A DNA stretch of 60,553 nt from Candidatus Pacearchaeota archaeon (GTDB taxonomy: Archaea > Nanobdellota > Nanobdellia > Pacearchaeales > GW2011-AR1): assembly GCA_016181895.1 (NCBI GenBank), contig JACOYL010000010.1, positions 1 to 60,553 on the forward strand, read 5' to 3'. Each line of letters starts with the position of its first letter. Positions within the stretch are counted from its first letter, which is position 1. The notes under the pieces were generated by a model. It searched no databases and was not told the DNA's origin. It saw nothing but the letters and a program-made list of their open reading frames with translations. Positions 1-60,553 of the stretch are shown here, piece by piece. Position numbers and translations under genes: made by a program.

Positions 1-50
1 TATTGAAAAAAATAAACCTGAATTAAGAGGAACATTCAGATGAAATTAAA

Positions 51-203
51 ATGATTCCTTTAAAATGTGGATGCGCCATCAAAGACGATGGAACATTCGT
101 CCTCGGAGAAAGATGCAAATATTGCCTAGAATGCAACACGATTTCCGAGATGCATCCCTTTACAGAGAAAAGATTGGATGACCTTGGATTCCACAACCCT
201 TAA
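51..203 (+). CDS. small Cys-rich hypothetical protein (50 aa)
   Basis: Hand translation MIPLKCGCAIKDDGTFVLGERCKYCLECNTISEMHPFTEKRLDDLGFHNP; followed by a T-rich tract; not in the ORF track. Confidence 0.5.
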   Translation: MIPLKCGCAIKDDGTFVLGERCKYCLECNTISEMHPFTEKRLDDLGFHNP

Positions 204-257
204 AAACCATTTTTTCGTTTTTTTCTAAATTTTTATATTTTAAAGAGGTGAAAAAAA

Positions 258-371
258 TTGCTGGCTTGGAACGGAGAGCATTATGTTTGCCAAAAACATG
301 AGATGGAAAGATATTATAGCCATGTTTTAAAGGGATGGGTTTGTGTGGAATGCGAGATGGAAAAGAAATAA
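258..371 (+). CDS. small putative Zn-binding protein (37 aa, TTG start)
   Basis: GAGGTG SD 7 nt before TTG; MLAWNGEHYVCQKHEMERYYSHVLKGWVCVECEMEKK with CxxH...CxxC. Confidence 0.5.
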   Translation: MLAWNGEHYVCQKHEMERYYSHVLKGWVCVECEMEKK

Positions 372-401
372 GTTTTTAAATAATCAAATTTACGAGATTG
401 C

Positions 402-1136
402 ATGAATAAGTATCTTTTATTTTTGGGAATTTTTCTTTTAATGAATGTTGTAAGCGCGGAACAAGTCTGTCAAACCTACGATGATTTTTCTTCAGGAGTT
501 TTGGATGAAAGTAAATGGGAAGTTCGCCAAGACATAGAAGGTCAACCTCTTATGGATGAATATGGTGTTAGATTAGAAGACGGAAATTATCTTTTCCACA
601 CACAACAAAATACTAGCGGAGATAAAAGAGTTTACTTAGTGCCAAAATATAAGTTTGGAGTTGGAGATATATTGGAGTATGATGTTAGCATGAATTCTGG
701 TGCAAATGTAAATTTATTAGTCGGGGGTTCGTGTAGCAGATGTGCCTTCGGAATTATTCCAAGTTCAGTGGGCAATCATCATGTTGCTGTTATTTTTAAC
801 TCAGATCAGATTGCAGTTGAGGTTGACAATAATTTTTTAGGGAATGCTCCAATTGGTAGCACAGAGCATGTGCACGATTTATACGTAGGTGCTATGTTTG
901 GTAATCATATCGATTTCGATAATTTTGTGATTTGTTCGGAACAAACATCCCCATCGCAAAATGATTTGGAACAAAGAATAACTGAACTTGAAAAAAGAGT
1001 CCAAGAGTTGGAAAATAGAACATCTTCACTTGAATCGCTTGTTTCCAATTTTCAGGAAGCATTGGATAACTTTATAGAAAAAGTTGAAAGTTTTATAAAA
1101 AAACTGCCTAAGGGACTGAGAAAATCTTGGAATTAA
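402..1136 (+). CDS. secreted beta-rich (lectin/ConA-like) protein with C-terminal coiled coil
   Basis: N-terminal signal peptide; beta-strand pattern ending DFDNFVIC; heptad LEQRITELEKRVQELENR. Confidence 0.7.
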   Translation: MNKYLLFLGIFLLMNVVSAEQVCQTYDDFSSGVLDESKWEVRQDIEGQPLMDEYGVRLEDGNYLFHTQQNTSGDKRVYLVPKYKFGVGDILEYDVSMNSGANVNLLVGGSCSRCAFGIIPSSVGNHHVAVIFNSDQIAVEVDNNFLGNAPIGSTEHVHDLYVGAMFGNHIDFDNFVICSEQTSPSQNDLEQRITELEKRVQELENRTSSLESLVSNFQEALDNFIEKVESFIKKLPKGLRKSWN

Positions 1137-1861
1137 TCCATTAATTTTCTCACTTTCCCGAAATTCAAGGTTTTCCCGTCGTCTGAAATCGCATGAACTT
1201 CGAAATTTTTCAGCTCTGAATTTGGAATTATTGAAAATCCTTCTCTCTCATAACCATCTTCATTTACAGGAGTTCCTTCGATTATTCCGAAAAAGCTTGG
1301 AACAATAATAATTTCTTTTTCTTTAAATTTTCCTGTGAGAAAACATTTGTATTTTTCTCTCTTGATATTCGCCTTGTCTGACAAAGTTACAGACGGATGC
1401 AGGTGCCCTAAAACCCATGTTTCAACTCTTTCATCATTAATTTGCTGAAAATCCATGTGCCCGTGAAAAAACATAATTCCTTTATTGAAATAATAATTCT
1501 TCATTTTCTTTCCCGCGAAATCAAACTTGTCGTGATTTCCTTTAACCAAAATAATGTTGGAATCTTTTACATATTGTCTGAGAAAATCCAAGATTTTTTC
1601 AAAGTTGAATTTCTCTTTCCATTCATAGTTGAAATAATGCTTTATGTCGCCGAGAAAAACGATTTTTTTTAGTCGGAATCCAAAGTTTTTTATTTCTTCA
1701 ATTATTTTTCTCAAATCCTCGATTATCTCCTTGACTTGCATTTCTGGAACCAAGATTCCAGATTCAATCAATGATTGCTCGTAGCCGACATGCAAGTCTC
1801 CGATTGCCAAAATCCCATGCTCCGGGAAAAACACGGATTTTGAGATGAAGATGTGATTCAT
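1133..1861 (-). CDS. calcineurin-like metallophosphoesterase (Lhr-associated type)
   Basis: DLH, GD, GNHD, FHGH, GHLHP motifs. Confidence 0.9.
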   Translation of the reverse strand: MNHIFISKSVFFPEHGILAIGDLHVGYEQSLIESGILVPEMQVKEIIEDLRKIIEEIKNFGFRLKKIVFLGDIKHYFNYEWKEKFNFEKILDFLRQYVKDSNIILVKGNHDKFDFAGKKMKNYYFNKGIMFFHGHMDFQQINDERVETWVLGHLHPSVTLSDKANIKREKYKCFLTGKFKEKEIIIVPSFFGIIEGTPVNEDGYEREGFSIIPNSELKNFEVHAISDDGKTLNFGKVRKLMD

Positions 1862-1911
1862 GAAAAATTAATTATATAAATGTTTAAAAAGATTAACTTG
1901 TAGATTAAATC

Positions 1912-2226
1912 ATGGTTGCTAATCCCGCCGGACCTGTTCCAAAAGAAAGAAGATATGTTGTTCATTACATGGATGGAAAAACTGAAGAATTAGACCCGCA
2001 AAGAATTATCTCTTATGATTATTTAGATGGACATATTAACATTAGTGGTGTTGGTCCATCAGAAGATTATATGGTTTCTCTAGTAGCAAAAAGAGAACCT
2101 ATTCTTGTATCTAAGGAGAAATTTTCATCAAAAATAGAAAGGATAATAAATATGGAAAATGTCAGATTTGTTAGAATTTCTGAAGAATTCCCAAACAAAC
2201 CTTACAAAACTATAGGGGGTAATTAA
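1912..2226 (+). CDS. hypothetical protein
   Basis: 104-aa ORF divergent from the phosphoesterase; no recognised motif. Confidence 0.6.
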   Translation: MVANPAGPVPKERRYVVHYMDGKTEELDPQRIISYDYLDGHINISGVGPSEDYMVSLVAKREPILVSKEKFSSKIERIINMENVRFVRISEEFPNKPYKTIGGN

Positions 2227-2273
2227 CTTTTAGTCTCCTTCAATCTCTGCAATACAATTTCTGCGCAAATCCG

Positions 2274-2552
2274 TTAAAGTCTTTTCCTGTAAATATTGTC
2301 ATGATGGTCAAAATCCTCGAACGAAATAAGATTTTTACTTTTATCAAATTTAAAAACCAAAACAAAATGTCCTGCATGAATTCTTTTAAATTCCTTTAAA
2401 TCATGCCTTAAATTTTTGTAATGTTCAACGCTTTCAGAATTGACAATTTCCTCAATTTTTTTGATAACCTGCCTGTATAATTCCCTGTTCTTTTTGGAAA
2501 GTTTGTCCAGAATTCTTTGAAATTTTTCTGAATACTCAAATAAGTAAGGCAT
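2274..2552 (-). CDS. RelE/ParE-family toxin
   Basis: 92 aa; YLFEYSEKFQRILDKL...KRIHAGHFVLVF...DFDHHDNIY; coupled to an upstream small gene. Confidence 0.85.
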   Translation of the reverse strand: MPYLFEYSEKFQRILDKLSKKNRELYRQVIKKIEEIVNSESVEHYKNLRHDLKEFKRIHAGHFVLVFKFDKSKNLISFEDFDHHDNIYRKRL

Positions 2553-2553
2553 T

Positions 2554-2793
2554 TTATCCTTCTATTTGTCTTCTTAAATCATTAATGTCCTTGAAAGGGA
2601 TATGTTTTCCTTTGCTGATTTTTTTCAGCTTTTCCAAATATTCCGGTCTTAATTCTGGTTCTAGAAAACTTTCTTCGTATATTTTTGCAATCATTGCGAC
2701 TGCCTGCGACTTGTTTTTAAATCCGTATTTGGCTTTCACTATGTTTAGAATTCTATCCTCGTCTTCTCCTATATCAATTATGCTTTGGACCAT
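2554..2793 (-). CDS. antitoxin (DUF2683-like)
   Basis: MVQSIIDI...ILNIVKAKYGFKNKSQAV; stop-A-ATG junction to the toxin. Confidence 0.75.
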   Translation of the reverse strand: MVQSIIDIGEDEDRILNIVKAKYGFKNKSQAVAMIAKIYEESFLEPELRPEYLEKLKKISKGKHIPFKDINDLRRQIEG

Positions 2794-2870
2794 TTTACTT
2801 TATTATACTTTATAATGAATTATAATATTTATAAATTTATTGATTTTCATTGAGAAATCATGTTCTGTTT

Positions 2871-3695
2871 TCATCGTAAATAACCCGCATTTCTAAGATT
2901 TCTTTTAATTCTTTTTTCACTATTATCTTTTTCAGGAACAAATTTTGTTCCGATGACGGCTTCATAAAATCTCGCATATCTTGAGAATAATTCTGATTTT
3001 ACATCCTCTGGAATTTCAGGAATTGCTCCGTTTCCTGAGTATCCTCTTTCTTTTAGCCACGTCCTCAAAAATTCCTTGTCATATTGTCCTTTTGTCCTTG
3101 AAGAATCCGGTGTATGAATTTCATCTATAAGAACTAATTTTCCGTCGGCACCTCTAGCAAATTCATATTTGGTGTCCAAGAGCGTGAATTCTTCGCCTTT
3201 GCTCAGTGTTAAATTTTTTCCAAAATTAAACAATTCAAGGGCTTTGTATTTGATTTCTTCGTATTCTTTTTCCGTCAATACCCCCGTCCCAATAATTTCT
3301 TCTTTGGTTATTGGTTGGTCGTGAAAACCTTTTGCGGCTTTTGTAGTTGGGGTTACAATCGGCGTTTCAATTTCTTTCCAAGAATTATCTGGCCTTCTTA
3401 TGTGTCCCCTTACAATAATTTCCAAAGGGATGGGATTGCATCTTTTAACGACTAAAGTGTTTGGGTCTGGAACTTCAATTAAATGATTTTGAATTATGTG
3501 TTCTGTTTCTCCAAACCAAAAAGCCGAGAGTTGATTTAAAATTTGCCCTTTGCAAGGAATTGTGCCAAGCACAACATCAAATGCGGAAATCCTGTCTGTG
3601 GTAATCATGATAATTTTATCTTCCAGAAAATAAGAGTCTCTCACTTTCCCTTCGTGTTTTTTTCCAATATCTAAATTTGTTTTTTCAAGATTCAT
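2871..3695 (-). CDS. purC: SAICAR synthase (compact form)
   Basis: GKVRD, TDRISAFD, TPTTKA, DTKYEF, DEIHTPDSSR motifs; start reassigned to ATG 3695, overlapping the lhr stop. Confidence 0.9.
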   Translation of the reverse strand: MNLEKTNLDIGKKHEGKVRDSYFLEDKIIMITTDRISAFDVVLGTIPCKGQILNQLSAFWFGETEHIIQNHLIEVPDPNTLVVKRCNPIPLEIIVRGHIRRPDNSWKEIETPIVTPTTKAAKGFHDQPITKEEIIGTGVLTEKEYEEIKYKALELFNFGKNLTLSKGEEFTLLDTKYEFARGADGKLVLIDEIHTPDSSRTKGQYDKEFLRTWLKERGYSGNGAIPEIPEDVKSELFSRYARFYEAVIGTKFVPEKDNSEKRIKRNLRNAGYLR

Positions 3696-6297
3696 CCTCA
3701 ACTCCCAATTTTCCAAACCATTTCTGCGCAATCACGCGAACATGCTCCTCGTGCATTCTCCTTAAAAAATCCTGCCTGTCTTCGATTCTTATCAAATCGC
3801 TGTATCCTTGAAGAATAAGATTTGACGCAAACGGGCTTGGAACTTCTGTTTCAATGATCTTTGTTTTTACTTTTCCTTCCTTAATCCAGGCCAGGACTTT
3901 TTTCGCGTTTTCAATGTCCATCAAATCCTCCAAAACCTCCCTTCTCGCCTCGCGCAAAATCGGAAATTCGTTTGTTATCTTTTTTACGGCGTGCAAAAGA
4001 AAATGACTTTTCATCTGCTGTTTTCCGACTGTTTTGCTTCTTCCCTTGTAATTTCTCAAAATCATCAAGGCCCTTGAAGCGCAGTGCCGGAATCTGCGAG
4101 TCAAGACGTCTGTTTTTTCAATTGCTTCATTTAAAATCTCCGGAAGATTCTCGGGAGTCAAATATTCCAAAGGCGTTTTTATCTGCAGTCTTTCTCCGGC
4201 TATGTAAAACCCATTATCATTGATTCCTATCTCAATGTCCCTTCCGCCAAGCCTTCCAATCAAAAATCCAAAAGCCCTTGACAAAACGTCATTTACTCTT
4301 CTTCCGTAAGCGCTGTGAAAAATAAGAAAGTTTTTTTGCGATTTGTATTTCTCGACAATCATCAAATCCTCATGGGGAATTTCCAAAAACCTGTGTTGCT
4401 CCTCGAAATAATTGTAAATCGTTTCAGCCGTGTGTTCTTTTACATAAAGATGCTTCATGATGAATTCAATTGTTTTTTTCTTCGGTTTTTCGGAATCCAA
4501 TTGCTCATGCATCAGTTTCCTGAATTTTAAAATTTCAAGCCCCGAATCAAAACTCAAAGGAAGCATTTCACTGAACCATGAGGGGATTGTCGGGGACAAA
4601 TGTTCTGCGCTGTTTACATAAAGATTCATTCCTTTTGTGTATCTGTAAATGTATTTTTTTCCTCCAAGAACAAAAACATCACCCCGTTTCATTCTTTCCA
4701 TGAAACTTTCGTCGATGAACCCGATTTGCTCGTCCGGATGGATTTTTACGGTAATGAAAGACTCGTCCGGAATCGTGCCGATGTTTGTCAAGTAAAGGAC
4801 ACGAGCCAATTTTCCCTTTTTTCCGATTTGCTTTGTTTCTTTGTCGTACCATATTTTTCCGTAAACGTTGTTTTTTTCAAGGGCATAATCTCCGGACAGA
4901 TAACTGATGACGTCAAGAAAATCGTTTCTCGTCAGTTTTGAATAACAATAGCTTTTTCTTGTCAATGCAAACAATTCATCAATGTCCCAGATTTTATAGA
5001 TTGCCATGCCGAAAATTTGCTGGCTCAAAACATCAAGGCAGTTTTTCGGAAAAGTGATTTTGTTTATTTTTCTTTCAATCATTTCTTTCTGTATTACACT
5101 ACACTCTACCAAGTCGTCCCTGTCTGTTACTATGAATCTTCCCTTTGCAGTGTCATGAAGTTTGTGCCCTGCTCTTCCAAGTCTTTGCAATGCCCTCGCC
5201 GAAGATTTTGGAGAGCCAATCATTATGACCAAATCAATATATCCTATGTCAATTCCCAATTCCAAACTCGTGGAGCAAACAACAACCTTCAATTTTCCCT
5301 GTCGCAATCTTTCCTCTATGTCAAACCTGTGGCTCTTGCTCAGCGAAGAGTGATGCGCCGCAATATTGTCGTCGCCGTATTCTGTTGGAAACCTGGATTT
5401 GAGATGATTCACAACCCTTTCCGTCGCAGAGCGCGTGTTCGTGAAAATCAATGTTGTCCTGTGTTTTTTCAGAAGAGCATCAAGGAGATTGTACAAATTC
5501 CCTGTGATTTCGGTGTCTTCAATCAAATCCTCTACAGGAGTTAAAACATCAATGTCTATTTTTTTGTCCAAAGGCACGCGGATAAATTTCACTTTTCTTT
5601 CTTTGCTTTCGCCAACCAAATATCGCGCAACCTCTTCCATCGGTTCTACTGTTGCTGAAAGCCCGATTTTTGCCGGAAATATTTTCGATACCTCATTCAA
5701 TCTTTCCAAAGTCAAGGAGAGATAAACACCCCTCTTGTTGTCCAATGCGTGAATCTCATCAACAATGCAAAATTCAACGGCTTTCATTTTCTCGACGAAA
5801 TTTTTTGATGTAAGAATTATTGCCAACGACTCAGGGGTTGTTACAAGAATGTGCGGCGCTTTTCTGAGCATTTTCGCCCTCTCGCTCGTCGTTGTATCTC
5901 CTGTTCTTAATCCAACACGAATTTGCTGAAGTTTTATTCCTTTTTTTTCCGCAAGCGCATATATTTCTTCCAAAGGCTCGACGAGGTTTTTGTGGATGTC
6001 ATTGCTCAATGCCTTCAAAGGACTTGTGTAAACCGCGTAAACTTTTTCCTCGAGCTTGTTTTCCTCGGCAAGAAAAACGAGATAATTCAGGATTGAAAGA
6101 AAAGCAGTGAGTGTTTTCGTCCCCCCTGTGGGAGCCGAGATTAAAATATTGTTCCTGTTCCAGATTTCATAAACCCCGTAAAGTTGAGTCAAGGAAAATT
6201 TATTGAATTTCGAAAAAAACCATTCTTTAACAAGAGGATGCAATATTTTCTTTGTCTCTGCGTTACCGTATTTTTTTCCTTCTGTTATTGTTGTCAT
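3685..6297 (-). CDS. lhr: ATP-dependent helicase Lhr (Lhr-core)
   Basis: APTGGTKT, PLKAL, DEIH, GLSAT, TSLELGIDIG, QRLGRAGH, IPSWFSE. Confidence 0.95.
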   Translation of the reverse strand: MTTITEGKKYGNAETKKILHPLVKEWFFSKFNKFSLTQLYGVYEIWNRNNILISAPTGGTKTLTAFLSILNYLVFLAEENKLEEKVYAVYTSPLKALSNDIHKNLVEPLEEIYALAEKKGIKLQQIRVGLRTGDTTTSERAKMLRKAPHILVTTPESLAIILTSKNFVEKMKAVEFCIVDEIHALDNKRGVYLSLTLERLNEVSKIFPAKIGLSATVEPMEEVARYLVGESKERKVKFIRVPLDKKIDIDVLTPVEDLIEDTEITGNLYNLLDALLKKHRTTLIFTNTRSATERVVNHLKSRFPTEYGDDNIAAHHSSLSKSHRFDIEERLRQGKLKVVVCSTSLELGIDIGYIDLVIMIGSPKSSARALQRLGRAGHKLHDTAKGRFIVTDRDDLVECSVIQKEMIERKINKITFPKNCLDVLSQQIFGMAIYKIWDIDELFALTRKSYCYSKLTRNDFLDVISYLSGDYALEKNNVYGKIWYDKETKQIGKKGKLARVLYLTNIGTIPDESFITVKIHPDEQIGFIDESFMERMKRGDVFVLGGKKYIYRYTKGMNLYVNSAEHLSPTIPSWFSEMLPLSFDSGLEILKFRKLMHEQLDSEKPKKKTIEFIMKHLYVKEHTAETIYNYFEEQHRFLEIPHEDLMIVEKYKSQKNFLIFHSAYGRRVNDVLSRAFGFLIGRLGGRDIEIGINDNGFYIAGERLQIKTPLEYLTPENLPEILNEAIEKTDVLTRRFRHCASRALMILRNYKGRSKTVGKQQMKSHFLLHAVKKITNEFPILREARREVLEDLMDIENAKKVLAWIKEGKVKTKIIETEVPSPFASNLILQGYSDLIRIEDRQDFLRRMHEEHVRVIAQKWFGKLGVEDES

Positions 6298-6737
6298 CTT
6301 CTTTGTATAAGTTTTAATAATTGACTAGCAAATTCATCACAAAATTTTTCTTCTTCAATATTTTTTGTGATTATACTTTGCTTAAGTAATTTTATTTTAC
6401 TCTTTCTATCATAAAAAAAAGAATGTCCTATTTCATGCGCAATCCGCATATATCTCTCTTCATTGGAATTTCCACTAACATAAGAATCTGCTAAAATCAT
6501 AAATTTATCATTATCGTAACCAGGAAAAAGTAATGCTTCAAATCCTCCATTAACCGCTTCCAATTTTGTTAGTTTTACATTAAATCTTCCTAATCCATAC
6601 ATCACTGCGAAAGCCTCTTCGGTTTCTAAATCTTTTAACCTACATGATTTGTAAACTAGGTCTGCAATTTCTCTAGCCCTTTCTAAAGAAGGAACTTGGG
6701 CAAGTTCAACTCTTGGCCATTCACTTGAAGTTGTCAT
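6294..6737 (-). CDS. ImmA/IrrE-family (DUF955) Zn metallopeptidase
   Basis: R..IAHEIGH and EE.FCDEFASQLL motifs; ATGA overlap with lhr. Confidence 0.8.
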   Translation of the reverse strand: MTTSSEWPRVELAQVPSLERAREIADLVYKSCRLKDLETEEAFAVMYGLGRFNVKLTKLEAVNGGFEALLFPGYDNDKFMILADSYVSGNSNEERYMRIAHEIGHSFFYDRKSKIKLLKQSIITKNIEEEKFCDEFASQLLKLIQRR

Positions 6738-6852
6738 ATTAGGATTTTCAGGATTTTGTTTAATAAACTATCTGTTGATTGCCTCTGCAAAAAACCACTC
6801 TGCAATAGTTATAAAACTTTAAATACTTCTTTCTTTCATAGATTAGGTTGAA

Positions 6853-6868
6853 ATACAATTTATAGTAA
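6853..6868. promoter_or_regulatory. NrdR box 1, overlapping a TTTATA TATA-like box
   Basis: ataCAAttTaTAGtaa resembles the acaCwAtATaTwGtgt consensus; 32 bp upstream of box 2. Confidence 0.65.
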
Positions 6869-6884
6869 TAAAAAGAGTGTGGAT

Positions 6885-6900
6885 ATACAACATATTGTAT
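6885..6900. promoter_or_regulatory. NrdR box 2
   Basis: ataCAAcATaTTGtat, inside a 22-bp palindrome GATATACAA-CATA-TTGTATATC (6882-6903), 13 nt before the nrdR ATG. Confidence 0.8.
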
Positions 6901-6913
6901 ATCGATTGAAACC

Positions 6914-7357
6914 ATGAATTGCCCATATTGCGGAAATACAAGTTTAAAGGTTACTGACAAGCGCCCTTATAACCGCGGAGAGGGGATAAGGCGAAGAAGA
7001 GAATGCCTGAAGTGCAGGAAAAGATTCACGACGCATGAAAAAATCGACCAGGGCGATTTTTACGTCATAAAAAAGGACAGTACTAGGGAAAAATTCAGCA
7101 GGGAAAAACTTGAACGCGGGGTTCAAAGGGCGTTTGAAAAGCGCCCGATTTCAAAGGAGCAGATTGAAAAAATGATAAACGAGGTTGAAGAGCAGTTGAG
7201 AAGAAAGGGAAAGAAGGAAATAAAGAGTTCTGTCATCGGGGAAATAATCATGAAGAAAATGAAAAAAATCGACAATGTGGCTTACATAAGGTTCGCCTCT
7301 GTTTACAGGAATTTTCAGGATGTTCAAGATTTTAAAAAAGAATTAAAGGAATTGTAA
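6914..7357 (+). CDS. nrdR: transcriptional repressor NrdR
   Basis: CPYC...[17 protein letters not shown] Zn ribbon plus ATP cone; AYIRFASVY. Confidence 0.95.
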
Positions 7358-7359
7358 AA

Positions 7360-8547
7360 ATGCTGCAGGAATTTGAAATACTCGACGATTGGGAAAAGGA
7401 AATTGTTTATGAAAAGCTTGACAAGGAAAAAGAAAAAACAATTGATTTGGAATTTGAAATCCTGGAAGAATGGGAAGAGGAATTGAATGACAGGTTGTAC
7501 GAGGAAAAACCTGTTTCTGCTTTGCAGGAATATGTTCCCGAGGTTTTTCACGAACAAAAAACTTTTCAAAGCGAGGAGGAACTTCAAAAAATAAGCCCCG
7601 ACAGGTTTGTTTTGTTTCCGATTGAAAACCACAAGATTTGGGAATTTTACAAAAAAGCGGAAGCCTCGTTTTGGACGACAGAGGAAATAGATTTGCATCA
7701 GGATTTGACAGACTGGAACAAATTGAACGAAAAAGAAAAGCATTTTCTCAAGCATGTTCTGGCTTTTTTTGCAGCCAGCGACGGAATCGTGACTGAGAAT
7801 TTGGCTGTGAATTTCATGAAAGACGTAACAAATCCCGAGGCAAGATGTTTCTACGGATTCCAAATTGCAATGGAAAACATTCACAGCGAAACCTATTCTC
7901 TTTTGATTGACACATACATAAGGGACAAGGAAGAGCAGGATTATCTTTTTAACGCGCTTGAAAACATTCCGGTAGTTAAGAAAAAAGGCGAGTGGGCTTT
8001 GAAATGGCTCAATGAAAAAAACACGACTTTCGCGGAAAGATTGATTGCCTTTGCCGCCGTCGAGGGAATTTTTTTCTCCGGAAGTTTTTGCTCGATTTTC
8101 TGGCTGAAAAAAAGAGGTTTGATGCCCGGCTTGAGTTTCAGCAATGAATTAATTTCCAGAGACGAAGGCATGCACTGCGATTTTGCGTGCCTGCTTCACA
8201 GCATGCTTAGAAATCCGACAAACGAAAAAAGAATAAAGGAAATAATCGACGAAGCCGTGAAAATAGAAAGGGAATTCGTCACTTCCGCCTTGCCTGTTGA
8301 TTTGATTGGAATGAACAACAAGCTCATGGCGCAATACATTGAATTCGTCGCCGACAGATTACTGGTTGCGTTGGGATGCACAAAAATTTATAATTCGTCA
8401 AATCCGTTTCCGTGGATGGAACTTATTTCCCTCGAAGGAAAAACAAACTTCTTCGAAAAAAGGGTTTCAGACTATCAAAAAGCAGGAGTGATGGAAAAAA
8501 ACAAGGAGGTGTCTGTGAAGGTATTTCGCCTGGACGAGAGTTTTTGA
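7360..8547 (+). CDS. nrdB: class Ia ribonucleotide reductase beta subunit with acidic N-terminal extension
   Basis: [17 protein letters not shown] (radical Tyr), [23 protein letters not shown]. Confidence 0.95.
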
Positions 8548-8553
8548 TTAAAA

Positions 8554-8859
8554 ATGGAAATAAAAGAAACACAAGAAAAAGTGGATAAAATAATAAAACA
8601 GTATGGAGGATATTGGGAACCTCTATCAATGCTGGCTCGACTTGTAGAAGAAGTTGGGGAATTGTCCCGAGAACTGAACATAGAATATGGAGGCAAAAAA
8701 AAGAAATCTGAATCAGATGGAAGAGAAATCCAAAAAGAATTAGCAGATATAACATTCACTATTCTAGCAATTGCAAATGCACTTAAAATTGATTTAAATA
8801 AAGAAATAAATGAAAAAATAGAAAAAGATTTGCAAAGAAACAGGGGGATTTATTATTAA
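8554..8859 (+). CDS. MazG-like nucleotide pyrophosphohydrolase
   Basis: [13 protein letters not shown]...ELADI. Confidence 0.9.
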
Positions 8860-8860
8860 A

Positions 8861-11308
8861 ATGACAATGCAAGTTATAAAGCGGGACGGAAGGAAGGAAC
8901 CAGTGAGTTTCGACAAGGTTTTAGAAAGAGTTCAAAGACTTTGCGACGGTTTGAACAGGCAATTTGTGGATCCTTCAGAGATAGCGAAAAAAGTCATCGA
9001 GGGGATTTATGACGGAGTCACGACATCTGAATTGGACGAACTCGCGGCGGAAACAGCGGCGAGTTTGAGCACCGTTCATCCCGATTATTTGAAGCTTGCG
9101 GCGCGGATTTCAATAAGCAATCTTCAAAAACAAACGAGCAATTCCTTCTCGGAAACAGTTGACATTCTTTACAATTATGTGCATCCTGAAACCGGAAAAC
9201 AGGCGGGAATGATTGGCGACGGAACCTACAAGGCTGTGATGGAAAACAAGGATTTGCTCGACGGAGTTATCGATTACAAGAGGGATTACAATTACGATTA
9301 TTTCGGATTCAAAACTCTTGAAAGGGCGTATCTTTTGAAAGTCAACGGAAAAGTCGTTGAAAGGCCGCAGCATTTGCTTATGCGCGTCGCGGTTGGAATC
9401 TGGGGAAGCGACATACAAAACGTGATTAAATCCTATGAATTGTTCAGCCAGGGATATTTCACGCATGCGACGCCGACATTGTTCAACTCCGGAACAAAAA
9501 GGCCGCAGTTGTCAAGCTGTTTCCTTGTTGCAATGAAAAGCGACAGCATAGACGGAATTTATGAAACACTGAAAAACATAGCCGTGATTTCAAAATATGC
9601 CGGAGGGATTGGAGTTCACATGCACAACATTCGCTCAAGCGGTTCATACATAAGGGGAAGCAACGGAATGAGCAACGGATTGGTTCCGATGCTTCGCGTT
9701 TACAACGCAACGGCAAGATATGTAGATCAGGGAGGAGGAAAAAGAAAAGGCGCGTTCGCCGTTTATTTGGAGCCGTGGCATTCTGATATTTTTGAATTTC
9801 TTGATTTGAGAAAAAACACGGGAAGCGAGGAGCTCAGGGCCAGGGATTTGTTTTATGCTCTTTGGATTCCGGATTTGTTCATGAAAAGAGTCGAGGAAAA
9901 CGGCAACTGGAGTTTATTCTGTCCTGATGAATCCCCCGGATTGTCGGATGTTTACGGAATTGAATTTGAAAGATTGTACTTGAAATACGAATCTGAAAAA
10001 AAAGCGAGAAAAATTGTAAAAGCCAGGGAGCTATGGGCGAAAATCGTCGAGAGCCAGATAGAAACTGGAAATCCCTACATGCTCTACAAGGATTCTGTAA
10101 ACAGAAAATCAAACCAGAAAAATCTCGGGACGATAAAATCCTCGAATCTTTGCACAGAAATTGTTGAATACACAGACTCCGATGAAACAGCTGTCTGCAA
10201 TCTTGCCTCCATTGCCTTGAATAAATTCGTAAGGGAAGACAGGAGTTTTGATTACAAGGACCTTTATGAAGTTGCCTATCAAGTCACGAAAAATCTCAAC
10301 AGGATTATCGACGTGAATCACTATCCGATTCCGGAGGCAAGGAAATCGAATCTCAGGCACAGACCCATAGGAATCGGAGTCCAGGGATTGGCAAACGCGT
10401 TTGCATTAATGAGGTTTCCCTTTGCATCGGACGAGGCAAAGGAAATCAATAAAAAAATCTTTGAAACAATTTACTTTGCCGCTTTGACCGCAAGCAAGGA
10501 CCTGGCAAAAACCGAAGGCACTTATGAAACTTTCCAAGGCTCTCCCGCTTCAGAGGGAATTCTGCAGTTTGACATGTGGAACGCAAAGCCGAGCAACATG
10601 TGGCCCTGGAATTCTTTAAGAGAGGAAATAAAAAAATACGGTTTGAGAAACAGCCTTCTTGTGGCTCCGATGCCCACTGCATCGACTTCGCAAATTCTCG
10701 GAAACAACGAATGCTTCGAGCCTTTCACGTCAAACATCTATACAAGAAGAACGCTTTCAGGAGAATTCATAATGATAAACAAATATCTCGTCGAGGATTT
10801 GATAAAACTCGGATTGTGGAACAACGAAATAAAAAACAAGATAATTTCCGGAAACGGAAGCATACAAAACATCCAGGAAATACCGAAAGAAATAAAAGAA
10901 TTGTACAGGACTGTTTGGGAAATAAAACAGAAGGACTTGATTGACATGGCTGCCGATCGCGGGGCTTTCATAGATCAAAGCCAGTCATTGAACATCTGGA
11001 TGAAGGATCCGACTTTTGCAAAAATCACAAGCATGCATTTTTACGGCTGGAAAAAAGGACTGAAAACAGGTATGTATTATTTGAGGACAAAGGCGGCGTC
11101 GCAGGCGATACAATTCACAGTCGACAAGTTTTTGGAAAAAACTTCCGAGACAAAAATAATTCCTGAAAATAAGTTGGATTCTTTCCCTAACAAATCCTTG
11201 AATGATTTCACGGGGCAAAACACAACGGAGAAAAATTCCTTGGAAAAAAAAGACAATGCATTTTGCACCTTGGATAATCCTGAAGATTGCGAGGCTTGCA
11301 GCAGCTGA
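8861..11308 (+). CDS. nrdA: class Ia ribonucleotide reductase alpha subunit (eukaryote-like subtype)
   Basis: ATP cone, [34 protein letters not shown]-terminal CEAC. Confidence 0.97.
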
Positions 11309-11329
11309 AAAACCGAGGAAAATTCGAAA

Positions 11330-11482
11330 ATGAAAAATGAATTTGATGAGGAAATTGATTTAACAAGAGAAGAAATTGATGGGTTGGAAGAAACAACTGA
11401 ATCTTTAAGAAATTATGGTAAATTTCATTTTAATTTTGATAAAAAGGATATTATAATTAATTGCAGGGGGTTGCAAATTTAA
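11330..11482 (+). CDS. small acidic hypothetical protein (50 aa)
   Basis: Hand translation MKNEFDEEIDLTREEIDGLEETTESLRNYGKFHFNFDKKDIIINCRGLQI; fills the nrdA-nrdD gap. Confidence 0.5.
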   Translation: MKNEFDEEIDLTREEIDGLEETTESLRNYGKFHFNFDKKDIIINCRGLQI

Positions 11483-11517
11483 GGAATTAAATTTTAAAAT
11501 AAACAAAGAAAATAAAA

Positions 11518-13560
11518 ATGGTGAAAAAAGTAAGAAAAAGGGATGGAAGCGTCGTGCTTTTCGACGGCAACAAAATCACGGAAGCAATTTGGAAAGCCGC
11601 GAAAGCAGTTGGGGGAAAAGACAGGGAAAGGGCGGAAAATGTTTCAGGTTTGGTTGTAAAAGAACTGGAAAAGAAACACGGGGAAAACGGAATTCCCGGA
11701 GTCGAGGAAATCCAGGACATCGTGGAAAAAATGCTGATAGAAGAGGGGCATGCAAAAACCGCGAAGGCTTACATATTGTACAGAAAAAGCCACGAGGAAT
11801 TGAGGAGCATAAAGGAATTGTTCGACACGATTGAAGTCGTCGAGGATTACATCGGATTGAACGACTGGATGATAAAGGAAAATTCCAACATGGGTTTCTC
11901 TCTGCAGGGATTGAACAATTACATAACGACGAAAATAATCACGAATTACTGGATCAGGAGAATTTATCCGGAAGTGATAAGAAAAGCCCACGAAAACGTC
12001 GACTTGCATCTGCATGATTTGGGAACCCTTGGAGCGTATTGCGTCGGCTGGGATTTGAAGGACTTGCTTACAATCGGATTCAAGGGAGTTCCGGGAAAAG
12101 TCGAGTCAAAACCCGCAAAACATTTGAGGTCTGCTCTCGGGCAGGTTGTGAATTTTTTCTACACGCTTCAAGGAGAAACCGCGGGAGCGCAGGCATTTTC
12201 AAATTTTGACACGCTTCTCGCTCCCTTTGTAAGATACGACGATTTGAATTACCCGCAAATAAAACAGGCGATGCAGGAATTTCTTTTCAATTTGGCTGTT
12301 CCCACAAGAGTCGGATTTCAAACGCCGTTCACAAACATAACTTTGGACTTGAAAGTTCCGGAATACATGAAAGACGAACCGGTAATCATCGGAGGGGAAA
12401 TGAAAAAGGAAACCTACAAAGAATTCCAAGAAGAGATGAACATGCTCAACAAGGCATTTGCGGAAATCATGATTGATGGCGACGCCGCCGGAAGGCCTTT
12501 TACTTTTCCGATTCCGACGTACAACATAACAAAAGATTTCGATTGGGACAATCCTTCCTATGAACCCATATGGGAAATGACTGCAAAATACGGAATCCCT
12601 TATTTTTCAAATTTCATCAATTCGGACATGAAACCAGAGGATGCAAGAAGCATGTGCTGCCGTCTCAGATTGGATCAAACGGAATTGAGAAAAAGGGGCG
12701 GAGGGCTTTTTGGAGCGAATCCGCAAACAGGTTCCATAGGCGTTGTCACGATAAACATGGCGAGAATCGGATTCACTTCCGGAGATGAGGAAGAATTTTT
12801 CAAAAAACTCAACGAGCTGATGGAGCTTGCAAAGGAAAGCTTGGAAATAAAAAGAAAAGCGCTTGAAAAATTCACAGACTTAGGACTTTACCCCTATTCG
12901 AAATTTTATTTGAGCAACATCAAAAAAAGATTCAACGGATACTGGAAAAATCATTTTGCCACGATAGGATTGCTGGGAATGAACGAGGCAATAGTGAATT
13001 TCATGCCGGGAGAAAACATCGCCTCTGAAAAAGGAAGAAATTTTGCCTTGAGGGTTTTGGATTTCATGAGAAAAAAACTCGAGGAATATCAGGAAGAAAC
13101 CGGCAACATATACAATCTGGAAGCAACTCCCGGAGAGGGAACAACTTATCGCTTCGCCAAGAACGACAAGAAAAGATTCGGAAGAATTATCGTCGCCAAC
13201 GAACACGCTGTAAAAAACGGGGGAAATCCCTATTACACTAATTCAACCCATCTTCCTGTAAATTACATGGACGACGTTTTTGAGTCCCTTGAACTGCAGG
13301 ACGATTTGCAGACAAAGTACACGGGAGGAACGGTTTTGCACATTTTTATAGGGGAAAAACTTGAAAAAAACGACGTCAAGATTTTAATCAAAAAAATCGC
13401 GGAAAATTTCAGGCTTCCTTATTTTACCCTGACGCCGACATTTTCCATTTGCCCGAATCACGGTTATCTTGCCGGAGACCACGAGTATTGTCCGAAATGC
13501 GACGAGAAAATCGGTTATCTTGAAAAAGAATTAAACTTGAAAATAAAACAGGGAGGTTAA
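11518..13560 (+). CDS. nrdD: class III anaerobic ribonucleotide reductase, large part (lacks glycyl-radical loop)
   Basis: ATP cone, HLHDL, AYCVGW, SMCCRL, LEATPGE, KYTGGT, CxxH...CxxC; ends without RxxGY. Confidence 0.95.
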   Translation: MVKKVRKRDGSVVLFDGNKITEAIWKAAKAVGGKDRERAENVSGLVVKELEKKHGENGIPGVEEIQDIVEKMLIEEGHAKTAKAYILYRKSHEELRSIKELFDTIEVVEDYIGLNDWMIKENSNMGFSLQGLNNYITTKIITNYWIRRIYPEVIRKAHENVDLHLHDLGTLGAYCVGWDLKDLLTIGFKGVPGKVESKPAKHLRSALGQVVNFFYTLQGETAGAQAFSNFDTLLAPFVRYDDLNYPQIKQAMQEFLFNLAVPTRVGFQTPFTNITLDLKVPEYMKDEPVIIGGEMKKETYKEFQEEMNMLNKAFAEIMIDGDAAGRPFTFPIPTYNITKDFDWDNPSYEPIWEMTAKYGIPYFSNFINSDMKPEDARSMCCRLRLDQTELRKRGGGLFGANPQTGSIGVVTINMARIGFTSGDEEEFFKKLNELMELAKESLEIKRKALEKFTDLGLYPYSKFYLSNIKKRFNGYWKNHFATIGLLGMNEAIVNFMPGENIASEKGRNFALRVLDFMRKKLEEYQEETGNIYNLEATPGEGTTYRFAKNDKKRFGRIIVANEHAVKNGGNPYYTNSTHLPVNYMDDVFESLELQDDLQTKYTGGTVLHIFIGEKLEKNDVKILIKKIAENFRLPYFTLTPTFSICPNHGYLAGDHEYCPKCDEKIGYLEKELNLKIKQGG

Positions 13561-13561
13561 A

Positions 13562-13729
13562 ATGGAAATTAAACGAACAAGATGCGAAAGATACTCAAGA
13601 ATTGTCGGGTATCTGAGACCCTTGGAACAATGGAACGAAGGAAAAAGGGCTGAATGGGACGACAGGAAAATGTTCAAGATAGCGATTGAAAATGTTAATA
13701 AAAGGGCTGCAAAAAACAACGCTGATTGA
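13562..13729 (+). CDS. stand-alone NrdD C-terminal glycyl-radical domain (55 aa)
   Basis: GGAGG SD; MEIKRTRCERYSRIVGYLRPLEQWNEGKRAEWDDRKMF...; not in the ORF track. Confidence 0.9.
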   Translation: MEIKRTRCERYSRIVGYLRPLEQWNEGKRAEWDDRKMFKIAIENVNKRAAKNNAD

Positions 13730-14393
13730 TTATCCCGGGAAAGTAGCCTGCACGATTTTCTTGTTCGGCTGCAATTTTCGCTGCGGTTACTGCCACAATC
13801 CTGAATTAGTCGCAACCCCTGAAAATTTTTCATATTCTGAAAATGCAATTCTTGATTTTCTTGAAAAACGAAAAAGGTATCTTGAAGGAGTTTGCATAAC
13901 AGGCGGAGAGCCTTTGATGAATATTGATTTGGAATTCCTGAGGAAAATAAAAAATCTTGGATATAAAATAAAATTGGACACAAACGGGAGTTTTCCCGAA
14001 AAACTGAAAAAGATAATTGAAGAAGAACTTGTCGATTACATTGCAATGGACATAAAAGCCTCAAAGGAAAACTATGAAAAAGTTGTCAATTCGAATGTTT
14101 CAATTGAAAAAATCGAGGAGAGCATTGCGATAATTTCAGATTTTCCCGAGCATGAATTCAGAACCACGATTGTTAAAAGATTTCACAATGCCGAGGAAAT
14201 AAAGAAAATCATGATTTGGCTCAATGAAATTAGCAAAAAGAAGGATTTAAAGTACTATCTTCAGGGATTTAAAAACTCGGGAAAACTTCTGGATTCGGGA
14301 TTTTCATCAGAGAAGAATGTTGATGAAGTTTATTTGCTGGAATTGAAAAAAATTTGCGAGCCAAACTGCAAGGAAGTGATTGTAAGAGTTTGA
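13692..14393 (+). CDS. nrdG: anaerobic RNR activating radical-SAM protein
   Basis: CNFRCGYCHN, ITGGEP, KLDTNG, EFRTT. Confidence 0.92.
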   Translation: MLIKGLQKTTLIDYPGKVACTIFLFGCNFRCGYCHNPELVATPENFSYSENAILDFLEKRKRYLEGVCITGGEPLMNIDLEFLRKIKNLGYKIKLDTNGSFPEKLKKIIEEELVDYIAMDIKASKENYEKVVNSNVSIEKIEESIAIISDFPEHEFRTTIVKRFHNAEEIKKIMIWLNEISKKKDLKYYLQGFKNSGKLLDSGFSSEKNVDEVYLLELKKICEPNCKEVIVRV

Positions 14394-14443
14394 TTGAGAA
14401 CATAAATTTTTATAAATTTGCTTTTAGTTTTTTTCAAATGCCC

Positions 14444-14863
14444 ATGGAAATAAAAGTTCAAAAAATTCACCCGGATGCAAAAATCCCTATGTATGCTCAT
14501 CATGGAGATGCCGGTATGGATTTGTTTGCTATTGAAAATTACAATTTAAAATCTGGAGAAAGAAAAATATTCGGAACGGGATTGAAAATAGAAATTCCTA
14601 AAGGATATGTAAGTTTGATTTGGGACAAAAGCGGAATTGCAAGTAAGGGGATAAAAACGATGGGAGGGGTTATAGAACACACTTATCGAGGGGAATATAA
14701 AGTTATTTTAGTGAACCTTTCAAATGAGAGTTATGAAATAAAAACAGGCGATAAAATAGCGCAATTGCTTATTCAACCGGTAGAAACGGCAACTGTTATT
14801 GAAGTTAATGAATTGGGCGAAACACAAAGAGGAGACGGCAGTTTCGGAAGCACGGGAAGATAA
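14444..14863 (+). CDS. dut: trimeric dUTPase
   Basis: AGMDL, DKSG, GVIEHTYRGE, IAQL, RGDGSFGSTG; TTTATAAA about 30 nt upstream. Confidence 0.9.
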   Translation: MEIKVQKIHPDAKIPMYAHHGDAGMDLFAIENYNLKSGERKIFGTGLKIEIPKGYVSLIWDKSGIASKGIKTMGGVIEHTYRGEYKVILVNLSNESYEIKTGDKIAQLLIQPVETATVIEVNELGETQRGDGSFGSTGR

Positions 14864-14944
14864 TACATAACCTCTCAAAAGTAATCAAAAAATCATATAT
14901 AATTTTATAATAGGTTTATTTCTTAGGTTTTATAAGAGAGGAAA

Positions 14945-17122
14945 ATGGCTTCGGAAAAATTCATTCAAAATTTAAAGGAAATGAAATGGCCGCAGGAATT
15001 CGGCGAGAAACTCGAATTGGGAAATCTCGACAGCAACATCGGAATAGCTGTCTTGTGGTCTTTCAAAGATGTTGTTTCAAAAAATCTCGACAAAAAAGAC
15101 TATGCGATTTTGGGAAATTATTATGACAGGAAAAACGGGCTCGAGCCCCTGATAAGAAACTGCCTTGCAAATCCCAACATAAGATACATAATTCTTCTCG
15201 GAAACGACAAGGCCCAAAGCAAGGATGTTTTAAGGAATTTTTTTGAAAAGGGATTTGATGAAAAAGGTTTTGTCGTGGGAACAGAGGCTCGGATTCCAAG
15301 GGGAATTCCTTTTGAGGATTTGGAAAAACTGAAACAAAACGTGAAAATTTTTGACGTCACGGAAAAAGTAAAGGATCAAAACAACTCCGAGGACTATGCA
15401 AAAGCGATAAAAGAAATCCTGGCTTCCTTGGAAAAAAAAGAGCCTTATGACGAGCCGAAATTGTACGAGAAACAAGCATTGGAAACAGATTCTTTTCCCT
15501 CGGAAAAAGTAGGATTTGTAGCAAGAGGAAAAACCATAGGGGAAGTTTGGTTGAAATTGTTGCACAATGTTTACAATTACGGGACGATAACCAAAATGAA
15601 AGTAAAGGATTCCGAACAAATCAGAGTAATCACAGACATAATTTCTGTTGTTTCCGATGAAGATCCCGACAATCCAAAAATGGAGCCATATTTCAGGTTT
15701 GATGAAAAATATCTCAAATCATATTATGATGAAATCTGCACAGACAAAATTCCTGAGGGCACAATTTATACATACGGTTCAAGATTGAGGAGATGGGAAG
15801 GAAAAAACGGAATGAAGATTGACCAAGTCATTGATGCAATAGAATATTTAAAACCGGACATTCTAAGAACCTCCGCGGTCATGCAAACATGGATTGTCGA
15901 AGATGAATTGACAAGAAGGTATCTAAACAAGGATAAAAACAGCCCGTGCATTGTTCTCGTTCATCCTTTTGCTCCGGACGGAAAATTGCACATGACTTCC
16001 TATATAAGAAGCAATGACATGTTTCGTGCATGGCCTTTAAACGCATTCGGCTTGAGAAAACTGCAGAAAATAATTGCTCAGGGTTTGGAAATTGATATGG
16101 GGGACTTGATTATAATTTCATCAAGCGCGCACATTTATCAGGACTGTTGGAACGACACAAAAGAAATTCTGAAAGAATATTATAAGGAAGAAAACACTTT
16201 TTCAGATCCAAGGGGATATTACACGATAGTTTTGAAACAGGGAAAAATAAAAGTTGACCATTATTCTCCGGACAGCCAATTGCTGAAAGAATACTCTGGG
16301 ATTTCGGCGAGGGAAATAAACAATCAGATAAACTCAAGTCAGCATCCTTCCGATTCCTTTCATTCTTCTTACTTGGGCGAAGAGTTGATGAAAGCCCAGA
16401 TTGCATTGGAAAACGGGCTTGAATACACTCAGGATTCGCCCCTGAAAATTTCTTTAAATCAATTAAATCAGCAATCATGTGATACAAATTCAAATGCGAT
16501 AAAAATCAATCTGGAAAAAAATGAAACCTATCTTGAAAAAGAGATGACAAAATTGGATGAAATATTCAGGGAGCATATTGAAGAATCCAAAAAAAAGGGA
16601 AAGGATTTGTTTGAGCACTGGAAAAAGCCGGAGTGGGACGAATATTTCATGTCAATGGCTGTTCTTATCTCGATGCGTTCAATAGATCCAAGCCAAAAAA
16701 ACGGATGCGTTATCGTCGACGAAAACCACAAAGTTCTCAGCATAGGTTACAACGGATTTCCCCGCGGTTCTCAGGACGAATTGATTCCTCTTACACGCCC
16801 GGAAAAATATCTTTTCATAGAACACGCCGAGAAAAATGCGATATTGAACAAGCAATTCGACATAAAGGGCTCGACTTTATACAACGTGGGTTTTCCCTGT
16901 TTGCCGTGTTTCAGGTCGATAATACAATCGGGAATAAAAAGAGTTGTTTACCTTGACAAAATAAAATCAAGGATAATTTCGGAAGAGGACGAGGAAGCGA
17001 TTAAAAAATTGATGATTGGGCGAGAAGATTTAACCCTGGAAAAATTTGAAAAAGACCCTTTGCAATGCTTGTACAAGGCGATTGAATATTACAAGATGAA
17101 AACAATGTCGAAGGAAAAATAA
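14945..17122 (+). CDS. MtrA-like / thymidylate synthase / DUF4346-like / dCMP deaminase fusion
   Basis: LANPNIRYIILLG; YTYGSRLR, SPC, RSNDMFRAWPLN, SAHIY; DPRGY...HSSYLGEEL..A..AL....YTQD; WDEYFM, GYNG, HAEKNA, PCLPC. Confidence 0.85.
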   Translation: MASEKFIQNLKEMKWPQEFGEKLELGNLDSNIGIAVLWSFKDVVSKNLDKKDYAILGNYYDRKNGLEPLIRNCLANPNIRYIILLGNDKAQSKDVLRNFFEKGFDEKGFVVGTEARIPRGIPFEDLEKLKQNVKIFDVTEKVKDQNNSEDYAKAIKEILASLEKKEPYDEPKLYEKQALETDSFPSEKVGFVARGKTIGEVWLKLLHNVYNYGTITKMKVKDSEQIRVITDIISVVSDEDPDNPKMEPYFRFDEKYLKSYYDEICTDKIPEGTIYTYGSRLRRWEGKNGMKIDQVIDAIEYLKPDILRTSAVMQTWIVEDELTRRYLNKDKNSPCIVLVHPFAPDGKLHMTSYIRSNDMFRAWPLNAFGLRKLQKIIAQGLEIDMGDLIIISSSAHIYQDCWNDTKEILKEYYKEENTFSDPRGYYTIVLKQGKIKVDHYSPDSQLLKEYSGISAREINNQINSSQHPSDSFHSSYLGEELMKAQIALENGLEYTQDSPLKISLNQLNQQSCDTNSNAIKINLEKNETYLEKEMTKLDEIFREHIEESKKKGKDLFEHWKKPEWDEYFMSMAVLISMRSIDPSQKNGCVIVDENHKVLSIGYNGFPRGSQDELIPLTRPEKYLFIEHAEKNAILNKQFDIKGSTLYNVGFPCLPCFRSIIQSGIKRVVYLDKIKSRIISEEDEEAIKKLMIGREDLTLEKFEKDPLQCLYKAIEYYKMKTMSKEK

Positions 17123-17144
17123 TCTGACAAATAAATCATATTGG

Positions 17145-17236
17145 TTCGCTTCGCTCACGATTAATAGATTATATTAATGACAACCCTGTGATTTTAATTA
17201 ATACCATCATCAATTACGAACGAACTTGTGAGTGAA
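17145..17236. repeat. dispersed intergenic element, copy 1, with terminal inverted arms
   Basis: TTCGCTCAC (17150) pairs with GTGAGTGAA (17228-17236); core resembles 26711, 37393 and 59363. Confidence 0.5.
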
Positions 17237-17306
17237 TAAATTTAAGGTTGCATAAATACCTGAAAGGAAAAGAAACTTTTATAAATTCTTTTTTTGAGTT
17301 ATTAAA

Positions 17307-17630
17307 ATGGCAAACAATGGAATTCCAGAATTGAGCAAGGGCGAATTTGAGAACTACATAAAAGAGGGCAGCATCCTCATAGATTTCTTCGCGGACTGGT
17401 GCATGCCCTGTGTAATGATGTCTCCTGTTCTCGAAGAGCTTTCTGAAAAATTTCATGGAAAGATAAAATTCGGCAAGATAAATGTCGATGACAATCAGGC
17501 TCTCGCCCAAAAGTTCAACGTGGTTTCGATTCCCAATTTTGTTTTATTCAAGGATGGAAAAAAGGCGGAGCAGTTCATAGGGGCGATGCCTCTCGAGGAA
17601 TTTGAGAAAAGGCTGAGAAAGATTGTGTGA
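17307..17630 (+). CDS. trxA: thioredoxin
   Basis: DFFADWCMPC, SIPNF..FKDG. Confidence 0.95.
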   Translation: MANNGIPELSKGEFENYIKEGSILIDFFADWCMPCVMMSPVLEELSEKFHGKIKFGKINVDDNQALAQKFNVVSIPNFVLFKDGKKAEQFIGAMPLEEFEKRLRKIV

Positions 17631-17640
17631 AGATTTGGTT

Positions 17641-17652
17641 ATGGCCCCGATG
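17641..17652. repeat. att-like 12-bp duplication of the tRNA-Lys 3' end
   Basis: ATGGCCCCGATG is identical to 18528-18539. Confidence 0.7.
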
Positions 17653-17684
17653 ACCTTTAATATAAAGTGTAACACCTGATTTAA

Positions 17685-18449
17685 TTAACCTTTCTCCACA
17701 ATTAGCAATGCGTCTTTAAAATCAAGATAACCATTCTTCTGGAATTTCCTTATTTTTGTTCTAAATCTTTCACTTAGTCTTTTATTAGGATATTTGTTAG
17801 TATTATGAATAAACCTATAAAAATTATTCAAATCAAATAGATGATGGTTTCTAACCATGTCTCCCACATACATTCTCATTCTAAATCTTTTTACTCTCAC
17901 GTTTAATCCTCTTTTTCTGTAAAAATTAGCAATATACTCAGAATAGTTAAATTTAGGATAAACTTGTTTTAGCATTATATTATAATGGTCGCTTTTTTCT
18001 GGTAATGTTAATATCATAAGCTTCCCCCCTTTCTTAACAAACGAAAGAATTTTAATCAGCTGTTTTCTATAACCTTTTTCATTAATAGCCCAATAGTAAT
18101 TAGTATGAGAAGTAAAAACAAGATCATACTGCTTTTTTAGTCTAAGGGTGGAGAGAGTATTGACATAAGAATTTCCTATCTTATTTTCAAACTTCAAAAA
18201 TTTCTTTGCTGAAATAAGTGCCTTCTTATTTGGTTCAACTAAATCACAAATATATTTATTTTTGACTCTATCAAGTATTTGTTTAGTGGTATGTCCTTCC
18301 CCACAGCCAATATCAATAATTTTACCTCCTTTAATTTCTTCAGATATTTTTTGAACTATTTTGAACCAATCCTCTACAAAAGTTCTGATATAGATATTTT
18401 CATAAATATCTGCAAATTGTTTATCTCCCCAGAAATACCATTGAGTCAT
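17685..18449 (-). CDS. class I SAM-dependent methyltransferase
   Basis: IIDIGCGEG motif I; visibly AT-rich. Confidence 0.85.
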   Translation of the reverse strand: MTQWYFWGDKQFADIYENIYIRTFVEDWFKIVQKISEEIKGGKIIDIGCGEGHTTKQILDRVKNKYICDLVEPNKKALISAKKFLKFENKIGNSYVNTLSTLRLKKQYDLVFTSHTNYYWAINEKGYRKQLIKILSFVKKGGKLMILTLPEKSDHYNIMLKQVYPKFNYSEYIANFYRKRGLNVRVKRFRMRMYVGDMVRNHHLFDLNNFYRFIHNTNKYPNKRLSERFRTKIRKFQKNGYLDFKDALLIVEKG

Positions 18450-18528
18450 AATTTCTTCAAGAATTTTATATTAAAAAAGGTTAGCTTTTTGAATCCACCT
18501 TTAATACTATTGTTACAGAAATTATGGA

Positions 18529-18644
18529 TGGCCCCGATGGGATTTGAACCCACGACACCTGGATATCTTCGCACCTGTGCGAATCTTGTCATGTTCCGTG
18601 ATGCGTAAAAGTCCAGTGCTCTGACCAAGCTGAGCTACGGAGCC
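18529..18644 (-). tRNA. tRNA-Lys(UUU) with a 41-nt intron (18565-18605)
   Basis: GGCTCCG/CGGGGCC acceptor, CTGGA/TCCAG anticodon stem, TTT anticodon, GTTCAAATC; BHB helix CUUU:GAAG and intron stem GCATC:GGTGC. Confidence 0.95.
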
Positions 18645-18784
18645 TCTATTTTTAAAAATGAAAAGACAATTTAAAAGATTATCCTTCGCAAAAAAAACCG
18701 CAAGCTTTTTAAACTAATTTTTAGTTTCTTTTATTATCCTTAAGTTGCTAAATTAAACCACAAACTTTTTAAAGCCCTTCTAAG

Positions 18785-18994
18785 ATGCATGCCCTCCAAT
18801 CGAAACATTCCAAACTCAGCGAAAAAGACGCTGTTGAACTTTTGAAAAAACTCAATATTTCCAAATCGCAATTGCCCAAAATTCTTTTATCTGATTCAGC
18901 ACTGACGGAAAACTGCAAAGTCGGAGACGTTATAAAAATCGAAAGAGCATCCCCCGACGGCAAACCCGTATTGTATTTCAGGGTTGTCGTATAG
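18785..18994 (+). CDS. rpoH: RNA polymerase subunit H (Rpo5)
   Basis: QLPKILLSD...GDVIKIER...YFRVV. Confidence 0.9.
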   Translation: MHALQSKHSKLSEKDAVELLKKLNISKSQLPKILLSDSALTENCKVGDVIKIERASPDGKPVLYFRVVV

Positions 18995-19011
18995 TAAAAA
19001 CCTCGGGCGGG

Positions 19012-19104
19012 TTTTTACGAATCCCGCGACCGTTGATTTTTACAAATCCAGCAACCAATGAATTTACGAATCCAGCAATCGTGAACGAATCCCGCAACCA
19101 TCAA
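19012..19104 (+). repeat. 4 degenerate tandem units of about 19-26 bp in the rpoH-rpoB spacer
   Basis: core (tttta)CRAATCCMGCRAYC at 19012, 19037, 19063 and 19086; preceded by hairpin AAAAACC...GGTTTTT. Confidence 0.8.
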
Positions 19105-19122
19105 TTAAAGTCAAAACAAACC

Positions 19123-22100
19123 ATGCAAAACAAGCACCTGATAGTAAAAAAATATCTTGAAGAACATTCTCTTGTCGAGTCAAATATCATTTCTTTCAAC
19201 AACTTCATTGAAAAAAGAATGCAGGAAATTGTTTCCGAGATTTCCGAAACCATAATAAACGATGAGTTTGAAATAACTCTGGGAAGAATAAAAATAGGCA
19301 AGCCAAACATCATAGAATCCGACGGAAGTTCTTCCCTTGTGATGCCCTATGAAGCAAGATTGCGAAACCTTACCTATTCCGCCCCACTAACATTGGAGAT
19401 AACGATAAAAAAAGACGGGCAAATAGATTCCGACGATGTTGAAATCGGAAGGATTCCGATAATGGTTGGAAGCAAGGTTTGCAACACCCATGGAATGTCA
19501 AAAGAAGATTTGATAAAGCATTACAACGACCCCATAGACCCGAAGGGATATTTCATAATCAACGGAAACGAAAGGGTCATGATTATGTCAGAGGACCTGG
19601 CTGAAAACCAGCCGTTCATAGAGGAAAACGCAAAGGGAAATCTTCATTTGAGAATTTTTTCTTCAAAGGGAACGTACAGGATTCCGACGACGATTTTGGA
19701 AGACAAGGAGGGAATTTTGCAGGTTTCTTTCTCAAGGTTCAGGGATTTGCCGGCGGTGGTTTTGCTGAAAACTCTTGGAATGGTAAAAGAATCAGAAATA
19801 GCAAAATACATCGGAAAGGAAACAGATTCCGTCATCGTGAATCTTTATGAATTCGTCAACATAAACAGTTCGGAAGACGCGATGCTTTACATTGCGGAAA
19901 AAGCCGCGCTGCAGGGAACAAAAAAGGAAATTCTCGACAGAGTCAAGAACAGGATTGATTCCTATCTTTTTCCGCACATAGGGCAAAAAAAAGAAGACAG
20001 GATGAAAAAAGCGGTGACTCTTTGCAAATTAATCAAGCAATTTCTCATTGCAAAAGAAAAACCTGAACTGAAAACAGACAAGGACCATTATGCAAACAAG
20101 CGTGTTCGACTTTCAGGAGATTTGCTCGCAAGTCTTTTCCGCGTCAATTTGGGGGTTTTGATAAGGGACATCCAATATTCTTTGCAAAAATCGACAAAAA
20201 GAAAAAAATTGTTCTCCATAAAAACAATCGCGAAATCAACCTTGTTTTCCCATCGTGTCGAATCCGCGATTGCGACGGGAAGCTGGACCGGAGAAAGGTC
20301 TGGGGTTACGCAGAACATGGACAAGACAAATTATCTTGCAATAATCTCGCAGCTCCAAAGAGTTTCATCCATGCTTTCCTCGGAACAGGAAAATTTCATG
20401 GCGAGAACTTTGCATCCGACTCATTACGGAAAATTCTGTCCGATAGAAACTCCCGAAGGAACGGAAATCGGGCTTAGAAAAAATCTCGCAATTCTCTGCA
20501 GAATTTCAACTCGCGTGGATTTGGACGAGGAAAAATTCATAAAAAATCTAGAATCAGAGGGATTGAACAAGGAAGGAATAGAAGGCGGCGATGTTTTTTT
20601 CAACGGAAGATTCATAGGAAGCGCGAACAATCCTTCTGAATTTGTAAGAAAAATCCGGGAAAAAAGACGGGATTCCGAATTGCCCCAGCAATTGAATGTA
20701 AAATACGACGACGGTTTTGGCTTGGTTTCAATTTCAACAGAATCCGGAAGGGCTTTGAGGCCTTTGATAATCGCGGACAATGGGATATCAAGGCTGAACA
20801 AAGACCATCTTGTGAAATTGCAGCAAAACGAAATAAGATGGAACGACTTGCTCAAGCAAAAAATCATAGAATATCTCGACACCGCGGAAGAGGAAAACGC
20901 ATTGATTGCATTGTATGAAAATGAATTAACTCCAGAACATACGCATCTTGAAATAGATCCAATGGATTTGCTCGGCGTCGTGACAAGTTTGGTTCCGTAT
21001 GGAAACCACGACCAGAGTTCCAGGTTGAATCGCGGGAGCAAAACGCAAAAACAATCCCTTGGATTGTACGCGACGAATTATCTTGTTCGATTGGACACGG
21101 ATGTTTCGATTCTTCAATATCCACAAAAGCCGATTGTAAGAAGTTTTGTTTACGACACACTGCAAACATATCCCGCGGGACAAAACCTGATTGTCGCGAT
21201 AATGACTCACGAGGGTTACAATATGGAGGATGCATTGGTTTTGAACAAGGGAAGTCTTGACCGAGGTGTGGGAAGAAGTTTTTATTTCCGCCCTCATTCA
21301 TCTGTTGAAATGCATTACATGGGAAACATCAAAGACGAGATAATTGTTCCGACAAAGGACACTTCGGGGTACAAGACAGAGGAAAGTTACAGGTTTCTCG
21401 ACGATGACGGCGTTGTTTCTCCCGAATCTGAAATAAACGAAGGCGAGGTCCTGATAGGAAAAGTTTCCCCTCCGAAATTCTTTTCAGAGGCGAGGGAAAT
21501 TTCGGTGAAGACAAAAAAAGAATCTTCCGTTACAATGAGGCAGGAGGAAAAGGGAACTGTTGAATCCGTTTTCATAACTCAGGATTCTGAAGGGAACAAA
21601 ATAGTTCAGGTAAAAACAAGGGATTTGAGAATTCCGGAATTCGGCGACAAGTTTGCAACATCCCACGGACAAAAAGGGATAATCGGAGCCATAGTTCCGG
21701 AAAACGATGTTCCTTTTACATCAAGGGGAATCAAGCCCGATGTCATTTTCAATCCCCACGGCCTGCCGAGCAGGATGACTGTCGGTTATTTGCTTGAATT
21801 GCTTGCCGGAAAAGTCGGCTGTCTAAGAGGAGAGATGGTTGACGGAACTCCTTTTTCCGGAGAAAGCAAAAAAGATTTGGAAAATCAATTGTCAAATCTT
21901 GGATTCAGATACGACGGAAAAGAAACAATGTACAATCCGGTTACAGGGAAAAAAATCGTCGCAAAAATTTTCATCGGAAGCCTGTATTATTTGAAACTGA
22001 AATACATGGTTGCAAACAAGCTTCATGGAAGGGCTTCCGGAAAAATCGCGCTGCTTACAAGGCAGCCGATTGAAGGACGTTCCCGAGGCGGAGCATTGAG

Positions 22101-22374
22101 ACTTGGAGAAATGGAGCAGCAGGCTCTTGTGGCTCATGGAGCTTCATTGCTGTTGAAAGAAAGATACGACTCCGACAAAATAACTCTCTACATATGCGAA
22201 AAATGCGGTTCTGTTGCGATAGAAGACACGATAAGAAACAAAATTTATTGCCCTGTCTGCAATTCCGAGGACACGGAACCTGTTGAAATTTCATACGCGT
22301 TCAAGTTGCTGCTGGAAGAATTGCAAGGATTGCACATTCAAACTAAATTCAAGCTGAAAAACAAATATGAGTGA
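19123..22374 (+). CDS. rpoB: RNA polymerase subunit B (single-chain Rpo2)
   Basis: GYFIING.ERV, CPIETPEG, GDKFATSHGQKG, GGALRLGEME; start reassigned to MQNKHLIV. Confidence 0.97.
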   Translation: MQNKHLIVKKYLEEHSLVESNIISFNNFIEKRMQEIVSEISETIINDEFEITLGRIKIGKPNIIESDGSSSLVMPYEARLRNLTYSAPLTLEITIKKDGQIDSDDVEIGRIPIMVGSKVCNTHGMSKEDLIKHYNDPIDPKGYFIINGNERVMIMSEDLAENQPFIEENAKGNLHLRIFSSKGTYRIPTTILEDKEGILQVSFSRFRDLPAVVLLKTLGMVKESEIAKYIGKETDSVIVNLYEFVNINSSEDAMLYIAEKAALQGTKKEILDRVKNRIDSYLFPHIGQKKEDRMKKAVTLCKLIKQFLIAKEKPELKTDKDHYANKRVRLSGDLLASLFRVNLGVLIRDIQYSLQKSTKRKKLFSIKTIAKSTLFSHRVESAIATGSWTGERSGVTQNMDKTNYLAIISQLQRVSSMLSSEQENFMARTLHPTHYGKFCPIETPEGTEIGLRKNLAILCRISTRVDLDEEKFIKNLESEGLNKEGIEGGDVFFNGRFIGSANNPSEFVRKIREKRRDSELPQQLNVKYDDGFGLVSISTESGRALRPLIIADNGISRLNKDHLVKLQQNEIRWNDLLKQKIIEYLDTAEEENALIALYENELTPEHTHLEIDPMDLLGVVTSLVPYGNHDQSSRLNRGSKTQKQSLGLYATNYLVRLDTDVSILQYPQKPIVRSFVYDTLQTYPAGQNLIVAIMTHEGYNMEDALVLNKGSLDRGVGRSFYFRPHSSVEMHYMGNIKDEIIVPTKDTSGYKTEESYRFLDDDGVVSPESEINEGEVLIGKVSPPKFFSEAREISVKTKKESSVTMRQEEKGTVESVFITQDSEGNKIVQVKTRDLRIPEFGDKFATSHGQKGIIGAIVPENDVPFTSRGIKPDVIFNPHGLPSRMTVGYLLELLAGKVGCLRGEMVDGTPFSGESKKDLENQLSNLGFRYDGKETMYNPVTGKKIVAKIFIGSLYYLKLKYMVANKLHGRASGKIALLTRQPIEGRSRGGALRLGEMEQQALVAHGASLLLKERYDSDKITLYICEKCGSVAIEDTIRNKIYCPVCNSEDTEPVEISYAFKLLLEELQGLHIQTKFKLKNKYE

Positions 22375-22630
22375 GACAGTTATTTTTGATCTTGGAAGAG
22401 AAAGAAGATTAAATGTATATCTTATCGAAGGTGAATTTGACAATGAAATTTTGATGAGAGGAAAAGAAGGAGTCACGGAATATAGTGCCAGAAGTTTTAG
22501 AGAAGCAGAAAGAATTGCAAAATCAATAGGACTTAAAAGATTAAAATTTGGCATGAGAACCCCTTTAACAAATGAAAATCCTGAACCATGTAAAGTCATT
22601 GACATAAACACAAGACAGTATATAAACTAA
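22367..22630 (+). CDS. hypothetical protein inserted in the rpo operon
   Basis: 87-aa ORF overlapping the rpoB stop. Confidence 0.6.
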   Translation: MSETVIFDLGRERRLNVYLIEGEFDNEILMRGKEGVTEYSARSFREAERIAKSIGLKRLKFGMRTPLTNENPEPCKVIDINTRQYIN

Positions 22631-22631
22631 A

Positions 22632-22859
22632 ATGACGCACATTGATTTTCAAGTTATAGAAAGAGAAAGACCGGAAGATTTTAGTATAAATATGCTAAAT
22701 TATTGCCCCTTAATAAACGATTGCAAATTTGTTGATAAAGTATTATCAAAAGAATTTTGTAACGAAGGAAAATATCAAAAATGCAGCTTTTATCAAATTA
22801 GATTGCAGAATTATCAGAGAACTTTAAGGCGCAAATTAGAAAGGAGTGTAAGAAGATAA
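22632..22859 (+). CDS. hypothetical Cys-containing protein
   Basis: 75 aa; CP...C...C...C pattern; TAA-A-ATG junctions. Confidence 0.6.
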   Translation: MTHIDFQVIERERPEDFSINMLNYCPLINDCKFVDKVLSKEFCNEGKYQKCSFYQIRLQNYQRTLRRKLERSVRR

Positions 22860-22860
22860 A

Positions 22861-23079
22861 ATGGGAGAGATAATACAATTAAATTGGTATAGCATTAGCG
22901 GAAGAAGATATATTCCAGCAAGTTTTACTCCTAAAGGAGAGTTTGAAGTATTCTGTGACTTTGACGATACAAAATTATATCTCGCAAGAACCTCTGAAGA
23001 AGCAATAAGAAAAGCTTACAGAAATGGTTTCGGAATAATAAGAGATATTTTTGAAATAAGTTTGGACAAGGAAAACTAA
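22861..23079 (+). CDS. hypothetical protein
   Basis: 72 aa; TAA-A-ATG junction to rpoA. Confidence 0.6.
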   Translation: MGEIIQLNWYSISGRRYIPASFTPKGEFEVFCDFDDTKLYLARTSEEAIRKAYRNGFGIIRDIFEISLDKEN

Positions 23080-23080
23080 A

Positions 23081-26000
23081 ATGAAACAAATAAAAAAGCA
23101 AGTTGATGAAATAAAATTTGCATTGCTCAGTCCTGAACAGATTAAAAAAATTTCCTGCGCGAAAATCGTCACCCCTGAATTGTACGACATCGACAGTTAT
23201 CCCGTCGACGGGGGCTTGATGGACTTGAGGCTTGGAGCCATAGATCCTGGAGTAAGATGCAGAACATGCGGGGGAAGATTGAAGGAATGCCTTGGGCATC
23301 CGGGAAGAATAGAACTAGCAAGGCCGATAATACATTTGAAATATGTTCCCTTGATTGAAACGGGATTGAGATGCTTCTGCCACGAATGCGGAAAACTTCT
23401 TCTTAATGAAAGCGATTTGAAAAAATACCCCGCGAATGAAAGGGCGAAAAAGGCAAAGGATGCAAAACGATGCCCGCATTGCAACGCAAGCCATGAAAAA
23501 GTCAAATTGGAAAAGCCGACAAGTTTTTACATCGGAAAGAAAAGGCTTTTTCCCACAACGATAAGGGAAATCCTGAGCAGGATTCCCGACGAGGAACTGA
23601 AAAAGATTTCCGTTGACGCGGAGAGTTGCAGGCCCGAATGGGCTGTTCTTACATTGTTGCTTGTTCCTTCCGTCACGATAAGGCCGAGCATAATTCTTGA
23701 ATCTGGAGAAAGAAGCGAGGACGATTTGACTCACAAGCTCTCCGACATAATAAGGGCGAACCAAAGACTCTGGGAAAATTTAAATGCCGGCGCTCCCGAA
23801 GTCATAATCGAGGATTTGTGGGATTTGCTCCAATTCCACGTGACAACTTTCTTTGACAACACCGTTTCCAAAATTCCGCCGGCAAGGCACAGAAGCGGGC
23901 AGCCGTTGAAAACAATTACCGAAAGAATAAAGGGAAAAGAGGGAAGAATAAGAAAAAATCTCGCGGGCAAAAGAGTGAATTATTCCGGGAGAACAGTCAT
24001 TTCTCCAGATCCGTCAATGGAATTGAATGAAGTCGGAATTCCGTTTGAAATCGCCCGCGTCGTAACGGTTGCTGAGATGGTAAACGACGTGAACATGGAC
24101 AAGCTGAAAAAATTGATTGAAATGGGAGAAAAATATCCCGGCGCAAATTATGTCATTCGTCCCGACGGAAAAAAGAAAAAAATAACTCCCGACTTGAAAG
24201 AGGAAATAATAAGTGAAATAACTCCGGGATACAAGGTTGAAAGGCATCTTCAGGACGGAGATATTGTTCTTTTCAACAGGCATCCGAGTTTGCACAAAAC
24301 CAGTTTGATGGCTCACATTGCCAAAATCCTGCCCGGAAGAACATTTCGTTTGCATCCCGGAACCGCGTTTCCTTACAATGCTGATTTTGACGGGGATGAA
24401 ATGAACATTCACTCTCCTCAAACAGAAGAGGCGAGGGCGGAAGCAAAAATCCTCCTCGACGTGAAAAAAAACCTGATGTCCTCTAAAAACAATACGAATT
24501 TTCTCGGTTGTTCGCAGGACGCGATAACGGGAAATTATCTTCTCGGATTGGAAGAATTTTCCTCTGATTATGCAAACCAGATTCTCTACAGGGCTGGAAT
24601 ATTAAAACCCTCGACAAAGAAAAACATTTCCGGTTTCGAATTGTTTTCAAATATTCTTCCTGAAATAAATTTTTCAAACAGCTCGATAAAGATACAGGAC
24701 GGAAAAATCCTGAAAGGAAAAATAGACAAAACTCTTTTCGGACAGGAGGACGGGGAATTGATAACAGAACTCGACAAAAAACTTGGAAGGGACGAGACGA
24801 TAAAGGCGATAAAAAATGCGTTTGATTTGGGAATCCATTACATTACGGAAAGAGGAATAACAATTTCAATAGAGGATTTGAATTTGAAGAAAAAGGTGAT
24901 AGAGCAGGGAGAAGAAATAATAAAGAAGGCGGAGAAAAAAACAGAAGAGCTGATTGAATTGTACAATCAGGAAGATTTTGAAATCATACCCGGAAAGACA
25001 AAAGAGGACACGAGGGAAATAAAAATCCTTCAGGCTTTGAACGAGGTGAGGACAAAAATAGGGGAGATTGTAAAGCAGGAATTTCCCGAGGACAATCCCG
25101 TGAATCACATGATAATTTCCGGAGGCGGAGGAAACATATTGAACATAACCCAAATTGCATGCTGCGTCGGACAGCAGGCTTTATGGGGAAAAAGAATCGA
25201 CATAGGATACAACAAAAGAACGCTGTCATTTTTCAAAAAAGAGGAATTAAGCCCGGCGTCAAGGGGATTCATAAAAAGTTCCTTCATGCGCGGATTAAGA
25301 CCGGATGAATTTTTTTTCGGGGCTATTGCCGGACGCGATTCCCTGATGGATACTGCATTGAGAACCCCGAAATCGGGATACCTTTACAGAAGATTGGCAA
25401 GCGCGCTTCAGGATTTGAAAGTCGAATACGACGGGACAATAAGGGACAGCAACAACAATATCATCCAGTTCAAATACGGCTCTGATGGAATTGATGTTTC
25501 CAAATCTCATTTGAACGGAAAAATAGAACCCGGAGAAGCGATAGGAATCATAACCGCGCAGTCTTTCGGGGAACCTTCAACGCAAATGGCTTTGAACGTT
25601 TTCCACTTCGCAGGAGTCCAGGAAATGCAGATTACAGCAGGGCTTCCGAGGCTGATTGAAATTTTCGATGCGAGAAAAAAACCAAGCTCCCCGAAAATGG
25701 AAATTTATCTCACAAAGGAACATAACAATGAAAAAGATGCGAGGGCTTTCGCGGAAAAAATAAAGGAAGTGAAAGTTTCCGAGCTTGCCTCCGAAATAAA
25801 CTTGAACTTTTCCGACAAGCACATTGAAATAAAAATAGACAAGAACAAATTGAGGCACGCGCACATTTCCCTGAAGACGGTTGTCGACAGGCTTAACGAA
25901 ATCGGCTACAAATCAAGGGAAAAAGGGGAATCAATCTCGTTGAATGTTTCAGACATGGGCTTCAAGGAAATTTATAAAATGAAGGAAAAAATAAAAAGAG

Positions 26001-26566
26001 AAATCATCTCCGGAGTCAAGGGAGTCAGCCAGATTCTCATTGTCAAAAGAGAAAGGGATTATGTCGTGACGACTCTTGGAACAAATCTCAAGAAAATAAT
26101 AACGTTGAAGGAAGTCGACAAAAACAAGACGATTTCAAACGACTTTTACGAAGTCGCGGGAATATTTGGAATCGAGGTTGCAAGACAATTGATAATAGAG
26201 GAAATAAACAAGGTTCTCAGTACGCAGGGATTGGACATTGATTTGAGGCATTTGGAATTGGCCGCGGATTCCATGAGCAACACCGGAGAAATAAAGGGAA
26301 TTACAAGAATGGGAATCATAGCGCAGAAATCCTCTATACTTGCAAGGGCGACATTCGAAACCCCTGTAAAGCAATTTGTGAACGCATCGATAAAGGGAAG
26401 CAGGGACAAACTGGCCAGCGTCGTGGAAAACATAATTCTCAATCAGCCCGTTCCTGTCGGCACCGGTCTTCCTGGATTGCTTGTAAAAGTCGTCGGTCCG
26501 ATGTCAAAACCGGAGAGCGAATTGAAAAAAGCAAAAAAAGAAGTTGTTGAAAAGGTGAATGAGTGA
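23081..26566 (+). CDS. rpoA: RNA polymerase subunit A, fused A'+A'' (Rpo1)
   Basis: CLGHPG, NADFDGD, then in the same ORF the A''-type PGEAIG..AQSFGEPSTQM and NIILNQPVPVGTG. Confidence 0.97.
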   Translation: MKQIKKQVDEIKFALLSPEQIKKISCAKIVTPELYDIDSYPVDGGLMDLRLGAIDPGVRCRTCGGRLKECLGHPGRIELARPIIHLKYVPLIETGLRCFCHECGKLLLNESDLKKYPANERAKKAKDAKRCPHCNASHEKVKLEKPTSFYIGKKRLFPTTIREILSRIPDEELKKISVDAESCRPEWAVLTLLLVPSVTIRPSIILESGERSEDDLTHKLSDIIRANQRLWENLNAGAPEVIIEDLWDLLQFHVTTFFDNTVSKIPPARHRSGQPLKTITERIKGKEGRIRKNLAGKRVNYSGRTVISPDPSMELNEVGIPFEIARVVTVAEMVNDVNMDKLKKLIEMGEKYPGANYVIRPDGKKKKITPDLKEEIISEITPGYKVERHLQDGDIVLFNRHPSLHKTSLMAHIAKILPGRTFRLHPGTAFPYNADFDGDEMNIHSPQTEEARAEAKILLDVKKNLMSSKNNTNFLGCSQDAITGNYLLGLEEFSSDYANQILYRAGILKPSTKKNISGFELFSNILPEINFSNSSIKIQDGKILKGKIDKTLFGQEDGELITELDKKLGRDETIKAIKNAFDLGIHYITERGITISIEDLNLKKKVIEQGEEIIKKAEKKTEELIELYNQEDFEIIPGKTKEDTREIKILQALNEVRTKIGEIVKQEFPEDNPVNHMIISGGGGNILNITQIACCVGQQALWGKRIDIGYNKRTLSFFKKEELSPASRGFIKSSFMRGLRPDEFFFGAIAGRDSLMDTALRTPKSGYLYRRLASALQDLKVEYDGTIRDSNNNIIQFKYGSDGIDVSKSHLNGKIEPGEAIGIITAQSFGEPSTQMALNVFHFAGVQEMQITAGLPRLIEIFDARKKPSSPKMEIYLTKEHNNEKDARAFAEKIKEVKVSELASEINLNFSDKHIEIKIDKNKLRHAHISLKTVVDRLNEIGYKSREKGESISLNVSDMGFKEIYKMKEKIKREIISGVKGVSQILIVKRERDYVVTTLGTNLKKIITLKEVDKNKTISNDFYEVAGIFGIEVARQLIIEEINKVLSTQGLDIDLRHLELAADSMSNTGEIKGITRMGIIAQKSSILARATFETPVKQFVNASIKGSRDKLASVVENIILNQPVPVGTGLPGLLVKVVGPMSKPESELKKAKKEVVEKVNE

Positions 26567-26710
26567 ATTCTAACAGTTTTGTTTAAAAAGCAATCGTTTG
26601 CGAAGTCATATCTTTTTTATTGACGAAAAAATTAACCAAAAAGCCATTACGCATAGCGATCAGCCATAGCGATTACGAATACGCATCGCGAGACACGGAA
26701 AATTAATTAT

Positions 26711-26758
26711 TTTTGTATTAACACCATTATTAATATGCGGGCGAATGAAGTGGGTGAG
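26711..26758. repeat. dispersed intergenic element, copy 2 core
   Basis: TTTTGTATTAACACCATTATTAATATGCG is 28/29 identical to 37393-37421; GTGGGTGAG at 26750. Confidence 0.65.
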
Positions 26759-26882
26759 CCATTTTGTTTAATCAAAACAATCCAGGATTTTTTAAAAAAA
26801 GCCAACTTCAACAGAATGTTTATAAAAGATTTTCTCTTTACCGAGTTTACAAGGGAAACGGTTTAACCAAATTTAATTTAAA

Positions 26883-27299
26883 ATGATTAATACAATCAAC
26901 ATGCAGGACATGAGATACTTGAATTTGTTCGCGAAAACAACCGGCGTTTCAACAAGATTTTGCTTCAGATACAACGACTTCATAATTTTTTCTGTTCCAA
27001 AAGAACTTGTTTCAAAAGCAATCGGGGAGAGCGGAAAGAACGTGAAGAGATTGAATGAAATTCTCGGCAGGAAAATAAAAGTTGTTTTTGCGCCCCATGG
27101 ATTTCAAGATGCAAGGGAATTCATGGAAGACGTGATAAGCCCTGTCGGATTCAAGGATTTTGAAATGAATCCAAGGGAGATAATAATAACAGCCGGAAGC
27201 CAAAACAAAGCGGCGCTGATAGGAAGAAACAAAAGAAGGCTTTACGAATTGCAAAAAATCGCCAAGGATTTCTTTGGCAGGGAATTAAGAGTTGTATAA
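26883..27299 (+). CDS. nusA: archaeal NusA (KH-domain) transcription factor
   Basis: KAIGESGKNV, AALIGRNKRR; position after rpoA. Confidence 0.9.
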   Translation: MINTINMQDMRYLNLFAKTTGVSTRFCFRYNDFIIFSVPKELVSKAIGESGKNVKRLNEILGRKIKVVFAPHGFQDAREFMEDVISPVGFKDFEMNPREIIITAGSQNKAALIGRNKRRLYELQKIAKDFFGRELRVV

Positions 27300-27539
27300 T
27301 CGGATTTGTGAGAATTATTTGCTCTCCCTAATACATAAAACCATAAGTTTGTATAATATGACTTCTACATGGATAATTTGTTCAAGTCCTATTAGAATTG
27401 TTGGTGAAGGGATAAAACACGGAAATAATCAGGATTGCATAAAAAATCAAGGAAGAAAAAATAGTCAGTTAATATTAATGGATTTTCTCTGATGCCCCAT
27501 GGTCTTGCCGTTCTTCATTCATCTTATTTTGCGGCAGAA

Positions 27540-28541
27540 TTATATTTTTTTTTCGGAAAAGAATTGAGGATTAACCGAGGAGTAATCAGTCGGAATCCGC
27601 CTCTGTTTATAAAATCTGTCTATAAAAAGAACCACTATCAATATCATGTTGATTAATATTGCTATAATAAGATAATAAACCAAATACCCTAGGGAAATCA
27701 CTCTCTCGACAACCTCGAAATGCGCGCTTGATGTTGCGACTCCGTTTGGATAAACAAGTTCAAGCCCGACAATGTATTGTCCAAGAGGCAAAATGCCGGT
27801 GTCGAAATCACGACGGAAATCAATTCTCTTGTCAACAAGAAGGGTTTCTGATTTTGTCAGGTAAATTTTGCCATTGTAATCCTGAATCACGTAATTCAAA
27901 GCAACATCAAGCCTGTTTTCATCGCCAAGAGGAATCAGCGTGACTTCTGTTTTCAATTTCCTCCCTTGACCTACAATATAATTTTTGTTCAAAACAACAA
28001 TGTTTGAATCAAACAGAAGAAGTTTTGTTCTTACATTTATCGAAACCGGAATCTCCTTGTTTCCAATGAGAATTTTTCCCGTAAAGATTCCTGTTCTGTT
28101 CAATGCAACAAAAACAACGTTGAAACTTTTCGTTTCTCCCGGATTCAAAGTCAGCAAAGACTCTGAAATAATAATCATGTTGTCAAGATTTGACTGCCGA
28201 ATATTCACATTGTTCACGGTGCTTTTCAGATTCTTCACAGTTATTGTTTTTTCTATGTTCGTATTGACTGCAAGTTCAATGTTAAACTCTGTCGGAGAAA
28301 CTTCAACACTTGGAACAATTATTCCTCCCCCGCCCGCACCTCCGGAAGGCGCGGCTTCTTCTTCTGTTACAGGCAAATCTCCGGGAATGTTCCCTTCAAA
28401 AAAAGGGTCTGAACTGGCTGTGATTCCCGCTTCTCCTCCCGAAGTCACTGAAATAATATCCAAACCGGTAAGAACAAAATATCCGAAAAAGCTGTCCAAC
28501 AAAATCAGCAAAATTATGACATAAGTTGACGCTTTCATCAA
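27540..28541 (-). CDS. membrane-anchored surface protein with Gly-rich linker and Ig-like domains
   Basis: N- and C-terminal hydrophobic helices; PSGGAGGGG linker; beta-rich domains. Confidence 0.75.
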   Translation of the reverse strand: MMKASTYVIILLILLDSFFGYFVLTGLDIISVTSGGEAGITASSDPFFEGNIPGDLPVTEEEAAPSGGAGGGGIIVPSVEVSPTEFNIELAVNTNIEKTITVKNLKSTVNNVNIRQSNLDNMIIISESLLTLNPGETKSFNVVFVALNRTGIFTGKILIGNKEIPVSINVRTKLLLFDSNIVVLNKNYIVGQGRKLKTEVTLIPLGDENRLDVALNYVIQDYNGKIYLTKSETLLVDKRIDFRRDFDTGILPLGQYIVGLELVYPNGVATSSAHFEVVERVISLGYLVYYLIIAILINMILIVVLFIDRFYKQRRIPTDYSSVNPQFFSEKKI

Positions 28542-28607
28542 TTCAAATAAATTAAGAACTCTTTAAAGTTTTCTCGGTTTCAACACAATATGATACAGCC
28601 TTTATAA

Positions 28608-28655
28608 TTAACACCAAGAATAAGAATTGTTTTTGATGCAGAGTTCTTTAAATCT
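28608..28655. repeat. cassette-boundary repeat A
   Basis: shares AAGAATAAGAATTGT with B and C, GCAGAGTTC with C and D. Confidence 0.75.
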
Positions 28656-28761
28656 TTGCTCATAAATCTGTATCGTCTGATTTTATTCTTCAATCATTTA
28701 TTGCTGTTCTTGGATTGCCTAACAAGAAAAGATTTATATAGTTTTTAAGCCAAGAACTGAT

Positions 28762-28959
28762 ATGGCTGAAATAAAAATAAAAATTCCTGATGAAATAAGA
28801 GAGAGAATGCAAAAAGAGAGTATAAATATTTCTGTATTAATTGAGAGACTGATAAAACATTTAGAGGAAGAAAAGGAAATGATAGACTGGTCGGTTAAAT
28901 TGCAAAGGGCTTCTAGAAAAGGCAGATTTGATGAACTGAAAAAAAGAGGATTAATATGA
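28762..28959 (+). CDS. VapB-like antitoxin
   Basis: 65 aa; MAEIKIKIPDEI; directly before a PIN gene. Confidence 0.7.
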   Translation: MAEIKIKIPDEIRERMQKESINISVLIERLIKHLEEEKEMIDWSVKLQRASRKGRFDELKKRGLI

Positions 28960-28962
28960 ATT

Positions 28963-29367
28963 ATGAAATTTGTAGTGGACACAAACGTTTTATTTACATT
29001 TTTTTGGGATAATTCTTTTACCCGAGGAATATTACTTGACCAAGATTTTGAATTTTTTGCGCCGGAATATGCCTTGGAAGAAATCAATGATAAAACCAAT
29101 GAAATAATTAGAAAAACAGGGATTTCACACGATAAATTCAAGGAACTAAGAACAGATTTGGCAATATGCGTTGAATTCATTCCAACAGGAGAATATTCGG
29201 ATTTTTTACAAAAAGTTTCGGACATTCCTGACAAAAATGATGCTGATTTCGTTGCATTGGCATTAAAACTTAAACTTCCTCTTTGGTCCAATGATAAACA
29301 ACTTAAAAAACAATCGTTGGTTAAAGTTTATTCAACAAAAGAAATTCTTAAACTATTATACAAATAA
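28963..29367 (+). CDS. PIN-domain (VapC-like) toxin
   Basis: VVDTNVL, DKNDADFVALA, LWSND. Confidence 0.9.
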   Translation: MKFVVDTNVLFTFFWDNSFTRGILLDQDFEFFAPEYALEEINDKTNEIIRKTGISHDKFKELRTDLAICVEFIPTGEYSDFLQKVSDIPDKNDADFVALALKLKLPLWSNDKQLKKQSLVKVYSTKEILKLLYK

Positions 29368-29374
29368 TTTTTCC

Positions 29375-29428
29375 TCAAGCATCTCCAATGTCTGTGAATT
29401 CTTAGCAGAAAGAATAAGAATTGTCTTT
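29375..29428. repeat. cassette-boundary repeat B
   Basis: 30/33 nt identical to D; 23 nt identical to C. Confidence 0.8.
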
Positions 29429-29468
29429 CTTAAAGTCTGATTATATTTATGCAATGCTTATATAATTC

Positions 29469-30098
29469 CTAATCAATTTGAAATAATTCTCTTTCTTCAT
29501 CAAGTCCATCTACTTCCTTTTTTCCGTCTGTACCGCAATGCAAAAGGGCTGCATAAGGATACATAAAGTCTTCTGGATTTTCTGAATGCCCATATCCAAG
29601 ATGATGTCCCTGTTCATGGACCGAAACATGGTAAAAAGGAAGTCCTGTTTCCGAAAGATTTAATTCAGGGCTTCTTTCTCTTATAACGCAATCAGTCCAT
29701 TCAGAGTAAAAGGGATATCCGGAAGATGAAAAAGTTGTATTATATACGATGTTTTTTATCCCTACAAAAGGGTCTCCCCCTGCATAAGCCATGACTTGAT
29801 GATTTAATTCCCCCAAATCCATAAAAAACGCCCTGTTCTCGGAAGTTTCATCAGATATATTTTCAATCTTCCAGTATCTTCCCGCTTCTATAAATAATTC
29901 CTGTTGCCAGCGTTCTAATTCCAATAGGTTAAATTCCAATGAGGGCTTTTCTTCCGGATAATTATCTCCTGTTTTAACATCGGGGTCATCCTTGCATGAA
30001 GAGAATCCAATTGCCAAAGCACCAATCAATAAGGTTCCCCCTAAAATTCTTGCCAGTCCGTTTGCAAACTTCCCATGCTCTCTGACCGATTTATTCAT
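29469..30098 (-). CDS. metzincin (matrixin-like) metalloprotease, lipoprotein-like
   Basis: HEQGHHLGYGH plus Met-turn FMYP; GFSSC lipobox-like signal. Confidence 0.8.
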   Translation of the reverse strand: MNKSVREHGKFANGLARILGGTLLIGALAIGFSSCKDDPDVKTGDNYPEEKPSLEFNLLELERWQQELFIEAGRYWKIENISDETSENRAFFMDLGELNHQVMAYAGGDPFVGIKNIVYNTTFSSSGYPFYSEWTDCVIRERSPELNLSETGLPFYHVSVHEQGHHLGYGHSENPEDFMYPYAALLHCGTDGKKEVDGLDEERELFQID

Positions 30099-30145
30099 TC
30101 AAAGGCAAAAAAAATCAGGTTTAAAAACAATGCGGTTTTAGTTTT

Positions 30146-30194
30146 CAACAGAAAGAATAAGAATTGTCTTTTGGGCAGAGTTCTAATTTTAATC
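30146..30194. repeat. cassette-boundary repeat C
   Basis: CAGAAAGAATAAGAATTGTCTTT...GCAGAGTTC; abuts the PemK stop. Confidence 0.8.
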
Positions 30195-30524
30195 TTATTT
30201 GATTAATTCTTTTAATTTTTTTGTTAATTCATCAAACACTTTCTTCTTTTTTTCAGAATTTAAATGGAAAAGGATTTTTGAAGCCATTTTCTTGGAAATT
30301 GTAAAGATATAATTCAATTTTATTACGCTATCTTTTATTGCTCCGTCTTTTCTGGATATAAAAATTCCTTCCATTTTTATATTGCTTGTAATTCCTGCCA
30401 CAACTATGTTATCATATTCTTCAAATAAAACAAGAACAGGTCTTTTTTTAATTTCAAATGTGTCTGTAAACTGAGTTTCAGCCAGAATTACATCTCCTGA
30501 CCTAAGCATTTTCCCATTCTTCAT
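30195..30524 (-). CDS. PemK/MazF-family toxin
   Basis: GDVILAETQFTD...KKRPVLVL...ITS...DSVIKLNYIFTI. Confidence 0.85.
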   Translation of the reverse strand: MKNGKMLRSGDVILAETQFTDTFEIKKRPVLVLFEEYDNIVVAGITSNIKMEGIFISRKDGAIKDSVIKLNYIFTISKKMASKILFHLNSEKKKKVFDELTKKLKELIK

Positions 30525-30726
30525 CCTCTTTATTATTCCAGAGTTCTCTCATTTTCTGCTGTTGTATTTTATGGAGAAATTCATCATATTGATTTCTTTT
30601 TCTCAAGGTTTTGAAAATATCAATCATTTTCTTAATTAATTCTTCATATGTTTGTCTTGGATGCTCTCTTATTTCCTTTAATGCCTCTAGTACGGATTTA
30701 TTTAATTGAATTGTTGTTTTTTCCAT
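30502..30726 (-). CDS. antitoxin partner of the PemK-like toxin
   Basis: MEKTTIQL...TYEELI; acidic tail LWNNKEDEEW; overlaps the toxin start. Confidence 0.7.
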   Translation of the reverse strand: MEKTTIQLNKSVLEALKEIREHPRQTYEELIKKMIDIFKTLRKRNQYDEFLHKIQQQKMRELWNNKEDEEWENA

Positions 30727-30776
30727 ATATAATTAACTATAGAGAATTATATAAAGTTTTCTGTTTTCAATTATTT

Positions 30777-30850
30777 TCAAGCATCTCCGATGTCTGTGAA
30801 TTTTTAACACCAACTATAATTCTTGTTTTGAGAGCAGAGTTCGTTAATCT
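30777..30850. repeat. cassette-boundary repeat D (longest)
   Basis: TCAAGCATCTCCGATGTCTGTGAATT...GCAGAGTTC. Confidence 0.8.
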
Positions 30851-30852
30851 AA

Positions 30853-31152
30853 CTAACCTGCAAGAATGTTCTCGCAAAAATCAATATGTTTTGCTCCGTC
30901 TTCAACATTTAACTGGCAGCATGTTACTATTTCTTTACTATTTTGCAATGATTTTATATAATCCAAATCATGATTTTTGCATGTTAATTCTCTTTCCTGA
31001 TGATTCAAATTTTCAGTTTTTTCAAAATAATAGCTCTGATAATTAATCAGGATTTTTTGGGAATTTAAAATCCCAAACAAAAGAACTAAATTAGCAATTA
31101 AAATTATAATTAAAATAATTATTCCGAGAATATATTTTTTTTCTGTTTTCAT
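30853..31152 (-). CDS. small membrane-anchored hypothetical protein
   Basis: N-terminal TM helix; 4 Cys in the C-terminal half. Confidence 0.6.
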   Translation of the reverse strand: MKTEKKYILGIIILIIILIANLVLLFGILNSQKILINYQSYYFEKTENLNHQERELTCKNHDLDYIKSLQNSKEIVTCCQLNVEDGAKHIDFCENILAG

Positions 31153-31165
31153 GTTAATAAATCCT

Positions 31166-31315
31166 TTAATTTATTTGTTGAATTTTCAATAACTTTTTTA
31201 TTATTTCATTTATTTTATCTAAATAATGACTTTCAATATCCCCTATTTTTGATACGAGCCTTTTCTTATCAAGCGTTTGAAGTTGAAATACTAATGCTGC
31301 GGAATCTTTTTCCAT
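31166..31315 (-). pseudogene. C-terminal fragment of a PemK/MazF toxin
   Basis: EKDSAALVFQLQTLDKKRLVSKIGDIE..YLDKINEIIKKLL; N-terminal half absent. Confidence 0.7.
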
Positions 31316-31316
31316 T

Positions 31317-31952
31317 TCATTGTCTTATGCAAACCAAATATTGAACATAAGGTGCGTTTGTCAATGCAGTTGAACCTCCGTCGCTTGGTTTCTGGGAAGA
31401 AACATTTACAACATCTACTGCGTGGGTATGGATTGATTCAGTTGAAGTTGAACCAGTAACATCATGAATGTGCGCCGCAGATGTGTGTGTATGGTCTGCG
31501 CTTTGCCACCCGCCGTTGAAATCAAATGTTCCTGTCACAGAAGTGTTGAATGGAAAGAACGCGCTTGATTCATAACCGTTAAGATATTTTGAATTGAAAG
31601 AATAAGGAACTCTTGCAAGTTGCGAAGTGCTTTGCAATGTTCCGTCACGATAATAGCAAAGCCAGTACTGGTCTGTGAAATTCAAATTAACATTTTCAAG
31701 ATAATAACTTACAATTCCTCTTACATCTGTGGCTTGCGTTGTCGCATTTGCAAAAACAATATTATCCACATTGGTGCAACCGTTGGTTGTTGAAATGTTA
31801 AATCCAAACTTGAAAGTTCCCGTTTGAATGTTTCCCGAAGAATCGCGGACTTGAATGTTAAGATGCATGTCGTCTTCTATCGCGGCAGATGAAATCAAAG
31901 TTATTGAAAATAATAATGCGATTAACAGCAGATAGTTCAACCCCTTTTTCAT
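31317..31952 (-). CDS. secreted protein with tail-fibre-tip-like C-terminus
   Basis: signal peptide; HxH repeats; ends NAPYVQYLVC like the 36505 ORF. Confidence 0.7.
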   Translation of the reverse strand: MKKGLNYLLLIALLFSITLISSAAIEDDMHLNIQVRDSSGNIQTGTFKFGFNISTTNGCTNVDNIVFANATTQATDVRGIVSYYLENVNLNFTDQYWLCYYRDGTLQSTSQLARVPYSFNSKYLNGYESSAFFPFNTSVTGTFDFNGGWQSADHTHTSAAHIHDVTGSTSTESIHTHAVDVVNVSSQKPSDGGSTALTNAPYVQYLVCIRQ

Positions 31953-31969
31953 TGAAAGCCAAGGAAAAA

Positions 31970-31986
31970 GAAATTTATAAATTTAT
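31970..31986 (-). promoter_or_regulatory. TATA-box promoter (leaderless)
   Basis: GAAATTTATAAATTTAT, 18 nt from the ATG at 31952; same offset as 32461 and 33286. Confidence 0.65.
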
Positions 31987-31998
31987 TGAGAGGTTTCT

Positions 31999-32202
31999 CT
32001 ATTCAGAAAGGTTCATAGAGAATTCTTTTAGATTTCCTTTTGGAATCCTGTCAGAAGCGTCTATAATTTCTATCGCGATAATCTTATTGTTTTTATCCAT
32101 ATCAACTATTATGCCTTCGTCTATTTCTTTGCTAATTTCATATTCTCCGTCCTGGAACTTTATACGCATAATATCGTTTTTTGCATCAAAATTGATTTTC
32201 AT
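31999..32202 (-). CDS. DUF2283-family putative antitoxin
   Basis: INFDAKNDIMRI...DMDKNNKIIAIEI. Confidence 0.8.
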   Translation of the reverse strand: MKINFDAKNDIMRIKFQDGEYEISKEIDEGIIVDMDKNNKIIAIEIIDASDRIPKGNLKEFSMNLSE

Positions 32203-32443
32203 TTTTCATATATCTTTTAGGCCCAGCATAATATGCAGTTATAACTATATAAGTTTTTGCATTCTCATTCTCTTCAAATACAACTCTAAGCAATTTATTT
32301 TTGATAATCTTATGGGCAATTTTTCTATTCCTTTTGCCTTTTACAATTTCGTCAGGATTTTTTAAAGCATCTTCAATAATTTCTTTACTAAATTTTCTGT
32401 CTTTAATTGTATCCTCAGCATAATCAGTATAGATTATCTTCAT
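32186..32443 (-). CDS. DUF4258-like putative toxin
   Basis: MKIIYTDYAEDTIKDR...LRVVFE...IVITAY; start reassigned to ATG 32443. Confidence 0.75.
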   Translation of the reverse strand: MKIIYTDYAEDTIKDRKFSKEIIEDALKNPDEIVKGKRNRKIAHKIIKNKLLRVVFEENENAKTYIVITAYYAGPKRYMKNENQF

Positions 32444-32460
32444 AAACTCAAAAAAGAGGG

Positions 32461-32477
32461 GAAATTTATAAATTTGT
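32461..32477 (-). promoter_or_regulatory. TATA-box promoter (leaderless)
   Basis: GAAATTTATAAATTTGT, 18 nt from the ATG at 32443. Confidence 0.65.
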
Positions 32478-32498
32478 TGCCCCATAAAACATTGGTTC

Positions 32499-32861
32499 TT
32501 AAACACGATGTATCGCCTGCTCCTCCCAAAGTTTTTCAAAGGAATAAAAATAATATGAAAGCTCTGATAAACTTTTTGATAAAATAACTTCCCCTTCTTT
32601 CATGACTTTTATTTGCATATAAAGAGGCATTAGTTCAAAAATGTGTATGTCATATTTTGGTTTTTTTCCTTGAATTATAAGAGTATCGCGATATATTTCT
32701 CTTGCTTTACCAATATTCCCAGCGATAATACAAATATCAATATCGCTTTTCGGGGTGCTGTTTTCTGTGGCATAGGAGCCATAAACTAAAACACCTAAAG
32801 ATTCGTTTTTAAATTTGCCAAAATCTTTTTTTATTTCATGTTTTATTGTTTTGGGTATCAT
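32499..32861 (-). CDS. minimal nucleotidyltransferase (MNT antitoxin)
   Basis: YGSYAT....KSDIDI. Confidence 0.88.
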   Translation of the reverse strand: MIPKTIKHEIKKDFGKFKNESLGVLVYGSYATENSTPKSDIDICIIAGNIGKAREIYRDTLIIQGKKPKYDIHIFELMPLYMQIKVMKEGEVILSKSLSELSYYFYSFEKLWEEQAIHRV

Positions 32862-33268
32862 TATGTTAATTTTTTAAAAACATTTTTTAAATGAGGCATG
32901 ATTTCAACAATTGATTTTTTAGCCAGAATATCATCAATATTATTATATTTATGAATTATCCTGTTTCTCAAGCCGTTTGCTTCATTCAAAATCTTCGCAT
33001 CTTTTTTATCTATTATCTTGACATTAACTAATTTCTCTGTGTTTTTATAATCATCTTCAACAATTTTATCACTATCTTTTATTTTCATTGCAACAATGTC
33101 AAATATCGCCTCAACAATTTCTTGAAACGCTTTATAGCATGCGAGTTTTGTTTTTTCATCATCTTCCGCAATCCACTCCCTTATTTCAGATAATCTCTTT
33201 TCAACAAGTTCTGCTTTTTCCTTGTATCTTTTTTCTCTTATTTTTATGGGTGTTTTATTCTCATTCAT
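32861..33268 (-). CDS. HEPN (DUF86) ribonuclease toxin
   Basis: GLRNRIIHKY (Rx4H). Confidence 0.88.
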   Translation of the reverse strand: MNENKTPIKIREKRYKEKAELVEKRLSEIREWIAEDDEKTKLACYKAFQEIVEAIFDIVAMKIKDSDKIVEDDYKNTEKLVNVKIIDKKDAKILNEANGLRNRIIHKYNNIDDILAKKSIVEIMPHLKNVFKKLT

Positions 33269-33285
33269 TTAATTTACAAAATAAG

Positions 33286-33302
33286 GAAATTTATAAATTT
33301 AT
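33286..33302 (-). promoter_or_regulatory. TATA-box promoter (leaderless)
   Basis: GAAATTTATAAATTTAT, 18 nt from the ATG at 33268. Confidence 0.65.
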
Positions 33303-33377
33303 TGTAAAATTTATTGTCGCAAGTTTTATAAATGATTTTCAGCAACATTAAATATGTAAATTTTTTACAAAATTTCC

Positions 33378-33800
33378 ATGGGAATCAAAAACGCGCTGAA
33401 ATTGAAAAAGAACAGGAAAAAGCTTAGATGGAAGGACCATAAATACAAGTCGAAAACGCTCAATTTGTATGCAAAGGCGGACCCGCTCGAGGGAAAAAAT
33501 CAGGCAAAGGGAATCGTCCTGCAAAAAATCCAGAAGGAGGCGAAGCAGCCGAATTCCGCGATGAGAAAGTGCTGCAAGGTTCAATTGACAAAAAACGGAA
33601 AAACAGTCACTGCTTTCATTCCGGGAAATCTTGCGCAAAAATTCATCGACGAGCACGATGAAGTCATGATTGAAAGAATCGGCGGAAAACAGGGAAGGTC
33701 AAAAGGAGACATTCCCGGCGTCAGGTTCAAAGTCATAAAAGTAAACGACCAGCCCCTGCATTTGCTGTGGCAGGGAAAAATAGAAAAGGGAAGAAGATGA
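33378..33800 (+). CDS. rps12: 30S ribosomal protein S12 (uS12)
   Basis: [20 protein letters not shown]. Confidence 0.97.
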
Positions 33801-34153
33801 ATGCTCAAAAACATGAACAAGTTGAAAAAGAACTTGAAAGATTAGTAAGCGTTATAATAGAAGTTGTTCCTTCATTAACAGAAGTTAGAGTTTTTGGAAG
33901 TTATAATAATGGAAATTGGAATCCTGAAACTTCAGACATTGATGTTTTTGTGGAACTTGAAGAAGGGACATTATCTATAATGAAAAAGGAAGAAATTGAA
34001 AAAATAGCTAGAGAAAGAATTAACGGCACACATTCTCATAAGTTTAGCATTGCTTTAGGGACTGAAATTAGTTTTTGTCTTTATCACTATAGTCTATATA
34101 GAAATATGAAATCAGGCAGACTTTTATATTCAAGTCAGGAGACAGCGGCTTAA
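33797..34153 (+). CDS. nucleotidyltransferase-domain protein (orphan MNT)
   Basis: VFGSY...SDIDVFV; ATGA overlap with rps12. Confidence 0.8.
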
Positions 34154-34154
34154 A

Positions 34155-34424
34155 ATGCAAGAACAAAAATATGTTTCTGGAGAAATTGAAGTGACACAAA
34201 GGCATTATGGATTGTCAAATTGCATTCTTTCAAAACTTTTGGATAGCGAGCTTAGGATTTATCAGACAGGAAAGAACGGAACCGTCTACTTGCTTGATTT
34301 TTTGCGGGGAAGAAGTAATGTTCTCGTCACACAAAATAAAATTAAATTGAATCATGTGCCTAGAAGAGTTTTTTCAAAATTAGAAGAATTTTTTGGAACA
34401 TCTAGAGAAGGAGAATTAAATTAA
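34155..34424 (+). CDS. hypothetical protein
   Basis: 89-aa ORF with TAA-A-ATG junctions on both sides. Confidence 0.6.
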   Translation: MQEQKYVSGEIEVTQRHYGLSNCILSKLLDSELRIYQTGKNGTVYLLDFLRGRSNVLVTQNKIKLNHVPRRVFSKLEEFFGTSREGELN

Positions 34425-34425
34425 A

Positions 34426-35040
34426 ATGTCAGAGCAAAAAACAATTCAAAATTTCAAAATATTCGACTTGTATGACTTGTCGGAGGTTTCAGTTTCGGAT
34501 TTGGGATTAAAACCAGTGATAAATCTTCAACCGAAATTGATTTTGAAGAGTCATGGAAGAAACGTGCAAAAAATGGGGCAGACAAAAGTCAATGTTGTCG
34601 AGAGATTGATGAACAAGCTTGCTGTCGCAGGACATCGGGGAAAAAAGCACAAAATAGAATTGGGAAGAATCACTGGAAAATACACGAAAAACATGGGAAT
34701 AATTCTCGAAGCATTAAAACTTGTTCATGAAAAAACAAAACAAAATCCCGTGCAGATTCTTGTGAAGGCGATTGAAAACGCCGCGCCAAGAGATGAAATA
34801 ACAGTGATTGAATACGGCGGTGCGCGTTATCCTCAGGCGGTTGACGTTTCTCCATTGAGGCGCGTGAATCTTGCATTGAAGCACATCATTCATGGAGCAT
34901 CGGACAAGGCTTTCAATAAAAAGAAGACGATTGTCCAGGGGCTTGCGGAGGAAATAATTCTTGCCTCCGAGAACAACGGAGAAAGTTTTGCAATCAGGAA
35001 AAGAAACGAGGCCGAGAAACAAGCAGACAGTGCGAGATAG
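34426..35040 (+). CDS. rps7: 30S ribosomal protein S7 (uS7)
   Basis: AIENAAPRDE, AVDVSPLRRV, E.QADSAR end. Confidence 0.97.
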   Translation: MSEQKTIQNFKIFDLYDLSEVSVSDLGLKPVINLQPKLILKSHGRNVQKMGQTKVNVVERLMNKLAVAGHRGKKHKIELGRITGKYTKNMGIILEALKLVHEKTKQNPVQILVKAIENAAPRDEITVIEYGGARYPQAVDVSPLRRVNLALKHIIHGASDKAFNKKKTIVQGLAEEIILASENNGESFAIRKRNEAEKQADSAR

Positions 35041-35078
35041 ACAGTTAGTTTTATAAAATATGAACGTTTTGTTCGTTA

Positions 35079-35255
35079 ATGGAAAAAGTAAATGTAAGTA
35101 AATCTGCAATAAATGATTTGATAAGGTTAAAAGAAGAATTTGATTCTGTAATTGAATCTCTTGAATTGATTAATGATGATAAATTTATGAGTTCTTATAA
35201 AAAATCCAAGGAGCAGATTAAAAAAAGAGATTTTGATAATTGGGATGAGTTATAA
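35079..35255 (+). CDS. RelB-like antitoxin (58 aa)
   Basis: Hand translation MEKVNVSKSAIND...IESLELINDDKFM...WDEL; overlaps the toxin start. Confidence 0.7.
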   Translation: MEKVNVSKSAINDLIRLKEEFDSVIESLELINDDKFMSSYKKSKEQIKKRDFDNWDEL

Positions 35256-35493
35256 AATTCTTCCTACAAAGGAATTTTCAAACGATTTTAAAAAGATTAC
35301 TTCAGATTTTCAGAAAAGAATTAAAAATAAAATTGAAGAAGTTGCTGAAAATCCTGAAAGATATAAACACCTGCATTATGATTTAAAAGGGAGTTGTAGG
35401 ATAAGGGTTGGAAAATTAAGAGTTATTTTTTCTTATGATATTGATAAAAAGGAACTTTATCCCGAGAAAATAGTTTTTGGACATAATTATTGA
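35245..35493 (+). CDS. RelE/ParE-family toxin
   Basis: YKIL.TKEFSNDFKK...RIRVGKLRVIF. Confidence 0.88.
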   Translation: MSYKILPTKEFSNDFKKITSDFQKRIKNKIEEVAENPERYKHLHYDLKGSCRIRVGKLRVIFSYDIDKKELYPEKIVFGHNY

Positions 35494-35501
35494 AAGTTCT
35501 A

Positions 35502-35528
35502 AAAAAGCAGGCCGATAGCGCGAGATAA
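35502..35528 (+). repeat. displaced rps7 3' end, copy 2
   Basis: AAA AAG CAG GCC GAT AGC GCG AGA TAA = KKQADSAR*. Confidence 0.85.
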
Positions 35529-35566
35529 TTCAATAGATTTTTAATAATTGTTTTTTTAATTTATTT

Positions 35567-35860
35567 ATGAGTTATATTTTTGAGATTAAAGACAAGACAG
35601 GAAGAAAAATTCGTTTAACAAAGAAGCAATGGAAGCATATTACAACAAAACATCCCGATATGTCTGGAAAAGAGGAAGAAATAAAACAAGTTTTGGAAAG
35701 GCCCGATATTATCCTGCCGCATAAATTTGATGAAATGTCAAGAAATTATTATTTGTATGATAAAAATGAAAAAGCATATTTATTTGTTTCAGCAAGATAT
35801 TTAAACGGCGAGGGTTTTATTATAACGGCATTTTATACTCAACATATTAGGAAAAAATGA
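35567..35860 (+). CDS. putative RNase toxin (BECR/DUF4258-like)
   Basis: RLTKKQWKHI..KHP...YLNGEGFIITAFY; coupled to a DUF2283-like gene. Confidence 0.7.
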   Translation: MSYIFEIKDKTGRKIRLTKKQWKHITTKHPDMSGKEEEIKQVLERPDIILPHKFDEMSRNYYLYDKNEKAYLFVSARYLNGEGFIITAFYTQHIRKK

Positions 35861-36096
35861 CAGACAGAAAAATAGAATTAAACTATGAACCTGAAACAGA
35901 TTTACTGGAGATTTTTATAGGGGACCCTGTGCCGTCTTATTTTAACGAGATAGATGATGATTTGTTTGAGGGACATAGTAAGGAGACAAATGAATTAACA
36001 GGATATAAAATATTTAATCTGAGCAAGAGAAAAAAACAGGAATGGATTAAAAGCGTTAAAATCTCTTTGCCTGCTAATGTTAACATAACTTCTTGA
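35857..36096 (+). CDS. DUF2283-like antitoxin
   Basis: NYEPETDLLEIFIG. Confidence 0.7.
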   Translation: MTDRKIELNYEPETDLLEIFIGDPVPSYFNEIDDDLFEGHSKETNELTGYKIFNLSKRKKQEWIKSVKISLPANVNITS

Positions 36097-36097
36097 T

Positions 36098-36154
36098 TAT
36101 TTAAACGGCGAAAGTTTTGTTATAACAGCATATTTTGTTAGAAATATAAGTTAA
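36098..36154 (+). pseudogene. 18-codon tail of a homologous toxin gene
   Basis: YLNGESFVITAYFVRNIS*; exactly 300 bp after the same motif at 35798. Confidence 0.75.
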
Positions 36155-36155
36155 A

Positions 36156-36395
36156 ATGGAAGGGAAAATGAGTATTTATTATGACGAGGAAGGAGATTAC
36201 TTGGAGATATTTATAGAGGGACAAAGCCCAACATATGGGGAAGATATTGGAGATGACATTACATTGTTTAAGAAAGAAGAAAATAATGAAGTTGTGGGCG
36301 TTGGAATCTTAAATTTTAAAGAGAGGGCAAAATCTCTTAATGACATAAAACTCAATTTGCCGTTTAATGTTAATTTTTCCATGTTAAAAGTTTAG
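36156..36395 (+). CDS. orphan DUF2283-like antitoxin
   Basis: YYDEEGDYLEIF...GVGILNF. Confidence 0.75.
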   Translation: MEGKMSIYYDEEGDYLEIFIEGQSPTYGEDIGDDITLFKKEENNEVVGVGILNFKERAKSLNDIKLNLPFNVNFSMLKV

Positions 36396-36462
36396 ACAAG
36401 GTTTTGAGTGCAAAAACCCTTTCCGAAGTGAATGTTTAAATAAATAGTTTTATTTATTCTGA

Positions 36463-36486
36463 AAGCGGGCTGATAGCGCGAGGTGA
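36463..36486 (+). repeat. displaced rps7 3' end, copy 3
   Basis: AAG CGG GCT GAT AGC GCG AGG TGA = KRADSAR*. Confidence 0.8.
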
Positions 36487-36504
36487 TTTAAGAATTCAAT
36501 AAAT

Positions 36505-37254
36505 TTAATTTTTCCTGCAAACAAGATATTGGATGTAAGGAGCATTTGTTCCTGTAACACTTCCTGTGTTTGCAGTAGAGCCACTAATTGTGTGTGCGTG
36601 TGCGCCGGTTGTACTAGTAGTCACAGTCGAACTTCCAGCTGATCCGGTTTTTACATAAACATTTCCGCTACCAGAATCTGCTCTAAAGGTGTGTGAATGC
36701 CCTCCTGTATTATATGTATATAATGTCCCAACTCCATGATTATGCTGTCCGACTACCCTCTCCTCTCTATTCCCCAAAATTGTTCCAACAGTTCCTGCCA
36801 AAATTCCACCAGAAGGCAAGCCAACCAAATATCTTCCTCTTGCAGCCGTCACTGCTGCCCATCCTGTAGGACAGGAAGTCGCATCAAAAAACATAATTGC
36901 GCCGGAAGGAACCGTATCATCAATTCCATCACATAATGCTGCTCCCCCTGTTATAGCGGCACAACTTCCTTTATCTTTAACATAAGAATTTACAGTCGGA
37001 TCGGTTTCAACACTAGATGGCAAATTACTACAACTCCAAGCACTTCCAGACATTTTCAAAATTTCACCATTTGAACAAGGTTGAAGTTGAGATAAAGAAT
37101 GACCCGGGTTTGGAGTTGTTCCCGCAACAGCCCAAACCCCGACTCCGACAATCAATAAAATCAAAATCGCAATTAATGTATATGCAGTTCTTTGAGAAAT
37201 TGAAAGGTTAAATGTAAAATTATATTTGCCTCTTTTTCGAGTTTGTTTTCTCAT
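36505..37254 (-). CDS. membrane-anchored protein with phage tail-collar-like domain
   Basis: TM helix; VPSGAIMFF....CPTGW; GRYLVG; HxH repeats; NAPYIQYLVC. Confidence 0.75.
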   Translation of the reverse strand: MRKQTRKRGKYNFTFNLSISQRTAYTLIAILILLIVGVGVWAVAGTTPNPGHSLSQLQPCSNGEILKMSGSAWSCSNLPSSVETDPTVNSYVKDKGSCAAITGGAALCDGIDDTVPSGAIMFFDATSCPTGWAAVTAARGRYLVGLPSGGILAGTVGTILGNREERVVGQHNHGVGTLYTYNTGGHSHTFRADSGSGNVYVKTGSAGSSTVTTSTTGAHAHTISGSTANTGSVTGTNAPYIQYLVCRKN

Positions 37255-37351
37255 TAATAATAATAATAATAATAATATATAAAGTTTTCTAAGAAAATTC
37301 TTTGTTTAATAAGTAGCCACTGTTTAAACTCATACAATTAATTTGGCTTGT

Positions 37352-37421
37352 TTCGCTCGCAATTGATAAATATGATAACTATAAATTTGGGGTTTTGTAT
37401 TAACATCATTATTAATATGCG
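37352..37421. repeat. dispersed intergenic element, copy 3
   Basis: TTCGCTC at 37352; 29-bp core at 37393 nearly identical to 26711. Confidence 0.65.
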
Positions 37422-37670
37422 AACCGTGCCAGAACACAAGGTAAATCCTGACGGATTTAGCATCGGCGTTCGAGGAGAAGTCAATTTTATTTTGTTTAAT
37501 GAGTCAAAGCAATTCAGATTTTTTAAACAAAGCCTAAGAAAAAGGAAATGTTGAAAAATTTATTTAACAATTTTAAACACTCCAATTTAAGGCGAAAGAT
37601 GGATTGTATTGTATTAATTAACAAATTAACATTCAATAAAATTTATAATCTCTTTTTCCTTTCTCTTAAT

Positions 37671-39368
37671 ATGAAAGAAGTGATTTCTCAAATCTTGAAA
37701 AAAGCCCTGAAAGAATTAAATATTAATTTGAAAGAAGAGGAAATAATAAAATTCATTGAAGTTCCCCCTTCTTTTGAAATGGGCGATTACGCGTTTCCGT
37801 GTTTTTTTCTTTCTCGGATTTTAAAAGAGGAACCAAGGGAAATAGCCATTCAAATACGGGAGAAAATAAAGGAAATTCCCGAGGAATTCGAGGACATTGA
37901 AACTCTTGGGGGTTACGTTAATTTTTTTGTTGACAGAAAAAATCAAATTTCGGAAACGATCAATGAAATTCTTTCAAAAAAAGAAAGGTTCGGCAAGCCA
38001 AAACTTGACGAAAAAAACAAGACAATGGTTGAATTCTCGCAGCCGAACACACACAAGGCGTTTCATGTGGGACACATAAGAGGAACTTCGCTTGGAGAAA
38101 GCATCTCGCGGATTTTGGAATTTTCAGGGGATAGGGTTACAAGGGCGAATTACAGTGGAGATACTGGAATGCACGTTGCAAAATGGCTTTGGTGCTACAC
38201 AAAATATCACTCAAAAGAAAAATTGACAAACGACGAATCTTGGATTGCAAGAATTTATGTGGAAGCCATAAAAAAACTTGAAGACAACAAGAAATTCCAG
38301 GAGGAAGTCAATGTGATAAACTGGGCTCTTGAAGGAAAGAAAAACAAGAAATTAAGCCAAGTGTGGAAAAAATCCCGAAAACTCTCGATTGATTCATGGA
38401 AGAAAATTTACAAGGAACTTAATGTGAAATTCGACGTTCAGTTTTTTGAAAGCGAGATGGAAAAAAGGGCGAAGAAAATCGCCTATGAATTAAGAAACAG
38501 AAAAATAGCAAGCAAAAGCGAGGGAGCAATAATTGTTAATCTGAAAAAATACAATTTAGGAGTCTGGGTTTTATTGAGAAAAGACGGCACGGTTCTCTAC
38601 TCCGCAAAAGACCTGGCTCTTGCAGAAAAAAAGATTTCAAGATACAAGATAAACAAGAACGTTCTTGTAATCGGCGCCGCACAATCGCTTCATATTTCCC
38701 AATTGTTCAAAACTCTTGAATTGATGAAATTGAATTCAACAAAAAACATTTTCGTTCCTTTTTCCGAAGTTCGTTTGCCTTCGGGAAAAATGTCTTCGCG
38801 AACAGGAGAAAACATTCTTTATTCCGAATTCATGAAAGAAATGAATGATTATGCAAAAAATGAAATCAAGAAAAGGGAAAAAGAAATTTCAAAAGCCGAA
38901 TTGGAAAAACGCTCATTGAAAATTTCAATAGCGGCGATAAAATATTCAATGCTGAAGCAAAATTCTGGAAAAAACATAATTTTCAGCAGGGAAGAATCTT
39001 TGAATTTTGAAGGGGACTCCGGCCCATATCTTCTTTACAGTTATGCAAGGGCAAAATCAATTTTGAGAAAATCAAAAAAGAAAAATCAAGAAGATTTTTT
39101 GGAAGAAATGGAAGACGAGGAAATAAAACTTGTGAAAATGTTTTCTCTTTTTCCCGAAACAGTTTTTAATGCATACAAAAATTTGAATCCGAGCCTGATT
39201 GCGAATTATTCCTACAAGTTGGCTCAAAGTTTCAATGAATTTTATCATTCCTGTCCTGTGATAAATTCAAAAAATGAAAATTTCAGGATAAAACTTGTGA
39301 AATCTTTTGTTCTTGTCATGAAAAATTGTTTGAATTTGCTTGGAATTCAAACTCTCGACAAAATGTGA
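37671..39368 (+). CDS. argS: arginyl-tRNA synthetase
   Basis: SQPNTHKAFHVGH, KMSSRTG, GDSGPYLLYSYAR; start reassigned to MKEVIS. Confidence 0.96.
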   Translation: MKEVISQILKKALKELNINLKEEEIIKFIEVPPSFEMGDYAFPCFFLSRILKEEPREIAIQIREKIKEIPEEFEDIETLGGYVNFFVDRKNQISETINEILSKKERFGKPKLDEKNKTMVEFSQPNTHKAFHVGHIRGTSLGESISRILEFSGDRVTRANYSGDTGMHVAKWLWCYTKYHSKEKLTNDESWIARIYVEAIKKLEDNKKFQEEVNVINWALEGKKNKKLSQVWKKSRKLSIDSWKKIYKELNVKFDVQFFESEMEKRAKKIAYELRNRKIASKSEGAIIVNLKKYNLGVWVLLRKDGTVLYSAKDLALAEKKISRYKINKNVLVIGAAQSLHISQLFKTLELMKLNSTKNIFVPFSEVRLPSGKMSSRTGENILYSEFMKEMNDYAKNEIKKREKEISKAELEKRSLKISIAAIKYSMLKQNSGKNIIFSREESLNFEGDSGPYLLYSYARAKSILRKSKKKNQEDFLEEMEDEEIKLVKMFSLFPETVFNAYKNLNPSLIANYSYKLAQSFNEFYHSCPVINSKNENFRIKLVKSFVLVMKNCLNLLGIQTLDKM

Positions 39369-39446
39369 AACAAAACATATTTAAACATATATTATCTGAT
39401 GTATATTATAATTACGCCGTTTGGCGGGATGAAAGGAGGTGAATAA

Positions 39447-39653
39447 ATGGCAAAAAGACAATCTGGAAAAGTTTTGAATTTGGTCGTCTGGCTTACAGGA
39501 GTGATTGTATCATTGGCAGTTGGATTTGCGATGGTAGGTGGAACATTGACACTTCCTTGGTGGCTCGGCGGTGACACGGTTTCAATGATTGCGGGATGGG
39601 TAGTTGTCGTAACAACACTTGTAAGCGCCGTCCTTGCGTTGTTGAACCAATGA
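39447..39653 (+). CDS. small two-TM membrane protein
   Basis: strong AAGGAGGTGA SD; two hydrophobic helices. Confidence 0.75.
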   Translation: MAKRQSGKVLNLVVWLTGVIVSLAVGFAMVGGTLTLPWWLGGDTVSMIAGWVVVVTTLVSAVLALLNQ

Positions 39654-39716
39654 ACCAATTTTTTATTTTTTTATTTTTATTAATTTTTAGTTCTTGAATG
39701 TTTGAAGAATTAAATT

Positions 39717-41273
39717 TTAATCATAAGTTATTCCATCACTAATAATTATTAATTTGGGTTGGGCATTTCTTATATCAACTCCCCCCACATATTCTTGAGG
39801 TATTTGTCTCATAGGATAATAATCTGTTGTTTCTATAAAACAATAATCTGTTCCATAATTTCCGTTATTGCATTTTATACCCACCGCTCTATGACTTTCC
39901 TTTTCAAATTCAAAGATGGCTACTCCAAAACCAAGTTCCTTAAGAAGATATGCTAAAAGTTCCGATTTTTCACCACAAACACCAGTATTCTCATATAAAA
40001 CTTCATATGGATATTTTCCATTCAATTCTCCTGAAGTGAAGCCATCCCAGTCGTAAGGAATATTCTGAACAAGACTAATAGCCATATCTGCCTGTTCCTT
40101 TTTGGTAGATTTTCTATTTTTAATTTCCTCTACTAACGGGATTAAAAATTCATGCTGAACTTCATTATCCAAATCTTTCATAATAAAATCTCTATTTGTT
40201 GGAGGAATATAATAATAACTTATACTTCTATCCAAATTAGACAAATAATTATTCAAGCCACCATAAACGGTAAAATCAAAATAAGTTAATTTTACAATTT
40301 TTTCATTAGTTTTATATTTTGAGAACCTATCATTTTCCAGAGATTTATTAGAAATTAAATTTGTATTAGAAGTATTTTCATTTATAACATTTCCTGTCAG
40401 AAAAGATTTAACTTCTTCACCAAGAATCAAAACGCACGCTTCTTTGTAACAACCTAAAGCCCCATCACTAAAACTTTTATTAAGTATTTTCTTAGAAAAA
40501 ATTTCTTTATTAGTCCAAGAATTTAACATAGAATCAAATTGGCTTTCATTAAGATTATCTAATTTTATAGTTAGTATTTCAATATTTGATAAACTATATT
40601 TTGATTGGATGTCTTTTAATTCTTTTTCTGAGATAAAATAATTATTGGTATCATAAAAACGATTTGCTAAATAAATTGTCATTTTATAAGCATCTTGATT
40701 ATATATCAAACTCGGTAGATTATTCTGTCTTCTGAAATCATTAATATCTCCAAATATTGAATTAGTTATGTTTTTTGATTCAAAACTTATCTTCGTCTCA
40801 AAATTTCCAAGAAAATATACCAAAAAACCAAATACCAAAATAAAAATAATAAAATAAATAAGTTTTCTATAATTTATTATGGGTTCATTAATAGGCTGGC
40901 TCAATTTTTTTAGTTTTTTTGTTGGTTTAGATATAAAAACATTCTCTTCAGAAGAAGTGGATTTCAAAACAATAGATTTTCCGACTTTCTTTTTCCACTC
41001 ATCATATCTTTTCCATGCTTCATCATTCTTCTCTTTTTCTTTTCTTTCTTTTTCATCTAAAGTCCTTGTATAAGGAAAACAAGGATGTCCAAAGTCTTTA
41101 TGAAACCCCTCCATAAATTTTTGAGCTTCAGGGTTTGTATCTCTAAATCTTGGCAAACCTGCAGGCTCTGGTTTTAAATGTTCCTTACAGAAATATTCTT
41201 TACAATATTTACACTCAAACAAATCAGCTTTTTTCCTGTGTAAATGATAAAAACATTTTCCTATCTTAACCAT
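39717..41273 (-). CDS. AN1-like Zn finger / TM / CAP-like / transglutaminase-like fusion
   Basis: CKYCKEYFCKEH; TM; INDFRRQNNL; GVCGEKS...HRAVGI...IETT. Confidence 0.7.
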   Translation of the reverse strand: MVKIGKCFYHLHRKKADLFECKYCKEYFCKEHLKPEPAGLPRFRDTNPEAQKFMEGFHKDFGHPCFPYTRTLDEKERKEKEKNDEAWKRYDEWKKKVGKSIVLKSTSSEENVFISKPTKKLKKLSQPINEPIINYRKLIYFIIFILVFGFLVYFLGNFETKISFESKNITNSIFGDINDFRRQNNLPSLIYNQDAYKMTIYLANRFYDTNNYFISEKELKDIQSKYSLSNIEILTIKLDNLNESQFDSMLNSWTNKEIFSKKILNKSFSDGALGCYKEACVLILGEEVKSFLTGNVINENTSNTNLISNKSLENDRFSKYKTNEKIVKLTYFDFTVYGGLNNYLSNLDRSISYYYIPPTNRDFIMKDLDNEVQHEFLIPLVEEIKNRKSTKKEQADMAISLVQNIPYDWDGFTSGELNGKYPYEVLYENTGVCGEKSELLAYLLKELGFGVAIFEFEKESHRAVGIKCNNGNYGTDYCFIETTDYYPMRQIPQEYVGGVDIRNAQPKLIIISDGITYD

Positions 41274-41312
41274 AACTAAATAAAATAATCTCGTATAAAA
41301 AAGTTTCTAGAT

Positions 41313-42119
41313 TCACTTCACGTTCTTCATATCCTTCCAAGCCAAATCAAAAAGTTGTTCAAGCGCGGAGGCGAAAAACTCCGTGTTTATCCAGACTCCC
41401 GTGTCGTAATTCGGATGGAATTTTTCGTCATCAAGAAGCATGAACATGACTTGATTGCTGTCGATGATTGCAAATCTTGCCTTGATTTTTTCCATGTTTC
41501 TTATTTCCGCGACTTTCTTCAAGTCCCTTGCAACTTTTACATTGTTGTTGTCGACAGGCGCGGCAATTCTTACTTTCACGCCGCGCTTTTTCAGTTTTTC
41601 CAAACTAGGCATCAATGCTTCAAACTTTCTGTTCAAGCCTTCTTTTGTCGTGACAATCACAACTGATTTCTCCGCGTTTCTTATCATCATGTCAAGATGA
41701 TTGTACAGGTTTTGTCTTCCTTTCAGGCTTCCCGACAAATCAGTTGGCTCGATGAATTTTATTCCCTGCGTGAAAATCGTGTTCAGTTCTTCCAAAACCT
41801 CGTCGGTTTTCAATGTCTCAAGCCTTTTTGTTTTTTCCTGCGCGTCCTTTACAAGATTTTTTTTCACCCTTTCAATGACCTCTTCCGGTTTTAGAGCCAC
41901 AAATTTAATCGGCTTCCCCAATTTCATCACAATGAAACCTTTTTTCTCCAAGCTCTCAAGAATATCATAGGTTCTGCTTCTTGGCACGTCGGAAATGTTG
42001 CTTAATTCTCCCGCAGTGCTCGTTCCCCTCGACAATAAGGCGGTCCAAACCTTTACCTCATAAAGATTCAAATCAAAAATTTTTCGTAGACGGCTTAGAA
42101 ATTCTTCCTTTACTATCAT
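41313..42119 (-). CDS. TrmB-family transcriptional regulator
   Basis: LNLYEVKVW..LL..G..TAGELS..SDVPRSRTYDILESL. Confidence 0.9.
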   Translation of the reverse strand: MIVKEEFLSRLRKIFDLNLYEVKVWTALLSRGTSTAGELSNISDVPRSRTYDILESLEKKGFIVMKLGKPIKFVALKPEEVIERVKKNLVKDAQEKTKRLETLKTDEVLEELNTIFTQGIKFIEPTDLSGSLKGRQNLYNHLDMMIRNAEKSVVIVTTKEGLNRKFEALMPSLEKLKKRGVKVRIAAPVDNNNVKVARDLKKVAEIRNMEKIKARFAIIDSNQVMFMLLDDEKFHPNYDTGVWINTEFFASALEQLFDLAWKDMKNVK

Positions 42120-42256
42120 TTTAATTTATTAAATATAATTACAGACTTTTTAATTAGATGAAGATTTTGTTCCACTATCATTTTATGGGTTGGGGTGTTT
42201 TACTTTTAAAGTTTGTTATGATAAAAGAGTAAAGTGTTAGGAGTACCAATCAGTAA

Positions 42257-42286
42257 CTATTTTGCGATAATTACGATTTTTCCTCT
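42257..42286 (-). repeat. displaced ileS 3' end
   Basis: AGA GGA AAA ATC GTA ATT ATC GCA AAA TAG (RGKIVIIAK*) repeats RGQIVI at 42319-42336. Confidence 0.7.
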
Positions 42287-45132
42287 GCCTGAACCTTTGG
42301 GCGATGCGACGGACTTAAAATTACAATTTGTCCTCTTTTATCTTTTATCTGAAAATCAATCTTATTTTTAAATCTTTCCTTGATAGTTGTAACATTTTCG
42401 GGAATTATCTGGATTTTTCTGGAATTCGTCCTTTCTTGAATGAATTTTTCATGGAATTTCAAAATCTCCCTGAAATCCGCGCTTGTTTCAATTATCAATT
42501 CAATCGTGTCTTTTTTGACAAGCCCGAGTTTTTTCCTGAATGCTTGAATCTGCCTTGATAATTCTCGGGCATATCCTTCTGCTTCCAATTCAGGAGTTAT
42601 TTTGGTGTCGAGTTCAACCATAACTCCAATACCCTTTCTTACTCTAGCGGCGGCATTTTGAAAAACAATATTTTTAACATTAAGTTGGCTTTTGATTATC
42701 TCTTTTATATCATCATAACCAAAATTGCTAACTTTTGTTACTACTGCTTTTGCCAAAGGCCATCTCAAACCAATTCCTGCTTTGTCTCTTTGAGCAAGTC
42801 CTTCTTCTATTATTATCATTGCTCTATGCATTTCAGATTCCAAAGCTTTCAAAATTTTTTTCTTATCTGCTTTCGGCCAATTTGAAAGATGCACTGAATT
42901 GTTTGAAAAATTCCGGTAAATGAATTCCGTTATGTAAGGCGCGAACGGAGCCAAAAGAAGGGAAACCTTTTCCAGAACTTCTCCGATTATTTCCTTTGTG
43001 TCTTCCCTGTCTCTTGTGATTTTTATGTAGCCGCGGGAAAAATCATTCACGACAAAATCCGAAATGCTCAAAAATGCCTTGTCTATTGAATAACCCTCAA
43101 GTTCTTTTGTAACTTTGTCAATCAAGGAATTTAATTTGCTTAAAATCCATTTGTCTTCAATTTGCATTTTGCATTTTTTGTTTCCAAGCTGCTTGTGGTA
43201 ATTGTTGCAATTGTAAAGAATTGTAAGGAAAGGAATCACGGATTCCGCCATCAGATTAAATGAAAATCTTTTCGGTTCTCCTGGATTTGTCGTGCAAAAC
43301 TGAAGCCTTATTGAATCAACGCCGGATTGCTCAATCATCTCCTTTGGATTTATCACATTTCCCTTTGACTTTGACATTTTTTCTCCTTTCTCGTCGACAA
43401 CATGCCCCGCGCAAATCACGTTTTGATATGCCTTGCTGTTGAACAACAAAACGCCGAGAACATGCAAAGTGTAAAACCATCCTCTTGTCTGGTCTATGGC
43501 TTCTGAAATAAAATTATAGGGAAAATGTTTCTTGAAAAGTTCCTTGTTTTCAAAAGGATAATGAAACTGCGCAAAGGAAGCAGAGCCGGAATCATACCAG
43601 CAGTCAATCACGTCCAAAACCCGAGACATTTCGCTTTTGCATTTAGGACATTTCAATTTTATCTTGTCAATTTCCGGTTTGTGCAAATCAATATCTTCTA
43701 TTTTTCTTGTTGATTTCTTTTTCAATTCGTCAATGCTTCCGATAATTTCCTCGTTTCCGCATTTGCATTTCCAAACAGGCAACGGAGTTCCCCAGAATTT
43801 AAACCTGGAAAGCGCCCAGTCTTTCGCGCCTTCAAGCCAATTTCCAAATCTGCCGTCCTTTATGTGTTCGGGAAACCAGTTTATTTTCTTGTTTTCCTTC
43901 ACAAGCTTGTCTCTTATTTTTGAAACTTTGATAAACCAGGAATTTATCGCATAATAAAGCAAGGGCGCGGAGCATCGCCAGCAAAAAGGATATGAGTGCG
44001 TTATTTTTTCTTTCTTGTAAAGAAATTTCCTGTCTTTCAAATCCTGAATTATTTTTTCCTCCGCGTCTTTGACAAAAATTCCTCTGAACCTTGGAACTAT
44101 GTCCAAAAACTTTCCGTCCTGTCCGACCGTGTGGATTTTTGGGAGATTCAATTTTGTTCCCAAGTTGTAATCGTCTTCCCCGTACATCACGGCGGTGTGG
44201 ACAATTCCGGTTCCTTCATCTGTTGTGACAAAATCTCCCGAAACAATTTTGTGCGAGTTTTTATTTTGCAGTTGTTTTATGTCATACAAAGGCTCGTATT
44301 CAATTCCGACAAGTTTTTTTCCCTTCATCTCGTCGACAACATTGTATTCGTCTTTAAGAATTGAAAGCCTTTCCTTGCTCAAAATAAATTTTTCTCCGTT
44401 CTTCAGTTTTACTTTCACATAATTTATTTTTTCTCCGACTGCAAGAGCGGCATTTCCAGGAAGAGTCCAGGGAGTTGTTGTCCATGCCAAAAAATATTCG
44501 TCTTTTTTGTTCTTCACCTTAAAAGCTATGTAAATTGAATCCTCGCTCACATCCTTGTATCCGAGAGCCACTTCGTGGCTTGACAAAGGTGTGGAACAAC
44601 GGGGGCAAAAAGGCACCACTTTTTTTCCCTCGTAAAGCATTTCTTTTTTGTACAATTCCTTCAAGCTCCACCAAACGCTTTCAATGTATTTGTTGTCAAG
44701 AGTAACATAAGGATTTTCCAGGTCAATCCAGTATCCCAATTTCTTCGTGGATTTCTCCCAGTCGGAAATGTTTGAAAAAACGCTTTCCCTTGCTACTTTA
44801 ATGAATTTCGAAATCCCAAGATTTTCAACGTCTTTTTTTGAATTCAATCCGAGCTGTTTTTCAACCTGAACTTCAACAGGCAAGCCGTGGCAATCCCAGC
44901 CGCCTTTTCTAGGAACAGAGAAACCCTGCATGTATTTGAATTTGCAGATTACATCCTTGAAAGTACGAACTTCGAAATGATGCAGTGCAGGCGGAGCATT
45001 CGCAGTCGGCGGTCCTTCAAGAAAAGAAAACAGCGGTTTTTTCTTATCGTAAAGAACTGCTTTTTTTATTTCCTTCTCGTGCTTTTTCCAGACTTTCTCT
45101 GATTCCTCTTCAACTTTCTTGAAATCGTACAT
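42271..45132 (-). CDS. ileS: isoleucyl-tRNA synthetase (IleRS2-type, ALHH motif)
   Basis: GPPTANAPPALHH, GWDCHGLP, WTTTPWTLP, KMSKS; start reassigned to MYDFK. Confidence 0.96.
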   Translation of the reverse strand: MYDFKKVEEESEKVWKKHEKEIKKAVLYDKKKPLFSFLEGPPTANAPPALHHFEVRTFKDVICKFKYMQGFSVPRKGGWDCHGLPVEVQVEKQLGLNSKKDVENLGISKFIKVARESVFSNISDWEKSTKKLGYWIDLENPYVTLDNKYIESVWWSLKELYKKEMLYEGKKVVPFCPRCSTPLSSHEVALGYKDVSEDSIYIAFKVKNKKDEYFLAWTTTPWTLPGNAALAVGEKINYVKVKLKNGEKFILSKERLSILKDEYNVVDEMKGKKLVGIEYEPLYDIKQLQNKNSHKIVSGDFVTTDEGTGIVHTAVMYGEDDYNLGTKLNLPKIHTVGQDGKFLDIVPRFRGIFVKDAEEKIIQDLKDRKFLYKKEKITHSYPFCWRCSAPLLYYAINSWFIKVSKIRDKLVKENKKINWFPEHIKDGRFGNWLEGAKDWALSRFKFWGTPLPVWKCKCGNEEIIGSIDELKKKSTRKIEDIDLHKPEIDKIKLKCPKCKSEMSRVLDVIDCWYDSGSASFAQFHYPFENKELFKKHFPYNFISEAIDQTRGWFYTLHVLGVLLFNSKAYQNVICAGHVVDEKGEKMSKSKGNVINPKEMIEQSGVDSIRLQFCTTNPGEPKRFSFNLMAESVIPFLTILYNCNNYHKQLGNKKCKMQIEDKWILSKLNSLIDKVTKELEGYSIDKAFLSISDFVVNDFSRGYIKITRDREDTKEIIGEVLEKVSLLLAPFAPYITEFIYRNFSNNSVHLSNWPKADKKKILKALESEMHRAMIIIEEGLAQRDKAGIGLRWPLAKAVVTKVSNFGYDDIKEIIKSQLNVKNIVFQNAAARVRKGIGVMVELDTKITPELEAEGYARELSRQIQAFRKKLGLVKKDTIELIIETSADFREILKFHEKFIQERTNSRKIQIIPENVTTIKERFKNKIDFQIKDKRGQIVILSPSHRPKVQAEEKS

Positions 45133-45176
45133 GAAGAAATAAAGTGAGAAGGGATTTTTAAAAGTAATCAAAACAA

Positions 45177-48100
45177 CTATTGAACCCCTTCCATTAAATC
45201 GTCCAAGCTTGGTTCTGTAAAAAGACTTGGTGATATGCCACGATGACGCAGAATATTATTTATTTTTTGTTCAAGTCGCACAAATTCTATATTCTTTTCA
45301 AGAGTTTCAACAGGAATGCCTGTTTTGGCAGAATAAGATTTTAAGAAAGAACTCTTCAGCCTTCCAATTTGATTTACTGGAACCGATGCCGCATTCCCAT
45401 AAGAATCAATGCTTCCTGTAAATTTCCATAAATCGTAGCCTAAAGTGCTTATCTCTGATTTTTCAACATCAAAAATGGTTGCCTTTCCATCTGGAGTAAC
45501 ATGAACATTTCCACCATGAAAATCGCCATGACTTCTAACATATTTTAAAGATTGTTTTAAATCATTCTCTAAATTTTCAATATTATTCTTTATTATATCA
45601 AAATCTCTTTGAGAAAGATAATTATTGTTTAAAGAAGCTTCCAAAGCTTTTTTCATTTCCAAGGCTTTCTCCCTAATTAGAATATCAGAGGACTTCGAGA
45701 GTTCAGATGGTGAAAGAGTATTATGGAATTTTCCAAGTTCTGTTCCTATGTTCTCAATCTGACTCTCCAATTTTACCATTGCAAGATTTCTAGCAGGTCC
45801 TTTAAGTTTTGTTGCCTCTTGAATTAGATTTGCTATGTTATCTCCGGGTGCAATTTCTGTTACCAACATTGGAACTGGTTTTGAAATCCCGGGATATGCA
45901 GTATTTATTATGTCTACAACTTTTGGGGAATTTATGTCAGAAAATGTTAATTCAGTTAATATTCCTGCTTCTCTGAAAGCTGCGTCTTCATTTCCTGTAA
46001 ATATCTTTACAGCCAAAGCATCGCGCGTTACTCCATCAGTTCCAGTATGTTTCAAGATAATAACATCGCTATCTGAAGGAACACCTGTAGGAGGATGAAC
46101 AGACAGGGAATTTACAGATAAACCCATCTCTCTTTCATAATATCTTGCAATATCATCATAATATTTGTTTAATCCTTCCCCCGTTTCAGGCAGTATGAAT
46201 TTTAATTCCGGAGTTTTTCTTGCGGCAATTTGAAGTAATGTCTTTGTTTCAGGAATTTGTTTCAGACTACCTTCCGCAATAGTTAATGGCGCGGTTTCAG
46301 GAACAAATCCTATAGTCAGTGCTGCTCCTGTTTTTAATCCAAGCTTTCCAGAAGCCAATAAAGTCTCTGTTAAACCAACAGCTCTGTATACCCCCTTAGC
46401 TCCTTTTGTTAATTGTAATACTTGCCCAGTTCCAAGAGTAGCAACATTAAACGTAACTTCTTCTAAACTCTCTGGAACAAGAGATTTAAAAATTATTTTT
46501 GTTATTTCATTAAATCTTTTCGTATTTTCATATGCTATGACTTTATTATTATACTCTCCAAAAAGAATAAGTTCATTAACGCTAATTTTTCCGCTATCAA
46601 TCATTTTTATTATTTCAGGATTTCTAATTACCATAAATCTTCCTTGAGGTTGCAATTGGATTATTCTCTCATTTTCTCTTGGAATATATTCGCCAATTAC
46701 AGGGATATTTCCGTCTCTTCCTGTTTTCATATCTTCAACAAATAATGAAAAAGCAGTCTTATCATTTTCGGAAAGCTTATTGATAATATTTAATCCCGCC
46801 GCTGCTCTTTTTTCGGCCAAATCTCTATATTTTTTGTATTCGTCTATTTCATCTTGCGTTACTTTTTCCATAGCAACAAAACTGTCGCTTCTCACAGAAT
46901 AAACGTTTGTAACATCTCCTTTTTCATTTATTATATTGATGTTTCTCGTGTAATCTTCCGTTATCGGAAACGCGGGATTCATCTGAATAATATCGAAATT
47001 TTGTTTTCCTTCTTCAATTTTATTTTTTATCCTGAACGGCTGTCCGTTTAAATCCAGAAATGCAACTTCTCCCTCTTTGCATCCATCGCAACTTTGCAGT
47101 TTAAATCCGGCTTGGCTCGGACTTGAATCAAAGGTTAACAATAAATTCCTGTCAGTTCCAAGATGCCCTGCATCATTTTGAAATTTAACTCCAACTTTTC
47201 CTTTTATTTCAGAAGAAAATAAATTTTCGCAGGATACAAAATCCGCATAGCACAATTCTGATTTTTTCAAATGAACATATCCGTCGTATTTCTCGACATG
47301 CTTTATGAAATCAGTGCAGTCAAAGCATGCAATTACCTTGTCGCTTGAAGAACTTCTGATTTCAGTTTTTCCGTAATCCTTGGAATCTGTTTGAATGGAA
47401 CTGTCAATGTTTTTTGCCTTGTCATTTATTTTTCCGATTGCCGCTTTGTCGCCAAGATTTTTCCTGTCTTTGTCTGTTGATAATTCAAAGTTTCCCGAAA
47501 GCAAACTGTTTCCGATTTTCATCTTTCCGTCGAGGACTGAAAACCTGTTTCCTCCGAGGTTGTTGAAAATCCCGTTTTGTTTTAACTCAAATTCCATAAA
47601 CCCAATGGAATAAATGCATTTTACAGACAGGCATCCAATTGAATTTTCTTGAACATCAAGTTTTCCAAATCCGTTTTTCAAGCCGAGGATTGTTCCGTCG
47701 TTCAAAATCAATCTTCCAAAAGTGTCTGTTTTTATCACATTGTCTTTTAAATGAATTGAATCCTCGCCAAAAAACAAGTCAATTGTTCCGTCGTCCCTTG
47801 ACTGGATTTTGTCAAGTTTTTTCTCTCCTATTGAAAGAGAATTGAAAACATCCAGATTCCATTTCTGATTGTCTGATGAAACAAGAAAAAGATTATTATC
47901 TTCTTTTTTCAGCGAGATTCCCTGTCCTTTCGACAAGTCAATTTGTACCTTGTCAAGAGTGTGGTATCTCATCAAGTCTTCCAAAAATTTCCTGTCATTA
48001 TTTGCTGAAATTGTCCCTTGATTTACAAGATAATTTTCAACAGTTTCCTTTTGTTCCAAATCACGCAAATCTATGTTGTCTGGATTGTCCAAAATCCACT

Positions 48101-48224
48101 TTTGTTTTTCCTCGTCTGTGCCGCTTGACGGAAAATCAGCAGCATTCAGATTAATTGATAATATTTGAATTAAGGCAATCGTAATTATAAAGATAGTAAG
48201 AATTTTTACATTAACCATTTTCAT
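45177..48224 (-). CDS. large secreted protein with C-terminal APH/choline-kinase-like domain
   Basis: signal peptide; AVKIF, REAGIL, HGDFHGGNV, IFDVE, DL. Confidence 0.75.
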   Translation of the reverse strand: MKMVNVKILTIFIITIALIQILSINLNAADFPSSGTDEEKQKWILDNPDNIDLRDLEQKETVENYLVNQGTISANNDRKFLEDLMRYHTLDKVQIDLSKGQGISLKKEDNNLFLVSSDNQKWNLDVFNSLSIGEKKLDKIQSRDDGTIDLFFGEDSIHLKDNVIKTDTFGRLILNDGTILGLKNGFGKLDVQENSIGCLSVKCIYSIGFMEFELKQNGIFNNLGGNRFSVLDGKMKIGNSLLSGNFELSTDKDRKNLGDKAAIGKINDKAKNIDSSIQTDSKDYGKTEIRSSSSDKVIACFDCTDFIKHVEKYDGYVHLKKSELCYADFVSCENLFSSEIKGKVGVKFQNDAGHLGTDRNLLLTFDSSPSQAGFKLQSCDGCKEGEVAFLDLNGQPFRIKNKIEEGKQNFDIIQMNPAFPITEDYTRNINIINEKGDVTNVYSVRSDSFVAMEKVTQDEIDEYKKYRDLAEKRAAAGLNIINKLSENDKTAFSLFVEDMKTGRDGNIPVIGEYIPRENERIIQLQPQGRFMVIRNPEIIKMIDSGKISVNELILFGEYNNKVIAYENTKRFNEITKIIFKSLVPESLEEVTFNVATLGTGQVLQLTKGAKGVYRAVGLTETLLASGKLGLKTGAALTIGFVPETAPLTIAEGSLKQIPETKTLLQIAARKTPELKFILPETGEGLNKYYDDIARYYEREMGLSVNSLSVHPPTGVPSDSDVIILKHTGTDGVTRDALAVKIFTGNEDAAFREAGILTELTFSDINSPKVVDIINTAYPGISKPVPMLVTEIAPGDNIANLIQEATKLKGPARNLAMVKLESQIENIGTELGKFHNTLSPSELSKSSDILIREKALEMKKALEASLNNNYLSQRDFDIIKNNIENLENDLKQSLKYVRSHGDFHGGNVHVTPDGKATIFDVEKSEISTLGYDLWKFTGSIDSYGNAASVPVNQIGRLKSSFLKSYSAKTGIPVETLEKNIEFVRLEQKINNILRHRGISPSLFTEPSLDDLMEGVQ

Positions 48225-49007
48225 TTATTGATTTCCTCCCGAACAATACTGCTCTTCAAAGCCCGCGGCAAATGAAAATGCAAAAGGCTCGTTGTTTATT
48301 TGAGATTGCTCGTCAATTAAAATGTAAATCTTGTTGCATTCGTCATAATTATCAATTGAGATGCCGACATCCTGATTCAGCAAAAACGTCAAGTCTGTTT
48401 CTCCGGGATTTTCTTTTATTTTTTCAACTAAAATTCTGGAAACATCAATTATATGACCCAATCTTGCGGGAATTTCATAGGAAAATTCAGAAAAGCCTGT
48501 TGAACTCCCATTTGTTGTTATGAAAACAGGATAATCAACATTAACTTCAACTTTGTCTTCTGAAATTTTTGTCTCGGAATTTATTCTTTCAATGTTTGCA
48601 TTTATGTAATAACCGTCTTCCTCAAAAATGGAAAAGTCAGAACACGATTCAGAAATCTTGTCATTTATGATTTTCGCAAGTTCTTTTTCGAAAAAACTTG
48701 TTTCTGGAATTAAAATCGCGCCTTCAAGATAATAATAATCTATTCTTGTAAATCCCGTATCCAGAGACTTGCTAGAAGATTCATAATATCCTTGCTGCAA
48801 TCCGAAGATTTCAAAGGAATCATAAATCGCCGATTCGATGCACTCATTAACATAAGCGTAAAGCGGAGAATCTAATTTTTCAGGGATTGTTTTAAAAATG
48901 GTTGTCTTAAAAACTTCCGGTTTTGCAATGAAAAAATAAACTCCAACGCTTGCAACTAAAACTATTGCAAGAATTACAAAAATCGCGATTTGTCCCTCCT
49001 TCTTCAT
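48225..49007 (-). CDS. class III signal-peptide (pilin-like) protein
   Basis: MKKEGQIAIFVILAIVLV N-terminus. Confidence 0.7.
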   Translation of the reverse strand: MKKEGQIAIFVILAIVLVASVGVYFFIAKPEVFKTTIFKTIPEKLDSPLYAYVNECIESAIYDSFEIFGLQQGYYESSSKSLDTGFTRIDYYYLEGAILIPETSFFEKELAKIINDKISESCSDFSIFEEDGYYINANIERINSETKISEDKVEVNVDYPVFITTNGSSTGFSEFSYEIPARLGHIIDVSRILVEKIKENPGETDLTFLLNQDVGISIDNYDECNKIYILIDEQSQINNEPFAFSFAAGFEEQYCSGGNQ

Positions 49008-49045
49008 GATTAAACAAAGGTTTATGCATTTTTTAAAATTGTGTG

Positions 49046-49480
49046 TTATTCTATCTTAATAACTGAAGGCAAATAAACCCCTAAAGAATTTGGATTTCCA
49101 TAAATTTCACCAAGCAAAAGCAATTTTTCCCAGCCGGCATTTCTTAAATGCACTAGGGCGTGTTTTTTTCTATGCTTGTCCTTATCTTTGGATTCCAGCA
49201 TATGTATAACGTCTTCAAGTTTTTTTGCCTCGATGTAATGCACCTTTCCAAAAAATTGCAATTCTTGGCGTATCTCTTCATCTAATGGTTTCCCGCCAAG
49301 CAATCTAATCGGCTTATAAGTATAAAAATGCATTTCTTCAGTTAACTCGCGCGCAAAAATATGTACGTCTGAATCTCTAAATCTGAATTCCTTAACAAAA
49401 GGAGTTATGTTTTCCATATTTGTCAGGAAAATCGTCGGTTTATAAAACCTATCTTTTGTTGCCGCCAACAAAATAACCAT
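49046..49480 (-). CDS. hypothetical protein
   Basis: 144-aa ORF; no motif recognised. Confidence 0.55.
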   Translation of the reverse strand: MVILLAATKDRFYKPTIFLTNMENITPFVKEFRFRDSDVHIFARELTEEMHFYTYKPIRLLGGKPLDEEIRQELQFFGKVHYIEAKKLEDVIHMLESKDKDKHRKKHALVHLRNAGWEKLLLLGEIYGNPNSLGVYLPSVIKIE

Positions 49481-49513
49481 AATCTTTAAAAACTAAAAAT
49501 TTAGATTAAAAGG

Positions 49514-49654
49514 ATGTGCGGAAGCGGTTTGGAACACAAGGCAGAAGGAAATTATGAAATTTCTCCAAGTGTAATAAAGGGAAGAACAGTTGATTATAGC
49601 GATTTCAGCATTTATTCAAAAGGAAAAAGTTATTCTTCAAATAATGATTATTAG
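49514..49654 (+). CDS. possible 46-aa protein
   Basis: Hand translation MCGSGLEHKAEGNYEIS...; precedes the 49668 ORF. Confidence 0.3.
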   Translation: MCGSGLEHKAEGNYEISPSVIKGRTVDYSDFSIYSKGKSYSSNNDY

Positions 49655-49667
49655 GAATTAAGAGAAA

Positions 49668-49925
49668 ATGAAAGACGTGCAAAAAATAGCGACTTACAAA
49701 GTAATAGGCAGTGATGAGATAGATTTTGAAAACGAATTGAAAAGACTCCCGGAAAGGCAGAGATTCATAATAGAAAATGAATCTTTTGATTTGCTCAGAA
49801 AAGAACATTCAATTCCCGAAATTAACAATATGAGTTCTGAAAATTACAGAGCATTAAAAATGGCTGCCATGAAAAGTGTTTTTGTAGATATGTATTCTGA
49901 ACATCTTGCCGGAAATATTTATTAA
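49668..49925 (+). CDS. hypothetical protein
   Basis: 85-aa ORF with AAAATG start context. Confidence 0.55.
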   Translation: MKDVQKIATYKVIGSDEIDFENELKRLPERQRFIIENESFDLLRKEHSIPEINNMSSENYRALKMAAMKSVFVDMYSEHLAGNIY

Positions 49926-50635
49926 AAACTGTCCAAAATCTCCTGTTCCAGAAAATGCAATTTCCCTGGAATAATAATACAAAACGGATTTTTGATAGTT
50001 ATATTATATAATTTTTCAAGTTTATTATAAAAAATCCTGCTATCCTTTGTTCCAAGCCTGCTGCATATAACTATCTTGTCCAATTTCAAATTTTTATCTT
50101 TAGCTGAAACTTTAAGTTGAGTTATAGAATCTTTTAATCCTAAATCAATATCAATTAAAATTAAAGTATGTGCGTTAATTAACTTGTTCTCCTTGATAAT
50201 TTCTATAAAACTATTCGGTGTAAAGTTATTGTCCCATTTCGGCATGCTCGCGATTTTGCCGAATTTATAAATCTGCAACCCTGTTTCCGCGACGGCGTCA
50301 AGAATCGAGGCAGAGTGAATTACCTTTGTTTTGATTTTTCTTTTCTTCGCCTCCTGAATCAAGGAAATGTGCGTCGTCGCCGTCAAAGGGCTCCCGTAAA
50401 CAAGAAGCGCAATATTGTATTTTTTTGAACCATCAAGAATTTTCAGGCTTTCAACAAATTCCCTGTCGGCGGGAATAAATTTCTTTTTTGGAAACTGTTT
50501 TTCCAAATCCTTGATTTTGTATGGAAATTCAACAGTATAAACTTCAATATAAATTTTCTTGGATTTCAATATTGCATCGTAAGCTTCTCTGCTGTATCCT
50601 TTTTCATTCAATCCCAAACCGATGAGGTAGAACAT
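49922..50635 (-). CDS. dph5: diphthine synthase
   Basis: MFYLIGLGL, YGSPLTATTH, GLQIYKFGK, HTLILID. Confidence 0.9.
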   Translation of the reverse strand: MFYLIGLGLNEKGYSREAYDAILKSKKIYIEVYTVEFPYKIKDLEKQFPKKKFIPADREFVESLKILDGSKKYNIALLVYGSPLTATTHISLIQEAKKRKIKTKVIHSASILDAVAETGLQIYKFGKIASMPKWDNNFTPNSFIEIIKENKLINAHTLILIDIDLGLKDSITQLKVSAKDKNLKLDKIVICSRLGTKDSRIFYNKLEKLYNITIKNPFCIIIPGKLHFLEQEILDSF

Positions 50636-50685
50636 GAAAAAACAAACTCTGTAATATTTATAAACCTTAAAATTCTAAATTAAAT

Positions 50686-51378
50686 ATGAAAAATTTTATC
50701 TTTTTTGTGACAATTTTGTTGTTTTTAGTCGCGCCGGTAATCGCCCAGGAAAATGAATTGGGAGATCCGGGAATAACTCCCGACAGCCCTTTTTATTTTT
50801 TAGACAGGATGTTTGACGGATTTCAAAGTGCCGAAGCTGTAGCAAATGAAAAAGCCGCGGAAACTCTGGCAATGGCAAGAGAAGCAAACGCAGAAGCATT
50901 GGGAAAAGCCGTTGAAAATTACAACAAGGCAATGGAAAGAAGACAGGCTCAATCGGAAGACGATGAAGAAGTTGCCGAAGAAATTGCAAGACAGGCGAGC
51001 ATGCATCTTGAAGTCTTGGCAAGAGTAAGGGGAGAAGTTCCCCAAGAAGCTTTGTTCGGAATTGACACCGCTCTGGAAACCAGCGCTAGAGGAAGAGAAA
51101 GTTCTATTGATTCTTTAAGGGAATTAAATCCTTCAAGAGGCGAAGAAGTTGCAAGGGAAACAATCCAAACAATAATGCAAGATGCTCCCGAAGAAGCATT
51201 GGAGGGATTGAATAAAACCCTATCGTCAATCGGTTCGCAAGATTTGAATGTGGTAAGAGAAAGAAATCAAGAAACAGACACTGAAGGAGAAGCAACGGAA
51301 AATTCATCTACACAACAAGAAACAGCGACGGCGCAAACAAATCAACCAATCCCTGTAAATCAGGGTTCTTCATATTGA
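50686..51378 (+). CDS. secreted helical protein (DUF5667-like)
   Basis: signal peptide; PGITPDSPFYFLDR. Confidence 0.7.
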   Translation: MKNFIFFVTILLFLVAPVIAQENELGDPGITPDSPFYFLDRMFDGFQSAEAVANEKAAETLAMAREANAEALGKAVENYNKAMERRQAQSEDDEEVAEEIARQASMHLEVLARVRGEVPQEALFGIDTALETSARGRESSIDSLRELNPSRGEEVARETIQTIMQDAPEEALEGLNKTLSSIGSQDLNVVRERNQETDTEGEATENSSTQQETATAQTNQPIPVNQGSSY

Positions 51379-51728
51379 CTGTAATATAATAATTATAAAT
51401 CTTAAAATTATAGTAATAAAAGCGAAGGTTTGGATTTTTCGCGACAACTTCTCTCAGAAGTTTTCTGTGGGAAGGAAAATCAATAAATCTTTATTTGTTC
51501 AACAATGCATTCAATCTTCTCAATATATTGATGGTTTCCGGAATTCTTAGCGTTTGGCAGCAGAATTATTTCCGGGATATTTTTTCCGCGTCTTCTTTAA
51601 TCAATGGAGCGAGATTATTGGAAGTGATTGTACAGCTTTGGTCTGAAGAACCGAGCCTGGCATATTCCAAGATATCAACCAAAACCATTTCCGGATGCAT
51701 GGTTTGAAGTTTTCCGAGATATGAAAAA

Positions 51729-52088
51729 TTATCTTGTAGAAACTCTTTTATCAAAACCTGGCAAGATGCTTCCTTTAGGTAAACTCTTACCGCTAACTAA
51801 AAAAGCCCCATAACTTGCCAACTCTTTAGCCGTAAGTTTGTTATCAAAATCAGTTAACCTATCGGCACTGTCCAAGATTTCAGCGGTTGACATTCTTGGT
51901 TCTTTATAATTAATCATATCAGAAATTATACCAAGAGCAAGCATTGCTTTTTCTTCAACCAAATACCTCCCTATTATTACATATTCCGGAGAACTTTGGG
52001 CATAAACATTTCCTGCAGTTTCCGCAAGCATCGCGATTCCCGCGGCAAAAAGAACAACCCTTTTTGCAATTTTTCCTGTTAAACTCAT
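51729..52088 (-). CDS. hypothetical secreted protein
   Basis: signal-like N-terminus ending VYA. Confidence 0.55.
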   Translation of the reverse strand: MSLTGKIAKRVVLFAAGIAMLAETAGNVYAQSSPEYVIIGRYLVEEKAMLALGIISDMINYKEPRMSTAEILDSADRLTDFDNKLTAKELASYGAFLVSGKSLPKGSILPGFDKRVSTR

Positions 52089-52198
52089 AAAAAAACTTTC
52101 AAATAAAACTATTTAAATCTTTCTATTGTAACTACTTTAAAATTAATAAAATATTATATAAAACTGAGTATCTTAAAAATAGATAAGAGGTGATAAAG

Positions 52199-52231
52199 GT
52201 GGCTAAAAAGAAAAAGAAGAAAAGCAGATAA
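52199..52231 (+). CDS. putative lysine-rich micropeptide (MAKKKKKKSR)
   Basis: GAGGTGA SD 5 nt before GTG; TATA-like ATTATATAAAA upstream. Confidence 0.35.
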   Translation: MAKKKKKKSR

Positions 52232-52263
52232 TTGCTTGGAAATCCTTATTACTTCTTAATTTT

Positions 52264-52503
52264 TTATTTTTTTCTCAAACTTCTGCTTGCTGTGATTGCA
52301 ATAAAAAGAAACGTGAAAAGAAGGTAATCGTTTTTTAAATAAAGTGAAACCCCGGCTCCGAAAATCCCAATCAATATCAAAACCTTGAACCATTTCTGTC
52401 CTTCTTTCAATTCTTCCTTCGTTAGTCTCGCTATGAAAGAGCCTATTGGAATTCCGAGAAGGAGGACAGCAATTCCGATGAGTAATTTCAATAATTCAGA
52501 CAT
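52264..52503 (-). CDS. small three-TM membrane protein
   Basis: hydrophobic helices; ELKEGQKWF. Confidence 0.7.
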   Translation of the reverse strand: MSELLKLLIGIAVLLLGIPIGSFIARLTKEELKEGQKWFKVLILIGIFGAGVSLYLKNDYLLFTFLFIAITASRSLRKK

Positions 52504-52553
52504 ATATCTTTTTGTGCGAATAAGTTTATAAATTTCTCTGAGAAATTAGAAAA

Positions 52554-53453
52554 ATGCAAACCCTGAAAGAAAAATGGCTTGAATCTGTTGAAAGAAAAAA
52601 TTCTATTCTTTGTGCCGGTTTGGATCCTGCTGAATTTGGATTGAAAAGAAGAAACAAAGGACTGCCTGAAGGTGTGGACAAGGTTGAATGGTCATTAAAA
52701 TATCTTGAAGCAGTCGCCCCTTATTGCGCCGCACTGAAGCCAAATATTAAATATTGGGGAGGTGAAAAAGATATAATAGGATTGAAAGCCGAGATAATTC
52801 CAAAGGCTCATGAATTGGGATTGATTGTAATTGACGATTACAAAGCCGCGGATTTGAATGAAACAAATGAATCTGGAATATACTTTAATGTACAAATGGG
52901 TTTTGATGCTTTGACAATTGCTCCTTACGGGGGAAACATGGAAGGGACTGCAAAGTTATGTAAGAAATGGGATATCGGAGCAATAACAATGTGCTTGATG
53001 AGCAATCCAGAAAATAAAAGAGAAAAAGATATGCTGGTTGGCTTAACATATGACGAGGAAAAGGAATATGACAAAGAGGATATTTACAAATACGAGGTGT
53101 ATGGCGGAGAATCTCGTTTCGTTAGTAGGTACATCCAACTTGCGCATGATGCCGCTAAATTCGGATTGGATGGGGTTGTCGTTGGAGCGCCAAGTCCTGA
53201 TAATCATATAACAAACAAAGAATTGTTAAATATTAGCAGATATGTTAATGACAAAATGCTTGTTTTATGTCCTGGTCTTGGAGAGCAAGGAGGAGAAGCC
53301 CACTCTATTCTGAATTGTTTTGGCAGAGATAATGTAATAGTAAATGTCGGAAGAGGATTGATGTTTCCAAAAGGTTCTTATTCAACTCCTGAAGAACAGG
53401 CGAAAGCCGCGAGATTTTACAAGGATATGCTGAACGAAAAGAGAACAATATAA
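52554..53453 (+). CDS. pyrF: orotidine 5'-phosphate decarboxylase
   Basis: LCAGLDP, LKPN, DYKAAD (DxKxxD), SNP, PGLGEQGG, NVGR. Confidence 0.88.
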   Translation: MQTLKEKWLESVERKNSILCAGLDPAEFGLKRRNKGLPEGVDKVEWSLKYLEAVAPYCAALKPNIKYWGGEKDIIGLKAEIIPKAHELGLIVIDDYKAADLNETNESGIYFNVQMGFDALTIAPYGGNMEGTAKLCKKWDIGAITMCLMSNPENKREKDMLVGLTYDEEKEYDKEDIYKYEVYGGESRFVSRYIQLAHDAAKFGLDGVVVGAPSPDNHITNKELLNISRYVNDKMLVLCPGLGEQGGEAHSILNCFGRDNVIVNVGRGLMFPKGSYSTPEEQAKAARFYKDMLNEKRTI

Positions 53454-53504
53454 TCAAAAATTGAATTCAATAATCTTTAAATCCCCGCCTTTTCTAAAAA
53501 TTTC

Positions 53505-54338
53505 ATGTACAGAAAATTTTTAATCGTGGCGAGCAAGAAGGACAAGGCGGGAATAAACATAACCACGCAACTTTCACAATTCAGGAAAAATCCGCTTGTT
53601 TCTGTTCTGCAAAAAGATGAAAAAGGGTTTGACTTTTACCTTGTTGACGACGAAATTCTCTACAATAAAAACCTGGATATGGAGAAAATCAACAAGTATG
53701 ATTTTATAATTTTCGCATCAAGGCACAGTTCCGGGAAAGGGGAAAAGGCGATAACAATTCACACGCCCGGAAATCCAAGAGATGCAAAATTCGGGGGAGA
53801 ACCGGGAAAGATTTCAAAAACCTCTGCGTTGTTTCTTAAACAATTGTTTGAAAAACTCAATGCAAATGCGGAAAAGCATTTGCTGAAAGAATATGACATA
53901 ACAATGGAAGCAACCCATCACGGGCCCTTGATTGAAACAAAACCCTGTTTGTTCATTGAAATCGGAAGCACGGAATTTGAATATTCAGACAGAAGAATAG
54001 GATTCATCGTCGCTAAAACTCTTTCCGATGCAATTGATTCTTTCCGCGAAAATCCGTACAATGAAATCGCCATAGCCTTGGGCGGTCCGCATTACTGCCC
54101 GAACTTCAACAAAATCCAGGAAAAATCAAACGTCGCGATTTCCCATGTGATTCCGTCTTACATTGGCGAAATAACAGAGGCGATGATTTTGGAAGCGATA
54201 AAAAAAACAGAAGAGGAAATCGACTTTGCGATTTTGGATTGGAAGGGTTTTAAAAATTCAGAGGAAAGGGACAAAGTCGTTAAAATTCTGGAAAAAAATT
54301 ACATTCCGTGGAAAAAAACAAGCGAGATAAGAAAGTGA
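53505..54338 (+). CDS. dtdA: archaeal D-aminoacyl-tRNA deacylase (DTD2)
   Basis: FASRH, HTPGN, EATHHGP, FIEIGS, GGPHY. Confidence 0.92.
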   Translation: MYRKFLIVASKKDKAGINITTQLSQFRKNPLVSVLQKDEKGFDFYLVDDEILYNKNLDMEKINKYDFIIFASRHSSGKGEKAITIHTPGNPRDAKFGGEPGKISKTSALFLKQLFEKLNANAEKHLLKEYDITMEATHHGPLIETKPCLFIEIGSTEFEYSDRRIGFIVAKTLSDAIDSFRENPYNEIAIALGGPHYCPNFNKIQEKSNVAISHVIPSYIGEITEAMILEAIKKTEEEIDFAILDWKGFKNSEERDKVVKILEKNYIPWKKTSEIRK

Positions 54339-54674
54339 TTATCTATATCCCCTATAACCTATTGCTACTCTGCCCGTTACTCTTTCAAGATATATAAAAC
54401 CGCGTTTTTCATAATCAAATTCTTGTGTAACAGTTATTGTCTTGCAAACTTCCAATCCTTCATCAAACGTTCTAACGAGATTCATATTGTAAAATTTTTT
54501 GGCAACCTCTTCTTCGGTTAAAATAATTCTTCTTTTTTTGCCCAACAATTTCTTCATATAAATTGCAAAAGTTTCCATTCCTTCATCTCTTAATTGTTCT
54601 GAGGTTATACCTCGTCCGTTATTTCTATGAGAACGCGCTAATTTTTTAAAGAGGCTATCCAAAGTAACAACCAT
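54339..54674 (-). CDS. hypothetical protein
   Basis: 111-aa ORF downstream of cstA. Confidence 0.55.
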   Translation of the reverse strand: MVVTLDSLFKKLARSHRNNGRGITSEQLRDEGMETFAIYMKKLLGKKRRIILTEEEVAKKFYNMNLVRTFDEGLEVCKTITVTQEFDYEKRGFIYLERVTGRVAIGYRGYR

Positions 54675-54722
54675 AAGTTTCTTCAGAATTATTTATTTAT
54701 AAGTTTTTATCTACTGGAATAG

Positions 54723-56357
54723 TTATTTCCTTCCTTTCCAAAGATGCTCAAAACCTTCCCACGCAACCAAAAGCCCGAGGACAAACATTCCCATTGAAAT
54801 CACGGCAAGAACATAATTGCCGCTGAAGAAATAACCTTCTGCTCTGAAAGTCAAATAAAGCAAAGCAGACATCGTGGTTATTAGGACAAACAATGCCGGA
54901 ATGATGATGAATTTCACTTTCTTGATTCCCTTTGAAACGAAATAAGATGAAACAGTTATCATTGTTATCGAAGCAATAAGTTGGTTTGAGCTGCCGAAAA
55001 GCCTCCATAAAACTTCGTAAGAATTTGTCACGGCAAGAAACCAGGAAGGAACCAAAATTAAAAGAGTGATTAATATCTTGTTTTTTCTCAATTTCGGAAT
55101 TAAAGTTTCAGAGACAATGAACCTGCTCAGTCTTGCCGAAGTGTCGACAGAAGTCAAAATAAATTGGTTAACCATGAACGCCCCGAGCAGGCTTGCGACG
55201 GAAATTGTAATCAGTGGAATTCCAATGTCTCCGACGATGTTTCCGTATCCCGAGGAGAATAAAACAATCCAACTTTTGCCGAATTCAAACTGGAAGCTTC
55301 CTTCTCCGGAACCCCAAGCCAATCCCGCTATTGCAACAAGAGTCACCAAAACAGCCAATGTTGCCTCGCCGAGCATTGAACCATATCCGACAGATTTCCC
55401 GTGCGATTCTTTTGCCAACTGCTTGCTCGTCGTTCCGCTTGCGACAAGCCCGTGAAAACCAGAAATCGCGCCGCACGCAACCGTAATAAATAAAATCGGC
55501 CACAAAGGAAAAACAGAATTTGAAATCAGCGAAGGCGCATTTATTATCGGCTGAACAAGCAGAATTCCCAAAACCCCCAAAACTAAAATCACGGACATTT
55601 GAATCGCGCTCAGATAGTCCCTCGGCCTTAGGAGCATCCACACCGGAGCAATGGATGCAATTCCCGCATACAACAAGATAATTGTTATCAGCAAATTTTT
55701 CAGCAGCGCCTGATTCATGAAAGACAAATCAATCGGATATTTCACGCCTATGAAAACAGACGCGAAAATCAATATCAACGCAACCAATGTGGAAATTCTG
55801 TAATCCCATTTGTATTTCTCAACGCCGATTCCAAGAATCAAGGCGAGGATTGTTATGGTTATTAGGGGAATTATCAAATCTGTTTTGTATATTATGCTCT
55901 CTGCGGTTGAAACGGAGAAAACAGTTATTATCAAGATCAAAGTCACTAAAATCATAATACCGGCAAGAATCCCGGATTTTTTGCTCAATGTTTTTTTCGC
56001 AATGCTTGAAATTCCCTCTGCTTTGTTCCTGACGGAAGCAATAAGGCTTGTGTAATCGTGCATCGCTCCGATGAAAACCGAGCCGATTGCGACCCACAAG
56101 AGGGTTGGAAGCCAGCCGAAATAATTCACCGCAAGAATCGGCCCTATAATCGGCCCCGCTCCCGCAATCGAAGCAAAATGATGTCCGATTAAAAAAGGCT
56201 TTCTCGACGGAGAAAAATCAACATTGTCTCTTTTCGATACGGCGGGAGTTTTGTTCCTGTCGCTGATTTTCAACCTTTTCTCTATGAATCTTCCGTAAAA
56301 TCTGTAAGCCAAAAAAAACCAAACCCCCACAATTACCACAATCCAGATTGAATTCAT
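54723..56357 (-). CDS. cstA: carbon starvation protein A family transporter
   Basis: GHHFASIAGAGPI, DYTSL, TVACGAISGFH, YGSML.E. Confidence 0.93.
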   Translation of the reverse strand: MNSIWIVVIVGVWFFLAYRFYGRFIEKRLKISDRNKTPAVSKRDNVDFSPSRKPFLIGHHFASIAGAGPIIGPILAVNYFGWLPTLLWVAIGSVFIGAMHDYTSLIASVRNKAEGISSIAKKTLSKKSGILAGIMILVTLILIITVFSVSTAESIIYKTDLIIPLITITILALILGIGVEKYKWDYRISTLVALILIFASVFIGVKYPIDLSFMNQALLKNLLITIILLYAGIASIAPVWMLLRPRDYLSAIQMSVILVLGVLGILLVQPIINAPSLISNSVFPLWPILFITVACGAISGFHGLVASGTTSKQLAKESHGKSVGYGSMLGEATLAVLVTLVAIAGLAWGSGEGSFQFEFGKSWIVLFSSGYGNIVGDIGIPLITISVASLLGAFMVNQFILTSVDTSARLSRFIVSETLIPKLRKNKILITLLILVPSWFLAVTNSYEVLWRLFGSSNQLIASITMITVSSYFVSKGIKKVKFIIIPALFVLITTMSALLYLTFRAEGYFFSGNYVLAVISMGMFVLGLLVAWEGFEHLWKGRK

Positions 56358-56434
56358 TTAGCACCTCGGTAAAGAAAAAAGAAAATGAATTTATATAGTT
56401 ACCTTTAAAAACAAATCTCTAATGTCTTTATTAT

Positions 56435-56552
56435 AGCAGGGTGGAGCAGTCTGGAGTGCTCGTGGGGCCCATAAACACGTTTAATTCAAAAATGAAAAAA
56501 CAAAAAGTTTAGGAAACCCCAAGGTCGCGTGGTTCAAATCCCGCCCCTGCTA
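56435..56552 (+). tRNA. initiator tRNA-Met(CAU) with a ~42-nt intron (56474-56515)
   Basis: A1:U72 acceptor AGCAGGG/CCCTGCT, A11:U24, consecutive G:C pairs in the anticodon stem, CAT anticodon. Confidence 0.88.
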
Positions 56553-56658
56553 TTTTTGCCTGCAAAAATGTTGTGTGACAAATTTTCGGGTCTGCTATTT
56601 TATAATTATCAAAATTCTGTTTCATAATTTTTATATATCCTCTTATTTCAAAAATATC

Positions 56659-56889
56659 ATGGGTTCAGTGGAAGACGCGGTTAACAAATATCTGAAAGGA
56701 CTTTCCCATGGAACTTATTTATGCGCGGTGGCTATTGCCGAAGATATTTCCCAAGACACGGGATACGCTCCCAAAGAAATATTGGACGCTTTCGAGCAAA
56801 TAAGTCATCAAGAAAACAATGGTTTTAATCTGTTGGGATTTAAAGGATTTAAAAGAGAAGTGTATTACTTTGAAAGAAAAACCAAGTGA
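56659..56889 (+). CDS. hypothetical protein between two tRNAs
   Basis: MGSVEDAV..., 76 aa, start reassigned. Confidence 0.5.
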   Translation: MGSVEDAVNKYLKGLSHGTYLCAVAIAEDISQDTGYAPKEILDAFEQISHQENNGFNLLGFKGFKREVYYFERKTK

Positions 56890-56928
56890 GAAAACCTTAA
56901 AAGTTGCTAATTCTGTATTTTTGTATCG

Positions 56929-57009
56929 GCCCAGTTCGCATAATGGTATTGCACCGGATTGCTAATCCGGGCCCTTCGGGGCTCGCAGGTTCGATTCCTG
57001 CACTGGGCG
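56929..57009 (+). tRNA. tRNA-Ser(GCU)
   Basis: GCCCAGT/ACTGGGC, CCGGA-TT-GCT-AA-TCCGG, long variable arm GCCC-TTCG-GGGC, G73. Confidence 0.95.
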
Positions 57010-57027
57010 TAAAACCTAAAAAAGAAA

Positions 57028-57753
57028 ATGGATGAAGATTTAAATCTTTGGAAAAAAGAATTTAGAGAAAGTAAAGATTGGAAAGAAAAAAGGGAAAAAT
57101 TTATTGTAGAAAAAGGGAGAAAATGTGAATGGTGTGGTTCCACAGAATTTTTAACACCAGCTCATAAAGATTGTTGTATTCCATTAAAGATTCAATTTAA
57201 CGATAAAGAATTTAATACAAACTTTATAATTCTTAATAGCGCATTAAAAACTAATTATTATATGATTTTTAATGATTATTTAAGAGAGATAATAATTAAA
57301 GACTTACCAAAAGAATATTTTAAGAAAGATAAAAATTCTGAAAATGGAACTTCATCAAGCAAATTAAAAAAAGACGCTTGGAAGAATCTTTACCAAAATG
57401 AAGAAATTAGAAGAATTCTCAATCCAGTTGTAGAGAAAACAAATAACATTTTCAAAGAATGGTATTCAAATTTTGATAATTGTTTATTATTATGTAGAAG
57501 ATGTCATTATGCACAGAGTAAAGGTCAGTTTTTATGTGGATGCAAAAAAAGTTATTATTTCATTGAACATGGTTCTTGCCCAAACTGTTATCCAAAAGAG
57601 AAAAAAGAAAAGATAACAAAAAGGAAGAAAGAAGAAGAGGAATTTATAAAAGAACAAGAAAAATTTGAGAGAGAAATAGATGAAAGGGAAAAAAGGATGT
57701 TTGAAAAGTTAGAAGCAATGGAAAAGCAAAATAAAAGGATAAAAAGAATTTAA
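57028..57753 (+). CDS. HNH-like Zn-binding protein with a large insertion
   Basis: WKEKR...CEWCG...H and distant LLLCRRCH; extra Cys cluster; charged tail. Confidence 0.6.
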   Translation: MDEDLNLWKKEFRESKDWKEKREKFIVEKGRKCEWCGSTEFLTPAHKDCCIPLKIQFNDKEFNTNFIILNSALKTNYYMIFNDYLREIIIKDLPKEYFKKDKNSENGTSSSKLKKDAWKNLYQNEEIRRILNPVVEKTNNIFKEWYSNFDNCLLLCRRCHYAQSKGQFLCGCKKSYYFIEHGSCPNCYPKEKKEKITKRKKEEEEFIKEQEKFEREIDEREKRMFEKLEAMEKQNKRIKRI

Positions 57754-57755
57754 CA

Positions 57756-57821
57756 TCACTTCCCCTTCACCATCTTCCCCAATTTCCCCTTCCCCACCAA
57801 TTCAATCATTATGTCCGCGCC
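57756..57821 (-). repeat. displaced grxD 3' end
   Basis: GADIMIELVGKGKLGKMVKGK* versus the grxD end GADILVELAGKGELGKMVGK*. Confidence 0.85.
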
Positions 57822-57871
57822 AGTTAGGAACAAATTCACTCCGATAACAACAAAGGCATTAATTAACGCAA

Positions 57872-58120
57872 CTAAGAATCAGAGATGGAGATGTCCAAAG
57901 GAATAGACATGTTCAATCTTTTAAGAATTGTTTTCAGTATTTCTGTTCTTTTTCCGAACGCCACAATGCCTATGCTCTTCACTTCATTTGTTTTTGAATC
58001 TCGAGTTATCAAAACTTCCGAATCCAATTTTTCAGTATATTCTGTTTTTGGCGGAACTCCAAATGATACTTCCAAATAATCTCCTTCTTCATCGTAATAA
58101 ATGTCAACCGATTCTTTCAT
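57872..58120 (-). CDS. orphan DUF2283-like antitoxin
   Basis: IYYDEEGDYLEV...SIGIVAF. Confidence 0.78.
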   Translation of the reverse strand: MKESVDIYYDEEGDYLEVSFGVPPKTEYTEKLDSEVLITRDSKTNEVKSIGIVAFGKRTEILKTILKRLNMSIPLDISISDS

Positions 58121-58227
58121 TCGATCCTCTGCGCGAAATATGCGGATATGATAAATCCTTCTCCGTTTAAATATTTAACTAAGACAATCATGAATTTATT
58201 TGAAGAGTTTCTTTCTTTATAATATTT
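58117..58227 (-). pseudogene. C-terminal fragment of the YLNGEG-type toxin
   Basis: KYYKERNSSNKFMIVLVKYLNGEGFIISAYFAQRIE*; ATGA overlap with the antitoxin. Confidence 0.7.
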
Positions 58228-58360
58228 CTCTTGGGTCTAATTCTCCTGTTTTTAACCCTTGGATTATTTTCTCAAATTCTTCATAAACTTTATCAGGAAG
58301 ATTGTTAATTTTTTTATTAATTTCTTCGGAGAATTCAATCTTCCATTTTTTATTTTTCAT
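58217..58360 (-). pseudogene. N-terminal fragment of a RelE-like toxin (47 aa)
   Basis: MKNKKWKIEFSEEINKKINNLPDKVYEEF..., truncated. Confidence 0.5.
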
Positions 58361-58444
58361 AAAAAATTAACATAATTATATTATAAAAATATTTAGGGAT
58401 TGTAAAAAGGGATAAACGTGAAAGAGTTTATGATTAACAAGAAC

Positions 58445-58759
58445 TTATTTCCCCACCATCTTCCCCAACTCGCCTTTCCCAGCGAGTTCAACCAATATAT
58501 CGGCTCCGCCGATGAATTTTCCATTGACGAATAATTGCGGAATCGTCGGCCAGTTCGCGTATTCTTTCACGCCTTCGCGAATTGAATTGTCCGAAAGAAC
58601 ATCGAATGATTCAAACTGAATTCCCAAATCCTTTAATGTGTCCGCAGATTTCATTGAAAATCCGCACATAGGATTCTCAGGGGTTCCCTTCATGAAAAGA
58701 AAAACCTTGCTTGATTTTATCAGATTCTCTATCTGTTTTTTTGTTTCTGTCGTTAACAT
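58445..58759 (-). CDS. grxD: monothiol glutaredoxin (Grx4 family)
   Basis: FMKGTP..PMCGFS, WPTIPQLFV.G.FIGGAD. Confidence 0.95.
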   Translation of the reverse strand: MLTTETKKQIENLIKSSKVFLFMKGTPENPMCGFSMKSADTLKDLGIQFESFDVLSDNSIREGVKEYANWPTIPQLFVNGKFIGGADILVELAGKGELGKMVGK

Positions 58760-58767
58760 TTTAATTT

Positions 58768-58941
58768 TTATTGTTTAATGTAAGCGCACAAGACAACATC
58801 TGGTTTTTTAATTCCTCTGAAATACCTGCATATCGAGATATTTTTAATCGCGCATTTGTGTTCATTAGTATTTTCTTCTTCATTCCAAGGACACTTATCT
58901 TGTTCCCAACTTACATCAGCAGGCAACAAATCAATATCCAT
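58768..58941 (-). CDS. small 4-Cys protein (57 aa) between bolA and grxD
   Basis: AAAGGTGG SD; MDIDLLPADVSWEQDKCPWNEEENTNEHKCAIKNISICRYFRGIKKPDVVLCAYIKQ. Confidence 0.7.
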   Translation of the reverse strand: MDIDLLPADVSWEQDKCPWNEEENTNEHKCAIKNISICRYFRGIKKPDVVLCAYIKQ

Positions 58942-58981
58942 ATTTCCACCTTTTAACTTATTTATTTTTTTTTCATCTCAT

Positions 58982-59209
58982 TTACTCCTTTGTTTCAATC
59001 GACAAGGAATGTAGGTTTTTATTTTTAAAATCTTCCTTTAAAACGTCAAGAACCATCCTGTGCTGTTCAACAAGCGATTTATTCAGGAATTTTTTGTTCT
59101 TCACAATCGCCTTGTAATGCATTCCGTCGTTTCTTTCATCAATGATTTCAACCTTGGATCCCAAAAGATTCTTCTCAATTTTTTCTTTTAATTCTTGAGG
59201 ATTTGTCAT
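58982..59209 (-). CDS. bolA: BolA/IbaG-family protein
   Basis: DGMHY, F....LVEQHRMV..VL, LHSLSI. Confidence 0.9.
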   Translation of the reverse strand: MTNPQELKEKIEKNLLGSKVEIIDERNDGMHYKAIVKNKKFLNKSLVEQHRMVLDVLKEDFKNKNLHSLSIETKE

Positions 59210-59240
59210 ATCAATAACTATTGTTAATATTTATAGATTT

Positions 59241-59399
59241 TTCGCTCGCCTTCGGCTCGCTTATTAATTGCTTCGCGTCGGAATTCTTCACGATGTTCAG
59301 CCGATATGAAAATTGATAATGAAGAAAATTTTATCGCAAGACCAATAATTGATGAACTAGGTTTTTGCATTATCACTCAGTTTTCTTGGGGTGGGTGAG
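59241..59399. repeat. dispersed intergenic element, copy 4
   Basis: TTCGCTC at 59241, GCC-TTCG-GC hairpin, TTTTGCATTATCAC at 59363, GTGGGTGAG at 59391. Confidence 0.45.
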
Positions 59400-59517
59400 T
59401 GCTTTGATTTTGACTGTCTTTAAAATTAATAACAAAATCGGGGCGCAAGTGGGGGTAGAAATTTATTTTCGCATTTTTCGCATAAATCTTTAAAAACAAA
59501 CTTTATTTTGATTTCAT

Positions 59518-60186
59518 ATGCTGAAACTTGGAATTGACGATGCGGGGCGAGGCCCTGTTATTGGTCCCATGGTTCTCGCGGGATGTTTGATTAATGAAGA
59601 AGTTGAAAAGGAATTCAAAAAAATCGGAGTGAAGGACAGCAAGCAATTAACTGATAAAAGAAGGGAGTTTCTTGCTGAGATAATAAGGGAAAAAGCCGAG
59701 ACATTTGAAATTGTCGTCGTTCATCCAGAGGAAATCGACGGGAAAAACAAGGAAGGAATAAATTTGAATGCCGTCGAGGCTTTTGCATGCGCGCAGATAA
59801 TAAACAAAATAAACAAGGGTTTCGGAAAAATAAAAGTCATTCTCGACTGTCCTTCAACAAATTTGGAAAAATGGAAGGATTTTTTGAAAACAAAAATAAA
59901 CAATCTGTCAAATCTTGAAGTTGTCTGCGAGCACAAGGCGGACGTGAATCATATCTCTGTTTCCGCGGCCTCAATTCTTGCAAAAAGCACGAGAGAGAAA
60001 GAAATGTCAAAATTAAAGGAAAAGTACGGAAATGAAATCGGTTCAGGATATTCCTCTGATCCCTTGACGATAAGATTTCTTGAAAACAACATAAGAAAGC
60101 ACGGGCACGACGGAATTTTCAGGAAATCCTGGGCGACTTGGAAGGAAGCCGTGGGAAAACACGAGCAGAAAAAACTGGGGATATGA
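59518..60186 (+). CDS. rnhB: ribonuclease HII
   Basis: GIDDAGRGPVIGPMV, VKDSK, EHKAD, AASILAK, GSGYSSDP. Confidence 0.96.
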   Translation: MLKLGIDDAGRGPVIGPMVLAGCLINEEVEKEFKKIGVKDSKQLTDKRREFLAEIIREKAETFEIVVVHPEEIDGKNKEGINLNAVEAFACAQIINKINKGFGKIKVILDCPSTNLEKWKDFLKTKINNLSNLEVVCEHKADVNHISVSAASILAKSTREKEMSKLKEKYGNEIGSGYSSDPLTIRFLENNIRKHGHDGIFRKSWATWKEAVGKHEQKKLGI

Positions 60187-60202
60187 ATTATTCTTCCCTG
60201 AT

Positions 60203-60526
60203 TTAGCTTTTTAAAATTTTGTATCCTGTTTTAAGATAATCTCCAATCTCCTGCCTGGGAATCCCGGCATTCACAAATTCTATTAATGGGACAAGCGCGT
60301 GTTTGCCGGACAAGGACAATTCATAATGAATCCTTACTCTCCCTTTAACTTCTTCTTCCTTAAGGGGCGGTTTAAAAACAAAAATTATTTCCGAGTCTTT
60401 CAGCAAAATCATCGAGACCAAGTCTCTTATCTCTTTATTATAAGAGGATATTTCATGATGCCCAACAACTCCTTCAACAAAGGGAAGTTCTTTGTTGTTG
60501 TGATTGTAAACCCTCAAAGATTCCAT
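60203..60526 (-). CDS. hypothetical protein
   Basis: 107-aa ORF convergent with rnhB. Confidence 0.5.
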   Translation of the reverse strand: MESLRVYNHNNKELPFVEGVVGHHEISSYNKEIRDLVSMILLKDSEIIFVFKPPLKEEEVKGRVRIHYELSLSGKHALVPLIEFVNAGIPRQEIGDYLKTGYKILKS

Positions 60527-60553
60527 GAAAACTCTTTCATCCGAAACCTTAAA

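Follow-up and report, generated by a model that had tools for sequence, protein, structure and literature searches.

A displaced glutaredoxin gene end beside toxin–antitoxin debris in a DPANN archaeon, consistent with recombination anchored in the 3' end of grxD

Introduction

Displacement of gene ends has been described for rhs genes, where a model of a DNA circle and homologous recombination, requiring no dedicated recombinase, was proposed for the movement of their C-terminal segments (Jackson et al., 2009; PMC2935791). In rhs, as in cdiA and mafB, the incoming DNA brings its own copy of part of a conserved gene and the old gene end survives, moved to a silent downstream position. What moves in rhs is a variable toxin tip together with the immunity gene, and the exchange alters the function of the protein. 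A second group comprises the restriction–modification systems that are inserted with long target duplications (Nobusato et al., 2000; Furuta et al., 2010; PMC2853133); these are small ‘addiction’ units with no mobility gene, bounded by near-identical direct repeats of more than 30 bp (e.g. 44/46). Relatives have a single copy of the repeat, which in many cases overlaps the 3' end of a gene. No archaeal case passed the screen in that study (PMC2853133). The minimal mobile elements of Neisseria, recombination hot spots between conserved genes (discussed in PMC3787668), represent a third mode of gene turnover.

DPANN archaea have tiny genomes with few classical mobile elements, yet their accessory genes turn over fast. 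Here we describe a locus from one such organism, a Candidatus Pacearchaeota archaeon (736 kb, approximately 90 % complete, 892 ORFs), in which the remains of a toxin–antitoxin module lie between two copies of the end of the glutaredoxin gene grxD. The locus lies in a stretch of 60,553 nt (contig JACOYL010000010.1, positions 1 to 60,553), referred to below as the window, and coordinates are those of the window unless a contig prefix is given.

Results

Two ends of one glutaredoxin gene

The gene and the features of its two ends are as follows.

58445-58759, minus strand: grxD, an intact, active gene for a Grx4-family monothiol (CGFS) glutaredoxin of 104 aa, from profile matches
58445-58519, minus strand: tail A, the active end of the gene, 24 codons and a stop codon (KFIGGADILVELAGKGELGKMVGK, then stop), from the sequence and the gene ends of relatives
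58454-58468, minus strand: 15-nt core (TTGGGGAAGATGGTG, encoding LGKMV), the same in tails A and B and a candidate crossover point, from the sequence
57756-57830, minus strand: tail B, the displaced and silent end of a grxD allele, likewise 24 codons and a stop codon (LFLTGADIMIELVGKGKLGKMVKGK, then stop), from tblastn and dN/dS

The grxD product matches both Pfam Glutaredoxin (PF00462, E 5.8e-20) and the NCBIfam Grx4 monothiol model TIGR00365 (130.7 bits, cut-off 117.1), and is 79-84 % identical to its orthologues in two genomes of the same genus. Tail B lies 615 bp downstream of the grxD end, on the same strand, and ends in a stop codon. The sequence-only reading had matched positions 57756-57821 to the Grx4 C-terminus, and the match is borne out by tblastn with the grxD protein against the whole 736-kb genome, in which this segment was the best non-self match (15/21 residues identical, E 3.5e-5) and the next-best stood at E 0.043. 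The segment, which can be extended to about 57830, translates as GADIMIELVGKGKLGKMVKGK plus stop, its counterpart in grxD as GADILVELAGKGELGKMVGK plus stop. When the tails of all 892 ORFs were scanned for echoes downstream on the same strand, tail B scored highest (40.3 bits). The 15-nt identity previously noted between the tails, CACCATCTTCCCCAA, is present at 57768-57782 and 58454-58468; the core is also found in G003 and near-identical in L012 and L011, and is thus a conserved patch not unique to this pair of tails.

The two tails differ at 14/60 nt, mostly at synonymous sites (nine synonymous and five conservative non-synonymous changes); their stop codons also differ, and a codon indel separates them. 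Their dN/dS is 0.07 (random-mutation null, P = 5e-4), so that both derive from working genes; all four amino-acid states peculiar to tail B occur in working Grx4 homologues. The segment had been described as a displaced tail, a view that would fall if it belonged to a separate expressed gene. Its reading frame is open for 40 codons only, it takes the position of the real gene end in relatives, with 2 nt between it and the stop codon of a convergent gene, and its divergence bears the mark of selection at the protein level, all of which supports a displaced gene end and not a separate gene.

The composition of the two tails points to exchange between alleles. Before the core, tail A is of the genus-typical type, while its end, GGG AAA TAA without the extra codon, is of the L010/P0026 type; it has GKGE, shared with L012 and G003, together with the VGK-TAA end of L010. 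In tail B, GKGK and GCG, which L010 also has, are joined to an xGK-TGA-tgtta end, and this end together with the following 5 nt (GGGAAGTGAtgtta) is exactly that of the relative L012. Among the best 120 homologues the parental combinations occur and the recombinant ones of tails A and B do not. The tails appear to form a reciprocal chimera, with some six informative characters in 75 nt. In a search for a recombination breakpoint inside grxD, segment identities showed the body of the gene to be itself a mosaic among clades, which makes the assignment to alleles shaky; compared as DNA, its last segment has no greater identity to L010 than to L012.

Contents of the insert

The material between the tails is a block of about 615 bp, running from 58444 down to about 57835, inside the last 25 or so codons of grxD. 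What is left of a module of three genes, namely zinc-ribbon gene X, a PBECR2/DUF4258-type toxin and a DUF2283 antitoxin, makes up this block together with part of a CRISPR repeat.

58361-58444, minus strand: non-coding left end of the insert, 84 nt, read from the sequence
58220-58360, minus strand: X', a small zinc-ribbon protein truncated by a deletion to its first 47 codons, from its paralogue at C10:90880-91230
58117-58223, minus strand: the C-terminal 35 or so codons (ending in KYLNGEGFIISAYFAQRIE, then stop) of a PBECR2/DUF4258-type RNase toxin, from paralogues
57872-58120, minus strand: DUF2283-like antitoxin, 82 aa, intact and now an orphan, from a weak PF10049 match and paralogues
57835-57872, minus strand: degenerate CRISPR repeat, right end of the insert, from alignment to GTTGCATTCCTTAATCCCTTTGTTCTGAGTGTGAAAT

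At the left end, a TATA-like TTTATAAT about 25 nt before the start codon of X' may be part of a promoter. No close DNA relative of this end (58216-58470) was found in 40 related genomes, where only low-complexity matches occurred. A candidate second CRISPR repeat at the left end (TTTATCCCTTT, approximately 58406-58416) was rejected (score 9, P = 0.09).

The block had been read as toxin–antitoxin debris comprising a RelE-like N-terminal fragment, a YLNGEG-toxin C-terminal fragment and an intact DUF2283-like antitoxin, and in all but the first of these parts that description holds. The supposed RelE-like fragment (58217-58360) has no RelE or ParE match, nor has its 116-aa paralogue; its only Pfam matches are weak ones to zinc ribbons, and it is 61 % identical in amino acids and 75 % in nucleotides to the intact 116-aa zinc-ribbon copy at C10:90880-91230. 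About 35 of the 102 toxin codons are left, the first 67 or so having been lost. Paralogues of the toxin are present at 35567-35860 in the window (PF18810, 28.7 bits, above cut-off), at C10:5456-5743 and on C23. X' and the toxin fragment meet at a single junction near 58223, where the homology switches from gene X to the sister toxin. A deletion of about 440 bp at a short microhomology, later than the arrival of the module, fused codon 47 or so of X to codon 68 or so of the toxin, and by this fusion the toxin was killed.

Matching modules were found in metagenomes. One, with 90 % identity over 58223-57849, retains an intact toxin and adjoins a CRISPR array; on the sister contigs, antitoxin proteins 96 % identical to the present one follow an intact toxin of 102 aa. 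The antitoxin compared with its sister copy gave a dN/dS of 0.027 (22 synonymous and three non-synonymous differences) and is under strong purifying selection, and since the dN/dS of the toxin fragment against the sister toxin was 0.40, constraint on the fragment has been relaxed. The match of the antitoxin to PF10049 is weak (E 0.032; E 0.0014 for its C10 paralogue). The antitoxin may still neutralize the paralogous toxins of the genome.

The CRISPR remnant lies between the antitoxin stop and tail B. Its alignment to GTTGCATTCCTTAATCCCTTTGTTCTGAGTGTGAAAT scored 17, against a maximum of 14 for a null of 5000 genome windows. After the sister cassette come copies of the same repeat with spacers of 35-36 nt, showing that such modules lie beside a CRISPR array in another population, and the congeneric genome G001 has 23 copies with a period of 72-73 nt in an array adjoining a Cas12f1-like gene. 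The repeat matched by the remnant is that of the Cas12f array of G001. No grx tail was found on the sister cassettes. Neither the CRISPR remnant (57835-57872) nor the single deletion junction near 58223 had figured in the sequence-only reading.

The variable slot and empty sites in relatives

The flanks of the locus contain the following genes.

56929-57009, plus strand: tRNA-Ser(GCT), conserved far boundary of a variable slot (ARAGORN; Rfam, 59.9 bits)
57028-57753, plus strand: HNH-like, Cys-rich orphan gene of 241 aa filling the variable slot (PF01844 at E 0.094 only)
58768-58941, minus strand: ORF of 57 aa with four Cys, a conserved upstream partner of grxD, as is bolA
58982-59209, minus strand: bolA (PF01722, E 8.9e-12)

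The order RNase HII–bolA–grxD is common to G002, G003, L010 and L011, and the tRNA gene is at the same position in G002, G003 and L011. Between it and the grxD stop are five mutually unrelated genes in G000, G002, G003, L011 and L012; the slot is complete in four of these, L011 adding the fifth gene, and a sixth begins in L010. The slot genes sit tightly between their two boundaries. The HNH-like gene, which converges on tail B with a 2-nt gap, was not found in 60 related genomes, one weak match aside. Its action as a homing endonuclease driving the insertion was considered and rejected, given the HNH match at E 0.094 and the absence of the gene from relatives; nor is there a nuclease at the other scarred loci of the genome. 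Integration at tRNA-Ser was ruled out, no displaced tRNA-Ser fragment having been found.

Comparison of grxD loci in related genomes, which had been suggested as a check, gave a uniform answer. G002, G003, L010, L011 and L012 have a single grxD tail and no insert; in all, this is the state of ten close-relative loci and of some 90 distant ones. Among about 95 further loci from metagenomes and genomes, none has a second tail downstream of grxD, and 60 related genomes contain no orphan grx tail. Recurrent targeting of grxD was rejected on these grounds.

Recombinases and recurrence of the scar

The insert encodes toxin–antitoxin debris only, and no transposase or integrase was found in it or nearby. 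Searches of the approximately 90 %-complete genome with PF00589 (tyrosine recombinases, including XerA) and PF01867 (Cas1) gave no match, and the sole match to PF00239 (Resolvase), at 41544-41768, lies inside a TrmB regulator and is not a credible serine recombinase.

The architecture had been likened to that at rps7, on an unrelated gene, and it does recur: the same scar surrounds toxin–antitoxin cassettes at at least three other loci of this genome (pop5, an ogg-like gene and ftsY), and at pop5 of the sister species G003 the cassette is a different one, the displaced tail there showing a switch between the Ser codons AGC and TCG. The repeats at pop5, the ogg-like gene and ftsY measure 34-41 nt and their coding differences are synonymous in 5/5 cases; none of these scars shares a core sequence with that of grxD. 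Across the 892 ORFs, downstream echoes on the same strand are enriched at 24 bits or more (10 observed, 1.9 expected). The grxD locus is one more instance of this recurring scar, and its weight is corroborative.

Discussion

Our current working hypothesis, to which we assign a rough probability of 0.55, is that recombination anchored in the 3' end of grxD, without a dedicated recombinase, brought in the insert and displaced the old end. Tail A would have been supplied at least partly by the incoming DNA, as its composition in part demonstrates, keeping grxD intact, and the former end would have been shunted downstream as tail B, still abutting the resident neighbour gene. The agent may have been homologous or microhomology recombination by the host in the conserved gene end, the element bringing no recombinase of its own. 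Two forms can be envisaged: a circle bearing a tail copy and the cassette might have crossed over once with the resident tail, or a linear fragment from a relative (gene end, cassette, tail) might have entered by a double crossover, its distal tail serving as second homology arm. In either form, the initial joining of the CRISPR-flanked module to a grxD tail would have to have been illegitimate. Joining grxD directly to the end of tail B would give a hybrid tail ending in ELAGKGELGKMVKGK and a stop. Some observations weigh against the hypothesis. The tails are only about 75 % identical and the 15-nt core is conserved in the genus anyway, a thin substrate for classical homologous recombination; a travelling unit of cassette and grx tail is unobserved, the sister cassettes being without one; and the absence of a recombinase holds for a genome that is about 90 % complete.

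The likeness to rhs lies in the proposed own copy of a conserved gene part on the incoming DNA and in the fate of the old end, which at grxD is indeed kept downstream of an intact gene with a renewed end. As regards homology arms, the chimeric tails fit such a scheme and the sister cassettes were found without a grx tail. Unlike rhs, grxD encodes a housekeeping glutaredoxin whose end was swapped like for like, its cargo is an unrelated toxin–antitoxin module, the repeat is about 75 nt long and the host is a DPANN archaeon.

We consider it unlikely that the locus arose by a long target duplication (about 75 nt, through a staggered break or replicative template switch) followed by overwriting of the working gene, including tail A, by a diverged allele, in which case the tails would have been identical at birth and tail B would be a fossil of the old allele. 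The architecture fits that of restriction–modification insertions, with duplications of 46-400 bp at gene 3' ends and no mobility genes (PMC2853133): the grxD repeats exceed 30 bp, the target is single-copy in the empty sites of relatives, and there is no transposase or integrase. The ends of the insert are arbitrary (CRISPR-repeat scrap and a promoter-like spacer), as illegitimate capture predicts, and the body of grxD is a mosaic among clades, so that allele exchange does occur here. The locus differs from the published units in its cargo, a toxin–antitoxin module rather than a restriction–modification system, and in its tails, which at 75 % identity with a synonymous bias are not near-identical copies; later allele replacement could reconcile the latter difference. 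Against this reading, it requires two events. The young repeats at the three other loci differ at synonymous positions only, for which the rough odds are 0.01-0.1 if the changes arose after duplication, and the codon indel and different stop of tail A fit an imported end better than conversion of the gene body.

It is improbable, in our judgement, that tail B was instead imported with the HNH-like gene in a slot exchange, with one crossover in tRNA-Ser and the other end joined illegitimately beside a pre-existing cassette. The five mutually unrelated genes between tRNA-Ser and the grxD stop (four complete slots and L011), the near-absence of the HNH-like gene from the 60 relatives and its 2-nt spacing from tail B, which is like that of a native gene pair, would all accord with such an import, and homology-facilitated illegitimate recombination is documented in bacteria (PMC3240628). 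The cassette would, however, have had to enter earlier and without a scar, and the tail scars at four or more other toxin–antitoxin loci, which have no variable neighbour, would stay unexplained; the end of tail B is the genus-typical one of L012 and is equally consistent with resident origin. Turnover of the slot itself is most simply accounted for by recombination in its conserved flanks, as in the minimal mobile elements of Neisseria. That model predicts clean replacement with no duplicated gene end and alone does not yield tail B.

Integrative elements typically enter the 3' ends of genes and restore the reading frame, and the position of the insert conforms to this habit. Classical site-specific integration by an integrase supplied in trans, whether by a virus, by a plasmid or from the 10 % of the genome missing from the assembly, with the 15-nt core as attB/attP and the tails as attL/attR, would also explain an identical core within otherwise diverged repeats. 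Yet we regard it as very improbable: for an integrase island with attL/attR at a gene 3' end, the cognate tyrosine or serine recombinase was not found in the approximately 90 %-complete genome, nor was Cas1, the insert is 0.6 kb of debris, the scars at other loci share no core with that of grxD, and the homology of tail B to grxD continues for about 45 nt beyond the core on its element side, where attP needs no homology. A recombinase could be missing from the assembly or have been supplied by a virus or plasmid. An integron cassette is also at odds with the locus, which has no integrase and is bounded by a gene tail and CRISPR-repeat scrap rather than attI/attC. That there is no meaningful feature at all, the similarity being due to chance, or tail B being a small gene of its own, what is left of a tandem duplicate of grxD or the product of a chimeric assembly, is scarcely credible: tail B is short, but its genome-wide E value, strand, distance of 615 bp and terminal stop, its synonymous-biased divergence, the recurrence of the scar on four contigs and in a second genome, and the lack of a k-mer common to the junctions that might mislead the assembler all speak against it.

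Returning to recombination anchored in the grxD end, we tentatively raise the further possibility, in itself doubtful, that the array of gene end, cassette and old gene end is a self-propagating, recombinase-free mobile unit of which the tail is a working part. The gene body and distal tail might act as two homology arms, or the two tails might loop out a circle, and DNA caught between the arms would then spread among related DPANN archaea by host recombination, the present cargo being a scrap of a CRISPR-flanked toxin–antitoxin islet. If so, conserved gene ends would be general landing pads for accessory genes in this lineage. The homology-arm reading, if true, would also explain how small defence and toxin–antitoxin cassettes move without machinery of their own, in a genome with no recognizable integrase, and why conserved proteins of these lineages are so variable in their last codons. 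The grxD locus offers a readable record of such events, with a gene end as recombination anchor, the old end as a datable fossil and a cargo traceable to a CRISPR-adjacent islet of another population.

The locus also puts on show the usual path of toxin–antitoxin decay, the toxin being lost while selection keeps the antitoxin. The insert derives from a type II pair of the DUF4258/PBECR2–DUF2283 kind, with the toxin motif YLNGEGF and the antitoxin downstream, overlapping the toxin by 4 nt. Instead of two intact genes in one operon, as in the paralogous pairs at 35567-36096 in the window and at C10:5456-5987, what is present is the remnant of a pair, in which the antitoxin is kept and the toxin lacks its first 67 or so codons. 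The sister locus differs from plain pairs in a further respect, the additional zinc-ribbon gene X that precedes the pair.

A displaced grxD end flanking toxin–antitoxin DNA

The grxD locus of this DPANN archaeon is a further, well-resolved case of recombinase-free 3'-end displacement by toxin–antitoxin DNA. A foreign block breaks into grxD within its final ~25 codons; the end of the gene has been renewed, and the former end is still present in its native context. The locus is a variant of two known kinds, rhs-type displacement and insertion with long target duplication, and the new details are a CRISPR-repeat scrap, an intact sister module, a single deletion junction, a contrast in selection between antitoxin and toxin stub, and a genome-wide enrichment of gene-end echoes. 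The features are, from grxD downstream:

58445-58759, minus strand: grxD, 104-aa CGFS glutaredoxin (Pfam Glutaredoxin, E 5.8e-20), with its active end, tail A, at 58445-58519
Between grxD and X', minus strand: 84-nt non-coding spacer with TATA-like TTTATAAT, a putative promoter
58220-58360, minus strand: X', 47-codon ORF, N-terminus of a zinc-ribbon protein (gene X)
58117-58223, minus strand: toxin remnant, last ~35 codons, YLNGEGF motif; paralogue at 35567-35860
57872-58120, minus strand: intact DUF2283-like antitoxin, 82 aa
57835-57872: degenerate CRISPR repeat, immediately after the antitoxin stop and ahead of tail B
57756-57830, minus strand: tail B, the displaced grxD end
57028-57753: Cys-rich HNH-like orphan, 241 aa, the slot gene

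The grxD product scores 130.7 bits against NCBIfam TIGR00365 (Grx4 monothiol family; cut-off 117.1), and bolA and a 57-aa four-Cys ORF lie upstream. When this protein was run as a six-frame search over the whole 736-kb genome, the best match after grxD itself lay 615 bp further down the same strand, at 57768-57830, with 15/21 residues identical (E 3.5e-5), the third-ranked match having an E value of 0.043. The frame of tail B, open for 40 codons only, reads LFLTGADIMIELVGKGKLGKMVKGK before its stop, compared with KFIGGADILVELAGKGELGKMVGK in tail A, and the 15-nt identity that the sequence-only reading had noted between them is present at 57768-57782 and 58454-58468. In a scan of the genome with the C-terminal 24 residues of each of 892 gene-like ORFs as query, the grxD echo was the top same-strand downstream match (40.3 bits); ten such echoes of at least 24 bits were observed, compared with 1.9 expected from the genome-wide match density. 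The displaced C-terminus claimed at 57756 is real and far above chance, and it is very unlikely that tail B is a coincidental or artefactual match.

Contents and source of the insert

The earlier interpretation, a displaced grxD tail flanking toxin–antitoxin debris, is supported, and of the debris described the toxin C-terminal fragment and the intact DUF2283-like antitoxin were recovered. The label of 'RelE-like' fragment given to X' was rejected: profile matches of the 47-codon ORF included no RelE signal, and X' instead resembles the N-terminal part of a zinc-ribbon protein of 116 aa encoded on another contig (C10:90880-91230; 61% protein and 75% DNA identity). The full-length toxin paralogue scores above the Pfam cut-off as a member of PBECR2, a family of Barnase/EndoU/colicin/RelE-like nucleases. 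Since gene X homology stops and toxin homology starts at base 58223, X' and the toxin stub are the two flanks of one deletion. This single event removed ~440 bp, with a few bases of microhomology at the junction, and it killed the toxin.

Antitoxin homologues with 96% protein identity are present on eight short metagenome contigs, where the DNA is ~90% identical to 58223-57849, the toxin is intact (102 aa) and decaying copies of gene X lie upstream. The repeat GTTGCATTCCTTAATCCCTTTGTTCTGAGTGTGAAAT starts right at the sister antitoxin stop and each contig has two copies of it, with a spacer of 35-36 nt between them that varies across the contigs. It is a CRISPR repeat, because in the congeneric genome G001 it forms a regular array (23 units, 72-73-nt period) beside a Cas12f1-like gene. 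The remnant in the window aligned to it with a score of 17, compared with a null maximum of 14 over 5000 genome windows. Together, the sister contigs and the degenerate repeat indicate that the insert, no tidy cassette, is a piece of a locus with the order X–toxin–antitoxin–CRISPR repeat; its cargo can be traced back to a module located beside CRISPR repeats. The window and sister antitoxins differ by 22 synonymous and 3 non-synonymous changes (dN/dS 0.027), whereas dN/dS for the toxin stub is 0.40: selection has maintained the orphan antitoxin, and the toxin remnant is drifting.

Neither a CRISPR array nor Cas1 was found in the window's genome, in contrast to the 23-repeat array of G001. Solo copies of the genus repeat occur at C3:21102-21128 and C3:32435-32461 (another contig of this genome), each ~11 nt or less from a gene stop codon, and the latter stands immediately before an array in which one DUF4258-like toxin is combined with three DUF2283 genes. 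On one sister contig (L120 1880-1906), ~190 nt beyond the cassette, a frame ...EHSVGKIMMH resembles the end (...HRKLGKIMIT...) of the 244-aa gene upstream of the cassette, with a 14-nt exact match, and may be another displaced tail, cut off by the contig end.

The grxD locus in relatives

Of 61 related genomes, no more than 3 carry a grxD of this kind, as a bolA-grxD pair. The comparison of related loci that the earlier reading had proposed was made with two congeneric genomes (G002, G003) and three metagenome contigs (L010-L012): each has a single grxD tail and lacks the insert, and the order RNase HII–bolA–grxD is kept where the contig extends that far. The slot between the grxD stop and tRNA-Ser holds an unrelated gene in each relative (141, 194, 137 and 219 aa in the four complete ones; the start of another gene in L010). 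The window's slot gene has no homologue among 60 relatives apart from one weak match; its product carries split HNH-like motifs (CxxC...H, ~100 aa, CxxCH), a zinc ribbon and a Lys/Glu-rich tail, and matches HNH Pfam at E 0.094 only. Its stop and that of tail B are 2 nt apart, and GGGAAGTGAtgtta is identical at this junction and where the real grxD end of L012 meets its convergent neighbour; tail B thus occupies the native grxD-end position. That tail B came in with the slot gene is a less likely explanation. A second downstream tail was present at 0 of ~95 further grxD loci; grxD is not a dedicated target.

The four-Cys ORF lies between bolA and grxD in the window (pair at 58445-59209), in G002 and partly in L012, and is absent from G003 and L011. 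A tRNA-Met(CAT)-like gene at 56436-56552, interrupted at the canonical intron position by ~42 nt, was reported by neither ARAGORN nor Rfam; both halves match G003 and L011 exactly. A displaced tRNA-Ser fragment was looked for and none exists; in G003 (L009, G003:C76, 990-1005) a 16-nt exact copy of the tRNA-Ser 5' end precedes the tRNA gene by ~60 nt.

Origin of the two ends

A 60-nt alignment of the two tails contains 14 differences, of which 9 are synonymous and 5 non-synonymous (dN/dS 0.07); when tail A was mutated at random, non-synonymous changes were this few in only 0.05% of stop-free trials. Given this synonymous bias, and since each of the four residues that set tail B apart (M, I, V, K) is seen in working homologues, both tails derive from functional alleles, and tail B is not an in-place duplicate that merely decayed. 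Tail A joins the GKGE type (L012, G003) to the short ...VGK-TAA end of L010, and tail B joins GKGK and GCG (L010) to the longer end seen in L012, xGK-TGA. Both 'parental' combinations are present among the 120 best homologues, and the recombinant ones of tails A and B are absent. The pattern, which comprises about six characters, is no more than suggestive of a chimera such as a single crossover within the shared LGKMV core would give. This core is conserved across the genus, and the grxD body is mosaic among clades.

We hypothesize that the block entered through host recombination with the grxD end as its anchor, either as a circle by a single crossover, the model put forward by Jackson et al. 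for C-terminal displacement at rhs (PMC2935791), or as a linear gene end–cassette–tail fragment by two crossovers. The main rival is insertion with long target duplication, known for restriction–modification units (PMC2853133), followed by allele replacement; it accounts well for the arbitrary ends of the insert but less well for the tails' synonymous divergence. A trans-acting integrase is less likely. Searches of the ~90% complete genome found no tyrosine recombinase and no Cas1, and its only Resolvase match was marginal (24 bits), in the C-terminal domain of a TrmB-family regulator (41313-42119) that automated screens could mistake for a serine recombinase.

The same scar at other loci

The tail-echo scan revealed three further loci on other contigs:

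C10:19732-20731: pop5, AbrB/MazF pair, 35-nt gene-end repeat
C5:10691-12022: ogg-like gene, MazF pair, 41-nt gene-end repeat
C9:22404-24257: ftsY, VapBC pair, 34-nt gene-end repeat

All coding differences within these repeat pairs are synonymous (5/5). The pop5 end carries a different toxin–antitoxin cassette in each of three congeners, including L117 (G001:C28) and L118 (G003:C18). In G003 the cassette is a RelE-type module with a displaced pop5 tail at its far end (L118 988-1017 vs 1507-1536); compared with the active copy, this tail has synonymous differences at 8/10 codons, one of them a Ser AGC/TCG switch.
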